Source: Dictyostelium discoideum | Taxonomy: Eukaryota | Assembly (NCBI GenBank): GCA_000004695.1 | Contig: CM000152.2 | Span: forward strand, 5,952,001-6,016,000 | DNA length: 64,000 bases | Direction: 5' to 3' | In this document: positions 1-64,000 of the stretch, one piece after another | How positions within the stretch are numbered: position 1 is the first letter of the stretch | How the letters are laid out: each line of letters begins with the position of its first letter | Translations under genes and position numbers: made by a program | Notes under the pieces: generated by a model | Told to the model about the DNA's origin: nothing | Seen by the model: the letters and a program-made list of their open reading frames with translations, nothing else | The model's database searches: none

Positions 1-907
1 TTTATATTAATTTGTAAAAATAAATTCCTAATTACACACCACACACAAACACACAACAGTTTTTTAAAACAAATTATATGTATAGTTTTTGGTTCCGAAA
101 TAATGATTTTATTTAAAATTTACCATATCCACCACACCACTTTTTTTTATTTTATTTTTTTTAATTTTATTTTTTTTTTTTTTTTTTATTTATTTCTTTT
201 GTGTATTATTTGATTTAATTTAATTATATTACTTTTTTAATATAATCATTTACCAATAAACAGCCGTTATTTTTTTTTTTTTTTTAAAGTTGTTATACAA
301 TTTATTTTTATGATTTTTAAAATTTTATTTTGAAAATATTAATTCCAAAAATAAACACAAAATTACAACTACTCCATTGTTTCTACAACATGTATTTTTT
401 TTTAATTTTTATTTCAATTTTATTTTATTTTTAATTTTATTTTTTTTTTTTTTTTTTTATTTTTTTTTTTGAATGATTAATCCATTTACGTTTTAAGAGT
501 TTAAATTGACCCACATGCAAACTTACACTCAACCACCACTACCACTTAATTAATTTGAAGTATATCTGTATGTGAATTTATAATTATAATTATAATTATT
601 TTTATTATTTTATTTTTTTTTTTTTATTCTCAAAATTCTTTTCTTTTAATTTTTTTTTTATTTTTTCATATTTAAATAATTTTTTTTCTTTTTTTTATTT
701 TCAAAATAAACATATTACAATTATTAATTTTTTTATTTATTATTTATTATTTATTTATTATTTTAAAAACTAAAGTTTTATAGGTACATTTTAATTTTTT
801 TTTTTTTTTTTTTTCTTTTTTTTTTTTTTTTTAAAATTAACAATTAGAAAATATTAATATTTTTTTTTTTTTTTTTTTTTTGAAAAAAAATTAACTAAAA
901 TAGAAAA

Positions 908-1252
908 ATGGAAATGCAAAGAAATTGTAATTATATAAGAGATTTACTTTTAGTAAAAAAAATTATAGATTATAATAATGGATTCATTAACACAATGATG
1001 ATGCATTGTGCCGATATAGAAGTTTTCAAAACTCTTTACCAAAGAAATGATTTACAAGATTATAATACATTTTTAAAATTATTAAAATTAATTATTAAAA
1101 AAGATAACATATTTGCATTATTTGCATTTAGTGAATCATTAAATATTATTTTAAAAGAAAATATTCAATTATTAAAAAAATGGATACAAAAATATAATTC
1201 AAATAATTCTAAATTCTTTATGAGATTTTATTTAAATATTGAATTCCAATAA
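908..1252 (+). CDS. hypothetical small protein (114 aa)
   Basis: 345-nt uninterrupted ATG ORF in ~85% A+T DNA where chance ORFs of this length are rare; composition is not purely I/F/L/N/K (contains C, W, H, Q, D, R); A-rich context before ATG; no recognisable domain. Confidence 0.35.
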   Translation: MEMQRNCNYIRDLLLVKKIIDYNNGFINTMMMHCADIEVFKTLYQRNDLQDYNTFLKLLKLIIKKDNIFALFAFSESLNIILKENIQLLKKWIQKYNSNNSKFFMRFYLNIEFQ

Positions 1253-1339
1253 AATAAAACAAAATAAAAAATTTATTTATTAAAATCATTATTATTCAAG
1301 CAAATAATACCAAATCATTATTTCTTTATTATTTTTATT

Positions 1340-1385
<46 letters not shown>

Positions 1386-1712
1386 GGTATTTGTTAAAAT
1401 TAATATTCAAGATTTATAAATAGTCAAAAAAAATAAAAAAAAAATAAAAATAAAATTGGTTTGGATTTGAAAAAACGAAATAATCGTTTTTTTTTTTAAA
1501 ATATTTTTTTTAAAATAAATTTTTATAATTTGTTTTTATTTTTATTTTTTTTTTTTTTTTTTTTTTTTCCTCCACATATTATTGTGATGTGTTGTTTTTA
1601 TTTTTATTAAATTTTTTTTTTTTTTTTTAAAGTTGTAAAATCACCTTTGACTTGTAAATACAATAAAAACAAACACTAACAATAATAATAATAATATAAA
1701 TAAATAATAATA

Positions 1713-2053
1713 ATGGATACATCAAGTGAAGGAGACCATGAATTAGCACCAAATGATATTTCATTCAATACTATACCATTTTCATTAAATTTTCATCCAA
1801 CTGAAGATTTATTAGTAGTATCAGATGCTGAAGGTAGATTAAAATTATTTAAATATTCTCTTGATGAAAATGAGGTTAAACTTTCATTAAGACCACATCA
1901 ATCAGGTTGTAGACAAGCAAATTTTTCAAGTGATGGAAAATGTATGTATTATTATTATTTTTATTTTATTTTTTTTTTAAAAAAAAAAACACACCTATTT
2001 CAAAATATCATATTCTAATAATTTAATTTTTTATTTTTATTTCTTGATGGATT

Positions 2054-2090
<37 letters not shown>

Positions 2091-2191
2091 TATTTTCACT
2101 GCATCATCTGATTGTTCAATGAAAGTAATTGATATTAATACAGGTTCAATTTTATATACAAGAGAAGAAGCACATGAGTATGTTAATTGAT

Positions 2192-2245
<54 letters not shown>

Positions 2246-2263
2246 CTTCCACTAACAAAATAT

Positions 2264-2299
<36 letters not shown>

Positions 2300-3298
2300 T
2301 TATCCAATAAATTGTTTAGTTAGTAAAGAATTTATGGTTTTTACAGGTGATGATGAAGGTACAATTAAAGTATGGGATATGAGACAACAAAATATAGTAT
2401 GTGAATTTCAAGAACATGGTGATTTCATATCAGATATTACAACTATTGATGATAGACATATAGCTGCTACATCTGGTGATGGTGGTGTTTCAATTTATAA
2501 TTTCGTTAGAAAATCAATGGATGATATCTCTGAAAAATCTGATAATGAATTATTATCATGTCTTTCTTTAGATGTAAGTTTGATTATTATTTATATAATA
2601 ATCAATACGTTATATATTTTTAGATTTTAATTTTTTATTTTTTTAAATTTAATTTTTAAAAGAATGGTCAAAAATTAGTATGTGGATCACAAGATGGTTC
2701 AATTTTAATATACGATAGAAATAATTTAGAAAATGTTAAAAAGTTTGCAGGACATCCACAATCAGTTGATGCATTGGTTAAAGTTAATAATAATACATTT
2801 TTTTCAGGTTCAAGTGATGGTATCATTCGTTTTATTGGTTTGAGACCAAAGAAATTATTAGGTGTAGTTGGTGAACATTCAACATTCCCAATTGAACGTA
2901 TGGCAATATCAAGAGATAATCGTTATTTAGGTAGTATTTCTCATGATTTTAGTTTAAAGTTTTGGAATGTTGCTAGTTTCTATGAAGAGGATGAAAGTGA
3001 AGATGCTGATTCTGCAAATGCAAATGCAAATGAAATTGAAAATGACGATGATGATGATGATGATGATGATGAAATTGAAGATATTGAGAATGCTACTAAA
3101 GTCGATGATGATAGCGGTAGTGAAATGGGTGATGACGACGACGATGATGATGACGAAGAACAAGAGGAAGAAGAGGAATCTTCATCCGATGAAGATATTA
3201 AACGTAAAAAACCTCAACAAAATCCAATTAAAGCTCAACAAATTGAAAAACAAAAACAAAAACAAAATCAAAAAAGAAGTTTCTTTAAAGATTTATAA
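1713..3298 (+). CDS. wdr55: WD-repeat protein 55 (WDR55) homologue, 4 exons, ~408 aa with acidic D/E-rich C-terminal tail
   Basis: Exons approx 1713-1941, 2090-2177, 2300-2573, 2663-3298 (GTATGT, GTATGT, GTAAGT donors; AG acceptors; phases 1/2/0 consistent). Spliced product reads ...FSSDGKYIFTASSDCSMKVIDINTG... / ...MVFTGDDEGTIKVWDMRQQ... / ...NGQKLVCGSQDGSILIYD... / ...HDFSLKFWNV..., collinear with human WDR55 (LAFHPARDLLAAGD..., ATGDDTGGIRLWDQR..., DQRLKFWDMA) incl. acidic tail. Introns 1 and 2 are almost pure poly(A)/poly(T). Confidence 0.85.
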
Positions 3299-3329
3299 AA
3301 TAAAAAAAAATAAAAAAAATAAAAACAAA

Positions 3330-3363
<34 letters not shown>

Positions 3364-4033
3364 AAGGAGTGGAGTTGATCAATCATACATGTTCATATGT
3401 TAATCACAACATTTTTTTTTTTTATTTTATTTTATTAAATTTAAAATAAAAATAAAAAAGAATCAAAAAAAAGAATATATATATTCTACATTTTAACATC
3501 AAAAAAGTTAAAATAGAATATAAGTAAGGGGTTAAATAAAAAAGGAAAAAAAAAAAAGATCACTTTTATCCCATTTTTGGTATTTTAAAAAATTATTTCA
3601 GATATGGTAATTTTTATTACTTTCAATTTTTTTTTTATTATTTTTTATTTTTTTTTTTTTGGGAAATCGGATTTAATTAAAATGGAAATTTTTCCTTTTT
3701 TAATTAATAGAAATTGAAATATTATTTAGTATAAATAGTAAAAAAAAAAAAAAAAAAAAAAAAAAATTAAAATCATTTTTATCAAAGAAAACAAAGAAAA
3801 CAAAGAAATAACAAATAAAAAATAAATATAACTTTAAACAAATACATAAAGTTTTTCCAATGGTATCTTTTTTAAATTAAAAAAAAAAAAAAAAAAAAAA
3901 AATTTTTAATAAATCTAACATATCAATCTAATCAATATTAAAAAGTTTAATACTATTAAAAAATTTAGATATAGGTTTTTTATGGTTGCTTAATTGTAAC
4001 CAAAAAAAAAAAGAAATTTAAATGACTAAGGTA

Positions 4034-4151
<118 letters not shown>

Positions 4152-4299
4152 ATTAAAAAAAAAAAAGTAGTAATAAACTAATGGTAATTTTTTAATGGTT
4201 GCGAAAACCCTTTTAAAAATATTAAACTAAGAAACATTTAAATAACTATTAAAGTAAAAAAAGTTTAGATTGAAGTTTTATTACTGGATTTCTATAAGA

Positions 4300-4760
4300 A
4301 AAATTAAAAAAAAGGGGAGTTTCTTTAATAAAAATGTAGATGATTATGTAAGCGATACCTCTCCGATGATAATATATCGTTGAGATACCACCCTCAAATG
4401 ATATGATGCCGTTGAGATCTCTCAAATGATAAGATATCGTTGTTTGGTTCACCATATGATATTACAGATTAAAGTAAATCTAAGGGCGGGGCCATTGTTT
4501 GGGTTGGTAATATAAAATGAATCAATACTGATCAAATTTTAGAGAACTAAAATTTTGAAAGTAGATGACCATATATTTAAAAATATTACCACAATGCAAG
4601 CAATTTTAGAAATCCAGATAAACTTCAAAAAAATCTTACTGAAACCAATTGTACCCGTTTTGCCAGGCTAAAAATGAATGGTTTGGAAAACTCATCGTAA
4701 TGATAAATCAAATTAAAGAATATCTAAATTTTCAAAAATAAACACCAAATGGTGCCATTT
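4300..4760. other. GC-normal non-coding island with three imperfect ~30-bp tandem units (ctc[c/a]gatgat..atcgttgagat) – candidate transposon remnant or ncRNA
   Basis: units gatgataatatatcgttgagatacc / aaatgatatgatgccgttgagatctc / aaatgataagatatcgttgtttgg followed by gggcggggccattgtttgggttgg; local GC far above the flanking A/T desert; no long ORF on either strand (the 68-aa minus ORF 4249-4455 is not coding-like). Confidence 0.3.
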
Positions 4761-5237
4761 AAAAAAAAAAAAAAATAAAAAAATAAAATAAAATAAAATT
4801 AAAAAAAGTGATTAATCCTGGTCAAAAAAAAAAAAAAAAAAATCTCTGTGTTTTACGAAAAAAAAAAATAAAAAAATAAAAAAATAATTTTATCTTTTTT
4901 TTTTTTTTACATTAATTAATTACATAAACACACACACCAACTCATATACATATACACATAAAAAGATGAATATAGAATAACAATAACACAATAAATAAAA
5001 TAATATAAAATATAATATAATATATGTAATAGTAATAATAATAATAATAAAAATAATAATAATAAAAAAAAAAATAAAAAAAAAAATAATAAAAAAAAAA
5101 AAAAATAAAAACATATATTAGTAAAAGTAAATTAATTGTATAATAAAATATAAATAAAATAATAAATAAAACTAAATTAAAATAATATTGTCAAATAGAG
5201 AGAGAAAAAAAAAGAAAGAACAATAATAATAATAAAT

Positions 5238-8200
5238 ATGGATGACGAAGATTATAGAAATTCTAAACAAATATTTTATTGGGGTAGAGGTGTTAATCAA
5301 GGTGATAAACATATCATTGAACCAATTGAAGTACCAGAATTAAATAAAAAGAATATTGTACAATTATCATGTGGATCAACACATACATTAGTATTATCAG
5401 ATTCTGGTGATCTATATAGTTGGGGATCATCCAATTCTAGTGGTCAATTAGGTCATGGTGATTCAAAAAATCAATATGGTAAACCTAAAAACATTAAAAA
5501 ATTCTCATTAATTAAAGCTTTATCTGGTGATTCAGTTATACAAGTTTCAACTGGTTTAGATTTTACATTTGTTTTAACTGACCAAGGTTCAATTTATAAT
5601 TGGGGTTCAAATATTGAAGGTCAATTAGCTTTAGGTCAACCTGTAAATAAAAATGAAAAAGAAAATAATATTAATAATAATACAACAAATAATAATAATA
5701 GCAACAGTAATAAAGAAGGAGGCGGAGGTGGTGGAGGTGGAGTTAAAGGTGGTAAAAATATATTATCACCAATACCGCAACCTTTAGATCAATTCTCTTC
5801 AGCATCTTCAACATCTTTATTAATTGATTCATTAACATCAACTTATTCAACTAGATCATATATAACATTATCAAATGAACAACAACAACAAAAAATACAG
5901 CAACAACAACAAAAATGGATAAATGGTAGAAAAAGTGTAAATAGTTCAACAATAACATCATCAAGTCCATTTAGTAGTGTTAGCAATTTTATAAAAGAAA
6001 TGGTTGGTAGTAATAATAATAATAATAATAATGAAAATGACGAAAATAATAATAATAATAATAATAATAACAATAATAATAATAAAAGAGGAGCAACATT
6101 AGGATCATTATCATCATCAACAACAACATCAAATAATTCAACACCAAACACAACAGCAAATAATAGTCCAAATTTATTATCATCATCATCATCATCATCA
6201 TCAGCAGCAACAAATAATGAATTAAAATTTAAACAAACTACACCAACTAAAGTATTATCATTTGGTGGTAGTAATGATAATAATTTTTTAGGTGGTGTAA
6301 TTAATAATGAATTACAAATGATGACAGATCAAATGAATTCAATAAAGATAATTCAAATATCATGTGGATCAAATCATATATTAGCATTGAGTGATCAATA
6401 TCATGTTTACAGTTGGGGTAGTGCTGAACATGGTAAACTCGGACATGGTGAAGATTATTCATTCGTTTCACAAAATCCACGTTGGATTAATTCACCTAAA
6501 AAGATTAAATCTCTACAAGAGAAAGGTGTGACAGTAATTAGTGTTTCAAGTGGTTATAGTCATTGTATGGCATTGACATTGGATTCAGGTATTTTAACAT
6601 GGGGTAAAGGCTCCGATGGTCAATTAGGTACAGGTTTCAGACATGATATTTGGTCACCATTTGAAATTAAACGTGTTATTGATAAAAATGAAAAGATTGT
6701 TCAAATTTGTTGTGGTTATTTTAATTCTTTCTTTATTACATTAGAAAAAAGAGAACTTTATCAATTTGGTTGGTCAATACCATTAGGTAAATCTGATGAT
6801 ATTTTAATACCAACAAAATTTATTTGGTTAAATCCTTTAAAAAATAAAAATAATAATAATGAAAATGAAGATAAAAAAGATGATGATGATGATAATGATG
6901 ATGAGGATGAAAATAATGATAATAGTAATAGAATTAAACAAATTTCAAGTGGTTATTCACATACATTAATTTTAAATGAAAATGGTGAATGTTTATCAAT
7001 TGGACAAGGTGAATTTGGTCAACTGGGTATTCCACTAGACCATTCATCAATTGATAAAGATTCATTTGTAAATTATCCAACAGTGATACCAGCATTATTA
7101 CCATACTTTGTTGAATCGGTGCAATGTGGTAGATGGCATTCGGTTGCAATAGTTTCAAATAGAAATTTAAGAGATCATTTAACAAATAGTAAGAAATTAA
7201 AAGAAAAACAAAAACAAAAACAACAAACAAATTTAGAGATTTTAGAAGAATTTGAATCAAATATTGAAGAGATTGAACGTATGATTACTGATGGTATTGA
7301 TGGTAGTAAAATTAATAAAAATAATATTTCTTCTTCTTTAAAAAGAAATAGTAAATCCATAATTAATAATAGTAATAGTAATAATAATAATAATAATAGA
7401 GGTAGTTTAGATGTATTTGATGGTTTATCAGTATCATTTCAATCATTTATTGATTTTGTAAATGATAAAAAGAATGAAGAACCATCACCTGATGCAATTA
7501 TAACTACAAATGATGAATTTGAAAAATCATTCTTTTTATTACAAAAAGATTATATTAGTAGTAAATCAAATGATTTAAATTGTAGTTTAAGTAGTTTAGA
7601 AGAAGGTGGTGGTTCTGGTGGAGGTTCCGGTGGTGGTAGTCGTAATGAAGAGAATGATAGTCATGAAGGTAATAATAATAATAATGGTGCAGGTGGTGGT
7701 TTTGAAACTATTAAAATTTCAAAACCATTTTATAGAGATTTAAATGATTTTCTATTCAAGAGTAAATCAACGTCACAATCATTATCAACAACTACAAGTT
7801 TACCATCGAATAATCCAATTTTAAATCAAATCGAATTATCAAGTGATGGTAGTGAAGAATCAACAGAGGAATTATTGATTCAAGTACTTTTAACTAAATT
7901 TTTACCAGATTTTGATAAAATGAAAACTAATAAAAAAGAATGGAGAGATCTATGGAGAAGAGGTTTTCCACCAACGATTCGTGGTATCATTTGGAAACGT
8001 GCAATTGGTAATAAATTGGAAATCAATGGTACGTTGTATCATGGTTTATTGGACCAGTTATCGGATTTACAAGATCGTTACAATAGGGATTTGGTATTGT
8101 TGGGTGAGGGATTCGAAGCTAATTTACCCCCAAATCTTCCAAAAGAGTATTCAACATTTATTAAAACATTCAATATGATAAAGGTTGATTTACCAAGAAC

Positions 8201-8822
8201 TTTCCCACAACTTCGTTTATTCAATCCTGCCGGCGCTTTACATGAACAACTACGTACAACTCTATTGCTATTCGCACTCTATACACCGCAAATTGGCTAT
8301 GTTCAAGGTATGTCCTATTTGGCGGCTGTTTTCTGTTTATTCATGGACCCATTCGAATCATTCGTTTACTTTACCAACCTATTGAATAATCATTTCTTTA
8401 ATAGTCTATTCAAAATGGATATTAGAGGTATAGTTAATCATGTAAAGATTTTCGACCTTTTATTCAAGAATCATGTTCCAAAACTTTATGATAAATTTCA
8501 ACAATTAGAATTATCAACTGAACATTTCCTATTGGAATGGATGATGACCTTATTCACAAAACAATTACCTCTAAATATTGTTTTTAGAATTTGGGATTCT
8601 TATTTCATGGAAGGTGAAGCTTTCATTTATTCAACAGCGATTGGTATCTTAAAACTTTGTAGAAACTTTATTATAGCTTCAAATTTTGAAGACTCTTTAG
8701 CAATCATAAAATCAACTCCTCATAATTTAAAAGAAGAAGATTTATTTGATTCAATTTCCGCCGTTCATATTCCAAAATTTATTAAAAAAATTATACTATT
8801 AATTAATAAAGATTTTATTTAA
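5238..8822 (+). CDS. RCC1-repeat (N-terminal) + TBC/Rab-GAP (C-terminal) domain protein, 1194 aa, single exon
   Basis: RCC1 blades: YSWGSSNSSGQLGHGD, YNWGSNIEGQLALG, YSWGSAEHGKLGHGE, LTWGKGSDGQLGTG, LSIGQGEFGQLG; TBC domain: RGIIWKRAIGN (RxxxW), IKVDLPRTFP (IxxDxxR arginine finger), YTPQIGYVQGMSYLAAV (YxQ glutamine finger); long poly-N/Q/S linkers. Confidence 0.9.
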   Translation: MDDEDYRNSKQIFYWGRGVNQGDKHIIEPIEVPELNKKNIVQLSCGSTHTLVLSDSGDLYSWGSSNSSGQLGHGDSKNQYGKPKNIKKFSLIKALSGDSVIQVSTGLDFTFVLTDQGSIYNWGSNIEGQLALGQPVNKNEKENNINNNTTNNNNSNSNKEGGGGGGGGVKGGKNILSPIPQPLDQFSSASSTSLLIDSLTSTYSTRSYITLSNEQQQQKIQQQQQKWINGRKSVNSSTITSSSPFSSVSNFIKEMVGSNNNNNNNENDENNNNNNNNNNNNNKRGATLGSLSSSTTTSNNSTPNTTANNSPNLLSSSSSSSSAATNNELKFKQTTPTKVLSFGGSNDNNFLGGVINNELQMMTDQMNSIKIIQISCGSNHILALSDQYHVYSWGSAEHGKLGHGEDYSFVSQNPRWINSPKKIKSLQEKGVTVISVSSGYSHCMALTLDSGILTWGKGSDGQLGTGFRHDIWSPFEIKRVIDKNEKIVQICCGYFNSFFITLEKRELYQFGWSIPLGKSDDILIPTKFIWLNPLKNKNNNNENEDKKDDDDDNDDEDENNDNSNRIKQISSGYSHTLILNENGECLSIGQGEFGQLGIPLDHSSIDKDSFVNYPTVIPALLPYFVESVQCGRWHSVAIVSNRNLRDHLTNSKKLKEKQKQKQQTNLEILEEFESNIEEIERMITDGIDGSKINKNNISSSLKRNSKSIINNSNSNNNNNNRGSLDVFDGLSVSFQSFIDFVNDKKNEEPSPDAIITTNDEFEKSFFLLQKDYISSKSNDLNCSLSSLEEGGGSGGGSGGGSRNEENDSHEGNNNNNGAGGGFETIKISKPFYRDLNDFLFKSKSTSQSLSTTTSLPSNNPILNQIELSSDGSEESTEELLIQVLLTKFLPDFDKMKTNKKEWRDLWRRGFPPTIRGIIWKRAIGNKLEINGTLYHGLLDQLSDLQDRYNRDLVLLGEGFEANLPPNLPKEYSTFIKTFNMIKVDLPRTFPQLRLFNPAGALHEQLRTTLLLFALYTPQIGYVQGMSYLAAVFCLFMDPFESFVYFTNLLNNHFFNSLFKMDIRGIVNHVKIFDLLFKNHVPKLYDKFQQLELSTEHFLLEWMMTLFTKQLPLNIVFRIWDSYFMEGEAFIYSTAIGILKLCRNFIIASNFEDSLAIIKSTPHNLKEEDLFDSISAVHIPKFIKKIILLINKDFI

Positions 8823-8961
8823 TTAATTAAAAAAACACATATTCCATAAAATAATTTACAATTTATTTTTTTTTATTTTTTTTTTTTTTATTTTAATAAT
8901 TATTAATTTTTAATTATATATGAATTATATGATTTGAAATTGTTTATTTTTTTTTATTTTA

Positions 8962-11900
8962 TTAATTATTTGATTTTATTTTATTATTTAAATTTATAAT
9001 TTTATAATTTTTTAATTCTAGATTTAAATGATTTGTTAAATAATTGTCATTTTCAAAACTAGCTATTAAATCTTTACAATTGTCTGGATCTAAGAAATAA
9101 TTAATAACGTGTAAACGATTTTTTTGAATTGCAACTGAACAAGCCTTTTTTAAAATTTTGAATTTTTTTGGGTAACTTTTTGCTATTAAATTACATAATT
9201 TAATATCGCCTCTTTTGAATGCTTCATTAAAAATATTATCCACACGAAAGTAATAAGTTTCAGATGATTTAATTCCAATTTTTTGATATTCATTGAAAAT
9301 TGAATTAATATAATCTTCTATTATATCTTGACCATTAAAAGAATTTTTAAAATCAACAAAGAGTGCTTCATATTGATAATTATAAGTACTAATTGGTATT
9401 TCTTGAAACATGATTCTATAATCTTTCTTTAAGTAACAACCTATTATTTGAATTTTATTTTCAGTTGGAGCTTCTAAAAAAGAATGAATATCACGTACTT
9501 TTCTAAGATAACAATAAAATTGAATTAAAAATGTTTCTTTAATAATTTTAATTTTTAAATTTTGTTCTTGGATTTTGTGTATCTCTGGATGAGTAATTTT
9601 ATCAAAATGATTTTCTAGCATATATTTTGCTTCACGATAAAAATCATAGTTTTCTTTTTGTTGTTTTGTTCTTTTTTTTATAAAAAAGAAATTTATACCA
9701 GTGATTTGAATTGAAAATTGTTCAACTAAATAATCAATAAAATCAAATCTATGTGATAGTAAACAACAATTTAATAATCTTTGAAGTAAAATCATTCTTT
9801 TATTCTTTTCAAGTGGTGAACAAATGAATTCAACGATTTGAATAAACTCTTGTAAATTCAATTTTAAACAAATTGAATTTAAAAGTGTTGGTTCAATGTT
9901 AAACCAAATCTTATCATATTTCGAATCATTTGAGAGTTTATTATAAAATTGATAAAAAAGATCAACTCTATTAATTTCTAAAAAGAAATTTAAATCATTG
10001 AAAATATTTTCAGATAATTTCAATGGTTCTGATTGATGTTGTTTAAGTGATAAATGCTCAATTAAATCAAAATAAATCTTTTCTAATGAATTATCTTGTT
10101 TAAATAAATATTTAAATGTGAAAACTTTTGTATTTAACCAATTTTTAATATCGTAAACTCCATTTGGCCCATAATTAATATTACAATCATAAACTCTGTT
10201 TCTATTATTTACTAATTTAATAACTTCAAGTATTCCAGGTCTAGACATAACATACTTTGTCAATTTAGTTGATCTATGATATAAATAAAAATAACACCGA
10301 TATAATGTATTTTCAATATGTATACCATTTGAAACGATATAATTGTGTACAAAATTAAGTTGTTTAATTTCAATATTACTAATACTTAAAAATAAATCAT
10401 ACATGTATTCTAAAATTGATTTGAAAATAGTTGTCATATTAGCTAATTTATACTCAGTAACACCTTGTTTCGATCTTAGTTGTTTTAAACCACTAACAAT
10501 ATCAACTATTTCTGTAATTATTGAAATATAATTTTCAATCAATTGACTATGGACATTGAATAGGTATGGTATATTATTTTGATAAATTATTCTATCTGAT
10601 CGTAAGTTTCCATCAGTGAATGGGGTTTCAAAATCAATGATTTGAATTAATCTTAGAAACAAAGTTGCTTTTCTATGTTCATTTTTATAATTAAAAAAAC
10701 TATTTGTTATAAAAGTAATTGGAAGAAATTTAAAATCTACTTTATCTATTACTTCTTGAATTGAAGTTGCATTTGATCTCCAAATTGATTCAATAAAACT
10801 TAATAAAAAATTAAAATGGCAAACATATTTTCCTTCTTTAATAAATCTTGATAATGATCCTAATTGATCAATTGTAAAACAATAATTTTCTGGTAATTTA
10901 AAATCATTTCCCAATTTAGTTATTCCTAATTCTAATGAATTCGCCAATTCAAATAAATCATCATTGCAAATTAAAATTGCAGAATAAAAAATTCTATTTT
11001 TAATTGATAGAATTGATAGAATTGACTTTTCATTACAACATTTTTCAATAACGCTCTTCGCAATTTCAGCTGAACTAAAAACGAATCTATCTTGAAATTT
11101 TGAAATAAATCTTAAACTAAACGGTCCAATTGCACCATTTGAAATCCAATCAATTGTTTCAAAACTATCAATTAATATATAATTTTCATTATATTGTAAA
11201 GTCATAATTGATGATAATAAAGAATTATAAGAAACTTGATTAAAATCAATTGTTTCAAATTCCTCTTCACAACACCAATTGAATAATGATAAATAATTAA
11301 TAAAAAATAGAATTTTATCATCATTAATTTTTGATTTTAAATTATTGGTCCAACTACAACCATCATGTTTGATATGATACTCTTCAATTGTTTCACCATA
11401 TTCTATCATATAATTTGAGTAAAAGTAATGAATTGATTTTGTTTCAATAATTACTAATTTTTGAAGTTCTTTTAAATTTTTATTATCTTTAATTATTTCA
11501 TTTATCTTTTCATTTATTTCATCTGGTATAAAAACTTTACCACAATCAAATGGACCTTTACCTCTATATTGAGTTTTAAAACAAAATAATAATTGATAAA
11601 ATGATTGTTTGAATTCTGGTTGAATCTTTTTAACACTTTTTTTTTCGAATAAACCATAATCTAACATTTTCACTTTTGTTTCAAATTCAATATTCCCTAC
11701 TAACATTTGTGGGAGTTCTAAGGTTGATATTAATTCTATTGAAAATAAATTTGCAAATTGTAAAATAAATTTTAATAATTCATTTTGATATGAAATATTT
11801 TTTAAAATTAATTCCAATGTAATTACTCTAATATTCTCTGGTAATTTAATATTTTTGAAATCTACTTCTTCTTCACCGCCGCTGACATTGATACAGGCAC

Positions 11901-12381
11901 TAACATCACCAATAACTTGGATCAGTTCTTTGTAATATTTTAAATCACAATTAGTTAGGGCATTTTCAACTGTGTAGTTATACATTGGCAAATTGTAAGG
12001 AGAAGATGTTAAAATCTTAAAGGGAATTACACTATTGGCTTTGGAAGTTGCATCAATTAGATCACAGGTTTGGAATTCAATTGTATACTTTGTCATTAAA
12101 ATTTCCAAACATTCTTTTAAGGTTTCAATTTCTATTGGAGTGGCATTATTAAATGATTGAAAGAAAACCTGTGGTGTTTTTTTTATGATTTTAATATGTT
12201 TTGTTTCTCCTTTCTTATTTTCAAGTTTATATTTTAATAAACCAAAATGTTTATTTTGAACCATCCATTCAACTGATTCAATTAAATCAATGTCAACACT
12301 ATTACTAGTTCTAATATCATAGATATTTTTTGATAAACAATAACTTTCAGTTTTAATAATTCCATAAATCTTTCTATTCAA
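8962..12381 (-). CDS. large hypothetical protein (1139 aa), no recognisable domain
   Basis: 3.4-kb uninterrupted ORF, very unlikely by chance at this A+T; in-frame open sequence continues upstream of the first Met (…NNNNKEEKVEKEEKKEEEQVCGKEKESIEEILFWKVYRNKYL-MNRK) but without another Met, so start is 12381 unless an upstream exon exists. Confidence 0.8.
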   Translation of the reverse strand: MNRKIYGIIKTESYCLSKNIYDIRTSNSVDIDLIESVEWMVQNKHFGLLKYKLENKKGETKHIKIIKKTPQVFFQSFNNATPIEIETLKECLEILMTKYTIEFQTCDLIDATSKANSVIPFKILTSSPYNLPMYNYTVENALTNCDLKYYKELIQVIGDVSACINVSGGEEEVDFKNIKLPENIRVITLELILKNISYQNELLKFILQFANLFSIELISTLELPQMLVGNIEFETKVKMLDYGLFEKKSVKKIQPEFKQSFYQLLFCFKTQYRGKGPFDCGKVFIPDEINEKINEIIKDNKNLKELQKLVIIETKSIHYFYSNYMIEYGETIEEYHIKHDGCSWTNNLKSKINDDKILFFINYLSLFNWCCEEEFETIDFNQVSYNSLLSSIMTLQYNENYILIDSFETIDWISNGAIGPFSLRFISKFQDRFVFSSAEIAKSVIEKCCNEKSILSILSIKNRIFYSAILICNDDLFELANSLELGITKLGNDFKLPENYCFTIDQLGSLSRFIKEGKYVCHFNFLLSFIESIWRSNATSIQEVIDKVDFKFLPITFITNSFFNYKNEHRKATLFLRLIQIIDFETPFTDGNLRSDRIIYQNNIPYLFNVHSQLIENYISIITEIVDIVSGLKQLRSKQGVTEYKLANMTTIFKSILEYMYDLFLSISNIEIKQLNFVHNYIVSNGIHIENTLYRCYFYLYHRSTKLTKYVMSRPGILEVIKLVNNRNRVYDCNINYGPNGVYDIKNWLNTKVFTFKYLFKQDNSLEKIYFDLIEHLSLKQHQSEPLKLSENIFNDLNFFLEINRVDLFYQFYNKLSNDSKYDKIWFNIEPTLLNSICLKLNLQEFIQIVEFICSPLEKNKRMILLQRLLNCCLLSHRFDFIDYLVEQFSIQITGINFFFIKKRTKQQKENYDFYREAKYMLENHFDKITHPEIHKIQEQNLKIKIIKETFLIQFYCYLRKVRDIHSFLEAPTENKIQIIGCYLKKDYRIMFQEIPISTYNYQYEALFVDFKNSFNGQDIIEDYINSIFNEYQKIGIKSSETYYFRVDNIFNEAFKRGDIKLCNLIAKSYPKKFKILKKACSVAIQKNRLHVINYFLDPDNCKDLIASFENDNYLTNHLNLELKNYKIINLNNKIKSNN

Positions 12382-13523
12382 GTATTTATTTCTATAAACT
12401 TTCCAAAATAATATTTCTTCAATTGATTCTTTTTCTTTACCACATACTTGTTCCTCCTCTTTTTTTTCTTCTTTTTCTACTTTTTCTTCCTTATTATTAT
12501 TATTATTATTATTATTATAATTATTTAAAATTTTTCTTTGATTCTTTGAGGTTTGAAAAATAACTTAAATCTATTTCCATTTATGGTAATTTTTTTTTTT
12601 TTTTTTTACAATTTTATTTTTTATTTTTATTTTATATTAGATTTTTTTTTTTTTTTTTTTTTGGTTATTTTTATATTTTATCTTAAAATAAAAATAATAA
12701 ATCTAATTTTTTTTTTTTTTTTTTTTTTAAGTTTTTTTTTTTTTTTTTTTAGTGTCAGAGAAAAAGAACTATATAATAATAATGAAAAATAATTGAATAA
12801 AAAAAATACAATCTTTTTACAATAAATAATTATTTACGAGAGCACTTACTTTTTTTTTTTTTTTTTTTGTTTTTTTTTTAATTTTTTTTTTTTTAAAGAG
12901 AAAAAAAAAAAAAAAAAAATTAAAACTTGACTCTTAGTTTTAAAAAACAATGTTTTAGTTTTTAAATTTTATTACGAACTTTTCTCTTGTCCTCAAGAAA
13001 AATCTCATCATGATTTTCATAAATGGACCAATCATGTTTTTTAAAAAAACTGAAAAATCAGAAAAAAAAAAATGAAATAAATCATGAGACATAAAAAAAA
13101 AAAAAAATTCTTGGCCTTTCAAGAAAGATTAATCCTATGCACAAAAAATAATTATAAAAAAAATAAAAAAAATTAAAATTGTATTTGTCAAATGATTTTA
13201 GGTCGTTTTAAAGTGAAAAAATATAAAAATCAAAAAGGATTTGGGTATGGTTGGGAACGAGATAAAAGCCATTCATTTCAGATAAAAAAAATTTTATATT
13301 TTTTTTTTTTATTTTTATTTTCATTTTTTTTTTTTTTTTTTTTCTTTTTTTCCACTAATATCTGGTCCAAATTTTGATAAAAAAAATTAAAAATTAAATA
13401 AATAAAAAGGAAAACTGAAAATAAAAACTTTTTAAGATATTTTAGTGTTTAACTTTGCAATGACTCTTTTAAAAAAAAAAAAAACATAAGAGCAACGTGT
13501 GTATGTTTGCATTGTACGAAAAT

Positions 13524-13556
<33 letters not shown>

Positions 13557-13561
13557 CTTTT

Positions 13562-13665
13562 TTTTTAATTGGACAAGATATGTAATGGTTTGATTTTAAT
13601 ATTTTTTATTTATTTTTTCTTTTTTTTTTTCTTTTTTTTAATTGGACAAGATATGTAATGGTTTG
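13562..13665. repeat. direct duplication of ~38-bp unit ttttttaattggacaagatatgtaatggtttgattt (2 copies, 27-bp spacer)
   Basis: identical strings at ~13562-13600 and ~13627-13665. Confidence 0.8.
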
Positions 13666-14743
13666 ATTTATTTATTTATTTTTTTATTTTTCTTTTTTTT
13701 TTTTACGTAAAATTTTCATTGCTTTTTTTTTTTTTTTTCACAAAAACATATTTTTTTAATATTACACAAATTCTCCAAACATGATAGGCCAACACTAGGT
13801 TAGCTAATTAGAGTCAAAAATTTTTTTTTTTTTTTGGGGGCACATGTGTTGTTGATCACTATGATACTTGTAATTTGTTGGCCATCAGTGGAGGAGTGAT
13901 AAAATTTTAAAAAAACAAAGTGCGAAGCCCTTTTTTTAAACAGATTTATAATTCTGAAAAAAAAAAAAAAATGGAAAAATTGAAAAAAATTAAAAAAGAA
14001 AAAAATAATGAATACTTGTTTACTATTTAATTAAATAAAAAATAAAATAAAATAAATAAAAATAAATAAACTCTTATAATATTATTATAACATTTAAAAT
14101 AAAACATAAAAACCGCTTCTTACTGACATAAAGCCCATAAAAGGCAAAACAAAATTAAAAAAAAAAAAAAGAAAAGAAATAAAAAAGAAAAAAAAAAAAA
14201 AAAAAAGAAAAAGACAAAGAAAAATAAAAAGAAAAAATTAAAAAAATAATCCACTGTTCTTTTTAATTAGTTAATTATTTAAATAAAGAACATCAAATAA
14301 AACTTTTTTATTTTTTATTTTTTTTTATTAATTTTTTTATTGCAAAAAAATTGTTGGGTTTGGTGGTTCCCAAAAATTTTTTTTTTTTATTTTTTAAAAT
14401 TATTTTTTTTAAATTTTTTCTCTCCATAGCCTAAAGATTACGCCAAACCCCAGTGTTTTCATTTTTTTTTTTTTTTTTTTTTTTTTTTTATTTTTATTTT
14501 TTTTTTATTTTTATTATTTTTATTATTTTTATTTTTTTTTTTTTTTTTTTATTTTTATTTTTATTTTAATCATTTTTTTTATATTTATTTATTTAAATAT
14601 ATTTTATTTTATATTATTATTTTTTTTTTTTATAATTTCTATTAAAATTATTTATTAATAAAAATTATATAATTAATTACAATTAGTTTTTATTTTTTTA
14701 TTTGAAAAAAATAAAAAAATAAAAAAAAGAGTAATTAATAAAG

Positions 14744-16161
14744 ATGATGATGAAATTATTATTTTTAATCGCATTATTTGGGTGCGTAGTAAATTCAATT
14801 AGAATTAATAATGATAATGGTTTATCATTTCAAAGTAATTGTTTAGGTGGTTCAATTCAAATTGCTGAATCAATTCCATTAGCTCTTAATTTACAAAGTA
14901 ATCTCTCAACTCATGATGGTATGTAAAAATTAAAAAAAAAAAAAAAAAATAAAAAAAAATTAAAAAAAAATAAAAAAAAAATGAAAAACGAAAGTTGGAA
15001 ATGAAAATATATGTTGTACTAAAAATAAAAATAAAAAAAAAAAAAATAAATAAATAATAAAAAAAAGCATGGATGGAATTAATTACAAATGCAAAGAAAT
15101 CAATTGATATGGGTATTTTTTATATGACATTAACAGATGGCGGTCAATTAGATCCAGTTTATGGTGGACAGTTAGGTTTGGATATTTATAAAGCATTAGT
15201 TGATGCCAATTCAAGAGGTGTTAGTATTAGAATTGTACAAAATCAACCATCATCATCTATGCCAGATACCGATACTCAAAATTTAGCTAAATTAGGTGTA
15301 CAAGTCAGATCAATCAATTGGCCATCATTAGTAGGTGCAGGTATTTTACACACCAAGGTTATCGTAGTGGATCAGGTTAGTGCCTATTTGGGTAGTGCAA
15401 ATTTAGATTGGCGTTCACTTGCACAAGTTAAAGAATTGGGTGTGCTATTCCAAAACTGTCCATCAATGGTATCAGATACCGAGATTGCCTTCCAACAATA
15501 TTGGGATGCCGCAGTCGTGACAGAGTTGCCAAGCGACTGGGGAGTCCAATACCAAGCAGCCTACAACCAAACAAATATGGCTAGCTTACTATTGAACGGT
15601 AATGAAAAGTTTGAGATGTTTTTGGCCGTGTCACCCCCACAATTCGTTTCAACAGATCGTACAGGCGACATTGACGCATTGGTCAGCGCTATGAATGGTG
15701 CCACCAAAACTATTTGCATCTCTGTTATGGACTACATCCCTGCATCCTTATACAATTCACCAAACACTTTTTGGCCAGTGATGGATAACGCACTCCGTGC
15801 TGCTGCCTACAATCGTGGTGTTCAAGTTCGTATGTTAATCAGTCATTGGAATCACACAAACTATGCTATTCCTCAATGGCTACATTCACTAGATCAGGTG
15901 AACAATATCGATGTTCGTTGGTTTGTCGTCCCAGATTTCCCTAATGAACCACAAGTTCCATTCACTAGAGTTAATCATGCTAAATATATGGTTACTGATG
16001 AACAATCATATGTTGGTACTTCAAATTGGTCTGAAGATTATTATACAAATACTGGTGGTCTCTCTTATAATATTTACAATGATGAGTTCACTTCTCAACT
16101 TCAATCAATTTTTGATCGTGATTGGAATTCACCATATTCATTCCCAGTTACAACTTATTAA
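14744..16161 (+). CDS. PLD3/PLD4-like phospholipase D family protein with signal peptide and two HKD motifs; 2 exons
   Basis: Exon 1 14744-~14918 (MMMKLLFLIALFGCVVNS signal peptide; donor GTATGT), exon 2 ~15068-16161. Junction gives ...STHDAWMELITNAKKSIDMGIFYMTL (cf. PLD3 AW(L/M)ELL..A..S(I/L)DIASFYW). HKD 1: HTKVIVVDQVSAYLGSANLDWRS; HKD 2: NHAKYMVTDEQSYVGTSNWSEDY. Same architecture as Dictyostelium pldY/pldZ type enzymes (assignment to a specific paralogue not possible). Confidence 0.85.
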
Positions 16162-17589
16162 AAAAAATAATAATAATAATAATTAAGATATAGAAAAAAA
16201 AAAAAAAAAATTATCTTTTTTTTTTTTTTGTTTTTATTTCTTTTAAATATTTTTTTTTAAAAAATTATCTTTTTGTTTTTTTATTTTTTTTTTATCTAAT
16301 ATTATTTTTTAAGTATTTGAATTACATATATATAATTCATATATATAATTTTATAAAAAAAAAAAATATTAATAAATAAGTAAATAAACATTTTTATAAA
16401 TCAATTTAATATATGCATTGTTTTAAAATTTTAGACATGTTTTTCTTTTTTTTTTTTTTTTTTTTTCTTTATAATATTTATTATTTTTTTTTTTTTTTTT
16501 TAAATATTTATTTTATTTTATTTTATTTTTTTTTTCAAATTATTTTATTTTATTCTCAAACAAATAATTAAAATATATAAATAAAAGAGATGAATAAATT
16601 TAAAATAATAATTGATTTTATTAAAATTTTATTTAAAAAAGATCATTTAATTTCAATTTTTTTTATATTATTATTTATTTTAAAATTTGGTATTTTAAAT
16701 TTAATAATTTCACTGTGTTCATTTATAATTGAACTATTTTTAATCATTATAAATATTATTTTATTTTCAATAAATTCAGTATTACTATTTTTATATTATG
16801 TATTTTACTTTAATACAAATATAATATTCATAGTAATATTTGGTATACCTTTATTAATTAAATATATAATTCCAATAACAATTTCAATTTATTATTTTTA
16901 TTTTGGTTAATAATAATTCTGGAAAAAAAAAAAAAAATAAAATAAAATAAAAATAAAAAAAAATAAAATTCGATCCTAAATTAAAAAGAAAAAAGAAAGA
17001 AAAAAAAAAGAAAAAAGAAAAAAAAAAAAAAAAAAGTAATTAAAATGTAGGTTTTTAAAAATTTTAATTAAATTAAATTAAATAAAATAAAATAGAAAAA
17101 AAAAAAAAATAAATAAAAAAAAAAAAAAAGGACAAATAATATCAAGAATAATTGTGTATACTCTGGAACTAATACATGTAAAAAAAAATAATTTTTTTTA
17201 ATTTTTTAATTTTTTTTTTTTTTTTTTATTTTTTTTTTATTTTTTTTTTTTTTATTTTTTTTCAAATTTCATTTTGTTTTTTTTTTTTTTTTTTTTTACA
17301 ACAATAAATTTTTTTTTTATATTTAACTCTATATATCATATTTTTTATTTATTAGTTTTATTTCCTTCAATTTACGTTAATAAATAAGTTTTTTTATTAT
17401 TTTTTTATTATTTTTTTCATTTTTTTGGACTCCAATGTTAATACAGACACCAATTTTAGAAAAAAAAAATTAAAATTAAAAAAAAAAAAAATAAAAAAAT
17501 AAATTTCAAAGTTTTTAAAAAATCAAGTCGTCAACTAAACCACAAAATAGAAAAAAAAAAAATAGAAAAAAAAAAAAAATCCTCACAAT

Positions 17590-17670
17590 AGTAGCAGTAG
17601 TAATAACACATTCACACAAATCAATCATACATACATACACACATACACACATACACACATACACGCACAC
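17590..17670 (+). promoter_or_regulatory. CA-rich element (cacacatacacacatacacgcacaccc) ~200 bp upstream of the WDR45-like gene
   Basis: C/A-rich island in A/T desert; resembles CA-rich (CAE/G-box complement) elements of Dictyostelium developmental promoters; function inferred only. Confidence 0.2.
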
Positions 17671-17795
17671 CCTAAATAAATAAACCAAACTTTAATAACA
17701 ACAATAATAATAGTATAATACATAAAACTCAGATTCAAATTAAACATTTAATAATAACAAAAACCAATAAATAAATTATAATAATTAATAGATAC

Positions 17796-17797
17796 CA

Positions 17798-17852
<55 letters not shown>

Positions 17853-17853
17853 A
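17796..17853. repeat. (AAAT)n microsatellite (~14 units) immediately 5' of the 17861 start codon
   Basis: ataaataaataaat... read directly. Confidence 0.9.
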
Positions 17854-17860
17854 TTAAAGA

Positions 17861-18188
17861 ATGAATTTAGCAAATTGTAAAGATAAACACCCAAATTTAT
17901 TATTCGCCAATTTTAATCAAGATTATAGCTGCTTTGCATGTGGTACAGAGAAAGGATTTCTTATATTTTCATGTGACCCATTTAAAGAAAGATTTGGTAG
18001 AGTATTCGATGGTGGTGTTGGTATTGTTGAGATGTTATTCAGATGTAATATTTTAGCAATTGTAGGTGGTGGTAAAAAACCAAGATACACACCAAATCAA
18101 GTTATGATATGGGATGATTATCAAAATAAATGTATTGCAAAATTAGAATTTAAATCAGAAGTTAAAGCAGTTAAATTAAGAAGAGACA

Positions 18189-18222
<34 letters not shown>

Positions 18223-18836
18223 AATATTCATTTTAAATTTATAATAGTAATAATACTAATATTTTCAATTATTATTATTATTTAGAATTGTAGTTGTACT
18301 TGAAAATAAAGTTTATCTTTATAATTTTTCAGATTTACAATTAGTTCATCAATTAGAGACAACAAATAATCCAAAAGGTATTTGTGCAATTTGTCCAGGT
18401 ACAGTAAATGTTTTAGCATGTCCTGGTTTGAAACCAGGTTATGTTCATGTTGAATTATATGACTTAAAACAAACACAAATCATTCCAGCACACGAAGGTG
18501 CACTCTCTCAAATTGCACTCAATAAAGATGGTACCCTTTTGGCAACTGCCTCTGAAAAAGGTACTTTAATTCGTATTTTTGATACAGCTACAGGTGAAAA
18601 AGTTAAAGAGTTGAGACGTGGTACCAATAGAGCAGAGATTTATAGTATTGCATTCAATAACGATTCAACTGCATTATGCGTTTCAAGTGATAAAAATACT
18701 GGTCATATTTTCGATTTATCAATGGCTAAACCATCACCAAAAGAAGAAGATACACAACAAAAAAATAGACAATCAACGTAAGTTATTTATTGGTTTTATA
18801 ATCATTATATGATTACCAGGATTAAAATTTTAATTA

Positions 18837-18870
<34 letters not shown>

Positions 18871-19133
18871 CTTCCTTCTCTCTCTCTCTCTATTATTATA
18901 GATTTTCATTTATGGGTGATATATTACCAACAAATTATTTTAAATCTGAATGGAGTGCTGTACAATTTCAAATCCCAGAATCAAGATCAATTTGTGCATT
19001 TGGTTCTACACCAAATTCAATCAATGTAATTTGTGCCTCTGGTATCTGTTATAAATATACCTATGATTTTTCAAAAGGTGAATGTAAAAGAGAAGAAAAT
19101 CCTCATCAATTCATTGAAAATGAAGAATCTTAA
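17861..19133 (+). CDS. WDR45/WDR45B (WIPI3/WIPI4)-like PROPPIN, 3 exons, ~350 aa
   Basis: Exons 17861-18189, 18286-18777, 18902-19133 (donors GTAAAA/GTAAGT, phases 2/2). Collinear with human WDR45B: [118 protein letters not shown] (LRRG phosphoinositide-binding motif of the WIPI3/4 subgroup), C-terminus [32 protein letters not shown]. Confidence 0.9.
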
Positions 19134-19251
19134 TAAAATATAACATTTATATATTTTTTTTTATACTTTTTTTTTAATCTATACACAACTATCAAATAAT
19201 ACTTTCAATACTCTTTTTTAAAATAAATAATAATGATAATAATAACATAAT

Positions 19252-19289
<38 letters not shown>

Positions 19290-19894
19290 GAATAATAATA
19301 ATAATAATATTTATACAATACAATATAGCTAATATAATTTTTTTATATATTTATCAAAAAATGTATTTATAAATTTTAAAATCTCTAAACAAAAAAAAAT
19401 AAAATAAAAAATAAAAAATATTAAATAAAAAAAAAAAAAAACAAACCTCCACCTAAACTATATTGATAATGCAAATAAAAAAACCTTTTTAAAGTTTTTG
19501 TAAATTTGGATACTCTACAAACTAACTATTTTCTCATAAAGTTTTAATCAGCGATTGTTTTATATTGATTATCCATATTTTTTTTTTTTTTTTTTTTCTC
19601 ATTCAGAAATTAATTTCTGAAAACCCAATAAACAAAATATCTTCAAAAAAAAAATTTAAAATTTTAATTTATTTATTTATTTTTTATTTTATTTTTTGAT
19701 TGAAGAAGTAGTAGTATGTTACAAAAAGATTTTTATTGATCATTTTTTTTTTTTTTTTTTTTTTTTTTTTCATTTTTTTTTTTTTTTTTTTTATATACTA
19801 ATTATTTTTATACATTTGTGTGGAGATATTTATATTATTATTATTGTTATTATTATTATTATTATAATTAATTATTATTATTTTTATTACATTT

Positions 19895-20015
<121 letters not shown>

Positions 20016-20074
20016 ATTTTTTAAAAAATATATTTTTTTTAGTTTTTTTTTTCTTTGTTACTATTTATTAATGG

Positions 20075-20108
<34 letters not shown>

Positions 20109-20120
20109 CAAACTAAGGTT

Positions 20121-20331
20121 TTAGTTTTGGGTTTCAAGCTGTCTATTTTTGAAGAATTCTTCGATCATACCAACTGTAACTGATCTGTCTCTATCTGGGA
20201 CAGAAATTGTTTGAGATTCTATAGATTTTTTAAATATTGGGAAAAGAGAGGAGGAAAAGAAAAAAAAAAAAAGTACAGAAAAAAAAAAATCAGTATAAAT
20301 ATATTTATAAATACCCAAATAAAATAAAATA

Positions 20332-20363
<32 letters not shown>

Positions 20364-20733
20364 AAAATTTACCTTTATATTTTTTATAATCATCAGATTT
20401 CAAGAATAAAGGAATTGCATCAGTTTCCATATGTTTTTTAATATCATTTTGGATTCTAGCAAAAGTATCACTTGTGGGGGAATTTTTATTAATCTTTTCT
20501 TCTAAATCCTTTCTATCTTGAAAATTAAGATTCAATTCATATTTACTATCGGCAAGGAAATATTTGGCAAAGATTTCTTTGGATCTTACTTCCATTTCAC
20601 TCTTATCCAAATATTTATAGTTTTCAACTTCTAACCAGAATGAAAAGTTTTCATTATTAAATCTATTGTATAAAAATTGTCTGAAAACTAATGCCAAATT
20701 TCTGTCTTTTATAATTGTTTCTAATTGAGTCAT
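20121..20733 (-). CDS. small RGS-domain protein (~153 aa), 2 exons
   Basis: Exon 1 20733-20373 (minus; donor GTAAAT), exon 2 20218-20121 (acceptor ctatAG). RGS signature: LALVFRQFLYNRFNNENFSFWLEVENYKYL…EIFAKYFLADSKYELNL…; junction ...DDYKKYK-ESQTISVPDRDRSVTVGMIEEFFKNRQLETQN*. Confidence 0.7.
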
Positions 20734-20996
20734 TGTGTGTGTTATGTACTTGAGAATTTAGGATTGATGGAAATTAAAAATAAATATATTTTTTTTTTTT
20801 TTTTTTTTTTTTTTAATAATTTAAATTGTTTAAAAAAAAAAAATAATTTAAATTTATTTAAAAATTAAATAATTTTTATTTTTTTTTATTATTTTTTTTA
20901 AAAAAAAGATTATGTTTAATTGTATTTTACCAATATAATGATAATAGTATTATAAAAAAAAAATAATAAAAAAGAAATAAATTTTTTTTTTCTATT

Positions 20997-21028
<32 letters not shown>

Positions 21029-21094
21029 TTTAATTAAATAAAAATAAAAATAAAAATAAAAATATTATAATTGGGAGTGCGTTAAAAATAAATG

Positions 21095-21170
21095 AGAGTA
21101 AGTGGGTGTTGAGTGTTTTATTTTATGTGTGAGTGAGAGTGTGTGTGTGTGTGAGTGAGGTGAGTGAGTT
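21095..21170. promoter_or_regulatory. G/T-rich G-box-like element (gtgtgagtgagagtgtgtgtgtgtgtgagtgaggtgagtgag) ~400 bp upstream of the minus-strand RGS gene
   Basis: resembles GBF-binding G-box / CAE elements (TGTGTGTGGG-type) of Dictyostelium post-aggregative promoters; assignment is inferential. Confidence 0.25.
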
Positions 21171-21882
21171 TATTTTTAAAAAAAGATATAAAAAACACTT
21201 GTGGGGCGGTTATGTATCTTTTTTTTTTTTTTTTGTTTGGTTTTATTTTTTTTTTTTTTTTTAGAAATTTTTATATTTAATTTTAATTTTTTTTTATTTT
21301 TTTTTTATTTTTTTATATTTTTTTTTTTTTTTAAATTTTTTTTATATTTTTTTTGATAAATCAAAAATAAGAGATTAGTGTGTGATTTTTAATGTGATTT
21401 TATGTGGGAGTTGATAATAATAATAAAAAAAATAAAAATAACTATTTAATTTTTTTTTTTTTTTTTTCTGGTTATGTATACAATATTGATGATAATAAAT
21501 TAATAAAAAAAAAAAAAAAAAAAATTCTAGTTTTATATTTTTTTTTAAAAATAAAAATTAATAAAAAAAAAAAAAAATTAATAAAAAAAAAAAGAAAAAA
21601 GAATAAAATTAATAAAAAAAAATAAAAAAAACAGGTTATTTTTAGATTCATTTTTTTTTTTTTTGTAAAATGGAAAAACTGAGTCGCCATTAATGGACAT
21701 TTTTTAATGATAAATATATATTAAAAGAAAAGGTTGTGTGAGGCAAACAAACGTTTTTTTTTTTTTTTTTTCATTTAAAATTTTAATTAAAAAAAAAAAA
21801 ATTATCATTGTAATTGGTAAATCTCAATTTAACCTCAATATAATTTATAAAGACTCTTTTTAGATTTGTAGCCCCATCAGCC

Positions 21883-21917
<35 letters not shown>

Positions 21918-23166
21918 TGATAAACAAGTCCGATATCTCAATATTTTTAAAATGAAAAAATTATTAATATTTAACTTATAAGGAAACTTCAACGTGGTTC
22001 CAATAATTTAAATTCCCATTTAAGGATATTAATTGGTGTCTCTTAATTATTTTATAGTTTTTTTTATTTTTTTTTTTATTCATTCTAAATTCTATTTCAA
22101 CGACTTTAAAAATTTACTATTTTCATACATATTATTAAAAAAAAAAAAAAAAAAAAAACACTTTTTATTATACTGAAAAGTCAGCTAATTATTTAATCAA
22201 GATAATTTTTTTAATAATCATGTGACCAGTTTTTTATTTTTATTTTTATTTTTTTTTATAAAAAAAATACTCTTTTACTTGGTTTATATAAAAATGGAAA
22301 TTTTTAGTTTTCTTATTATTTTATTATTATTTTTATTATTTTGATTTTTTTTTTTTTAATTTATTATTAATATAAATCAATGAGTGTGAAAAAGTGATCA
22401 AACCCACCCTTTTTTTTTTTTATTTTTATTTTTTTTAATTAGTTTTTTTTTTTTTTTTATTTATAAAATAACCTCAAAGTTAAGATTATTTTACAAATTT
22501 ACATTTTATTTAAATTTAGAAATTTTCATCAAACATGTTGTCTCTTAAAATTATCTTTATTATTTTTTGACCAATAGTAAAATTAATTTTAATTAGGGTT
22601 ATATTATTTGAAAAAAAATTGAGAAGTTTATTATTTTTTATTATTTTTTATTTTTTTATAAAACATTCAAAGAATTTGATTTGGAATTATATTAAATTAA
22701 AATAATAATAAAAAAAACAATTTTTACATTTCAATAAATTTAATAACACAATTTTTTAAAAAAAAAAAAAAAAAAATTGAAAAAAAATCTAAAAAATATC
22801 AAAAAATAATCTTTATTTTGTGATTTGTAAAAAAATATCAAACTTTTTTTTTAAAAAAAAAATATATTTTAAAACATAAAATATTTATCAAATTTTTTTT
22901 TTTTTTTTAATTTTATATGACATTTCAAAACTTATTTTGTAATGTTTTTATATTATTTTTATTTTACATTTTTTTTTTTTTTTTTTGATTAATCCAATTA
23001 GATTTTTTTTTTTTTTTTAAGCGAATTTTTGATTTGTTTTGTTTATATATAATACATTTTTTTTTGTGGATTAGTTTTTAATTTGTTTCCAAATAATTTT
23101 TTTTTTTTTTTTTTATGTTTTCTTTCTTCTCTGGTCAAATAAATAAATAAATATTAAATAAATAAA

Positions 23167-23485
23167 TTATAAAAGTTTACAGTCACTCACACCTTCACCA
23201 GAAACATGAGCAGAGAGTAAATTATCATTTTTAAAACTACTACCAATTGATGTATTGTCGTTTTTCATTTGTTTGGATCTCTTAATAACCGACTTTTGGT
23301 TAACAGTATTATTATTACTAAAACTATTATTTGAACCAAAATTTGAAATTGAATCTATTTTTTTTTTTTTTTTTTTTTGGAAAAAATTGGATTTAAAAAA
23401 AATTAAAAAATGAAATATTAGAATTTGTAAAATAAATAATTTAAAAATTAAAATTAATAAAATAAAACTTACTAATGATTGTCAT
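23167..23485 (-). CDS. candidate tiny 2-exon gene (~66 aa, Ser/Asn-rich, no domain)
   Basis: minus strand: aaaaaaATGACAATCATTA|GTAAGT...(118-nt A/T intron)...aaaaaaaaatAG|ATTCAATTTC...; exon 1 23485-23473, exon 2 23354-23167; product MTIINSISNFGSNNSFSNNNTVNQKSVIKRSKQMKNDNTSIGSSFKNDNLLSAHVSGEGVSDCKLL*; perfect consensus donor/acceptor and correct phase, coding-like GC in exon 2 in a 3-kb ORF-free desert. Confidence 0.3.
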
Positions 23486-23948
23486 TTTTTTTTTTTTTTT
23501 TTTTTAAATAAATAAATAATTTTTTTTTTTTATAGTAATACAATTTTTTAAATTGAAAGTTAGTAAATAAATGAATATTTTTTTTTTTGGTTTAAATATT
23601 ACTTTTTTTTTTATTTATTTTTTTTTATTTTTTTATTTTTTTATTTTTTTTTAAATTTTAATTATTTGATATTTGTTTATTTTTTTATAGAAATAAAATC
23701 TGAAATAAAAAAAAAAAAAAAAAAAAAAAAAATTATTATAATGATTTATTAGTATTAGTAGTGGTGGTGGTAGTAGTAGTAGTGGTGGGGGGTCGTGCTA
23801 AATAGTAAGGGTGGGAGGTGTGTGATGTTGTAGACATTGTGTGTCAATTCAAATTCTATCCTATGATATAGTTTAAATCTCAAATAAAGAAATCTATTAC
23901 AAAAATATTATTTTTTTTTTTTTTTTTATTTATTTAAAATTTAAATAC

Positions 23949-23982
<34 letters not shown>

Positions 23983-24760
23983 TTTTTTAATTTTCAAAAT
24001 TATCTATTTAATTATTTTATAGTATATAAATAACCATTAATATCACCAAATATTAAAACATACACACTCAAAATAATAATATTTTTAAAATATTACCCAC
24101 CCCCTTCACCCCCTCCCACACCTAAACTATTAACTTTATTGTATTAATTAAGAACTGAAAAAATCCTATGATCATCTCAGGATTTGTGATATGTATAATA
24201 TAATTTATTTGTTTAATTTTTTAATTTTAATTATTTATCATTATTAGTTTTTTTTATTTTTTTTTTTTAATATTATAAAATTTCTGGTATATGAGGTTTT
24301 ACATGATGTGGTTCATAAATGGTAAAAAAAAAGGTTAAAGATATTCCTAAATAATAAAAAAAATATTTAAACCTCTCAAAGTATCACCTTTATTTAATCA
24401 TTGCATATATTTGTATTTTGGTTTTTTTTTATAATTTTTATTTTTATTTTTTTTATTATTTTTTATTTTTTTAATATTAAAAGATGGTTGTCACAAAACT
24501 TTTTATTAAAAGGAAGGTTTTTTGATAATGATTTATTTATGTTTCTATTATTTATTTTTTTAATTTTATTTTCGCCATTTATATCTTTTATGTGTGTGGG
24601 TTGATTTATATGTGGTTTTTTTTATCTGAAAAACTATCAATAATACAAAAAAAACAAGATATTATTTTACCAAATTAGAGGGTTTAGATAGTATTATTGA
24701 TAATAGGTTTTTTATTTTTATTTAAAATCTATTTTTTTTTTTTTTTTTTTTTTTTGGTAC

Positions 24761-24800
<40 letters not shown>

Positions 24801-25107
24801 TATTTTTATTTTTTTGATACTATTTTTTTTTTTTTTTTTATTACATTTTCAAATTAAAAATAAATTTTAAAATTGTTAAAATAAAAAAAAAAAAACTTAA
24901 ATACCAGCAATTAAAAGGAATCTTTGTTTTTTTTTTAAAATAAAGAGAGAGTGTAAATTAATCTTTTTTTTTTTTTTCATTTTTGAAATTCAAAATTGCT
25001 ATATTTGCATTTTTTTTTTTAAAAATAATTCTTCGATTATCGTCATGAATTTATGACCAATAAAAGAAACATATGCCTTAAGGGTCATTTTCTTTTATGG
25101 AGATTGA

Positions 25108-25139
<32 letters not shown>

Positions 25140-25220
25140 TTAATTAAATATTAATTTTTTGAGGAGGATACCCCTTTTTTTTATATTTATACATAAACAT
25201 TTTTTTTTATTTTTTTTTTA

Positions 25221-25251
<31 letters not shown>

Positions 25252-25291
25252 TTTTTTTTCTGTTTTCTACACAATAATTGGATGTTTTAAC

Positions 25292-25322
<31 letters not shown>

Positions 25323-36704: not shown

Positions 36705-37281
36705 CAAATAATTAATAATTTATTTACTAAAATAATATAATATTATAAACAGTACTTGTGGGTAAAATTTTAAATTATATAGAATTAATTAATTTTTGTA
36801 TTGGTAATATTAGTCCATCTATTCATGGTAGTGCTATTGATTCATTAACCGATTATTTCACAAATATTCGTTTTGTTTCAAATGATGTTGTATCTCAAAT
36901 ATTTGATTTTGATTTAGTTTTAAAAGAAACTGATATAACTTTAAATTTATTATTAAAATCTGATTATCAATCATGTAAGTTTTTTCATTTTTTTTTTTTT
37001 TTTTTTTCCTTTTCTCTTTTTTTTTTTTTTTACTAACTTTTATTATTATTATTTATTATTTATTATTATTTATTATAGCAATCGATAAAATCTTAAAATT
37101 ATTATTTATTATTATTCAATTAACAAATTTAAATGAAGATTTAAAAAAGAGATCAACTATTATATTCAAAGAGAAATTCTCATCAATATCATCAATTGAT
37201 ATAATTTTACAACAAATATTTAATGTTTCAAATACTTTCGAAATGTTTGAAAAATATGTTAAACCAATTTGTAAACAATAA
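33770..37281 (+). CDS. karyopherin-beta family protein (importin-N-terminal-like domain; exportin-like, possibly exportin-6-type), 4 exons, ~1056 aa
   Basis: Exons 33770-33841, 33938-36611, 36753-36974, 37079-37281 (all GTAAGT donors; phases 0/1/1). N-terminus …VSAVLNQFIQNPLALGRVDDLLRSNNSDNIRFFGLTVLENNVIKK… fits the IBN_N pattern of importins/exportins; rest is long helical-repeat-like sequence with N/Q tracts. Specific orthologue not determinable by eye. Confidence 0.75.
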
Positions 37282-37440
37282 AAAAAAAAAAAATTACTTT
37301 TTTTTTTTTTTTTTTTTTTTTTTAATAGAAATAAAAAAAGAAATAAAAAATCTAGATTTATATAAATATTAAAGAAAAAAGTAGTTTTTAAACCTTTTTT
37401 ATTTTATTTTTTTATTTTATTTTATTTTTTTTTATTTATT

Positions 37441-38577
37441 TTAATTTCTATTAATAATTGAATGAATAGAAAGTGATCTTGTTGAACCCCATCTTCTTTT
37501 TGCTTCTTCTAAATCTGGTTGTTTATACCAATTTGGATAAGGTAAATCAGGATTGAAACGATAATTTAAAAATACTTCTTGATTTTTAATTGGTTTAAAT
37601 GCAATCAATAATAATGATCTACGTAATACAGAAGTATCATTAAATATTGAATGTTCAGTGACTGTTTTATTTGGAATATATTGAGATAAATGATTTGGAA
37701 AATTGCTTCTAAAATTATAACTATATGCAATAACATTTGGTTCTTTAGTTTGATCAGTATCACCATCACCATCTTTAGTAATAATTGGTGGATGATTTAT
37801 AAAGTTACCAATTGCAAATGGATTTTTATAACAAAGTAAATCAGTACCACTTGATTTTGTACCAAGTTTTTTAAAGAATTTCTCTTTTAAAATTAATTCA
37901 TCAGCTCGTTTATTCCATGACCTACCATCAATTACTGTGCCATCGTAACGTGATATCATATAATCGTTGTCTGAGATTACATTGGACGGGATATTATCAC
38001 CATCGTATGTGTCACCTGGGTAAATCGCAATGACCGTGCCTGGCACACACTCACCCTCGATGTGCACACCGTAACCTGCTTCCTCATGATTGATGTCAGA
38101 TTTTCTGACATGTAATCTAAATCCACGTGGATGGTCGATTGGGTTACCTTGATTATCTGTCTCTTTGATTTTTAAACATCTCTTTACCTTTTCCTCCATT
38201 GAATAGTATGGTAAATCTTTTAATGGCGGTGGGTAACTATTTTCACCACCATATGAATGTATCAATTCAAACATTTCCATAATTTGTGAATCGATTATCT
38301 CTTTGATTCTATTCTTTTGTTGTATATATTTTGGTGGGTTGTCAATGATTTTATCGAGGTTTTCTTCATTCTCTGTGAATTTCTCGAAATTACCATCATA
38401 TTCATAATAACATGATCTATAAGTCTCAGTTGCAATGTAAGCTTTAAATGTATCAATCATCTCTTGATCACCTTGTGAATAAAGTTGTTTACCATCATTG
38501 TTATTGATTTTACCTTGATTATTCTTTGAAAATTTTAATCCAATATTACGAATTGAATTACTAATTCTATTTATCAT
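37441..38577 (-). CDS. hypothetical protein (378 aa) with possible SET-like domain
   Basis: uninterrupted ORF; segments EEAGYGVHIEGECVPGTVIAIYPGDTYDG and AIGNFINHPPIITKDGDG resemble SET-domain GxG and NHSxxPN motifs; assignment weak. Confidence 0.75.
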   Translation of the reverse strand: MINRISNSIRNIGLKFSKNNQGKINNNDGKQLYSQGDQEMIDTFKAYIATETYRSCYYEYDGNFEKFTENEENLDKIIDNPPKYIQQKNRIKEIIDSQIMEMFELIHSYGGENSYPPPLKDLPYYSMEEKVKRCLKIKETDNQGNPIDHPRGFRLHVRKSDINHEEAGYGVHIEGECVPGTVIAIYPGDTYDGDNIPSNVISDNDYMISRYDGTVIDGRSWNKRADELILKEKFFKKLGTKSSGTDLLCYKNPFAIGNFINHPPIITKDGDGDTDQTKEPNVIAYSYNFRSNFPNHLSQYIPNKTVTEHSIFNDTSVLRRSLLLIAFKPIKNQEVFLNYRFNPDLPYPNWYKQPDLEEAKRRWGSTRSLSIHSIINRN

Positions 38578-39307
38578 TATGTCATTGATTTAAATATATA
38601 AATAAAAAAATAAAAAAAATATTAAAAAAAAATTAAAAAATAAAAAAAAAAAATTCGAAATTATTTTTTCCATTTTTTTTTTTTTTTTAAACAAAACTAA
38701 AAAAGAAAATCTGGTAAATCATTTTTTTTTTTTTTTTTTTTTTTCTAATTATTAAATATCCATTATTATTTTTTTTATTATTTTTTTTTATTTTTATTTT
38801 TATTTTTATTTTTATTTTTATTTTTTTTTTTTTTTTTTTTTTTTTTTTGAATTTACTCAAATATTTTTTTTTACAAAATTCAAACAATAAAATATAATAA
38901 AAAATAATTAATAATAATAATTGTAAAAAAAATAAAAAAAATTAATAAATTAAAAAAATATATATTTTTGGATCAATAAAGAATTTTTTAAATTAAAAAT
39001 CAAAAGAGAATTATTAATAAAATTTTATTTGCTAAAAATTATTTTATTGTTTTATTGGTCAATTATTATCATTTTTTATTTTTATTTTTTTTTTTTTTAT
39101 TTTTTATTTTTTTTATTTGGGCGAAAATTAAAAAAAAACAAAAAATTCTAACATAACTTTTACATAGTTTTATGTAAAAATTTTTTTCAATCGCATGCGC
39201 AGAAATTTTTTTTATTTTTTTTTTATTTTTTTTTTTCAGTTCGGTTAAATTGAAAAAACCTTCATTTTTTATACCCTTTTCCAATTTTTCGTAATAAGTA
39301 GACAAAG

Positions 39308-40503
39308 ATGGCCGATATTCAAGTGCGTAGCGAATTTATGTCTTTTTATTTCTTTATTATTTCTTTTTTTTTTTTTTTAATTTTTTTTTTTTTTATAGAT
39401 AGAAACACATAATAGTTATTGAATAGAATTATATTTTTAAAAAAAAAAAATAATAATAATAATTATAAAAAATAATAATAATTATAAAAAAAAATAATAA
39501 TAACAAAAAAAAAAAAAAAAAATAATAATAATAATAAATAAAAAAAAAAAAAAAAAAAAAATTAAGAGAAATGTTGGAAAAAAATCAATTATTTTGGAAT
39601 CATTAATATCCATACATTAAATATCAGAAACAGGTTAGATTTCCATTATAAAAAAAAAGAGACACATTTAAAACAAATTATTAGATTATAAAGAAAAAAA
39701 AAAACGAAAAAATAAATAATTTTTTTTTTTTGATTCACAATAAAATAATCACAGTTACAGGTAGAAAAATTAATTAAGTGGACAAAGAGATAGAGGAACT
39801 AAAATAATTTACAACCACAACATTTCTCGGTTTTTTTTTTTTTAAAAAAAAAAATTGTACAGATAAAAAAGATATAAAACTATTATGTGTTTAGAGTGGA
39901 TTAAAATCTTATTTTCTTTTTAAAAAATTATTTTATTTGTTATTGTAAAAAAAAAAGAAATATTTTTATATATATTTATTAAATTTAGCAAATTATTAAT
40001 ATCAATTTTTTTTTTTATAATTTTATTTTTATTTTTTTTAAAAAAAATAGGCTGAAAAAGCTTTCCAAAAGCAACAAGTTTCTTTCAAAAACAGATTCCA
40101 ACTTAAAGCCAGCAAAGGTAAAGAAGGTATCAGATATTACAAAAATATCGGTCTTGGTTACAGAACCCCAAAGGATGCCATCGAAGGTACCTACATCGAT
40201 AAGAAATGTCCATTCACCTCAGACGTTTCAATCCGTGGTGCTATCCTCCGTGGTACCGTCATCTCAACCAAAATGAGAAGAACCCTTGTTGTCAGAAGAA
40301 ACTATCTCCACTACATCAAGAAATACAACCGTTTTGAAAAGAGACACTCCAACATCCCAGCCCACGTTTCACCAGCTTTCAACGTAAAGGAAGGTGACTC
40401 TGTTACCATTGGCCAATGTAGACCATTATCCAAAACTGTCAGATTCAACGTCATCAAACACGATATCTCTGCTGCCTCAAAGAAACAATTCAAAGCTTTC
40501 TAA
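39308..40503 (+). CDS. rps11: 40S ribosomal protein S11 (uS17), 2 exons with a 5-codon first exon and ~730-nt intron
   Basis: Exon 1 39308-39322 ATGGCCGATATTCAA (MADIQ, as in human RPS11 MADIQTER…) then GTGCGT; exon 2 40051-40503 ([17 protein letters not shown]…[82 protein letters not shown]…[16 protein letters not shown]…KKQF); 155 aa. Confidence 0.9.
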
Positions 40504-40718
40504 ATTTGAAAAATAAATAAATAAAAAAAGTTTTGGTTTTATATTAAAAAAAAAAAAAAAAAAAAACATTATTTATTTTATTTATCAAATATATAACTGA
40601 GACAAGAAGTGACAATATTTGCAGAGTATTATAATAAATATACAAGAATGTACAAGAGCTTTTTAAAAGTAATGAAAAAAAGAGCAGAGAGAATAAACAG
40701 AAGCGGAAAAAAAGAAGT

Positions 40719-40892
40719 ATGAATTTAATAGATTTAATATTAATGGCAATATACGTAATAGGAATATCCGGTTTAATTTTTAATAAAAATAATATTATTA
40801 ATATATTAATAATATCAGAATTAAACTTAAGAACATTAGGGATGTTATTTGTGTTATCTTTTATATATATATATATATATATTTATTATTAA
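40719..40892 (+). pseudogene. probable nuclear copy of mitochondrial nad4L (NADH dehydrogenase subunit 4L) N-terminal fragment (NUMT), truncated by a (TA)n tract
   Basis: 57-codon ORF MNLIDLILMAIYVIGISGLIFNKNNIINILIISELNLRTLGMLFVLSFIYIYIYIYY*: two-helix ND4L pattern (…G.SGLI.N…N.I..L…E…..G..F) comparable to ND4L of other organisms (e.g. human …[32 protein letters not shown]…); nad4L is mtDNA-encoded in Dictyostelium; sits 215 bp after rps11 stop with no introns or signal features of a nuclear gene. Confidence 0.45.
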
Positions 40893-41045
40893 TTTTTTTT
40901 TTTTTTAACATTTTAAAAATGATCAGATTTTTGATTGAGGATTCTGTTTTTTATTTTTATTTTTTTTATTTTTTTTCATTTTTTTTTTATTTTTTTTATA
41001 ATATTTTCACACACCAAATCAAATCCAGGTATTTTAATAATAACA

Positions 41046-41891
41046 ATGAGCCATCTTAGAGGGTCAATTAAAAAAATTGATGAAGCATTAAGTTTGAAAT
41101 GGATAAAATTAAATAAAATTACTTATATTGATTGTAAAGGAAATGAAAGAGTATGTATGATGATGATGATGTTGACGATGACAGTGATAGTGGTATTGAT
41201 GGGATTAAAAAAAAAAAATACAAACTTTAATTCTAATTATAATAATAATAATTTTAAAAAATTAAATAGTTTTGGGAATCAGCATCAAGAACTACAAAGA
41301 AAGGAGATACAGATGGAGTTGATATATTAGCAACAGTGAAAAAAGATGGTAAAAAATATTTAATTGTTGTTGTTCAATATAGAGTTCCAGTTGATAATTT
41401 AGTGATTGAATTTCCAGCTGGTTTAGTTGATAATGATGAAAACTTTGTAAATTCTGCAATTAGAGAATTAAAAGAAGAGACTGGTTATAGAACAACTCCA
41501 GATAAAGTATTATTAACATCACCAATTTTACCATTGGAATGTGGTATGAGTTGTGCTAATGCTAGAATGGTTGTAATTGATGTATGTAATTTTAAACATG
41601 ATTTATAAAATTTTTTTTTTTTTTTGTATTTTCTCCCCCAAATTTTAATCCATTTTTTTTTTTTATTTTCATTTTATTTTTTTATTTTATTTTTAAAATA
41701 TAAATTAGTTGGAGGAAACAATTTGTGAAGAACAAGAATTAGAAGGTTCAGAAAATATTGATATATTTTATTTACCAATGGATAATTTATTTAATGAATT
41801 GGAGGAATTAAGAAAGAAATTAAATTGTGTTGTTAGTATTCAATTATATACATTTGCATTGGGTTTAAATTTTAATAATTTTTTTAAATAA
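41046..41891 (+). CDS. Nudix hydrolase, NUDT5-like ADP-sugar pyrophosphatase, 3 exons, ~199 aa
   Basis: Exons 41046-41150, 41270-41581, 41709-41891 (two GTATGT donors, phase 0). Collinear with human NUDT5: KWIKLNKITYIDCKGNER / FWESASRTTKKGDTDGVDILATVKKDGKKYLIVVVQYRVPVDNLVIEFPAGLVDNDENFVNSAIRELKEETGY (Nudix box GX5EX7REUXEEXGU) / C-terminal …IDIFYLPMDNLFNELEEL…LYTFALGL. Confidence 0.85.
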
Positions 41892-41979
41892 AAAAAAAAA
41901 AAAAATAAAAAAAAAAAAGAGAAATCTTATTATTATTATTATAATTATATATATTATTTAAAATTTATTATTATTTTGT

Positions 41980-42522
41980 CTATTTCTTTTTCTTTTTAAC
42001 ATCTTTATAAACAATTTGAGAAATATTTCTAATATCTAATGAATTTGTAGGTTCGAAATAATTTGAAGCACCAAATTTCAAAGAAGTGGTTCTACCTTCT
42101 TCAACAGAGATATCAGTTGGTTTTAATGGATTTGATCTTTTCTCTGGGTACATACCAGTGATAAAAATTGGAATTTTACCCATAAATTCAATTTCTGGTA
42201 TCCATTGGAAAGGAATATCTTCAAAGGAGATTCTATCATTGGTAGTGAATGCAATGACAGCAGCATCGGCTTGTTCGTATTGAAGTGCACGAAGTCTTGA
42301 ATAACGATCATCACTTGAAGTATTTACAAAAGTGAAATGAATTGGTTTATTATCAATTTGAATAATACCAGTGAAAATCTTTTCAAAATCATTCTCTGCT
42401 TCAATTCTACAATCTTCTAAAGCAGACATACAATATTCAATTAATAATTCTTTATCTTTTGTTTTATCACCTGCAATTACAATAATTATACTATCACCTG
42501 TACAAACAATTTATAAAAGTAA

Positions 42523-42562
<40 letters not shown>

Positions 42563-43716
42563 AATAAATATTTACTATATTTCTTTTTAATTGGTTTCTT
42601 TATATTTGAAGATGAAGGAATTAATGATTTATTAATTGGATTTTCAGTTGATTGTTGTAATTGATTTTCTTTTTTTTTCTTTTCTTTTTCTTTTTCAAAT
42701 TGTTTAACTCTATTAATAAATTCAGAATCTCTTGCATTTAAATTTTCTTCTTTCTTTTCAATATTTTTTAATTTTTCATTTAATTTCTTTTTAGATTCTT
42801 CATTGATATTATTGATTCTTTCATCCAATTTCTTTTTAGATTCTTCATTGATACTATTGATTTCTTCTTCTAACTTTTTCTTTGATTCCAATTGAATAGA
42901 GTTCATTTTCTTTTCCATTTCAAGATTAACTGTTTTCATTTTCAATTTAACTTGGTCATCAATCATTTTTTGATGTTCAGCTTTCATTCTTTCGGTTTTG
43001 ATATGATTTTTCTTTCCAATTAAGCATTTGTTAATTGATTCAATGATACCAGTATTGATTTTATTACCTTTAATTGTTAATGCTAAAAAACGATATTTAA
43101 TGAATTCAGGATTCTCGAATTGATGAAGGAAAGCATTGGCACCAGCATCACCAATTCCACAGAAAAACAATGAAAGATTCTTTAAACGACTTGAACCATT
43201 GATTAATTTGGATAAAATGATAGCACCTTCATTGGAGATTTTATTACTATTTAAATGAATGGTTTCTAATGTATGATTGACTGATAATGCATCTACTAAA
43301 TATTCCATTGATTTACCGGTTATATCACATTCAGAGATATATAATGATTTAAGTACACATTGTTTTGATTTCAATGATTGACATAATAATTTTAAACCTT
43401 GATCACCAATTGGATTATTATCTAACTTTAAGAATAACAAATAACGATTACTTTCAATACCTTCACATAAATGTTTTATACCTATATCTGTAATACTATT
43501 ACTTGAGAGATCTAATGATGAAACAATAGCTTGCTGCCCTAAAGCTTTGGAAATAGTTTTTACACCTTCATCACCCAAATTAATATTTTCTAACTTTATT
43601 AATGGGTGTGATTTTCCATTCATTAATACTTTAGAAATGGTTTTTGGATCATGATCACCAATCTTTTTAAAAAGATGACCTGCAGCTTCTAATGATACAC
43701 AATTATCATATTCCAT
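41980..43716 (-). CDS. RNI-type leucine-rich-repeat + coiled-coil protein; proposed to be spliced to a C-terminal P-loop-less Rho-like pseudo-GTPase domain (single gene, 2 exons, ~544 aa)
   Basis: Exon 1 43716-42576: LRRs (LDLSSNSITDIGIKHLCEGIESNRYL…LKLDNNPIGDQGLKLLCQSL…LNSNKISNEGAIILSKL…FCGIGDAGANAF) then coiled coil with repeated INEESKKKL units, ending …KKKY-a|GTAAAT. 105-nt intron. Acceptor aattgcAG at 42471; exon 2 42470-41980: SDKTKDKELLIEYCMSALEDCRIEAENDFEKIFTGIIQIDNKPIHFTFVNTSSDDRYSRLRALQYEQADAAVIAFTTNDRISFEDIPFQWIPEIEF… which aligns with Rho/Rac (…[37 protein letters not shown]…AKWYPEV…) but lacks the P-loop and has NTSSD in place of DTAGQ. Phase (1) and reading frame are consistent. 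The unspliced alternative makes the LRR ORF end in poly(A)-encoded [10 protein letters not shown] and leaves a start-less Rho-like ORF only ~95 bp downstream. Confidence 0.5.
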
Positions 43717-43939
43717 TGTTTCTTTTTTTTTTTTTTTTTTTTTGATTTTTTTTTTTTTTTTTATTATTTATTTATGTATTTATTTTAATTTATAATATAA
43801 TTTTATAGAATTATGATGGAAAAAAAAATATATATAAATAAAATTTAAAAATTAAATAAATACAATTATATATAATTATAAAGTAATAAAGGGAATAATA
43901 AATTTAATAAACTTTTTTTTTTTTTTTTTAAATTATAAA

Positions 43940-43986
<47 letters not shown>

Positions 43987-44204
43987 GGAAGGTTAGATTA
44001 ATAATCCTTTTTTTGGACTTTAAAAAATTACTGTAATTTTTAAAGTCTTTAAAAAAAAAGTTTTTTTTGTAAAAAATAATTTTATAAAAAAAAAAAAAAA
44101 AAAATTATTTAAATTTTAATTACATTTTATTTTGAGTTATAAAACACTATTTTTTTAAAATAAATTAAATAATATTAAATAAAATTATTAATAATGTATT
44201 TTAT

Positions 44205-44241
<37 letters not shown>

Positions 44242-44775
44242 ATAATAATTACCATCTAACAAGTATCGAGTTCGAAGGATATTAAATAAAAAAATGGATA
44301 TATATAAATAAATTAAAAAAATAATAAATAAGTAAATAAATAAATAAATAAATAATAAATAAATGTTATACAAAAGGTGTTGATATTTTTTAAAGGGAAA
44401 AAAAAAAAAAAAAAAAAACTATTTTAGTAAATTTTTTTAAAAAAAAAAAAAAATAAATAAAAAAAAAAAGAATTTTAGTAATTTTACTTCCCAATATGTT
44501 TTTTTTTTTTTTCATAGTTATGCTTTTAAAACACATATTAAAATTAATAGTAAAAATAAATCACACTGTTTAAAAAATTTCCATATCTAGTGGGGTTAAA
44601 AGTAAAAAAAAATAATTATTTTAGATTTTTTTTTTTTTTTTTTTACCAATTTAAAAATAGTTGTACACACGCAATAAGATTTTTTTTTTGTTTTTAAAGT
44701 TTTAAATTTATTACTATTAAGATTTCTTTTTTTTTTTTTTTTTTTTACTTTTTTTTTTTTTACCTTATTATTTAT

Positions 44776-44813
<38 letters not shown>

Positions 44814-44863
44814 ATTACTTTTCTTATATATATAGTGATACTAAATTAATAAATTAAAATTAA

Positions 44864-46409
<1,546 letters not shown>

Positions 46410-47478
46410 CTTTTTTATATTGTTATTGTTTTATTGTTATTGTTGTTGTTGTTGTTGTGGTGGTGGTGGTGGTATAGTGGTGGTTGAGGTGGTAGTAGAA
46501 GTTTAATATATTGTATTACTATTATTACTATTGGTACTATTGCTAAAGGTCGGGTCAACTTAACACTAATGAATCTTGAGCAATGATAATTGATTGTAAT
46601 AAAAAAATAATAAAAAAACAATAATATTTCTATATATTTTTTTTTTTTTACTATTTATTATTTATTATTATTATTATTGGTAATAATAAACGAGTTTATA
46701 GTTAGTATGATAACAATAAAACGTTTGGTGGCGATTATAACAACAGTTATGATGTAAAACTTTTTTAGTGAATTTGACACAACGATGATGTTTTTTTTTT
46801 TTTTTTTTTTTTTTTTGGTTTTTTTTTTTTTTGATTTTTTTTTTTTTTACAAATTTTTTTTAGAAAGAAAAAAAATAAAAGTACATACACAAAAACGAGG
46901 GTATATTTTTATTTTTTTTTATTTTTTTTTTATTTTTTTATTTATTTTTTTTTCTTCCAAAAAAAAAAAAAAAAAAAAAAAAAGAGAGAAGGATAATTAT
47001 GTATGTGTAGATAAAATTACTAATTATCAAACATAAACCAAAAAATTTATAAATAGTTTTTTTTTTTTTTTCTGCTTTTTTATTTTTTAATTTTTTTTTT
47101 ATTTTTTTTTTTTTTTTTATTTTTTTGTGTTTTCACATTGATTTTTTTCTTTTTTGTTTTAAAAAATGAAAAATAATTTAAAAAAAATAGAAATTGATAA
47201 AAAAAAAGATATTTTAAAAATAGTTGGCACAAAAAAAAAAAACCTAAAAAAAAAAAAAAAAGTCAAATATCTAAGACGAGTTATTATGAGAAAAGTGTGA
47301 TTTGAATCCGATTGGGTGTATGCAGCGCTTGAAAAAATAAAAATAAAAAAAAATATTTTTAAAAAAGGAAAAACAAAAAAATAAAAAAAAGAAGCAAACA
47401 AAAAAAAAAAAAAAAAAAAAAAGAAAAGCAAACTGAAATAAAATTAAATAAAAATAAAAATAAAAATAAATTGTAATA

Positions 47479-47766
47479 TTATTGGCTATCAATAAGTTTG
47501 CTTTTGTTGTTTAAAAATGGGTTATTATTATAATTATTGTTGGTATTGTTTTGATTAAAATTATTATTATTATTAATTGTTAAAGGTATAAATTTCTTTT
47601 GGTTTGTTGATTTTTGTTCAAATTTAAGGTTGTGATGTTGTGAATTATTAATTTGTTTTGGTGGCGAAGGTGTAGTAATTAAAGCATTTGGAATCACAAA
47701 ATTATTTTGTGAAACAGAGTATGCAAAATATAGAATAACAATATTTGAATAGATAAATGTTCTCAT
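47479..47766 (-). CDS. hypothetical small secreted protein (95 aa) with signal peptide and N-rich tail
   Basis: MRTFIYSNIVILYFAYSVSQ signal-peptide-like N-terminus; G-box-like element ~290 bp upstream (48044-48072). Confidence 0.4.
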   Translation of the reverse strand: MRTFIYSNIVILYFAYSVSQNNFVIPNALITTPSPPKQINNSQHHNLKFEQKSTNQKKFIPLTINNNNNFNQNNTNNNYNNNPFLNNKSKLIDSQ

Positions 47767-47891
47767 TTGTTTTAGTCTGTTGTTTTTTTTATTTTTAATT
47801 TATTTAATTTTTTTAGTTTTTTTTTTTTTTATTAAAAAAAATAATTATAGGTTTTATTTATATGATTAATATAATATAATATAATAAAATG

Positions 47892-47932
<41 letters not shown>

Positions 47933-48043
47933 ATATTTTTGATAAATAAAATAATAAAAAAAAAAAAAAAAAAAATAAAAATAAGAAAAAAAAAAAAAAA
48001 AAAAAACAAAAAAAAAAATAGAAAAATAATAAAAAAAAAAATA

Positions 48044-48072
48044 AGTGGGATGGTGTGTGGTTGTGGGGTGAG
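48044..48072. promoter_or_regulatory. G-box-like element (agtgggatggtgtgtggttgtggggtgag) upstream of the 47766 minus-strand start
   Basis: G/T-rich island in poly(A) desert; resembles GBF-binding G boxes; inferential. Confidence 0.25.
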
Positions 48073-48292
48073 TTAATAATACTATCAAATTATTTGAAAA
48101 AAAAAAAAAAAAAATCATTCCAAAACAATGAAAGATATTTTATTGCTTTTTTTTTTTTCTATTAATACATCATTTATCTAAACTTTACTTTTTTTTTTTT
48201 TTAAATTTTTTTGAATATATTGTTTGAATATATAAATATTACTTTTTAAATAAATATAGTATTATAATTATGTAATTGATTAACTTTGAATA

Positions 48293-48323
<31 letters not shown>

Positions 48324-49078
48324 TCAACAGAAATTGTCAATAAAAAAATCAAACTTGAGGAAATCTATTAAATTGATTTAAAAATATTAAATTAAATTTT
48401 ATTTTGGAATTTCTTTATTTGGAAAATAAATTAATTTAAATTTTTTTTTTAATTTTTTTTTTTTTTTAAATTAATTTTTTTTTTTTTTTTTTTTTTTTTA
48501 AATGGTAATTACACAAAATGGTTAAAAAAAAAAAAAAAAAGAAAAAAAAAGTAAAAAAATTAATTCTAGTAAAAAGGAAAGATCTACCTTTATTAATTTT
48601 TTTTATTTTTTTTTTTAAAATCGAAAAATATTTTGAATAAAAAAATAAAAAAAAATAAAAAAAAAAATAATAAAATAATTAAAATTAAATAAATCAACAA
48701 AATTGAAAATATCTATTTTTTTTTTTTTAGTAGCCAACCAAACAATTAATTAAAAAAAAAAAAAAAAAAAAAAAAGTTATTAAATATTTTAAATTTAATT
48801 TTAAAAGAAATAATTAAGAATAATTATTTTTTTTTAAATTTCAGAAATGATTATATAAATTTCTATTTTCATAAAAATGGGAAATATAAAAAAAATTTGG
48901 AATTTAATTTTTTTTTAAATTTTTTTTATTTTTTAAAACATCACCACGCAATTAATTATTTTTATTTTCATATTTTAATATTTTTTTTTTTTTTTTTTTT
49001 TTTATTAAACATTAAAAAAAAAAAAAAAAAATAAATATTCATTCATTAAAATCATAATAATAATATAAAAATTATATA

Positions 49079-49232
49079 ATGACAGAGGTTGAAGAAAACT
49101 TTTTTAAATCAGTTGATTTACATAAAGATTTTTCAGAAGATTTAAATAGAGTTAAAAATTTTAAAGAAAGAGCAATTAAAAATAATGCAAAGGTTATTTT
49201 AATTACAGTAAGCTAGATTGATCCCATTATCA

Positions 49233-49268
<36 letters not shown>

Positions 49269-50350
49269 TTTTTTTTTAGTTATTTAATTAATTATTATTT
49301 TTCCAATAGTCAGGTGGTACGATTGTACCATTTGAAAAGAATATGGTTAGATTTTTAGATAATTTTAGTGGTGGTAATCGTGGTGCAACAACAGCAGAAT
49401 ATTTTTTACAAAAAGGATATTATGTATTATTTTTATCAAGAAAGAATTCCCTTCAACCGTTTGTAAAGAATTTAATGTTACATGAGACCAACTTCTTTAC
49501 ATATTTAGGTATAAATGAAAATGATGGTGGTAATGGTAGAAATAATAATAATAATAATAATGAAAATGAATTTAAAAATGATAATGATACAATTTTATCA
49601 CCGTCGTTGGATGTTATAAAGAATCATGTTTGTATTGGTGAAGATTACTATTATGAAGTTTCAAAAGAGTATTTAAAATGGAAGAAATTCTGTGAAAATG
49701 GTAGTTTGGAGAGAGTTAATTTCGAAACTGTTGGTGAATATTTATATTTATTAAAAAACATTTCAACTGAGTTATCAATTTTAAAGAGTAATTTAATAGT
49801 GTATGCAGCGGCTGCAGTATCAGATTTCTATATACCATTGGACATGATGGCACAACATAAAATTCAATCAAAGAATCAGTCATTGACAATCACATTGGAT
49901 CCAGTGCCGAAAATGATTAAATTCTTAGTAGACAATTGGTGTCCAAATTCATACATTGTCACATTCAAATTAGAAACTGATCAAACCATTTTAAATGAAA
50001 AATGTTTAGCATCATTATCAAATTATAATCATCAATTAGTAATTGGTAATCTATTATCAGATTACAGAAATTGGGTAATATTTCATCAACAACAATCTAA
50101 GCCAATAATTGTTAAAAGAGAACTAACACAATTCCAAATTCAACAACAACAAAAATTATCACCATCATCTTCTTATTCTTTAAAAAATGATAATCATGAT
50201 CATCATCATGATCATCATCATGATCATCATGACCATGATCATCAACATCAACAAAAACAACCAATTGGTGTTGATCATCCAATTGAATATAATATTGGTG
50301 AAAAATTAATTGAATTACATAATGAATTTATTAATAAAAATAGTAATTAA
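49079..50350 (+). CDS. ppcs: phosphopantothenate--cysteine ligase (PPCS, CoA biosynthesis), 2 exons, ~389 aa, with His/Asp-rich insertion
   Basis: Exon 1 49079-49207 (MTEVEENFF…NAKVILIT|GTAAGC), exon 2 49310-50350: [47 protein letters not shown] matches PPCS core (VTSGGTxVPLE…[20 protein letters not shown]…GYxVLFL); C-terminal region has [20 protein letters not shown] tract. Confidence 0.85.
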
Positions 50351-50358
50351 TTTTTTTA

Positions 50359-50604
50359 TTATATTTTTTTATTTAAATAATTTGATTGATTTGAAATACT
50401 TTGCATTTGAATACAAACACCTTTGAATTCATTTAAAAGTGATTCCATTCTTTTAATTTTTCTATTATTTTGACTTGCAATTGTAATATTATCTAAAAAT
50501 AATTGGAAATAATTATTATTAATTTGAAGTAAAATTTCATTCTCTTTTTCATAATGTGATATTGTTGATTCAATTTTTAATAAAATTTCATTAAATGGTT
50601 TTGG

Positions 50605-50664
<60 letters not shown>

Positions 50665-50949
50665 TAAATTTACTACAAAACTTGTACATTGAGAAAAGAT
50701 TTGATTTTGGTAATTTCTTAATAATTTAATATATGGGTGAGTAGATTCACAGTCAATTTCAAGTTCACTATCATTTGAATCATCTTGATTTAAAAATTCT
50801 ATATTATTTGTTGGTGGAAAGTCATAATCAGCATCATTATCTTGAAAGAGCATTTGAGAGGATTCATTAACAGAAGAAGCAATCTCTAAGTATTTAGTAT
50901 TTGAAATATAATAAAGTGAGTTTTCGTTATTTAAATTATTAAAATTCAT
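50359..50949 (-). CDS. hypothetical protein (196 aa) with internal poly-Asn tract; convergent with PPCS (stops 8 bp apart)
   Basis: uninterrupted ORF with varied composition outside the (ATT)n-encoded N25 tract; no recognisable domain. Confidence 0.65.
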
Positions 50950-51475
50950 TTTATTTTATTTTATTATTTTATTTTATTTTATTTTTTTTTTTGGATATTT
51001 ATTTAAAATTTAAAAAATATTTATCGTTGGATGAATGATTATTATTTTTTTTTTTTTCATTGGTGTTTACATAGTTTTTTTTTTTTTATTTGGGTGGTGT
51101 CAGTATTTATTTTTTGGGGTGTCAGTGAAAGAATATATTTTTTCATAGAAATATCTTTTTTTTTTTTTGATATTTTTTTTATTTTTCACTGACACTTTAT
51201 AGGAAAAAAAAAGATATTCCAATATTTTGAATAGGAAAATGAAGAACATATTTATTATAAATCAGATAAAATTATAATTTAAATATTCATTAATTTTTAT
51301 TTTTAAAGAGTATATTTATGGGAAAAAATAAAAAAAAAAAAATAATTAAAATAAAAAAAAAAAAACAAAATATTTTTTTTTTTTTTTCAAGAGCAATAAA
51401 AATGATGTTTTTTTCATAAATTTGTGAAAACAAACGCAAAAAAAAAAGCGTAAAATTTCATTTTAATTAATAAAT

Positions 51476-53040
<1,565 letters not shown>

Positions 53041-53173
53041 ATAAATCTATTTTTATTTAAAACTATTAATTAGTTTAGTTAAGATTTTTATTTACAATTT
53101 AATAATAATATTATTATTATTATTATTTTAATTTCTAAGAAATAGAGAAGGTGAAAAAAAAAAAAAAAAGGTT

Positions 53174-53638
53174 TTACATATAATGGTCATTATCAAAACC
53201 TGGTGGAGTAAAATCATCTCTATCTGGCATTCCTCTACCCCTACCACTTGGTGGAATTCCACCAGTTGGTGGACCAAATGGATCGAATCTAGCACCTGGA
53301 GGAACAGCACCTCTTGGTAAACGTTGTTCATAACCAGGTAAACCTGTACCATATGGATTATTTCCTCCACCATATGGATTATGAATATTGCCAAAACCTG
53401 GATGATCACGACCTACTTGACCACCTTGTCCTGGAAACACTCCAGGTCCTCTTGTTTGGCCTGGATAAAATGGTGGATTATGACCAAATACAGGGAATCC
53501 AGGTGGATAAAGATCAGGATCTTGATCACCACCACCATTAAACCCTCCTCTATATCTATTACTACCCCTTTGTGGATCACCAACTCTAAGAGGATCATCA
53601 TCTTCAAAATCACGTTGATTATTTGGTGGTCTTCTTTC

Positions 53639-53670
<32 letters not shown>

Positions 53671-54260
53671 GCTGTGGTTGTTGTTCTTGCATATTAGTTG
53701 GTATTCTAACTAAACCAGGAACTAATGGATTTATTATACTATATTCAAAAATTGAAATAAATTCTTTTAAATTTAATAATAAATTTTCAACATCCTTATA
53801 TTCTGTATTTTTAACTAATTTATCAGTACTATTATTTTTATTATTATTTTATGAATGTTAAAAATAAAATATTAGTATTAATACTCAGTATTCATTCATG
53901 AATTATTATTATTATTATTATTTTATAAACTTACTCAACATCTAGTGTATGGATTTTATCATTTTTATCTTTTATCATTGCATTTACTAATAAGAGATTA
54001 CCCATTCTTAAACATTTGAAATGAAAAGTTTTACCAGGTGCCAAATGATTAATTAAATCTAATGTATATGAATCTGCATTGGAATTCCAATTCGTTGGTA
54101 CAACTTTATCATTTGTTTCTTCTCCTCCTTCTAATTTGAATTCGTGTTTATTTAAAATTAATGCTATTACTAATACTGCAACATCATATTTATCCCTAAT
54201 CCCAATTGAATTATCATTACCAATTAATGATTTTAAACGTTCTTTTATGAAATTTTCCAT
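53174..54260 (-). CDS. proteasome inhibitor PI31 (PSMF1) homologue, 2 exons, ~326 aa
   Basis: Exon 1 54260-53935 (FP-domain-like N-terminus MENFIKERLKSLIG…; donor GTAAGT, phase 2), 106-nt intron, exon 2 53828-53174: …polyQ…Pro/Gly-rich tail with RGAVPPGARFDPFGPPTGGIPPSGRG…PPGFDNDHYM*, matching the human PI31 C-terminal region (…PPGARFDPFGP…PPPGYDDMYL). Confidence 0.85.
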
Positions 54261-54689
54261 TATTTATTTGTTTATTATTATTATTATTTAATTTATTTAT
54301 TATGTGCGACTTCACAAAAACAAACATGTTTTAATTAAAAAAAAAAAAAATTAAAAAAAATTAAAAAAAATTAAAATAAAATAAAATAAAAAAAAAAATA
54401 AAAAAATTAAAATAAAATAATTGAATTAAATTTAATTTAAATAGCCAAATTAGGGAAAAAAAAAGATATTTATAATAAATGGCCTTCTCCCTTTATAAAA
54501 TTAGAATCTTTTCCTTTCCATTTTAATAAAAAAAAAAAAATAATAAAAAAAATAAAAAAAAATTACAACTAGGTTAACAAAATAAAAGTTAACTCGAACC
54601 ACAATGCTCAAAAATATCATCTTGGAACTGGTGTTTTCTTCCAATTTTAAAACTGATTTTTAAAACTTCATTTTTCAATTCTAATGATT

Positions 54690-54745
54690 TAATTGAATTT
54701 GATGAAATTCTATTTAAAACATGGTAATTAATTTTTATTATTAAT
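54690..54745. repeat. dispersed repeat copy A (…gatttaattgaatttgatgaaattctatttaaaacatgg) upstream of the 55141 gene
   Basis: ~80% identical over ~60-90 bp to 55975-56035 (…gattcaattttgaatttgatgaaaatgctatttaagacattg). Confidence 0.5.
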
Positions 54746-55025
54746 TTTAATTAATAAAAAAAAAAAAAAAAAAAATTTAAAATATCAGCTTTAAAACTTG
54801 TTTTTCAAGACCACACAATAATATAACATTATTTATCAAATTTGTAACATCTACCACTTCTAATTTTTTTTTTGCTTAACATAATGAAGATTGTAAAAAA
54901 CCAAAATTTTTTTTTTTTTTTTTTTTCCCACATATGAATTTGTTGTTCATTGTGGAAAAAATTTTACCTTTTTCGAAATTAAATCCAACCACCTTAACAA
55001 TTTACACCCAATTACATTTTGAGAG

Positions 55026-55077
<52 letters not shown>

Positions 55078-55140
55078 CAATTTTACAAGTTTTTTTTTTT
55101 TTTTTTTATCAAATTAATAATTATTAAAAAAAAAAAAAAA

Positions 55141-55848
55141 ATGAATGTAATTTGTATGGGATCAAGTGGGTTTGTTGGAAAAGAAGTTTTAAAACAATTA
55201 ATTAAAAATGAAAATATAAATAAAATAACATGTATTGTTAGAAAACCATTAACAGATATTGAAGATAATGTAAAAACTAATTTTATAATTCATAATGATT
55301 TTTTAAATTATTCAGAAGAATTTTTAAAAGAATTAGTTCAATCTCATCAAGCATGTATTTGGACAATTGGTGGTAGAAGAAGTCAATTTCCAACAAAAGA
55401 AGAATACGAAAAAGTTTCAATTGACTATACAATTACATTTGCAAATGGTATTGTAAATGCACTAAAATCAAAAACTCAACCACCAACTCCATTCACATTC
55501 ATTTATTGTAGTGGTATGGGTGCAAATGAAAAAGCAAATGAATCAATTATAAATAGAATTGAAATTGAAACTAGGGTTGTTAAAGGTAAAGTTGAAAGAT
55601 CATTAACAGAAATTCAAAATTCAAATTCAAATATTTTTAATCTTTTAATATTCAGACCAGGTGGTATTACTGAAAATCAAAATAATTTTATTCAATGGTT
55701 ATTATCATCTTTCACTGTTGATTTATCACATTTATCAAATGTAATAATTAATAAATTAATTAATTCAAATCAAAATACAACATCAACAACAACAACAACC
55801 ACAACAACAACAATATTTTTTAATAAAGATATTTATAATTATAAATAA
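55141..55848 (+). CDS. NAD(P)-binding Rossmann-fold protein (atypical short-chain dehydrogenase/epimerase family), 235 aa
   Basis: N-terminal GxxGxxG: MNVICMGSSGFVGKEVLKQLIKN; single exon; C-terminal poly-Thr. Confidence 0.8.
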   Translation: MNVICMGSSGFVGKEVLKQLIKNENINKITCIVRKPLTDIEDNVKTNFIIHNDFLNYSEEFLKELVQSHQACIWTIGGRRSQFPTKEEYEKVSIDYTITFANGIVNALKSKTQPPTPFTFIYCSGMGANEKANESIINRIEIETRVVKGKVERSLTEIQNSNSNIFNLLIFRPGGITENQNNFIQWLLSSFTVDLSHLSNVIINKLINSNQNTTSTTTTTTTTTIFFNKDIYNYK

Positions 55849-55974
55849 TTAATTAAATCTGGAAAAAATAAAATTTTTTTTTGTTTTATAATGGGGTACC
55901 TCTTCTAAAAATTTTCTTTATTTTTTGAATTTTCAATTATTTATTTTTTAAAATTTAATATTGATTTTTCATAT

Positions 55975-56035
55975 TTTAATATTAATGATTCAATTTTGAA
56001 TTTGATGAAAATGCTATTTAAGACATTGAAATTGT
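55975..56035. repeat. dispersed repeat copy A' downstream of the 55141 gene
   Basis: see 54690-54745. Confidence 0.5.
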
Positions 56036-56199
56036 TTTTTATTATACATTTTAAATATTACTAAAATAAATTAGAATTTAAATTTTATTTTTATTTTTAT
56101 TTTTATAATAATAAAAATATATTACCAAATCTTAATAGAAATTAATAAATAAATTTTATTTTAAATATAAAAAAACAATTCTAATTTAATTTAAATATA

Positions 56200-57460
56200 A
56201 ATGAGTGTGCTATAGAATGTATCTAAAAATTAGGTTTAACACACACAAAAACGATAAAAATCTTTAACATTGTCGTAAGAACTCATTGATTGTAATGCTG
56301 TTACAATTTAAATACATGGTAACAATTTAAATACATAGTATCTTCAACTTCTTTATTTTGCGTTGAAATTCGGGTGGAATATCTTTAGATTGTTCATTTT
56401 TAAAGGGTGTTGGAAATGGTTGTAAGGAATCTTTTAATTCTTCGTTTTCTCTTTTAATAACAATAGTTTAAATTTCTTTGTCTGGTGATTTATTAAAATT
56501 TGATTCTTTTTCTTTTTCTTTTTCATTTTCTTCAATACCATCAGTTACATTTTTGAACATTTTATTTGCAGCCTTTTTTTGTTTTTAATGGGTTTAACTA
56601 AACCTAAATCAAAAAATATAAACTTTTCTTCATTGATATATTTATATTTGCCAACATGTCTTAATGATAAACTGAATGTAAATAACCTGATTCTGAAAAT
56701 TGTTTACAAGCTTCCATTAATCTTTAAAACCATCTTTGTTGTAATCATCAGAGGTTTATAAAATGGCATCAATAAACAAGGCTCACCATTAATTAAAACC
56801 TAGGTTTTGATTCCCCAAATATCAGACCAAGGTTTACTTTCTTCATTAATAACCGATATATCTTTGTTTTTGACGAAAAACTTGATTACAAATGCTTTGG
56901 CTTGTCTGTTAATTGCTCACCATGCTTTACCATCAATACCTGAACCTAAATCTTAAATTAAATAAATCTTTTTATTATTTTTCTCGTCTTCAATATCTTC
57001 AATTACATATGATATTGATACTGTATTATAATTATTATTATCTTTATTTTCATAATCAGTAAAACCAATTTTATATATTTTTCTGCTCAATCATATGGTC
57101 AACTCTTTGATTACATGCTCTTTCTCAAACATATGCACAGTGTATCCAATATTTTTGGTATAAGCTGCTACTTTGAAACTAGAATCGCATGGTTGGATGG
57201 TAACAAATTCGTTGAAACTGAAAAACTTGAAGAATTGTCAAGTATGCCCATATCAAAATTAAATTCACTATTCCTTAATCAAACTCAAGTTCCATTAAGA
57301 CTCAAACTGGATGATACAAATAAATCAGTTTCATGTCATCAATTCTGTAAAACCAATAATATTAGTAGATTCTTATTTGTATCACCAAAAATAACTTACA
57401 CTGATCGTACCTCAAATATCAATTTTTTTTATTTTATTTTTTCAAAAATTTAAAAGAATT
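56200..57460. pseudogene. decayed coding-like block (near-normal GC, multiple frame-broken ORF pieces on both strands) – candidate pseudogene / element remnant
   Basis: minus strand reads aaaATGTTCAAAAATGTAACTGATGGTATTGAAGAAAATGAAAAAG… MFKNVTDGIEENEKEKEKESNFNKSPDKEI*TIVIKRENEELKDSLQPFPTPFKNEQSKDIPPEFQRKIKKLKILCI* with in-frame stops; upstream pieces …GSGIDGKAW*AINRQAKAFVIKFFVKNKDISVINEESKPWSDIWGIKT*…; plus-strand ORFs 56579-56761 and 57115-57453 are short and unconnected. Confidence 0.3.
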
Positions 57461-57689
57461 TTGCCAAATTAAGTAATTAATTTTTTATTTTTCAGTTAAA
57501 ATTAAAAAAGATAAGGAAAAATAAAAAAAATAAAAAATAAAATAATTTAAGAAGATAAACGAAAAAAAAAATAAATAAATAAATAAATAAAATAAATAAA
57601 TAAATATATAGATTTAAAAAAAAAAAAAAAAAAATTTTCAAAAGTGCCGAGGCAGCGTAGGTGTTAAGGTATTCATTTTATTATAGACT

Positions 57690-57880
57690 ATTTAAGGTAT
57701 TACTGAAAATCAAAATAAATTAATTCAATGGTTTCTATCATCTTTCAGTATTGATTTATCACCATGTAATAATTGAACAATTAATTAATTCACAAAAAGT
57801 AAATCAAAAACAACAACAACAATGATATTTTTAATAAAAATATTTATAATTATAATTAATTAAATCTGGAAAAATAAAAA
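57690..57880 (+). pseudogene. duplicated, decayed fragment of the 3' end (last ~60 codons + 3' flank) of the 55141-55848 gene
   Basis: ggtattactgaaaatcaaaataaattaattcaatggtttctatcatctttcagtattgatttatcacc…aaatcaaaaacaacaacaacaatgatatttttaataaaaatatttataattataattaattaaatctggaaaaataaaa vs 55662-55880 ggtggtattactgaaaatcaaaataattttattcaatggttattatcatctttcactgttgatttatcaca…ttaattaaatctggaaaaaataaaa; indels break the frame. Confidence 0.6.
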
Positions 57881-58034
57881 AAAAAAAAAAAAAAAATATT
57901 TATAACTTGAGGTCCCAAAAAATAAAAAAAAAATTAAAAATGAAATAAAATTAAAAATAAAAATAAAAGAAAATTGAAAAAAAAAAAAAAAAAAAAAACG
58001 AGTCACTTTTTTTTTTGTCGGTTTTTTCATTTTT

Positions 58035-58074
<40 letters not shown>

Positions 58075-58117
58075 TAATTATTATTGCAACATATATATTT
58101 TTTCAAAAAAAATAAAT

Positions 58118-60946
58118 ATGGTAAAAGCATATTTAAAGTTTGTTCAAGATAAAGTTTTTGGGTTAATATCAACTAGTAATTCTATATTGGATGGTAGTGG
58201 TAAATTAGCAATTACAGGATGTGGTGAACGTATAAGTATTTGGGATTTACGTAAACAAGTGTTAAATCAATCATTATATGAAGAAGATATAAAAGCAGAA
58301 GTTACAAATGTATGTTTAAGTAAGGATGGTGCATTATTAGCATCTGGCTATTCAGATGGGTCAATTAGAATTTGGTCAATGTCAGATTACCAATTACAAG
58401 CAGTTTTCAATGGACATAGAGGATCGGTTACAACAATGACATTCAATCGTTTAGGTAATATTTTAGTATCTGGAAGTAAAGATACAGAAGTGATAGTATG
58501 GGATATTATAACGGAATCAGGTCTATTCCGTTTACGTGGTCATCGTGATCAAATTACCTCTGTTAAATTATTAGAACGTTCAAATCATTTAATTACAAGT
58601 TCAAAAGATGGATTTATAAAGATTTGGGATACCGAAACTCAACATTGTATTCAAACAATTGTTGGACATCGTAATCCAATTTGGGGTATCGATGTGAACC
58701 CCGATGAAACTCGTTTATGTTCATGTACAAGTGATAATCAAATTCGTTTTTGGCGTATACCATCAAATGAAAGACAAAGAGAGGATGGAAGTGGTATTGA
58801 ACCAAAATTCATTGTAAATACACCAATCAATAGTGCAGTTATAATTCCAGATGAAATTAATGAAGATGGTAGTAAAAAAGAAAATAGTAACAATAGTAAT
58901 AATAATGATATAGATGATTTAGAAATTATTTCAGAAGAAGAATTTGCAAAATATTATGGTTCAATAACTGTTAAAGCAGAATCTGTATCTGGTGTACGTT
59001 TTGATCCAACAAATAAAATTTTAGCAGTCCAATCAACTGGTAAATTTGTTGATCTTTTTAAAATTACACATTATGATACAATGAAACTTGAAGAGATTTC
59101 AATAGTTGAAGAGATGAGACATCGTCAAACTATTAAAACCTCATCAAAGGTTAGATTCTTTTCATTTGGTAATGATATTAAACATTGGAATAAATTTGTA
59201 ATAACTTTAGCAGGTAATTCATTGGAAGCTTATGAAATTAAAGAAAAGGAACAAGGTGGTGGAGCATTTGAAGTTTCATCAACATTGGATCAAGCAGGTC
59301 ATCGTTCTGATATTCGTTCATTATCTTTATCATCAAATGATCAAATGTTGGTTTCAACAAGTTCAGAATCAGTTAAAGTTTGGAATATGAAATCATTATC
59401 ATGCATTCGTTCAATTGCATGTGATTATGGTTTGTGTACTGTATTTGCACCAGGTAATTTACATGTTATCGTTGGTACTAAAACTGGAACAATTGAAGTG
59501 TTTGAATTGGCATCGGCAGCACGTGTTGCCTCGATTAAAGCTCATGAAGGTTCAGTTTGGTCATTGGTTTTGACACCTGATCTTCGTGGTGTAACAAGTG
59601 GTGGTGCAGATAAGTTGGTTAAATTTTGGGATTTTGAATTAATTGCAAGTCAAGAGAATTCAAAACATAAGGTTCTCAATCTTTCACTCACAAAAACACT
59701 TAAAGTAGAATCCGATGTTTTAGCCTTGAAATATAGTGCCGATAATAAATTTTTAGCAGTTTCATTATTAGATAATACCGTTAAGATTTTCTACACCGAT
59801 ACAGTTAAATTCCATCTTTCATTATATGGTCATAAGTTACCAGTGATGTGTTTGGATATCAGTGACGATAGTACATTGATTATTACAGGTTCAGCCGATA
59901 AAAACATTAAAATCTGGGGTTTAGATTATGGTGATTGTCATAAATCATTCTTTGCTCATGACGATTCAATCATGCAAGTTTCATTCATACCATCAACTCA
60001 TCATTTCATATCAGCAAGTAAAGATAAACGTATAAAGTATTGGGATGCCGATAAATTTGAACATATTCAAACCATTGAAGCTCATCATGGTGAAGTTTGG
60101 TCACTTGCAATGGGATCGGTTGGTGATTTCTTTATAAGTGGTAGTCATGATCGTTCAATTAGAATTTTCAATCAAACTGAAACTCCAATTTTCGTTGAAT
60201 CAGATCGTCAAAGAGAAATGGAACAAACTTGGGAAGCCACATTAGAGGATGACACTCGTATGCGTACAAAAGAAATGTTGGAAGAGAATGCAGCAGCTGG
60301 TAAACAAACTCTCGAAACCATTATGGCTGGTGAAGATATTTTAGATGCAATTGAACTTTGCGTTCAAGAGAAATTCAAAATTGATGAATATGAAAAACTA
60401 TTGAAAACCACTAAAAATCAAGATGAAATCCCACTCTATCAACCAAACATTATCATGTTGGGTCTCTCTCCATCTGAATACCTTTGGAATAGAATCAACA
60501 GAATTAGACCAAGTGATTTAGAAGAAGCCCTTAGAGTATTACCCTTCTCTGTAATGAGAACACTTTTCGAATATTTCAATCTATGGGTCGATCAATCTGG
60601 AAAGAGTGTTGAATTCATTTTCAAATGTTCTTTCTTTTTAATTCAAACTCATCAAAATCAATTATCAGTTTCAACAGAATTCATACCAATTTTACAACAT
60701 TTAAATACATCAATTAAAAATCGTTTACAAAAAGAAAGATTCACATTAGGTTTTAATAGATCTGCATTATCATTTGTTAAACGTGAAATTGAAATTAATC
60801 AACAATATAAATTTTTTGATTCTGATTTATATTTAAATAAAAATAATAAAAATAATAAAGATAAAGATAGTAATAATAATAAGAAAGATAATAAGAAAGA
60901 TAATAAGAAAGATAATGAAAAATCATTAAAAAGAAATAGAAAATAA
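58118..60946 (+). CDS. wdr3: WD repeat-containing protein 3 (WDR3 / UTP12, SSU processome), 942 aa, single exon
   Basis: True start is ATG at 58118 (MVKAYLKFVQDKVFGLIS…, cf. human WDR3 MGLTKQYLRYVASAVFGVIG…); the tabulated ORF start 57974 is read-through of poly(A)/poly(T). ~13 WD repeats (…GSIRIWSM…, …TEVIVWDI…, …GFIKIWDT…, …KNIKIWGL…) and C-terminal Utp12-type helical domain; length equals human WDR3 (943 aa). Confidence 0.9.
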   Translation: MVKAYLKFVQDKVFGLISTSNSILDGSGKLAITGCGERISIWDLRKQVLNQSLYEEDIKAEVTNVCLSKDGALLASGYSDGSIRIWSMSDYQLQAVFNGHRGSVTTMTFNRLGNILVSGSKDTEVIVWDIITESGLFRLRGHRDQITSVKLLERSNHLITSSKDGFIKIWDTETQHCIQTIVGHRNPIWGIDVNPDETRLCSCTSDNQIRFWRIPSNERQREDGSGIEPKFIVNTPINSAVIIPDEINEDGSKKENSNNSNNNDIDDLEIISEEEFAKYYGSITVKAESVSGVRFDPTNKILAVQSTGKFVDLFKITHYDTMKLEEISIVEEMRHRQTIKTSSKVRFFSFGNDIKHWNKFVITLAGNSLEAYEIKEKEQGGGAFEVSSTLDQAGHRSDIRSLSLSSNDQMLVSTSSESVKVWNMKSLSCIRSIACDYGLCTVFAPGNLHVIVGTKTGTIEVFELASAARVASIKAHEGSVWSLVLTPDLRGVTSGGADKLVKFWDFELIASQENSKHKVLNLSLTKTLKVESDVLALKYSADNKFLAVSLLDNTVKIFYTDTVKFHLSLYGHKLPVMCLDISDDSTLIITGSADKNIKIWGLDYGDCHKSFFAHDDSIMQVSFIPSTHHFISASKDKRIKYWDADKFEHIQTIEAHHGEVWSLAMGSVGDFFISGSHDRSIRIFNQTETPIFVESDRQREMEQTWEATLEDDTRMRTKEMLEENAAAGKQTLETIMAGEDILDAIELCVQEKFKIDEYEKLLKTTKNQDEIPLYQPNIIMLGLSPSEYLWNRINRIRPSDLEEALRVLPFSVMRTLFEYFNLWVDQSGKSVEFIFKCSFFLIQTHQNQLSVSTEFIPILQHLNTSIKNRLQKERFTLGFNRSALSFVKREIEINQQYKFFDSDLYLNKNNKNNKDKDSNNNKKDNKKDNKKDNEKSLKRNRK

Positions 60947-61021
60947 AATAAAAATTAAAATTTATAATATATGTACATGTGATTAATTAATTCTTTTTTT
61001 TTTTTTTTTTTTTTTTATTAT

Positions 61022-62257
61022 TTAATTTGGATTTGCTAAAATATGAACAGCAAAATTTAAATCAGTTGATCTTGAAACTAAAGATTCTTGAATCATATTT
61101 GAGAATTTAATTGCAGCTTGTTCATTTGTTAGATCTAAAGCTAAAGCATCACGAAGATAATAGATATCAGATTTTTTACTTAATTCTGGTAAACCACCAC
61201 CAACCATCATTAGGAAAAGGTTGAGGATGACATTTGCATGTTTTCTAATTGTATTGTAAGCTCTTGAACATAGGTCTTCGAAATTTTTGAAATTGTTTTC
61301 ACCACCAATTACATTTGCAAATGCATTGGTGAATACAAAGGGAGCCCTCTCTCTTTTTATTCCATTCCAAGTTTGAACATTTCCCAAGAATCTACCATGA
61401 TCAATATGAAATAGATGGCCAGATTTTGTGATCATAATATTGTCATTATGTCTATCACCAATACCCAATATATAAGAATAAACACAACAACCAGCACAAG
61501 ATCTAATGAAATTTTCAACGGCATTACTATACTCCAATTCTGATGGGTTCTCTTGTTTTAACCATTGAGAGATCACAGTCTCTGAGAATGCAGCAGTGAT
61601 ACCACCTTGTTGTTTTTGAATCTCTGCAATTGTAATTGAGTCACCAACAACCTCAATCATACCCTCCATTGGACCCGTTGCAATACATCTATAAGTAATA
61701 GTTTGTAAATCTATACCATCATCCAACCACATCTTATCCATAATATTAATCATTTGAATAACTAATTGATCTTGTCTTAAATCATCACCAGCTTTAAAAA
61801 TCACAAAACTATTATCACCCATCGGATCATAATTTTCAATTGATAAAAATAATGGTAAAGTTTTTGATTCTTTAACTTTACAACCATTAACATCAATTCT
61901 TTTACCTCTAAATTCTGGATTAATTGGTGTTTTAAAATCTTCTTGATAATTTAATAAATCATTATTACCATTACCACCATTACTACCACCACCACCTAAA
62001 ACTTGAATTAAATAATCTTTTCTTTTATTATTTGGTACATTTTTTACACCAAGTGCAACTTGTTTAATTTTACTATACATTTGATATTGTTTATAAATTT
62101 CTAATAATTTTTCATCACTACAACCTCTTAAAAAAATTTCTAAAATTAATTGATACCTTTCTAACCATTGTGGATATTGAATTACTGAATTATTATTATT
62201 ATTATTAAATTCTGAATTATTTGTAATATAATTATCATTATCATTATCATTATTATA

Positions 62258-62307
<50 letters not shown>

Positions 62308-64000: not shown

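Follow-up and report, generated by a model that had tools for sequence, protein, structure and literature searches.

A 259-nt segment lying between rps11 and a Nudix hydrolase gene in the nuclear genome of Dictyostelium discoideum is almost certainly a nuclear copy of mitochondrial DNA (NUMT) that spans the rps2/nad4L boundary of the D. discoideum mitochondrial genome. The segment occupies positions 40598-40856 of the window, which is the whole stretch of DNA that was analysed (64,000 nucleotides). It is mitochondrial in origin and flanked by nuclear genes, it is present in two assemblies, and relatives carry the empty site. BLASTN aligned it to positions 2079-2337 of the D. discoideum mitochondrial contig L006 with 249 of 259 positions identical (96.1%), 0 gaps and an E value of 2e-120, and other dictyostelid mtDNAs are 78-83% identical over the same segment. 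The homology to mtDNA ends abruptly at both edges. A megablast search with the mitochondrial contigs L006, L001 and L005 as queries returned this segment as the sole match in the window.

Extent and content of the mitochondrial segment

The features of the insert and its two neighbours are as follows.

40598-40856, plus strand: the NUMT proper, 259 nt colinear with mtDNA and comprising the rps2 3' end, the ATGA overlap and the nad4L 5' half
40598-40722, plus strand: rps2 fragment, the last 40 codons (frame from 40600) and the TGA stop at 40720-40722
40719-40856, plus strand: nad4L fragment, codons 1-46 of 98, with the changes I9M and G38R
40719-40892, plus strand: 57-codon ORF, made up of 46 mitochondrial codons, 11 nuclear-flank codons and TAA
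39308-40503, plus strand: rps11/S17, the upstream neighbour, with exons at 39308-39322 and 40051-40503 and a 155-aa product, from reading of the sequence
41046-41900 (end approximate), plus strand: Nudix hydrolase gene, the downstream neighbour, with its ATG at 41046 and at least two introns

The initial annotation, which started from the 57-codon ORF, proposed a probable NUMT and named a lack of significant similarity to mitochondrial nad4L as the outcome that would speak against it. With 96.1% of 259 nt identical to a D. discoideum mitochondrial contig, the similarity is highly significant and supports the proposal. The annotation recognized the nad4L-like piece correctly, however, its boundaries do not hold, as the insert covers 259 nt at 40598-40856 and not the 174 nt of the ORF. 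The rps2 part was missed, since the mitochondrial homology begins 121 nt 5' of the ORF, inside rps2. Additionally, the truncation was ascribed to a (TA)n tract, and the actual truncation is the insertion junction after codon 46.

The native 4-nt overlap between the rps2 stop and the nad4L start, ATGA, is intact at 40719-40722. The rps2 tail translates as RQEVTIFAEYYNKYTRMYKSFLKVMKKRAERINRSGKKEV in the window and as RQEATIFAEYYNKYTRMYKSFLNVMKKRADRTKRSGKKEV in L006, each followed by the stop. The protein encoded by codons 1-46 of the nad4L fragment is identical at 44 of 46 positions to D. discoideum mitochondrial Nad4L, and this includes the ISELNL motif that carries the glutamate of the second transmembrane helix (TM2).

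Mitochondrial contigs used for comparison

Used as a query against the protein collection, the ORF picked up two 98-aa PF00420 proteins with 69-71% identity, and the contigs that encode them are metagenomic dictyostelid mitochondrial genomes (39-kb contigs) with the gene order rpl6 ... nad11-type, nad5, rps4, rps2, nad4L, followed by two Proton_antipo_M genes. The 90% cluster of one of these matches also holds KAM9954801.1 (P0006), a 229-aa fused rps2+nad4L model that is labelled D. discoideum and whose source is L006 (JBTAPF010000052.1, 22.5 kb). The gene order of L006 is rps4-rps2-nad4L-(two Proton_antipo_M genes)-cox3-...-cox1, and the contig contains an intact 98-aa nad4L and a cox1 with LAGLIDADG ORFs. 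Over the shared region (rps4, rps2, nad4L and the Proton_antipo_M genes) its order is that of the 39-kb metagenomic contigs, and by gene content and shared order L006 is genuine mtDNA. The rps2 gene (PF00318) lies directly 5' of nad4L in all of the mitochondrial contigs; the two genes overlap by 4 nt in L001-L004 and abut in L005.

L006 belongs to the isolate assembly GCA_054859385.1 and is not AX4's own mtDNA, and the divergence figures given here refer to L006. AX4-type mtDNA was sought among the metagenome contigs with an exact 41-mer scan, which gave no match; a 20-mer scan picked out three contigs of ~40% GC that were rejected as chance matches with no further similarity.

Some irregularities were seen in the L006 record. 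Within L006:1482-2203 the rps2 homology changes frame near 2027-2039 in an A-rich run, which breaks the ORF ~59 codons before the stop, and this is either an assembly homopolymer error or a real frameshift. The KAM9954801.1 model (L006:1638-2496), annotated as a 'hypothetical protein', omits the first 12 codons of nad4L. Mitochondrial genes in GCA_054859385.1 are apparently annotated as nuclear, and the Proton_antipo_M pair is merged into a 1014-aa product.

The 57-codon ORF

The ORF runs from the ATG at 40719 to the TAA at 40890-40892 and encodes 57 aa on the plus strand, and its ORF-listing translation is the one given in the initial annotation. It starts 215 nt 3' of the rps11 stop codon (40501-40503), as had been stated. 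The nad4L likeness that was claimed for it is weak by protein profile. Searched against Pfam, the ORF matches PF00420 Oxidored_q2 with an E value of 0.0043 and 17.2 bits, under the 26.1-bit cut-off, and all nine of its nine PDB sequence matches are ND4L/NuoK proteins, with E values of 0.29-7 and a mostly common register. Because the profile and PDB searches stay under their thresholds, the question was decided by DNA comparison, and the match to L006 confirms the likeness. With 46 of 98 codons homologous and 17.2 bits against 26.1, the piece falls short of a full-length three-helix Nad4L (~98 aa).

The final 11 codons of the ORF (SFIYIYIYIYY) are nuclear flank and include the (TA)10 microsatellite. 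The ORF is open only through the youth of the copy and the chance read-through of these 11 nuclear codons. Its exact protein has no copy in a collection of 15 billion proteins, which does contain AX4 proteins, and no gene model is called over it in the independent assembly L010. The competing idea in the initial annotation, that the ORF might be the N-terminus of a longer nuclear gene, is not borne out, as the stop falls in T-rich spacer, L010 has no gene call there, and the segment is missing in six related genomes that retain both neighbours.

Nuclear locus and neighbouring genes

The window represents nuclear DNA of AX4-type D. discoideum. The SET-domain ORF at 37444-38577 on the minus strand is identical to AX4 DDB_G0282599, XP_640148.1 (P0026). 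The order Nudix - rps11 - SET is conserved in all of the nuclear loci compared (seven syntenic nuclear assemblies), and the locus in L010 belongs to a 6.43-Mb chromosome record. The insert sits in the 542-nt spacer (40504-41045) between rps11 and the Nudix gene, 94 nt 3' of the rps11 stop and 189 nt 5' of the Nudix start. An orthologous 155-aa rps11 product with the domains PF16205 and PF00366 is encoded in L008, L009, L010, L015, L016 and L017, and an orthologous 199-aa Nudix product with PF00293 NUDIX is encoded in L007-L010 and L015-L017.

The rps11 orthologue at L007:8119-9064 (D. cf. discoideum, GCA_054859235.1) is modelled as a 204-aa protein without a Pfam match, whereas the others are 155 aa and carry the S17 domains; the longer model is probably a gene-model error. 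The SET proteins are 377 and 379 aa in L015 and L016 and 378 aa in the window. On the minus strand at 41980-43716 the window has an LRR ORF (42523-43716) and a Ras-like ORF (41980-42429), which correspond to one 551-552-aa LRR+Ras protein in most of the orthologous loci and to two genes in L007.

Empty sites and lineage distribution

The spacer was compared between assemblies as the length from the rps11 TAA to the Nudix ATG.

Window, D. discoideum, AX4-type: 548 nt, insert present
L010, D. discoideum (GCA_054883475.1): 548 nt, insert present
L015, D. discoideum (GCA_054859385.1, also the source of L006): 286 nt, insert absent
L016, D. discoideum (GCA_054859355.1): 282 nt, insert absent
L017, D. 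cf. discoideum: 244 nt, insert absent
L007, D. cf. discoideum (GCA_054859235.1): 241 nt, insert absent
L008, D. citrinum: 277 nt, insert absent
L009, D. firmibasis: 228 nt, insert absent

The insert is absent from the orthologous spacer in six of six of these relatives (L007, L008, L009, L015, L016 and L017), and both flanks are conserved. The flanks abut exactly in L007, where window positions 40559 and 40854 align to positions 8066 and 8065. The initial annotation was made from the window's sequence and needs correcting on this point, as the insert is specific to the AX4 lineage and not species-wide.

L015 and L016 differ from the window by ~2.5% substitutions and ~100 indels over 8.8 kb (window 36000-45000). 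The NUMT differs from L006 at 10 of 259 positions, or 3.9% (95% CI 1.9-7.0%), which is not significantly different from the nuclear divergence (Fisher p = 0.23). Because the two divergences are similar, the data fit an insertion at or after the split of AX4 from L015 and L016. The simplest account is a single insertion that took place in the AX4 lineage once that lineage had separated from these two isolates. The age of the insert is bounded only by that split, and it is younger than the split and thus comparatively young. The divergence of L015 and L016 seems high for variation within a species and may reflect deep structure or cryptic taxa.

Junctions and mechanism of insertion

Comparison of the filled allele with the empty alleles defines two junctions.

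40589-40597, plus strand: 5' junction, ATATATAAC between conserved TTTATCAA and the insert
40854-40881, plus strand: 3' junction, TTA microhomology at 40854-40856, native nuclear TCTTTT, and (TA)10 at 40862-40881

The empty alleles of L015 and L016 read TTTATCAA, then TTATTATAATTTAATTA, then TCTTTTATATAT, with TCTTTT after TTATTATAATTTAATTA. The filled allele reads TTTATCAA, then ATATATAAC, then 259 nt of mtDNA that end in GTGTTA, then TCTTTT(TA)10. The mtDNA 5' of L006 position 2079 has no match to the window, and the 9-nt ATATATAAC is either a diverged remnant of the target or filler, so that the 5' junction is readable in more than one way. The number of target bases replaced is 5-17, depending on how ATATATAAC is read.

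The 3' junction falls where mtDNA reads GTGTTA followed by GCATCC and the empty nuclear allele reads AATTA followed by TCTTTTATATAT. The insert ends in TTA, and these three bases, common to the mitochondrial and the empty nuclear sequence, form a microhomology. The (TA)10 tract at 40862-40881 starts 5 nt past the junction and is a native nuclear microsatellite. It is (TA)10 in the window and in L010 and (TA)3-4 in the insert-free alleles, and the tract is expanded in the lineage that gained the NUMT.

Microhomology and small target loss are expected of NUMT integration by non-homologous end joining. The most likely route, judged from the sequence of the two junctions, is that non-homologous end joining sealed a chromosomal double-strand break with an escaped piece of mtDNA. 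Such joining would account for the 3-nt microhomology on the 3' side and for the replacement of a few target bases on the 5' side.

Sequence changes in the nuclear copy

The 10 differences from L006 are divided equally between the two genes, with five in the rps2 tail, all non-synonymous, and five in nad4L, which comprise two non-synonymous (I9M and G38R) and three synonymous changes. These differences may mix decay after insertion with mitochondrial haplotype variation, as the reference is not AX4 mtDNA. When the nad4L changes are polarized with the outgroups L005, L001 and L002, four of the five prove to be derived in the NUMT and the fifth in L006; the five rps2-tail differences were left out of this polarization because the outgroup tails are too divergent to align. 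The G38R change places an arginine four residues past the conserved TM2 glutamate. Position 38 is Gly in five Dictyostelium-type sequences (L006, P0001, P0002, P0003 and P0007) and Val in Heterostelium and Cavenderia, and the change is consistent with relaxed constraint. Together, the changes against L006 amount to seven non-synonymous and three synonymous, a tally that would fit an absence of constraint, giving a dN/dS of ~0.55 on ten changes, which are too few to be informative.

Alternative explanations

An assembly artefact, in which a mitochondrial read or a chimeric clone was joined into the nuclear scaffold and the chromosome carries no insert, is extremely unlikely. Total-DNA libraries are rich in mtDNA, AT-rich spacers are difficult to assemble, and a 2010 survey gives only 0.175 kb of NUMT for the D. 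discoideum genome (PMC2820518), all of which would favour such an error. However, the 591-nt stretch at 40480-41070, which holds the whole spacer and the insert, matches exactly in L010 (CM142509.1, the 6.43-Mb chromosome), and an 8.6-kb alignment of L010 with the window is 99.56% identical, with 3 mismatches and 8 gaps. These differences outside the stretch mark L010 as a separate assembly. The copy also differs from mtDNA at 10 of 259 positions, its derived changes (four of the five that can be polarized) include the radical G38R, which is unlikely in a working nad4L, and the two junctions are clean, their flanks aligning to empty alleles. The initial annotation had raised chimerism as a concern, and the exact spacer in L010 together with the derived changes against mtDNA makes a chimeric join unlikely. 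There is next to no probability that the insert is ancestral, with later deletion in the other lineages, instead of a recent arrival in the AX4 lineage. AT-rich spacers often undergo deletion, and this spacer is indel-rich between strains, as shown by 56 and 44 gap openings in two L015 alignments of 4.7 and 4.2 kb. An ancestral insert would nevertheless require near-precise loss independently in D. firmibasis, D. citrinum, two D. cf. discoideum and two D. discoideum isolates, and identity of the copy to D. discoideum mtDNA is 96%, against 78-83% for other dictyostelid mtDNAs.

The recent NUMT in the AX4 lineage is, on its sequence, most likely an inert, non-functional pseudogene piece. It is very unlikely that it instead serves a function as a nuclear element, whether through expression of a 57-aa membrane peptide with two helices or as promoter or UTR sequence for the Nudix gene or rps11. 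The ATG and the frame are intact across 57 codons, and the insert fills about half of a short spacer that separates two expressed-type genes. Against this, the ORF is open by inheritance in a copy that is only ~4% diverged, and there is no sign of purifying selection (seven non-synonymous changes against three synonymous, on ten changes only). Both neighbours are kept without the insert in six related genomes, L010 has no gene call at this position, the exact protein is absent from the protein collection, and the copy holds only 46 of 98 nad4L codons and lacks a targeting sequence. Co-option of the young NUMT, as a 57-aa two-helix micropeptide or as a regulatory sequence that alters rps11 3'-end formation or Nudix promoter activity, is equally improbable. 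If it were true, it would mean gene birth from mitochondrial DNA, or a laboratory strain that differs from wild isolates in the regulation of rps11 or Nudix.

Comparison with known NUMTs and Nad4L

NUMTs are ubiquitous, and the insert is an ordinary, young member of this well-described class that is almost certainly inert and of small biological importance. The features by which a NUMT is recognized are all found here, namely similarity to mtDNA, a nuclear site, colinearity across genes, a real insertion and an empty site in relatives. Like the NUMTs described by Hazkani-Covo et al. in 2010 (PMC2820518) and by Hazkani-Covo and Martin in 2017 (PMC5570036), it is a short, non-coding-competent fragment that is colinear with mtDNA, it crosses a gene boundary, it occupies an intergenic site, and only some lineages carry it. 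The junction microhomology and small target loss are likewise typical of end-joining capture. The insert resembles mitochondrial nad4L and bacterial NuoK (PF00420), a complex I subunit, in codons 1-46 and in the ISELNL motif. It differs from them in having 46 of 98 codons and G38R, in being nuclear, in lacking a targeting sequence and in being absent in close relatives.

The two surveys give different pictures of the D. discoideum genome. The 2010 survey lists two BLAST hits with a total of 0.175 kb (PMC2820518, Table 1), and the 2017 survey reports 147 hits and 122-132 NUMTs with hardly any evidence of recent insertions (PMC5570036). The present insert differs from the D. discoideum NUMTs of the 2017 survey (PMC5570036) in that it is comparatively young, being at least 96% identical to mtDNA and missing from other isolates that carry the D. 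discoideum label. At 259 nt it alone exceeds the 2010 total (PMC2820518), though it is easily found by megablast, and the genome build or the filtering may be responsible for the mismatch. The papers searched, among them the main texts of both surveys, contain no individual description of the rps11-Nudix insert, and no publication about the new Dictyostelium assemblies or the rps11-Nudix locus turned up.

With its age bounded and its two junctions and empty site resolved, the insert shows that mtDNA still moves into the nucleus, here into a NUMT-poor genome. A simple PCR test could use the spacer length, 548 nt with the insert and roughly 280 nt without it, as a strain marker for the AX4-type lineage. 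The ORF at 40719-40892 should not be called a gene in annotation, and the nuclear copy could be picked up by rps2/nad4L primers or by read mapping in AX4.

A second NUMT candidate at window positions 12604-12751 was rejected. This T-rich spacer gave BLASTN matches to mitochondrial rps4 with E values of 6e-15 despite DUST being on, at 71-73% identity to rps4 of L005 and L001, and the match is one of poly-T/poly-A low complexity against a lysine-rich coding stretch. Hundreds of other unfiltered BLASTN matches to mtDNA were dismissed as the same AT-rich noise. Compositional false positives like that at 12604-12751 could inflate NUMT counts in AT-rich genomes.

Follow-up and report, generated by a model that had tools for sequence, protein, structure and literature searches.

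The window analysed here is a stretch of 64,000 nucleotides of the Dictyostelium discoideum genome. Positions 41980..43716 on its reverse (-) strand, the strand of every feature given below, are identified by sequence comparison as one protein-coding gene with two exons. Coding exon 1 (42576..43716, 1141 nt) starts with the ATG at 43716-43714 and holds codons 1-380 and one base of codon 381; in the orthologue alignment its initial Met is common to all orthologues, which begin with ME[YF]. The sole intron (42498..42575) is 78 nt long, lies in phase 1, has the ends GTAAAT...ACAG, and contains 9% G+C. Coding exon 2 (41980..42497) has 518 nt, including the TAG stop codon at 41982-41980. The spliced product has 552 aa and is identical to a D. 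discoideum AX4 protein in the protein collection (XP_640151.1, UniProt Q54S88), and orthologues match it over its full length. An identity of this kind combined with such an alignment is judged to be far beyond chance. The placement of the 78-nt junction is based on comparative and database evidence; an exact-sequence look-up of the 552-aa protein returned no Logan transcript contigs for D. discoideum.

The first-pass annotation had described two ORFs in this region and proposed that they form one gene. Both ORFs exist as such. The first, of 397 aa with leucine-rich repeats (LRRs), occupies 42523..43716 and ends, as had been stated, by reading across a poly(A) tract, a run of 25 A (42532..42556) inside the 78-nt intron. 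The second, of 149 aa, Rho-like and delimited by its ATG, occupies 41980..42429 on the same strand, 93 nt downstream of the first. The proposed donor is correct, as GTAAAT begins at 42575 after KKKY and one base, in phase 1. The union of the two ORFs is borne out by the exact match to the AX4 protein, by the conserved intron, and by colinear orthologues. The gene is not new, since it is already annotated as a single gene in the AX4 genome, in a model that joins both ORFs and uses the correct acceptor, and this annotation stays unchanged.

The suggested search for the same fusion in other dictyostelids found full-length colinear orthologues in all dictyostelid groups. An intron of the same phase occurs at the same site in D. 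purpureum (72 nt), D. firmibasis (87 nt), and Cavenderia (C. fasciculata), and the conserved segment SDSIIIVIAGDKxKDKE spans the junction. The intron is missing in Tieghemostelium (T. lacteum), where the whole protein is one uninterrupted ORF, as it is in the relatives L002 and L006/L007, of which L006/L007 are transcript-like contigs. Gene order is also kept: in D. purpureum and D. firmibasis, too, the LRR-Rho-like gene stands between a TLC-domain gene and a NUDIX gene, which uS17 follows. Hence the reading as two genes, an LRR/coiled-coil protein ending after the poly(A) tract and a separate short Rho-like protein starting from the ATG at 42429, is already contradicted and hardly conceivable, even though the locus is divided into proteins of 383 aa and 176 aa in a recent automated annotation of a D. 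cf. discoideum assembly: besides the uninterrupted ORFs and the intron of conserved position and phase, the gap between the ORFs has 9% G+C and canonical GT...AG ends, the 149-aa product would be without beta-1 and alpha-1 of its fold, and the second protein of the split annotation still includes the DSIIIVIAGDK segment.

The position of the acceptor deserves closer scrutiny. The acceptor AG proposed in the first-pass annotation (42471..42472) does exist in frame at 42472-42471 and would give a 105-nt intron and the junction ...KKKYSDKTKDKELL, but the real junction uses 42499-42498, and the proposed site sits 27 bases too far downstream of this conserved one. The reading frame is open 5′ of the ATG at 42429 up to the in-frame acceptor ACAG at 42499-42498, and the intervening 27 nt code for DSIIIVIAG, a segment that comprises beta-1 together with the initial Gly of a degenerate P-loop. 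That the real or main intron is the 105-nt one (42575..42471), leaving a protein of 543 aa whose Rho-like module begins after beta-1 and has no P-loop remnant, is very improbable. Its AG precedes a GT and leaves an open reading frame, and the site could serve D. discoideum as a minor alternative acceptor. Yet this AG straddles two codons, its A closing Ala389 (GCA) and its G opening Gly390 (GGT); both D. purpureum and D. firmibasis have GCT GGT at this place and so no AG. The nine residues lost with the longer intron are kept in every orthologue; in the modelled fold they belong to strand 382-390, which aligns with beta-1 of RhoA and Rac1. The composition of the disputed 27 nt is exon-like (26% G+C), in contrast with the 9% of the 78-nt intron, which resembles intergenic DNA. 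Finally, of the two products, the protein collection contains the 552-aa one, as the AX4 protein, but not the 543-aa one. Two further in-frame acceptors, at 42456 and 42450 (introns of 120 nt and 126 nt), were rejected, as they remove still more conserved sequence. As a general observation on AT-rich genomes, coding sequence may lie hidden 5′ of an ORF that was delimited by its ATG, and an in-frame AG within a codon may mimic an acceptor.

The 552-aa product contains, in agreement with the first-pass annotation, LRRs of the ribonuclease inhibitor (RNI) type, a putative coiled coil, and a Rho-like domain whose nucleotide-binding motifs are degenerate, as seen with Pfam, PDB searches, AlphaFold2 (AF2), and Foldseek. 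The LRR domain (43072..43647, residues ~24-215) is of the RNI or NLR-like class. Pfam LRR_6 is found in four stretches (E 3e-17), a phmmer search of PDB matches ribonuclease inhibitor (E 1e-46), and Foldseek matches ribonuclease inhibitor and NLRP proteins. Repeats of this class measure ~28-29 residues; the AF2 model alternates strands and helices over residues 24-215, with pLDDT ~90. There are weak matches to plant NLRC3-like and WPP-domain proteins, which cover the LRR part only. A RanGAP-like reading of these LRRs was rejected as non-specific RNI-type similarity, because the matches to ribonuclease inhibitor and NLRP proteins are much stronger. This is in line with Forbes et al., who found no Dictyostelium LRR protein particularly close to RanGAP.

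The LRRs are followed by a long, continuous, Lys/Glu-rich helix (42694..43053, residues 222-341), presumed to be a coiled coil; the AF2 model, made for a single chain, has one helix of ~120 residues here. Tandem Repeats Finder (TRF) detects inside it a repeat of 45 nt, or 15 aa (42774..42888; 2.0-2.3 copies, 84-93% matches), and the segment is shorter in the orthologues of groups 1 and 2. A Lys/Ser-rich linker (42577..42693, residues 342-380) comes next; it is predicted to be disordered (pLDDT <50 for residues 336-379) and is poorly conserved, with the lowest identity to orthologues of any part of the protein. The arrangement between domains is not confident in the AF2 model (pTM 0.48).

The C-terminal domain (41983..42495, residues 382-552) has a Rho-derived GTPase fold. 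It matches Pfam Ras with 37.7 bits, and its best PDB matches are RhoA and Rac1 (E 2e-12); all 60 of the 60 PDB matches listed are chains of RhoA, RhoB, RhoC, or Rac1. The AF2 model, with pLDDT mostly 80-94 for residues 382-551, keeps the strand and helix order of small GTPases, and Foldseek aligns it with RhoA and Rac1 at a TM score of 0.73-0.80 on the target. Alignment to Rho proteins had been said to run from beta-2 onward; in fact, the alignments with RhoA and Rac1 start at beta-1, which corresponds to strand 382-390 of the model. This claim, like that of a missing P-loop, arose because the ORF was begun at its ATG and because of the acceptor that was chosen. In a profile search, the switch II motif is Rho-type in 76 and Rab-type in 1 of the best 146 matches outside the dictyostelid orthologues, and at the level of single domains, divergent Rho proteins score 81-92 bits and Rab-type domains 21-29 bits. 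By these comparisons, the nearest relatives of the small-GTPase fold are Rho/Rac proteins and not other branches of the Ras superfamily.

All five G motifs of the domain are degenerate. The P-loop (42448..42471) reads G390-D-K-T-K-D395-K396-E397, where Rac1 has GDGAVGKT: an Asp that is invariant in the family takes the place of the second Gly, the Lys is retained, and a Glu stands for the Mg-binding Thr. Among orthologues the remnant follows the pattern [AV]GD[KN]xxDK, in which Gly390, Asp391, Asp395, and Lys396 are invariant, while the position of the Mg-binding Thr is occupied by Glu, Cys, or Asn. The earlier statement that the P-loop is lacking is therefore right in that there is no intact GxxxxGK[ST] and overstated in that a conserved degenerate remnant, GDKTKDKE, is present. 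The Thr of switch I is lost, and there is an insertion of three residues at this place. NTSSD had been noted where Rho proteins carry DTAGQ, and it is found at 42310..42324: an invariant Asn takes the position of Asp57, Ser that of Gly60, and Asp that of the catalytic Gln61, so that DxxG has become NTS[SGA] across the family. Directly after NTSSD comes an invariant, Rho-like switch II helix, DRYSRLRALQYE. In place of the G4 motif [NT]KxD (VGTKLDL in Rac1) one finds TGMYPEK (42139..42159), with an invariant Met and without the Lys; the position of the Asp in NKxD is often still acidic (Asp or Glu). The G5 remnant is EPTN for ECSA (42043..42054), with loss of SA. The region of the Rho insert, between beta-5 and alpha-4, is eight residues shorter than in Rac1 and RhoA, and in the AF2 model there is no insert helix between strand 491-496 and helix 512-521, just a three-residue helical turn. 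The protein ends in a nearly invariant KKKKK tail (41983..41997), which contains no Cys; a CAAX box is absent. Hence, the intact G1-G5 motifs that mark the Rho family are not found here, and their replacements are conserved family-wide.

The Rho-like domain is the best conserved segment of the protein, with 81% identity to D. purpureum compared with 66% for the LRRs, a pattern indicative of strong purifying selection. A scan of JGI metagenomes with an alignment of the domain gave 155 pattern matches, 0 of which were confirmed as relatives.

Comparison with known systems places the domain close to, yet apart from, canonical Rho/Rac proteins (human RhoA and Rac1, Dictyostelium Rac). It shares with them the fold and the nearest sequence similarity, a Rho-like switch II helix (DRYSRLRALQYE), a similar alpha-3 (FEDIPFQWIPEI here, LENIPEKWTPEV in Rho/Rac), and a polybasic C-terminus. 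It differs from them in the five degenerate G motifs, the shorter insert, and the lack of CAAX, and in the 380-residue extension of LRRs, coiled coil, and linker that precedes it. Known pseudoGTPases and atypical Rho proteins (p190RhoGAP pG1/pG2, CENP-M, Rnd1/3, RhoH, RhoBTB/RacA) likewise have a GTPase fold that has lost consensus motifs and either forms a protein-interaction module or is part of one. The GTPase domains of Rnd, RhoH, and RhoBTB still bind GTP. To our knowledge, none of the p190RhoGAP, CENP-M, Rnd, RhoH, and RhoBTB families joins a Rho-derived domain to RNI-type LRRs and a coiled coil.

The Roco proteins (LRR-Roc-COR, such as LRRK2 and Dictyostelium Roco1-11), a family abundant in Dictyostelium, also combine LRRs with a Ras-superfamily domain C-terminal to them in a single polypeptide. 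In the protein described here, however, the LRRs are of RNI type, a long helix lies between them and the GTPase-like domain, and the nucleotide motifs are lost. A Pfam search with a cutoff of E 1 detects LRR and Ras families only; COR is absent, and nothing follows the GTPase-like domain in the chain. Membership in the Roco family, which the first-pass annotation had also dismissed, is rejected on the absence of COR and on the Rho-type, not Roc-type, nature of the domain. In Forbes et al., Roco and Roco-like (Rol, DDB_G0270744) proteins form separate clades. The N-terminal domain belongs to the same LRR class as those of ribonuclease inhibitor, NLR proteins, tropomodulin/leiomodin, and RanGAP, but no NACHT, RanGAP C-terminal, or WPP domain accompanies it here. 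RNI-type LRRs are generic protein-binding horseshoes, so a common specific function does not follow from the match.

The Rho-like domain is plausibly a pseudoGTPase, because substitutions throughout the five G motifs affect the residues responsible for hydrolysis and for contacts with phosphate, Mg2+, and guanine. The main alternative is that it is a working, atypical nucleotide-binding Rho GTPase, constitutively GTP-bound like Rnd and RhoH or binding another nucleotide. The label "divergent atypical Rho GTPase" given by Forbes et al. would fit this view, as would the purifying selection on the domain, the invariant Gly390 and Lys396 of the P-loop, and the frequent Asp or Glu at the position of the NKxD Asp. 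Against it stand the exchange of the second P-loop Gly and of the Mg-binding Thr, the change of DxxG to NTS[SGA], the disappearance of N/T-K from G4 and of SA from G5, and the altered switch I. In contrast, Rnd and RhoH keep G1, G3 (DxxG), G4, and G5 intact and lose catalytic residues only. We therefore regard a working GTPase as unlikely. Residual or unconventional nucleotide binding may nevertheless occur, because the Gly and Lys of the P-loop are invariant and an acidic residue is often kept at the NKxD Asp.

For the pseudoGTPase reading, two aspects of conservation point in one direction. The replacements in the G motifs are themselves invariant across the family, and the Rho-type surface formed by switch II and alpha-3 (DRYSRLRALQYE, SFEDIPFQWIPEI) is conserved even more strongly than they are. 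Together these make a Rho-like binding surface that acts independently of nucleotide, permanently "set," the likeliest interpretation. The coiled coil, which is probably dimerising, would couple this surface to the LRRs as a second protein-binding module, and the polybasic tail may keep the protein at acidic membranes or in the nucleus. In this view the protein would take part in Rho-type signalling as a scaffold or a decoy and not as a switch. The roles of pseudoGTPases described in review are scaffolding and allosteric regulation (PMC10211241). Taken as a whole, the reading as one gene with a 78-nt intron, encoding LRRs, helix, linker, and a predicted Rho-like pseudoGTPase that would act as a nucleotide-independent scaffold or decoy, is considered to hold with good probability. 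Its most specific form can be offered only tentatively: a nucleotide-free Rho-derived pseudoGTPase with a frozen switch II/alpha-3 surface, dimeric and tethered to membrane or nucleus, that as decoy or scaffold unites a Rho regulator or effector with a partner of the LRRs, and that may be a lineage-restricted invention (Dictyostelia and the relatives L002 and L006/L007).

The first-pass annotation did not recognise this architecture from characterised families, but it is annotated in AX4 as one gene and appears in Forbes et al. (2021), where the protein is found in clade 15 of the Rac-Rho tree. Domain architecture and developmental regulation of DDB_G0282605 were scored there as fully conserved in five species. 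XP_640151.1/Q54S88 is very probably DDB_G0282605, because this is the sole unnamed row of the Rac-Rho table conserved in all five species. In the literature searched, there is no main-text mention of Q54S88, XP_640151, EAL66162, or DDB_G0282605; a search of the Dictyostelium pseudoGTPase literature returned nothing related to an LRR-Rho-like protein, and a search of the stored supplement text of a D. discoideum life-cycle proteome paper gave no match to Q54S88 or DDB_G0282605, hence no protein-level evidence from this source. The pseudoGTPase reading is apparently unpublished, and the protein has apparently not been described as a pseudoenzyme.

In conclusion, the locus contributes a pseudoGTPase candidate that is conserved across Dictyostelia and has been catalogued as an "atypical Rho GTPase," although its motifs follow a pseudoGTPase pattern. 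Such a candidate can be tested in a tractable organism, Dictyostelium. If the domain is nucleotide-free and presents a Rho switch II surface, it would be a natural probe for Rho partners that bind independently of nucleotide state.

On the minus strand, a 397-aa LRR ORF (42523..43716) ends past a 25-nt A tract that it reads through, and a 149-aa ATG-delimited Rho-like ORF (41980..42429) lies 93 nt downstream; the frame of the latter stays open far upstream of the ATG. The window is extremely AT-rich (about 25–30% G+C in coding stretches and 5–10% in spacers), as is typical of Dictyostelium. The first-pass annotation, which gave the gap as ~95 bp, joined the two ORFs into one gene through a GTAAAT donor and an in-frame AG, and all the sequence elements that it described are present. 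Among all enumerated open-frame GT/AG pairs, this donor, starting at 42575 (one base past the Tyr380 codon), has four acceptors: the AG at 42499–42498 (78-nt intron), the AG at 42472–42471 (105-nt intron, the one chosen then), and two further downstream (120- and 126-nt introns).

The 78-nt intron (42498..42575) yields a 552-aa product that matches exactly D. discoideum AX4 XP_640151.1 / EAL66162.1 / UniProt Q54S88, named "leucine-rich repeat-containing protein" in the database. The 543-aa product of the 105-nt intron is absent from a collection of 15 billion protein sequences. The donor was correctly identified, as D. purpureum and D. firmibasis have introns (of 72 and 87 nt) at the same codon and phase; C. 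fasciculata, from the other major branch, has a phase-1 intron at the homologous position and one extra intron upstream. At the 42472–42471 acceptor, D. purpureum and D. firmibasis read ATT GCT GGT where D. discoideum reads ATT GCA GGT; hence, this AG is a synonymous-site accident within Ala389-Gly390, and the true acceptor is 27 nt upstream. At 9% G+C, the 78-nt intron resembles the intergenic DNA around it, and the disputed 27 nt, at 26%, resemble the exons. The segment SDSIIIVIAGDKxKDKE, which the downstream acceptor would cut, is conserved in all aligned orthologs, and the residues deleted by that junction are strand 382–390 of the GTPase fold predicted by AlphaFold2.

The alternative of two separate genes is found in one recent automated annotation, of D. 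cf. discoideum (P0022 and P0024; ACTFIZ_006339 and ACTFIZ_006338), where the locus is split into a 383-aa protein ending in KKKYSKY and a 176-aa protein beginning MIFTGDSIIIVIAGDK. This is the same ORF-level picture from which the first-pass annotation started. The same 90% identity cluster has seven further members, from assemblies of D. discoideum, D. citrinum, and D. dimigraforme, each annotated as a single protein of 551–552 aa; the split appears to be a mistaken gene model at the A-rich intron. In T. lacteum the gene is intronless, with LRR, coiled coil, and Rho-like domain in a single uninterrupted 1686-nt ORF. D. purpureum and D. firmibasis also share the gene order, with a TLC-domain gene upstream and, downstream, a convergent NUDIX gene followed by the gene of ribosomal protein uS17. 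Together, ortholog colinearity, intron conservation, the T. lacteum ORF, G+C content, and gene order indicate that the locus is almost certainly one gene with a 78-nt intron, as firmly as comparative data allow.

In the window, the multi-exon NUDIX hydrolase gene (41040..41891, plus strand) converges on the LRR-pseudoGTPase gene. Only 88 nt, with 4.5% G+C, separate the end of its last ORF from the stop codon of the latter (41980, minus strand), which leaves room only for 3′ UTRs and poly(A) sites that are very short or overlap. A 57-aa ORF (40719..40892, plus strand; MNLIDLILMAIYVIGISGLIFNKNNIINILIISELNLRTLGMLF...) in the spacer that separates the NUDIX gene from the uS17 (rps11) exon has a weak, sub-threshold Pfam match (PF00420, NADH-ubiquinone oxidoreductase chain 4L; E 0.004, 17 bits versus a cut-off of 26); it may derive from mitochondrial nad4L as a nuclear fragment, or the resemblance may be due to chance.

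The protein has four LRR_6 stretches (E 3e-17) and a Ras match (PF00071, 37.7 bits); no COR or any other domain was found in Pfam up to E 1. The AlphaFold2 model, built on a 12-sequence alignment (mean pLDDT 80.5), predicts an LRR domain with strand-helix alternation (residues about 24–215), a single continuous helix (222–341), a disordered stretch (about 336–379, pLDDT <50), and a small-GTPase fold (382–551). Foldseek searches of PDB match the N-terminus with ribonuclease inhibitor and NLRP LRRs, and the C-terminus with RhoA and Rac1 (TM 0.73–0.80 on the target). Similarly, phmmer searches of PDB match the LRR with ribonuclease inhibitor (E 1e-46) and the C-terminal domain with RhoA and Rac1 (E about 2e-12), the alignment beginning at β1. 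A 45-nt tandem duplication in the coiled coil (42774..42888, minus strand; 15 aa, INxINEESKKKLxEx; 84–93% matches) makes the helix longer in orthologs from group 4, Polysphondylium, and Tieghemostelium. It is missing from group 1/2 orthologs and is not found in Cavenderia, Acytostelium, Heterostelium, or Synstelium.

The first-pass annotation had suggested looking for the same fusion in other dictyostelids, and full-length orthologs, colinear across the exon junction, are present in every dictyostelid group: D. dimigraforme (93% identity), D. firmibasis (89%), D. purpureum (65%), Polysphondylium violaceum (64%), Tieghemostelium lacteum (57%), Synstelium polycarpum (44%), Cavenderia fasciculata (43%), and Acytostelium subglobosum (42%). 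The Heterostelium album model is truncated. In the P. violaceum protein (P0004, CYY_006636, 715 aa), the poly-Lys tail is replaced by some 170 additional C-terminal residues that carry further Pfam matches (PF05603 and PF21057), probably an annotation fusion with the downstream gene.

The family was aligned with Rac1 and RhoA, the RhoA segments agreeing with the PDB alignments. The P-loop had been described as lacking; its consensus (GDGAVGKT) is indeed degenerate, but a conserved remnant, [AV]GD[KN]xxDK[ECN], persists, with the first Gly and the Lys invariant, the second Gly replaced by an invariant Asp, and the Mg-binding Thr lost. Switch I has lost Thr35 and gained a 3-residue insertion. 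The NTSSD reported in place of DTAGQ at G3 holds family-wide as NTS[SGA][DHN], with Asp replaced by an invariant Asn and the catalytic Gln lost. At G4, [NT]KxD becomes GM..[DE] (Met invariant, Lys lost, acidic residue often kept), and at G5, SA[KL] becomes EP.. or EVGG. Relative to Rac1/RhoA, the Rho insert has lost 8 residues, and its helix is absent from the predicted model; the protein ends in KKKKK and has no CAAX box. Little or no variation is seen in the switch II helix (DRYSRLRALQYE) and α3 (SFEDIPFQWIPEI), both clearly Rho-like. Conservation peaks in the Rho-like domain (identity with D. purpureum: 81%; LRR 66%, coil 51%, linker 45%), which indicates a selected module, not a decaying one.

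When 1.84 billion cluster representatives were searched exhaustively (HMMER) with the pseudoGTPase profile, only nine proteins fell at E <1e-30: four dictyostelid representatives, P0029, and four proteins in which genuine Rho domains, their motifs intact, are arrayed in tandem. P0029 (526 aa), with the architecture and tail of the dictyostelid proteins, comes from Logan contigs L006 (SRR1276198) and L007 (SRR1276203), which at 1.65–1.75 kb hold just this ORF and short untranslated flanks and thus look like transcripts. Another member, P0010 (545 aa), is an uninterrupted ORF beside an unrelated gene on L002, a contig of the JGI 3300032739 metagenome. The G+C content of these contigs (about 52% for L006/L007 and 40% for L002) is well above that of the window and its coding exons, and each member has LRR, coil, degenerate Rho domain, and poly-Lys in one uninterrupted ORF. 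The fusion may therefore predate, or reach beyond, the sampled Dictyostelia. Among the 146 matches listed other than the four dictyostelid representatives, the NTS signature occurs only in P0029, the Rho-type RLRxLSY motif in 76, and a Rab-type motif in 1. Per-domain scores are 183–239 bits for the family, 81–92 for divergent Rho proteins, 51–61 for a RhoA-like protein, and 21–29 for Rab-type domains. Scores and motif counts thus define a small Rho-derived clade, including Dictyostelia and at least two unsampled relatives. The best single-domain matches outside the family, P0039 (192 aa) and P0045 (184 aa), are small GTPases of the Rho type. Their G motifs are intact, they have SRLRxLxY, DRxSFE, and WIPE in common with the family, and among active proteins they may be nearest to the pseudoGTPase domain.

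By what is established for Ras-superfamily motifs, normal GTP/Mg2+ binding should be blocked by the Asp that replaces the second P-loop Gly, and also by the missing Mg2+-binding Ser/Thr, the change of DxxG to NxxS, and the missing NK and SA contacts with guanine, and hydrolysis by the missing catalytic Gln. The best reading of these substitutions is a pseudoGTPase, with the conserved Rho-type switch II and α3 face as its putative constitutive binding surface. Judging from the motifs, the domain probably does not hydrolyze GTP, and somewhat less surely does not bind nucleotide at all. A role as scaffold or decoy in Rho signaling is more tentative, at most an even chance. The long helix could plausibly dimerize, the RNI-type LRRs would bind another partner, and the poly-Lys tail, lacking a lipid anchor, would draw the protein electrostatically to membranes or target it to the nucleus. 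Comparable scaffolding and allosteric roles have been reviewed for CENP-M, Rnd proteins, and the pseudoGTPase domains of p190RhoGAP (PMC10211241).

The architecture, not recognized in the first-pass annotation, had already been noted (Forbes et al. 2021). In Table S1 of that survey, DDB_G0282605 / DPU_G0060690 / DLA_05249 / PPL_00360 / DFA_09768 is the only unnamed Rac-Rho row kept in all five species, and is "full" for both domain conservation and conserved developmental regulation; from this row, rather than from a direct cross-reference, we infer that the gene is DDB_G0282605. At the level first claimed, the finding is real but ordinary: the gene model existed already, and was found again with its acceptor misplaced by 27 nt. 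Our literature search found no paper on the motifs, pseudoGTPase status, mutant, localization, or partner of the protein. Its interest is that of an uncharacterized protein for which the label "atypical Rho GTPase" probably hides a pseudoGTPase, a reading directly testable in Dictyostelium.

Follow-up and report, generated by a model that had tools for sequence, protein, structure and literature searches.

Next to an intact Rossmann-fold gene on chromosome 3 of Dictyostelium discoideum AX4, short sequences recur around a coding-like block that is interrupted by stops, and the question arises how such an arrangement was formed. The initial annotation of the window (the whole stretch of 64,000 nucleotides analysed here) offered two answers, a duplication followed by decay or an insertion carrying gene fragments. 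We compared the locus with those of other Dictyostelium genomes, and its present structure very probably reflects an insertion that postdates the separation from D. citrinum, followed by lineage-specific decay.

Resident genes and direct repeats

The insert sits between two housekeeping genes. The left-hand one encodes a 235-aa protein and represents DDB_G0282619, as shown by its exact match to AX4 XP_640158.1 / Q54S81. Its assignment to PF13460 (NAD_binding_10) is marginal, with 28.3 bits lying above the gathering score of 27.2; this domain is carried by four of the five homologues listed for DDB_G0282619, and the N-terminus of the protein, MNVICMGSSGFVGKE, fits the GxxGxxG motif. The gene is single-copy and conserved across five Dictyostelium genomes, the orthologues being 78–92% identical. 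The annotated proteins included orthologues only, and the full second paralogue that had been considered was not found among them. A PI31-like gene (− strand) lies divergent to DDB_G0282619 (+ strand), and the promoter region in between holds the A1 sequence, while the right-hand neighbour of the insert is a WD40 gene starting at 58129. For RNA genes, an Rfam scan of 54000–58300 gave only a sub-threshold snoR125 (20 bits, gathering score 100).

Searches by blastn (+1/−1) without a low-complexity filter gave A+T-rich noise and were discarded in favour of the stricter Smith–Waterman alignment with empirical nulls. The repeat of about 60–90 bp reported on either side of the Rossmann gene is real and longer than noted at first: 54645–54766 and 55946–56070 are 77% identical over 125 bp (E=2e-19), and their Smith–Waterman score of 102 exceeds the maximum of 80 obtained in 554 comparisons of either element with A+T-rich tiles of the window. 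Higher similarities appear when A2 is compared with A1 of related genomes. Thus, 55901–56046 is 90% identical (128–129/143) to the A1 orthologue at ~4589–4755 of L007 and L008, two divergent “D. discoideum” assemblies, and 55930–56150 is 81% identical (173/213) to A1 at 7510–7740 of L004 (D. cf. discoideum). The template of A2 is a sequence of ~250 bp located 1.2 kb upstream in direct orientation, and the end of B1 passes into the start of A2 directly, with no filler. Owing to a 165-bp indel, L004 retains only the first part of A2, and in L007/L008 this copy is deleted.

The copy of the last ~60 codons and 3' flank of the gene, described as frame-broken, was recovered as well: 55663–55873 and 57696–57879 are 79% identical over 211 bp (E=2e-45), and no other non-self match of the region in the 64-kb window is as strong. 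Neither the A and B repeats nor the coding-like block between them are low-complexity sequence. Beyond 55873, up to about 55900/57917, the B copies show weak similarity only. The frame of B2 is broken by indels of 8, 1, 13, 5 and 4 bp, and the window and L004 agree exactly at its left edge, where …CTATTTAA meets GGTATTACTG.

Table 1. Predicted features of the rearranged region (window positions)
Feature	Position	Strand	Remarks
A1, original A copy	54645..54766	.	Partly diverged in the AX4 lineage
DDB_G0282619	55141..55848	+	Intact ORF, NAD(P)-binding (Rossmann)
B1	55663..55900	.	Putative left target-duplication copy: last 62 codons of DDB_G0282619 and 3' flank
A2	55901..56150	.	A copy directly adjoining the B1 end; earlier-seen core at 55946-56070
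3' flank of DUF5898 copy	56205..56400	-	Homologous to the paralogue 3' flank at L006; colinear with L004
DUF5898 pseudogene, C-terminal (kinase-like) half	56400..57076	-	Residues ~223-415 of P0001 (DUF5898 protein)
Inverted DUF5898 fragment	57077..57418	+	Residues ~63-177 of P0001; tblastn frame +1, 64% identity
A+T-rich filler, right inversion junction	57419..57489	.	About 72 bp
5' flank remnant of DUF5898 copy, A+T-rich	57490..57695	-	Plus about 50-65 bp (GTGCCGAGGCAGCGTAGGTGTTAAGG…) before B2
B2	57696..57917	.	Frame-broken; putative right target-duplication copy, contiguous with ancestral spacer and WD40 gene

The decayed DUF5898 copy and its candidate source

The G+C content of 56200–57460 is 23–32.5% (200-bp windows) against 8.5–17% in the spacers on either side, and its coding-like appearance, with ORF pieces on both strands, proved to be that of DUF5898-derived DNA in two opposed fragments. 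The block is not a decayed second copy of the Rossmann gene; its matches to PF19250 and to DUF5898 paralogues show it to derive from an unrelated gene. The conceptual translation of the − strand scores 69.6 bits against PF19250 (cut-off 28.9) and covers model positions 1–109 of 109, and the block matches intact D. discoideum DUF5898 proteins with E=3e-45. DUF5898 proteins consist of a PD-(D/E)XK nuclease-like domain and a kinase-like domain. They are found in Dictyostelia and Capsaspora, and Pfam places the family (PF19250) in the PKinase clan (PMC9758233). The block resembles these proteins in its end-to-end match to the model, but differs from them in that the promoter and the nuclease-motif region are lost and the gene is split by an inversion.

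The two fragments of this single gene are oppositely oriented, head-to-head, and meet at about 57075. In the C-terminal half, conserved residues are replaced by stops at 56955 (S), 56919 (L) and 56802 (L), and there are at least three frameshifts; the inverted fragment is stop-free and contains a 112-aa ORF at 57115–57453. The G-loop-like, VIKF, HSDLSLRH and FFDLG motifs are kept, and the segment upstream of residue 63 with the D…E-x-K motif is deleted in the AX4 copy. An intact ORF with both the PD-(D/E)XK-like and the kinase-like domain, as in members of 400–600 aa, is absent from the block. Because of the stops, frameshifts, inversion, deletions and missing D…E-x-K segment, the block is a DUF5898 pseudogene and not a functional member of the family. 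Nor is it an intact spliced gene that had been overlooked. The pseudogene pieces diverge by 6–13%, near the non-coding rate of about 10%, and the intact gene by 1.9%. The codon-position and synonymous/non-synonymous test had no power here, as the intact control gene was equally without third-position excess, and the AlphaFold2 model of the full-length paralogue P0002 (6-sequence alignment) was unusable, with a mean pLDDT of 37.

A DUF5898 paralogue is located at a distance of 191.6 kb on this chromosome, and the insert has the opposite orientation to it. It is the closest source found among the three paralogue loci inspected, and the true donor may be another gene. The nucleotide identity of 56400–57076 is 83% to the paralogue at L006 and 85% to the colinear segment 8835–9735 of L004. 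Homology with the paralogue runs from at least 160–240 bp upstream of the start codon to about 250 bp past the stop. On the 5' side, L004 10640–10798 and L008 6772–6999 match the paralogue flank (L006 ~4759–5001); on the 3' side, 56205–56400 and L006 share motifs, for example AGATTTTTATC(T/G)TTTTTGTGTG, about 250 bp past the paralogue stop codon. Since the homology extends into both flanks, the DUF5898 copy is not a retrocopy. Its divergence from the paralogue (12–20%) is of the same order as that between B1 and B2 (9–17%). For the ~50–65 bp before B2 and the ~55 bp after A2 no template was identified, and the 67 bp just before B2 gave no match to DDB_G0282619. A stretch of 72–94 bp upstream of the paralogues, 98–100% identical between loci, turned out to be a (CAA)n microsatellite.

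The locus in related genomes

In D. citrinum, D. firmibasis and D. dimigraforme, the NAD gene is followed directly by the WD40 gene, with a short spacer, a single B and no DUF5898 sequence. The D. cf. discoideum genome carries the same insert, in which the DUF5898 gene is colinear and nearly intact, with one frameshift and two ORFs of 352 and 165 aa, and L007/L008 have a 1.1-kb deletion in the insert. Because B2 is joined to the ancestral spacer and WD40 gene, B1 is joined to DDB_G0282619 and the outgroups possess a single B, the sequences identify B2 as a presumed duplication of the target site and not as cargo of the insertion. Thus, from the two answers offered at the outset, local duplication, decay and insertion of foreign coding DNA are all retained, while the transport of the gene fragment with the insert is not. 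At six sites, all four B copies of the discoideum group differ jointly from those of the three outgroups, and these shared derived states suggest that B1 and B2 separated once D. citrinum had branched off; the window and L004 also have B1-specific and B2-specific changes in common.

The segment 57077–57418 matches L004 10368→10024 in reverse with 91% identity, and L007 and L008 hold its counterpart in the ancestral − orientation. This 342-bp inversion, seen in two assemblies (the window and GCA_054883475.1) and absent from L004, L007 and L008, appears specific to the AX4-type lineage and later than the insertion, and it accounts for the ORF pieces on both strands. Deletions accompany both inversion junctions, which are mapped to a few bases. 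At the right one, 57419–57489 replaces about 280 bp of L004 (10368–10646), a stretch comprising the proximal promoter along with the initial ~75 codons. The left one has a 2-bp filler, and any microhomology there would not exceed a few bases.

Origin of the insert

We suggest that, in the ancestral order, the PI31-like gene and DDB_G0282619 were followed by a spacer of about 155–270 bp and then by the WD40 gene. The insertion would fall between the separation of D. citrinum and the divergence of the AX4-type, D. cf. discoideum and L007/L008 lineages. A copy made at the DNA level, comprising a DUF5898 gene, ~250 bp of its 3' flank and no less than 160–240 bp of its 5' flank, would have landed immediately behind the DDB_G0282619 stop codon, preceded by A2 (~250 bp), the whole being bracketed by a ~215–240-bp target duplication (B1/B2). 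DDB_G0282619 would have stayed intact because the 3' end of the target was duplicated, with a dead 3' fragment created at the same time. The inserted gene would then have been lost independently in each lineage: in the AX4-type one by the 342-bp inversion with junction deletions (promoter and first ~75 codons including the nuclease motif), stops and frameshifts, in L007/L008 by the 1.1-kb deletion, and in L004 by the single frameshift. This is our best explanation and, taken as a whole, a probable one.

The structure may have been made by one replicative or repair event of the FoSTeS/MMBIR or SDSA type, which would have proceeded through B, back to A, to the paralogue and again to the start of B. 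Multiple templates, as in FoSTeS/MMBIR, are recognisable: A (1.2 kb upstream, direct), DUF5898 (192 kb, inverted) and B (direct). Microhomology (2–15 bp) is not readable at the original junctions because these are A+T-rich and 10–20% diverged. From the architecture alone, we give a single event with serial template switches an even chance.

The same architecture could have been reached in two steps, by tandem duplication of a ~1.3-kb unit from A to the end of B and a later insertion of the DUF5898 copy into the second unit, from which about 650 bp would go missing, namely the remaining promoter sequence and codons 1–174 of DDB_G0282619. The unchanged order and orientation of the recurring A and B agree with this scheme, as does the filler-free contact of B1 with A2, which is what a tandem-duplication join would give. 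However, only the ends of the unit recur (A ~250 bp, B ~240 bp) with the ~650-bp interior absent, which is not the pattern of a simple tandem duplication. Between A2 and B2, the search for promoter or 5' coding remnants of DDB_G0282619 gave no score above the null, and such remnants are missing from all four insert-bearing genomes. The scheme also demands two events on the same short branch, a duplication and a subsequent insertion that deletes exactly the interior, and a strain in the intermediate state is not present among those available. We consider the two-step origin possible rather than probable.

It is very unlikely that DUF5898 genes are semi-autonomous selfish genes, whose own PD-(D/E)XK nuclease domain would break the chromosome, with repair of the break copying the gene and its flanks into new sites; if this were true, the locus would represent a fossil of a homing-like jump in a eukaryote. 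The same low probability covers a lesser variant, in which a newborn 117-aa chimera is expressed: the AX4 inversion might have put the stop-free fragment on the strand of B2, giving a spliceable chimeric ORF of this length.

An insertion after the D. citrinum split is also preferred to a scheme in which the insert is ancestral and D. citrinum, D. firmibasis and D. dimigraforme lost it precisely by B1/B2 recombination. Such an exchange between 240-bp direct repeats would leave a scarless single B, and deletions did occur at the locus; yet several independent precise losses would be required, and the six derived states common to B1 and B2 against all three outgroups make this highly improbable.

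Foreign coding DNA at a new site between direct repeats could suggest gene capture by a transposable element (DNA transposon, Helitron, Pack-MULE-like or retroelement) or a processed pseudogene. Nevertheless, the only inverted repeats are poly-A/poly-T low-complexity ones, the ~240-bp target repeat far exceeds the target-site duplications of transposons, and the domain search revealed no transposase, integrase or reverse transcriptase. At the three paralogue loci, no flanking repeats were detected. The donor homology includes promoter-side and 3' flanks and is not limited to mRNA, and the ~240-bp repeat is not the short target-site duplication of a processed pseudogene. The TRE elements of Dictyostelium target tRNA genes, but no tRNA gene adjoins the insert or lies near it or at the paralogue loci, the only one in the window being at 29778. 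Capture or retroposition is therefore a highly implausible origin.

That the inverted arrangement is an assembly artefact, as could be feared for A+T-rich and repeat-rich Dictyostelium DNA that is hard to assemble, is scarcely credible, since the inversion junctions are unique sequence and the window is colinear, over 50127–60878, with GCA_054883475.1, an independent chromosome-level assembly, at 99.7% identity. L005 may represent the same laboratory-strain lineage as the window, and if so, it confirms the assembly and not a species-wide inversion.

Discussion

Rearrangements with templated insertions of the FoSTeS/MMBIR type are described, in the accounts cited, for human CNVs and cancer genomes (PMC8421209, PMC7025897, PMC6902434). 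As in the cases presented there, segments templated in cis, from distances of 1.2 kb and 192 kb, have been joined at a single site, one of them reversed, and the target is duplicated on both sides with the resident gene left intact. In contrast to these human and cancer cases, the Dictyostelium event is an old one, fixed in the germline of an amoebozoan and followed by 10–20% divergence.

The DUF5898 copy also resembles unprocessed (duplicated) pseudogenes arising from dispersed segmental duplication, as it was copied at the DNA level with non-coding flanks and has evolved about as fast as neutral sequence, accumulating stops, frameshifts and deletions. It differs from the usual pseudogenes of this class by the internal 342-bp inversion, which placed its halves head-to-head, and by the existence of three independent structural alleles of the dead gene in sister lineages. 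The locus represents no new kind of system, being a case of ordinary but well-resolved genome evolution. It provides a dated natural example of a gene copy inserted beside an essential-looking gene without damage to it, and of one redundant copy disabled by different lesions in sister lineages. Its three structural alleles may serve to mark lineages of the D. discoideum species complex.

The locus also poses a problem for annotation, with gene models placed on the remains of a pseudogene. In one public annotation, the inverted fragment is spliced to B2 to give a 117-aa “gene”, and in other assemblies models of 102 aa and 130 aa are called on the remains of the insert.

Results

The sequence of the window has a G+C content of 20.8%, and the 235-aa product of its NAD(P)-binding (Rossmann) gene has the exact sequence of the Dictyostelium discoideum AX4 protein DDB_G0282619 (XP_640158.1/Q54S81). 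Since ORF calling had assumed bacterial ORFs, gene structures were verified against annotated orthologous loci; nearby genes encode a Methyltransf_28 (PF02636) protein, presumably of the MidA/NDUFAF7 type, a PI31-like protein and a WD40 protein. The homologue search of annotated proteins yielded no paralogue of DDB_G0282619, the existence of which had been considered in the initial annotation, and returned only orthologues in four species: D. cf. discoideum, D. citrinum, D. firmibasis and D. dimigraforme. The gene and its orthologue in D. cf. discoideum (locus L004) differ at 1.9% of sites without a third-position excess, and the synonymous sites of DDB_G0282619 are unusually conserved compared with adjacent non-coding DNA (about 10%), which could result from codon or composition constraint or from inflation of the spacer alignment. 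The divergent promoter region that DDB_G0282619 shares with the PI31-like gene turns over rapidly, being 365 to 1185 bp long across species.

Features of the locus and their counterparts
Feature	Window	Orientation	Counterpart	Identity
Methyltransf_28 gene, last exon (ORF)	51862-53010			
PI31-like gene	53174-54260	−		
Divergent promoter region	54647-55016		L004 7213-7840; L007/L008 ~4450-4755	
A1	54645-54766			
DDB_G0282619	55141-55848	+	L004 8001-8699	
B1	55663-55900		L004 8503-8749	
A2	55901-56150			
GTGTG…CACAC segment	56205-56250		L006 ~6560-6610	
DUF5898 residues ~223-390 (tblastn of intact proteins)	57072→56581	−		
DUF5898 residues ~63-177 (tblastn of intact proteins)	57079→57417	+		
Alignment to L004	56160-57056	colinear		85%
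Alignment to L004	57077-57418	inverted	L004 10368→10024	91%
Alignment to L004	57496-58400	colinear		
B2	57696-57917		L004 10821-11046	
WD40 gene	start 58129			

The flanking repeat pair and the frame-broken 3' copy of the gene reported at first reading are real and are more than low-complexity matches: BLASTN with 54500-58000 as the query against the whole window gave two matches exceeding the poly-A/T background. The B repeat (55663-55873 vs 57696-57879) has 79% identity over 211 bp (E=2e-45), several indels breaking the frame of B2 relative to B1, while the A repeat (54645-54766 vs 55946-56070) has 77% over 125 bp (E=2e-19) and scores 102 against a maximum of 80 in an empirical null of A+T-rich tiles from the same window. 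From 55901 onward, A2 aligns with A1 and the sequence immediately before it in L007 and L008, two divergent assemblies labelled D. discoideum (128-129 of 143 positions), and up to 56150 it matches A1 of L004 (173 of 213). By these alignments, A2 is ~250 bp long and directly abuts the end of B1, and the leftmost ~300 bp of inserted sequence are not filler. A2 is 81% identical to the window's own A1 and 90% to A1 of L007/L008; between the window and L004, there is 1 difference in 188 sites of B1 and there are 15 in 157 of B2. Nothing similar to the DDB_G0282619 promoter or its first 174 codons was found between A2 and B2.

The block 56200-57460 does have the coding-like G+C noted initially, and on the − strand it forms a long protein-like frame with several frame changes, in which the stop codons at 56955, 56919 and 56802 correspond to S, L and L of intact relatives. 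Translated conceptually, the block scores 69.6 bits against Pfam DUF5898 (cut-off 28.9) and is 53-63% identical to intact D. discoideum DUF5898 proteins. The ORF pieces seen on both strands are two DUF5898 pieces which join head-to-head at about 57075. This copy is dead and lacks the nuclease motif.

The Pfam DUF5898 model covers only a 109-residue C-terminal piece and is placed within the PKinase clan (PMC9758233). An exhaustive HMMER search gave 607 cluster representatives, with homologues from dictyostelids, Capsaspora and environmental assemblies (eukaryotic). A 49-member profile matched solved protein kinases (E≈2e-5); 14 of the 49 members matched the Kdo/WaaP kinase family and 17, in the N-terminal region, HSDR_N (PD-(D/E)XK nuclease domain). 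The N-terminal region has the nuclease-like consensus RPDIW…GVVEVKKP…GQxxDY (protein P0002, alignment A8), and the C-terminal protein-kinase-like core shows little or no variation at K436, E449, H508 and D531. Together, the HSDR_N and kinase matches identify DUF5898 as a nuclease-like and kinase-like fusion whose two-domain architecture is conserved.

In D. citrinum, D. firmibasis and D. dimigraforme, the WD40 gene directly follows the NAD gene (spacers of 272, 267 and 154 bp), with one B copy and without DUF5898 sequence at the locus. D. cf. discoideum carries the insert as in the window, its DUF5898 gene being colinear on the − strand, with ORFs of 352 and 165 aa and one frameshift between them. 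The gene model annotated here in D. cf. discoideum is 476 aa long and spans 1456 bp, 25 nt above the coding need, its tiny “intron” evidently bridging this 1-bp frameshift (L004 9527-9570); either this copy is starting to decay too or the frameshift is a homopolymer error of the assembly. L007 and L008, about 8-10% diverged, represent a third allele, in which a common ~1.1-kb deletion (L004 ~8808-9938) removed A2 and the DUF5898 C-terminal half, leaving B2 in place and the N-terminal part in its ancestral orientation.

Discussion

We conclude that the locus contains a lineage-specific dispersed duplicate which was inserted with local templated duplications and then pseudogenised by inversion, and that it cleanly illustrates known processes and does not represent a new kind of element. 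The observations of the initial annotation hold, and its interpretation (partial duplication and decay, or insertion of gene fragments) is partly right: local duplication, decay and an insertion of coding DNA stand, and the block is a DUF5898 gene copy inactivated by inversion.

At six sites of the B alignment, all four discoideum-group B copies are united against the three outgroups, further B1-specific or B2-specific changes are common to the window and L004, and the left edge of B2 is the same to the base in both. These data indicate a single duplication and insertion, later than the split from D. citrinum but earlier than the divergence of the window, L004, L007 and L008 lineages. An ancestral insert followed by repeated precise loss in the outgroups is disfavoured by the six sites.

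Among the paralogues examined, the closest is P0001 (locus L006), 191.6 kb away on the same chromosome in opposite orientation, with 80-83% nucleotide identity over coding sequence. Homology runs about 250 bp beyond the stop and at least 160-240 bp upstream of the start codon; since both flanks are included, the insert was copied from DNA, and a retrocopy is ruled out. Counting mismatches only, the insert diverges from the paralogue by 12-20%, similar in magnitude to the 9-17% between B1 and B2, as would be compatible with one event. A ~30-bp segment of the 3' flank, with GTGTG…CACAC at its borders, has opposite orientations in the insert and the paralogue (CTATAGAATGTATCTAAAAATTAGGTTTAA vs its reverse complement) and may represent a micro-inversion between short inverted repeats. 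At the P0001 locus, the presumed donor, the paralogue of the AX4-type strain has an internal deletion of about 390 bp (L006 ~5112-5119 vs 6112-6504 of L009, the paralogue locus of another strain), which suggests that in this lineage decay of the family is not confined to a single locus; the proteins are 415 aa (P0001), 497 aa (P0003/DDB_G0282827) and 567 aa (P0002, another strain) long.

The insert reads B1, A2, the reversed DUF5898 locus, ~50-65 bp without an assigned template, and B2. One replicative or repair event with serial template switches could have built it from several cis templates, one of them inverted, with duplication of the target. From this architecture, we give roughly even chances to such a single event of the FoSTeS/MMBIR class. 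Tandem duplication of a 1.3-kb A→B unit with later replacement of its interior would give the same end product, and we regard this two-step history as somewhat less likely than not; the insert junctions are too A+T-rich and diverged for microhomology scoring. Transposon capture is without support: the insert has no terminal inverted repeats beyond low complexity, no element-type domains in the domain search and no adjacent tRNA gene, and the three paralogue loci have no flanking repeats.

After insertion, the AX4-type lineage underwent inversion of a 342-bp segment. At the left junction the sequence is CCAATTTTAT/AT/ATTTTTCTGC, with about 44 codons lost; at the right junction, 72 bp of A+T-rich filler replaces about 280 bp, namely the proximal promoter and the first ~75 codons, among them those of the nuclease motif. 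L005, an independent chromosome-level D. discoideum assembly, is colinear with the window and 99.7% identical, which rules out an assembly artefact as the source of the inversion. The AX4 inversion and L007/L008 deletion breakpoints are each no more than about 35-80 bp from the end of an (AAT)n tract, ~200 bp long in L004, which hints at a fragile site. This expansion (L004 9682-9859) lies inside the DUF5898 ORF and encodes about 60 asparagines, where the window (~57040-57050) has only NNN. Divergence from L004 is 6-13% for the pieces of the pseudogene, which is near the value for non-coding DNA (about 10%) and far exceeds that of the intact NAD gene (1.9%); a codon-position test was without power.

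The exact 112-aa ORF 57115-57453 has no identical entry in the protein collection searched. The public annotation of GCA_054883475.1 contains a spliced 117-aa gene (window 57133-57406 and 57697-57776; L005 6993-7636), which probably reflects an artefact of gene prediction. Exon 1 consists of the inverted DUF5898 fragment and exon 2 of B2 in the original NAD-gene frame (…TDR/ITENQNKLIQWFLSSFSIDLSPCNN-stop), with the acceptor site exactly at the B2 boundary, and the model can be considered a candidate chimeric ORF made by the inversion.
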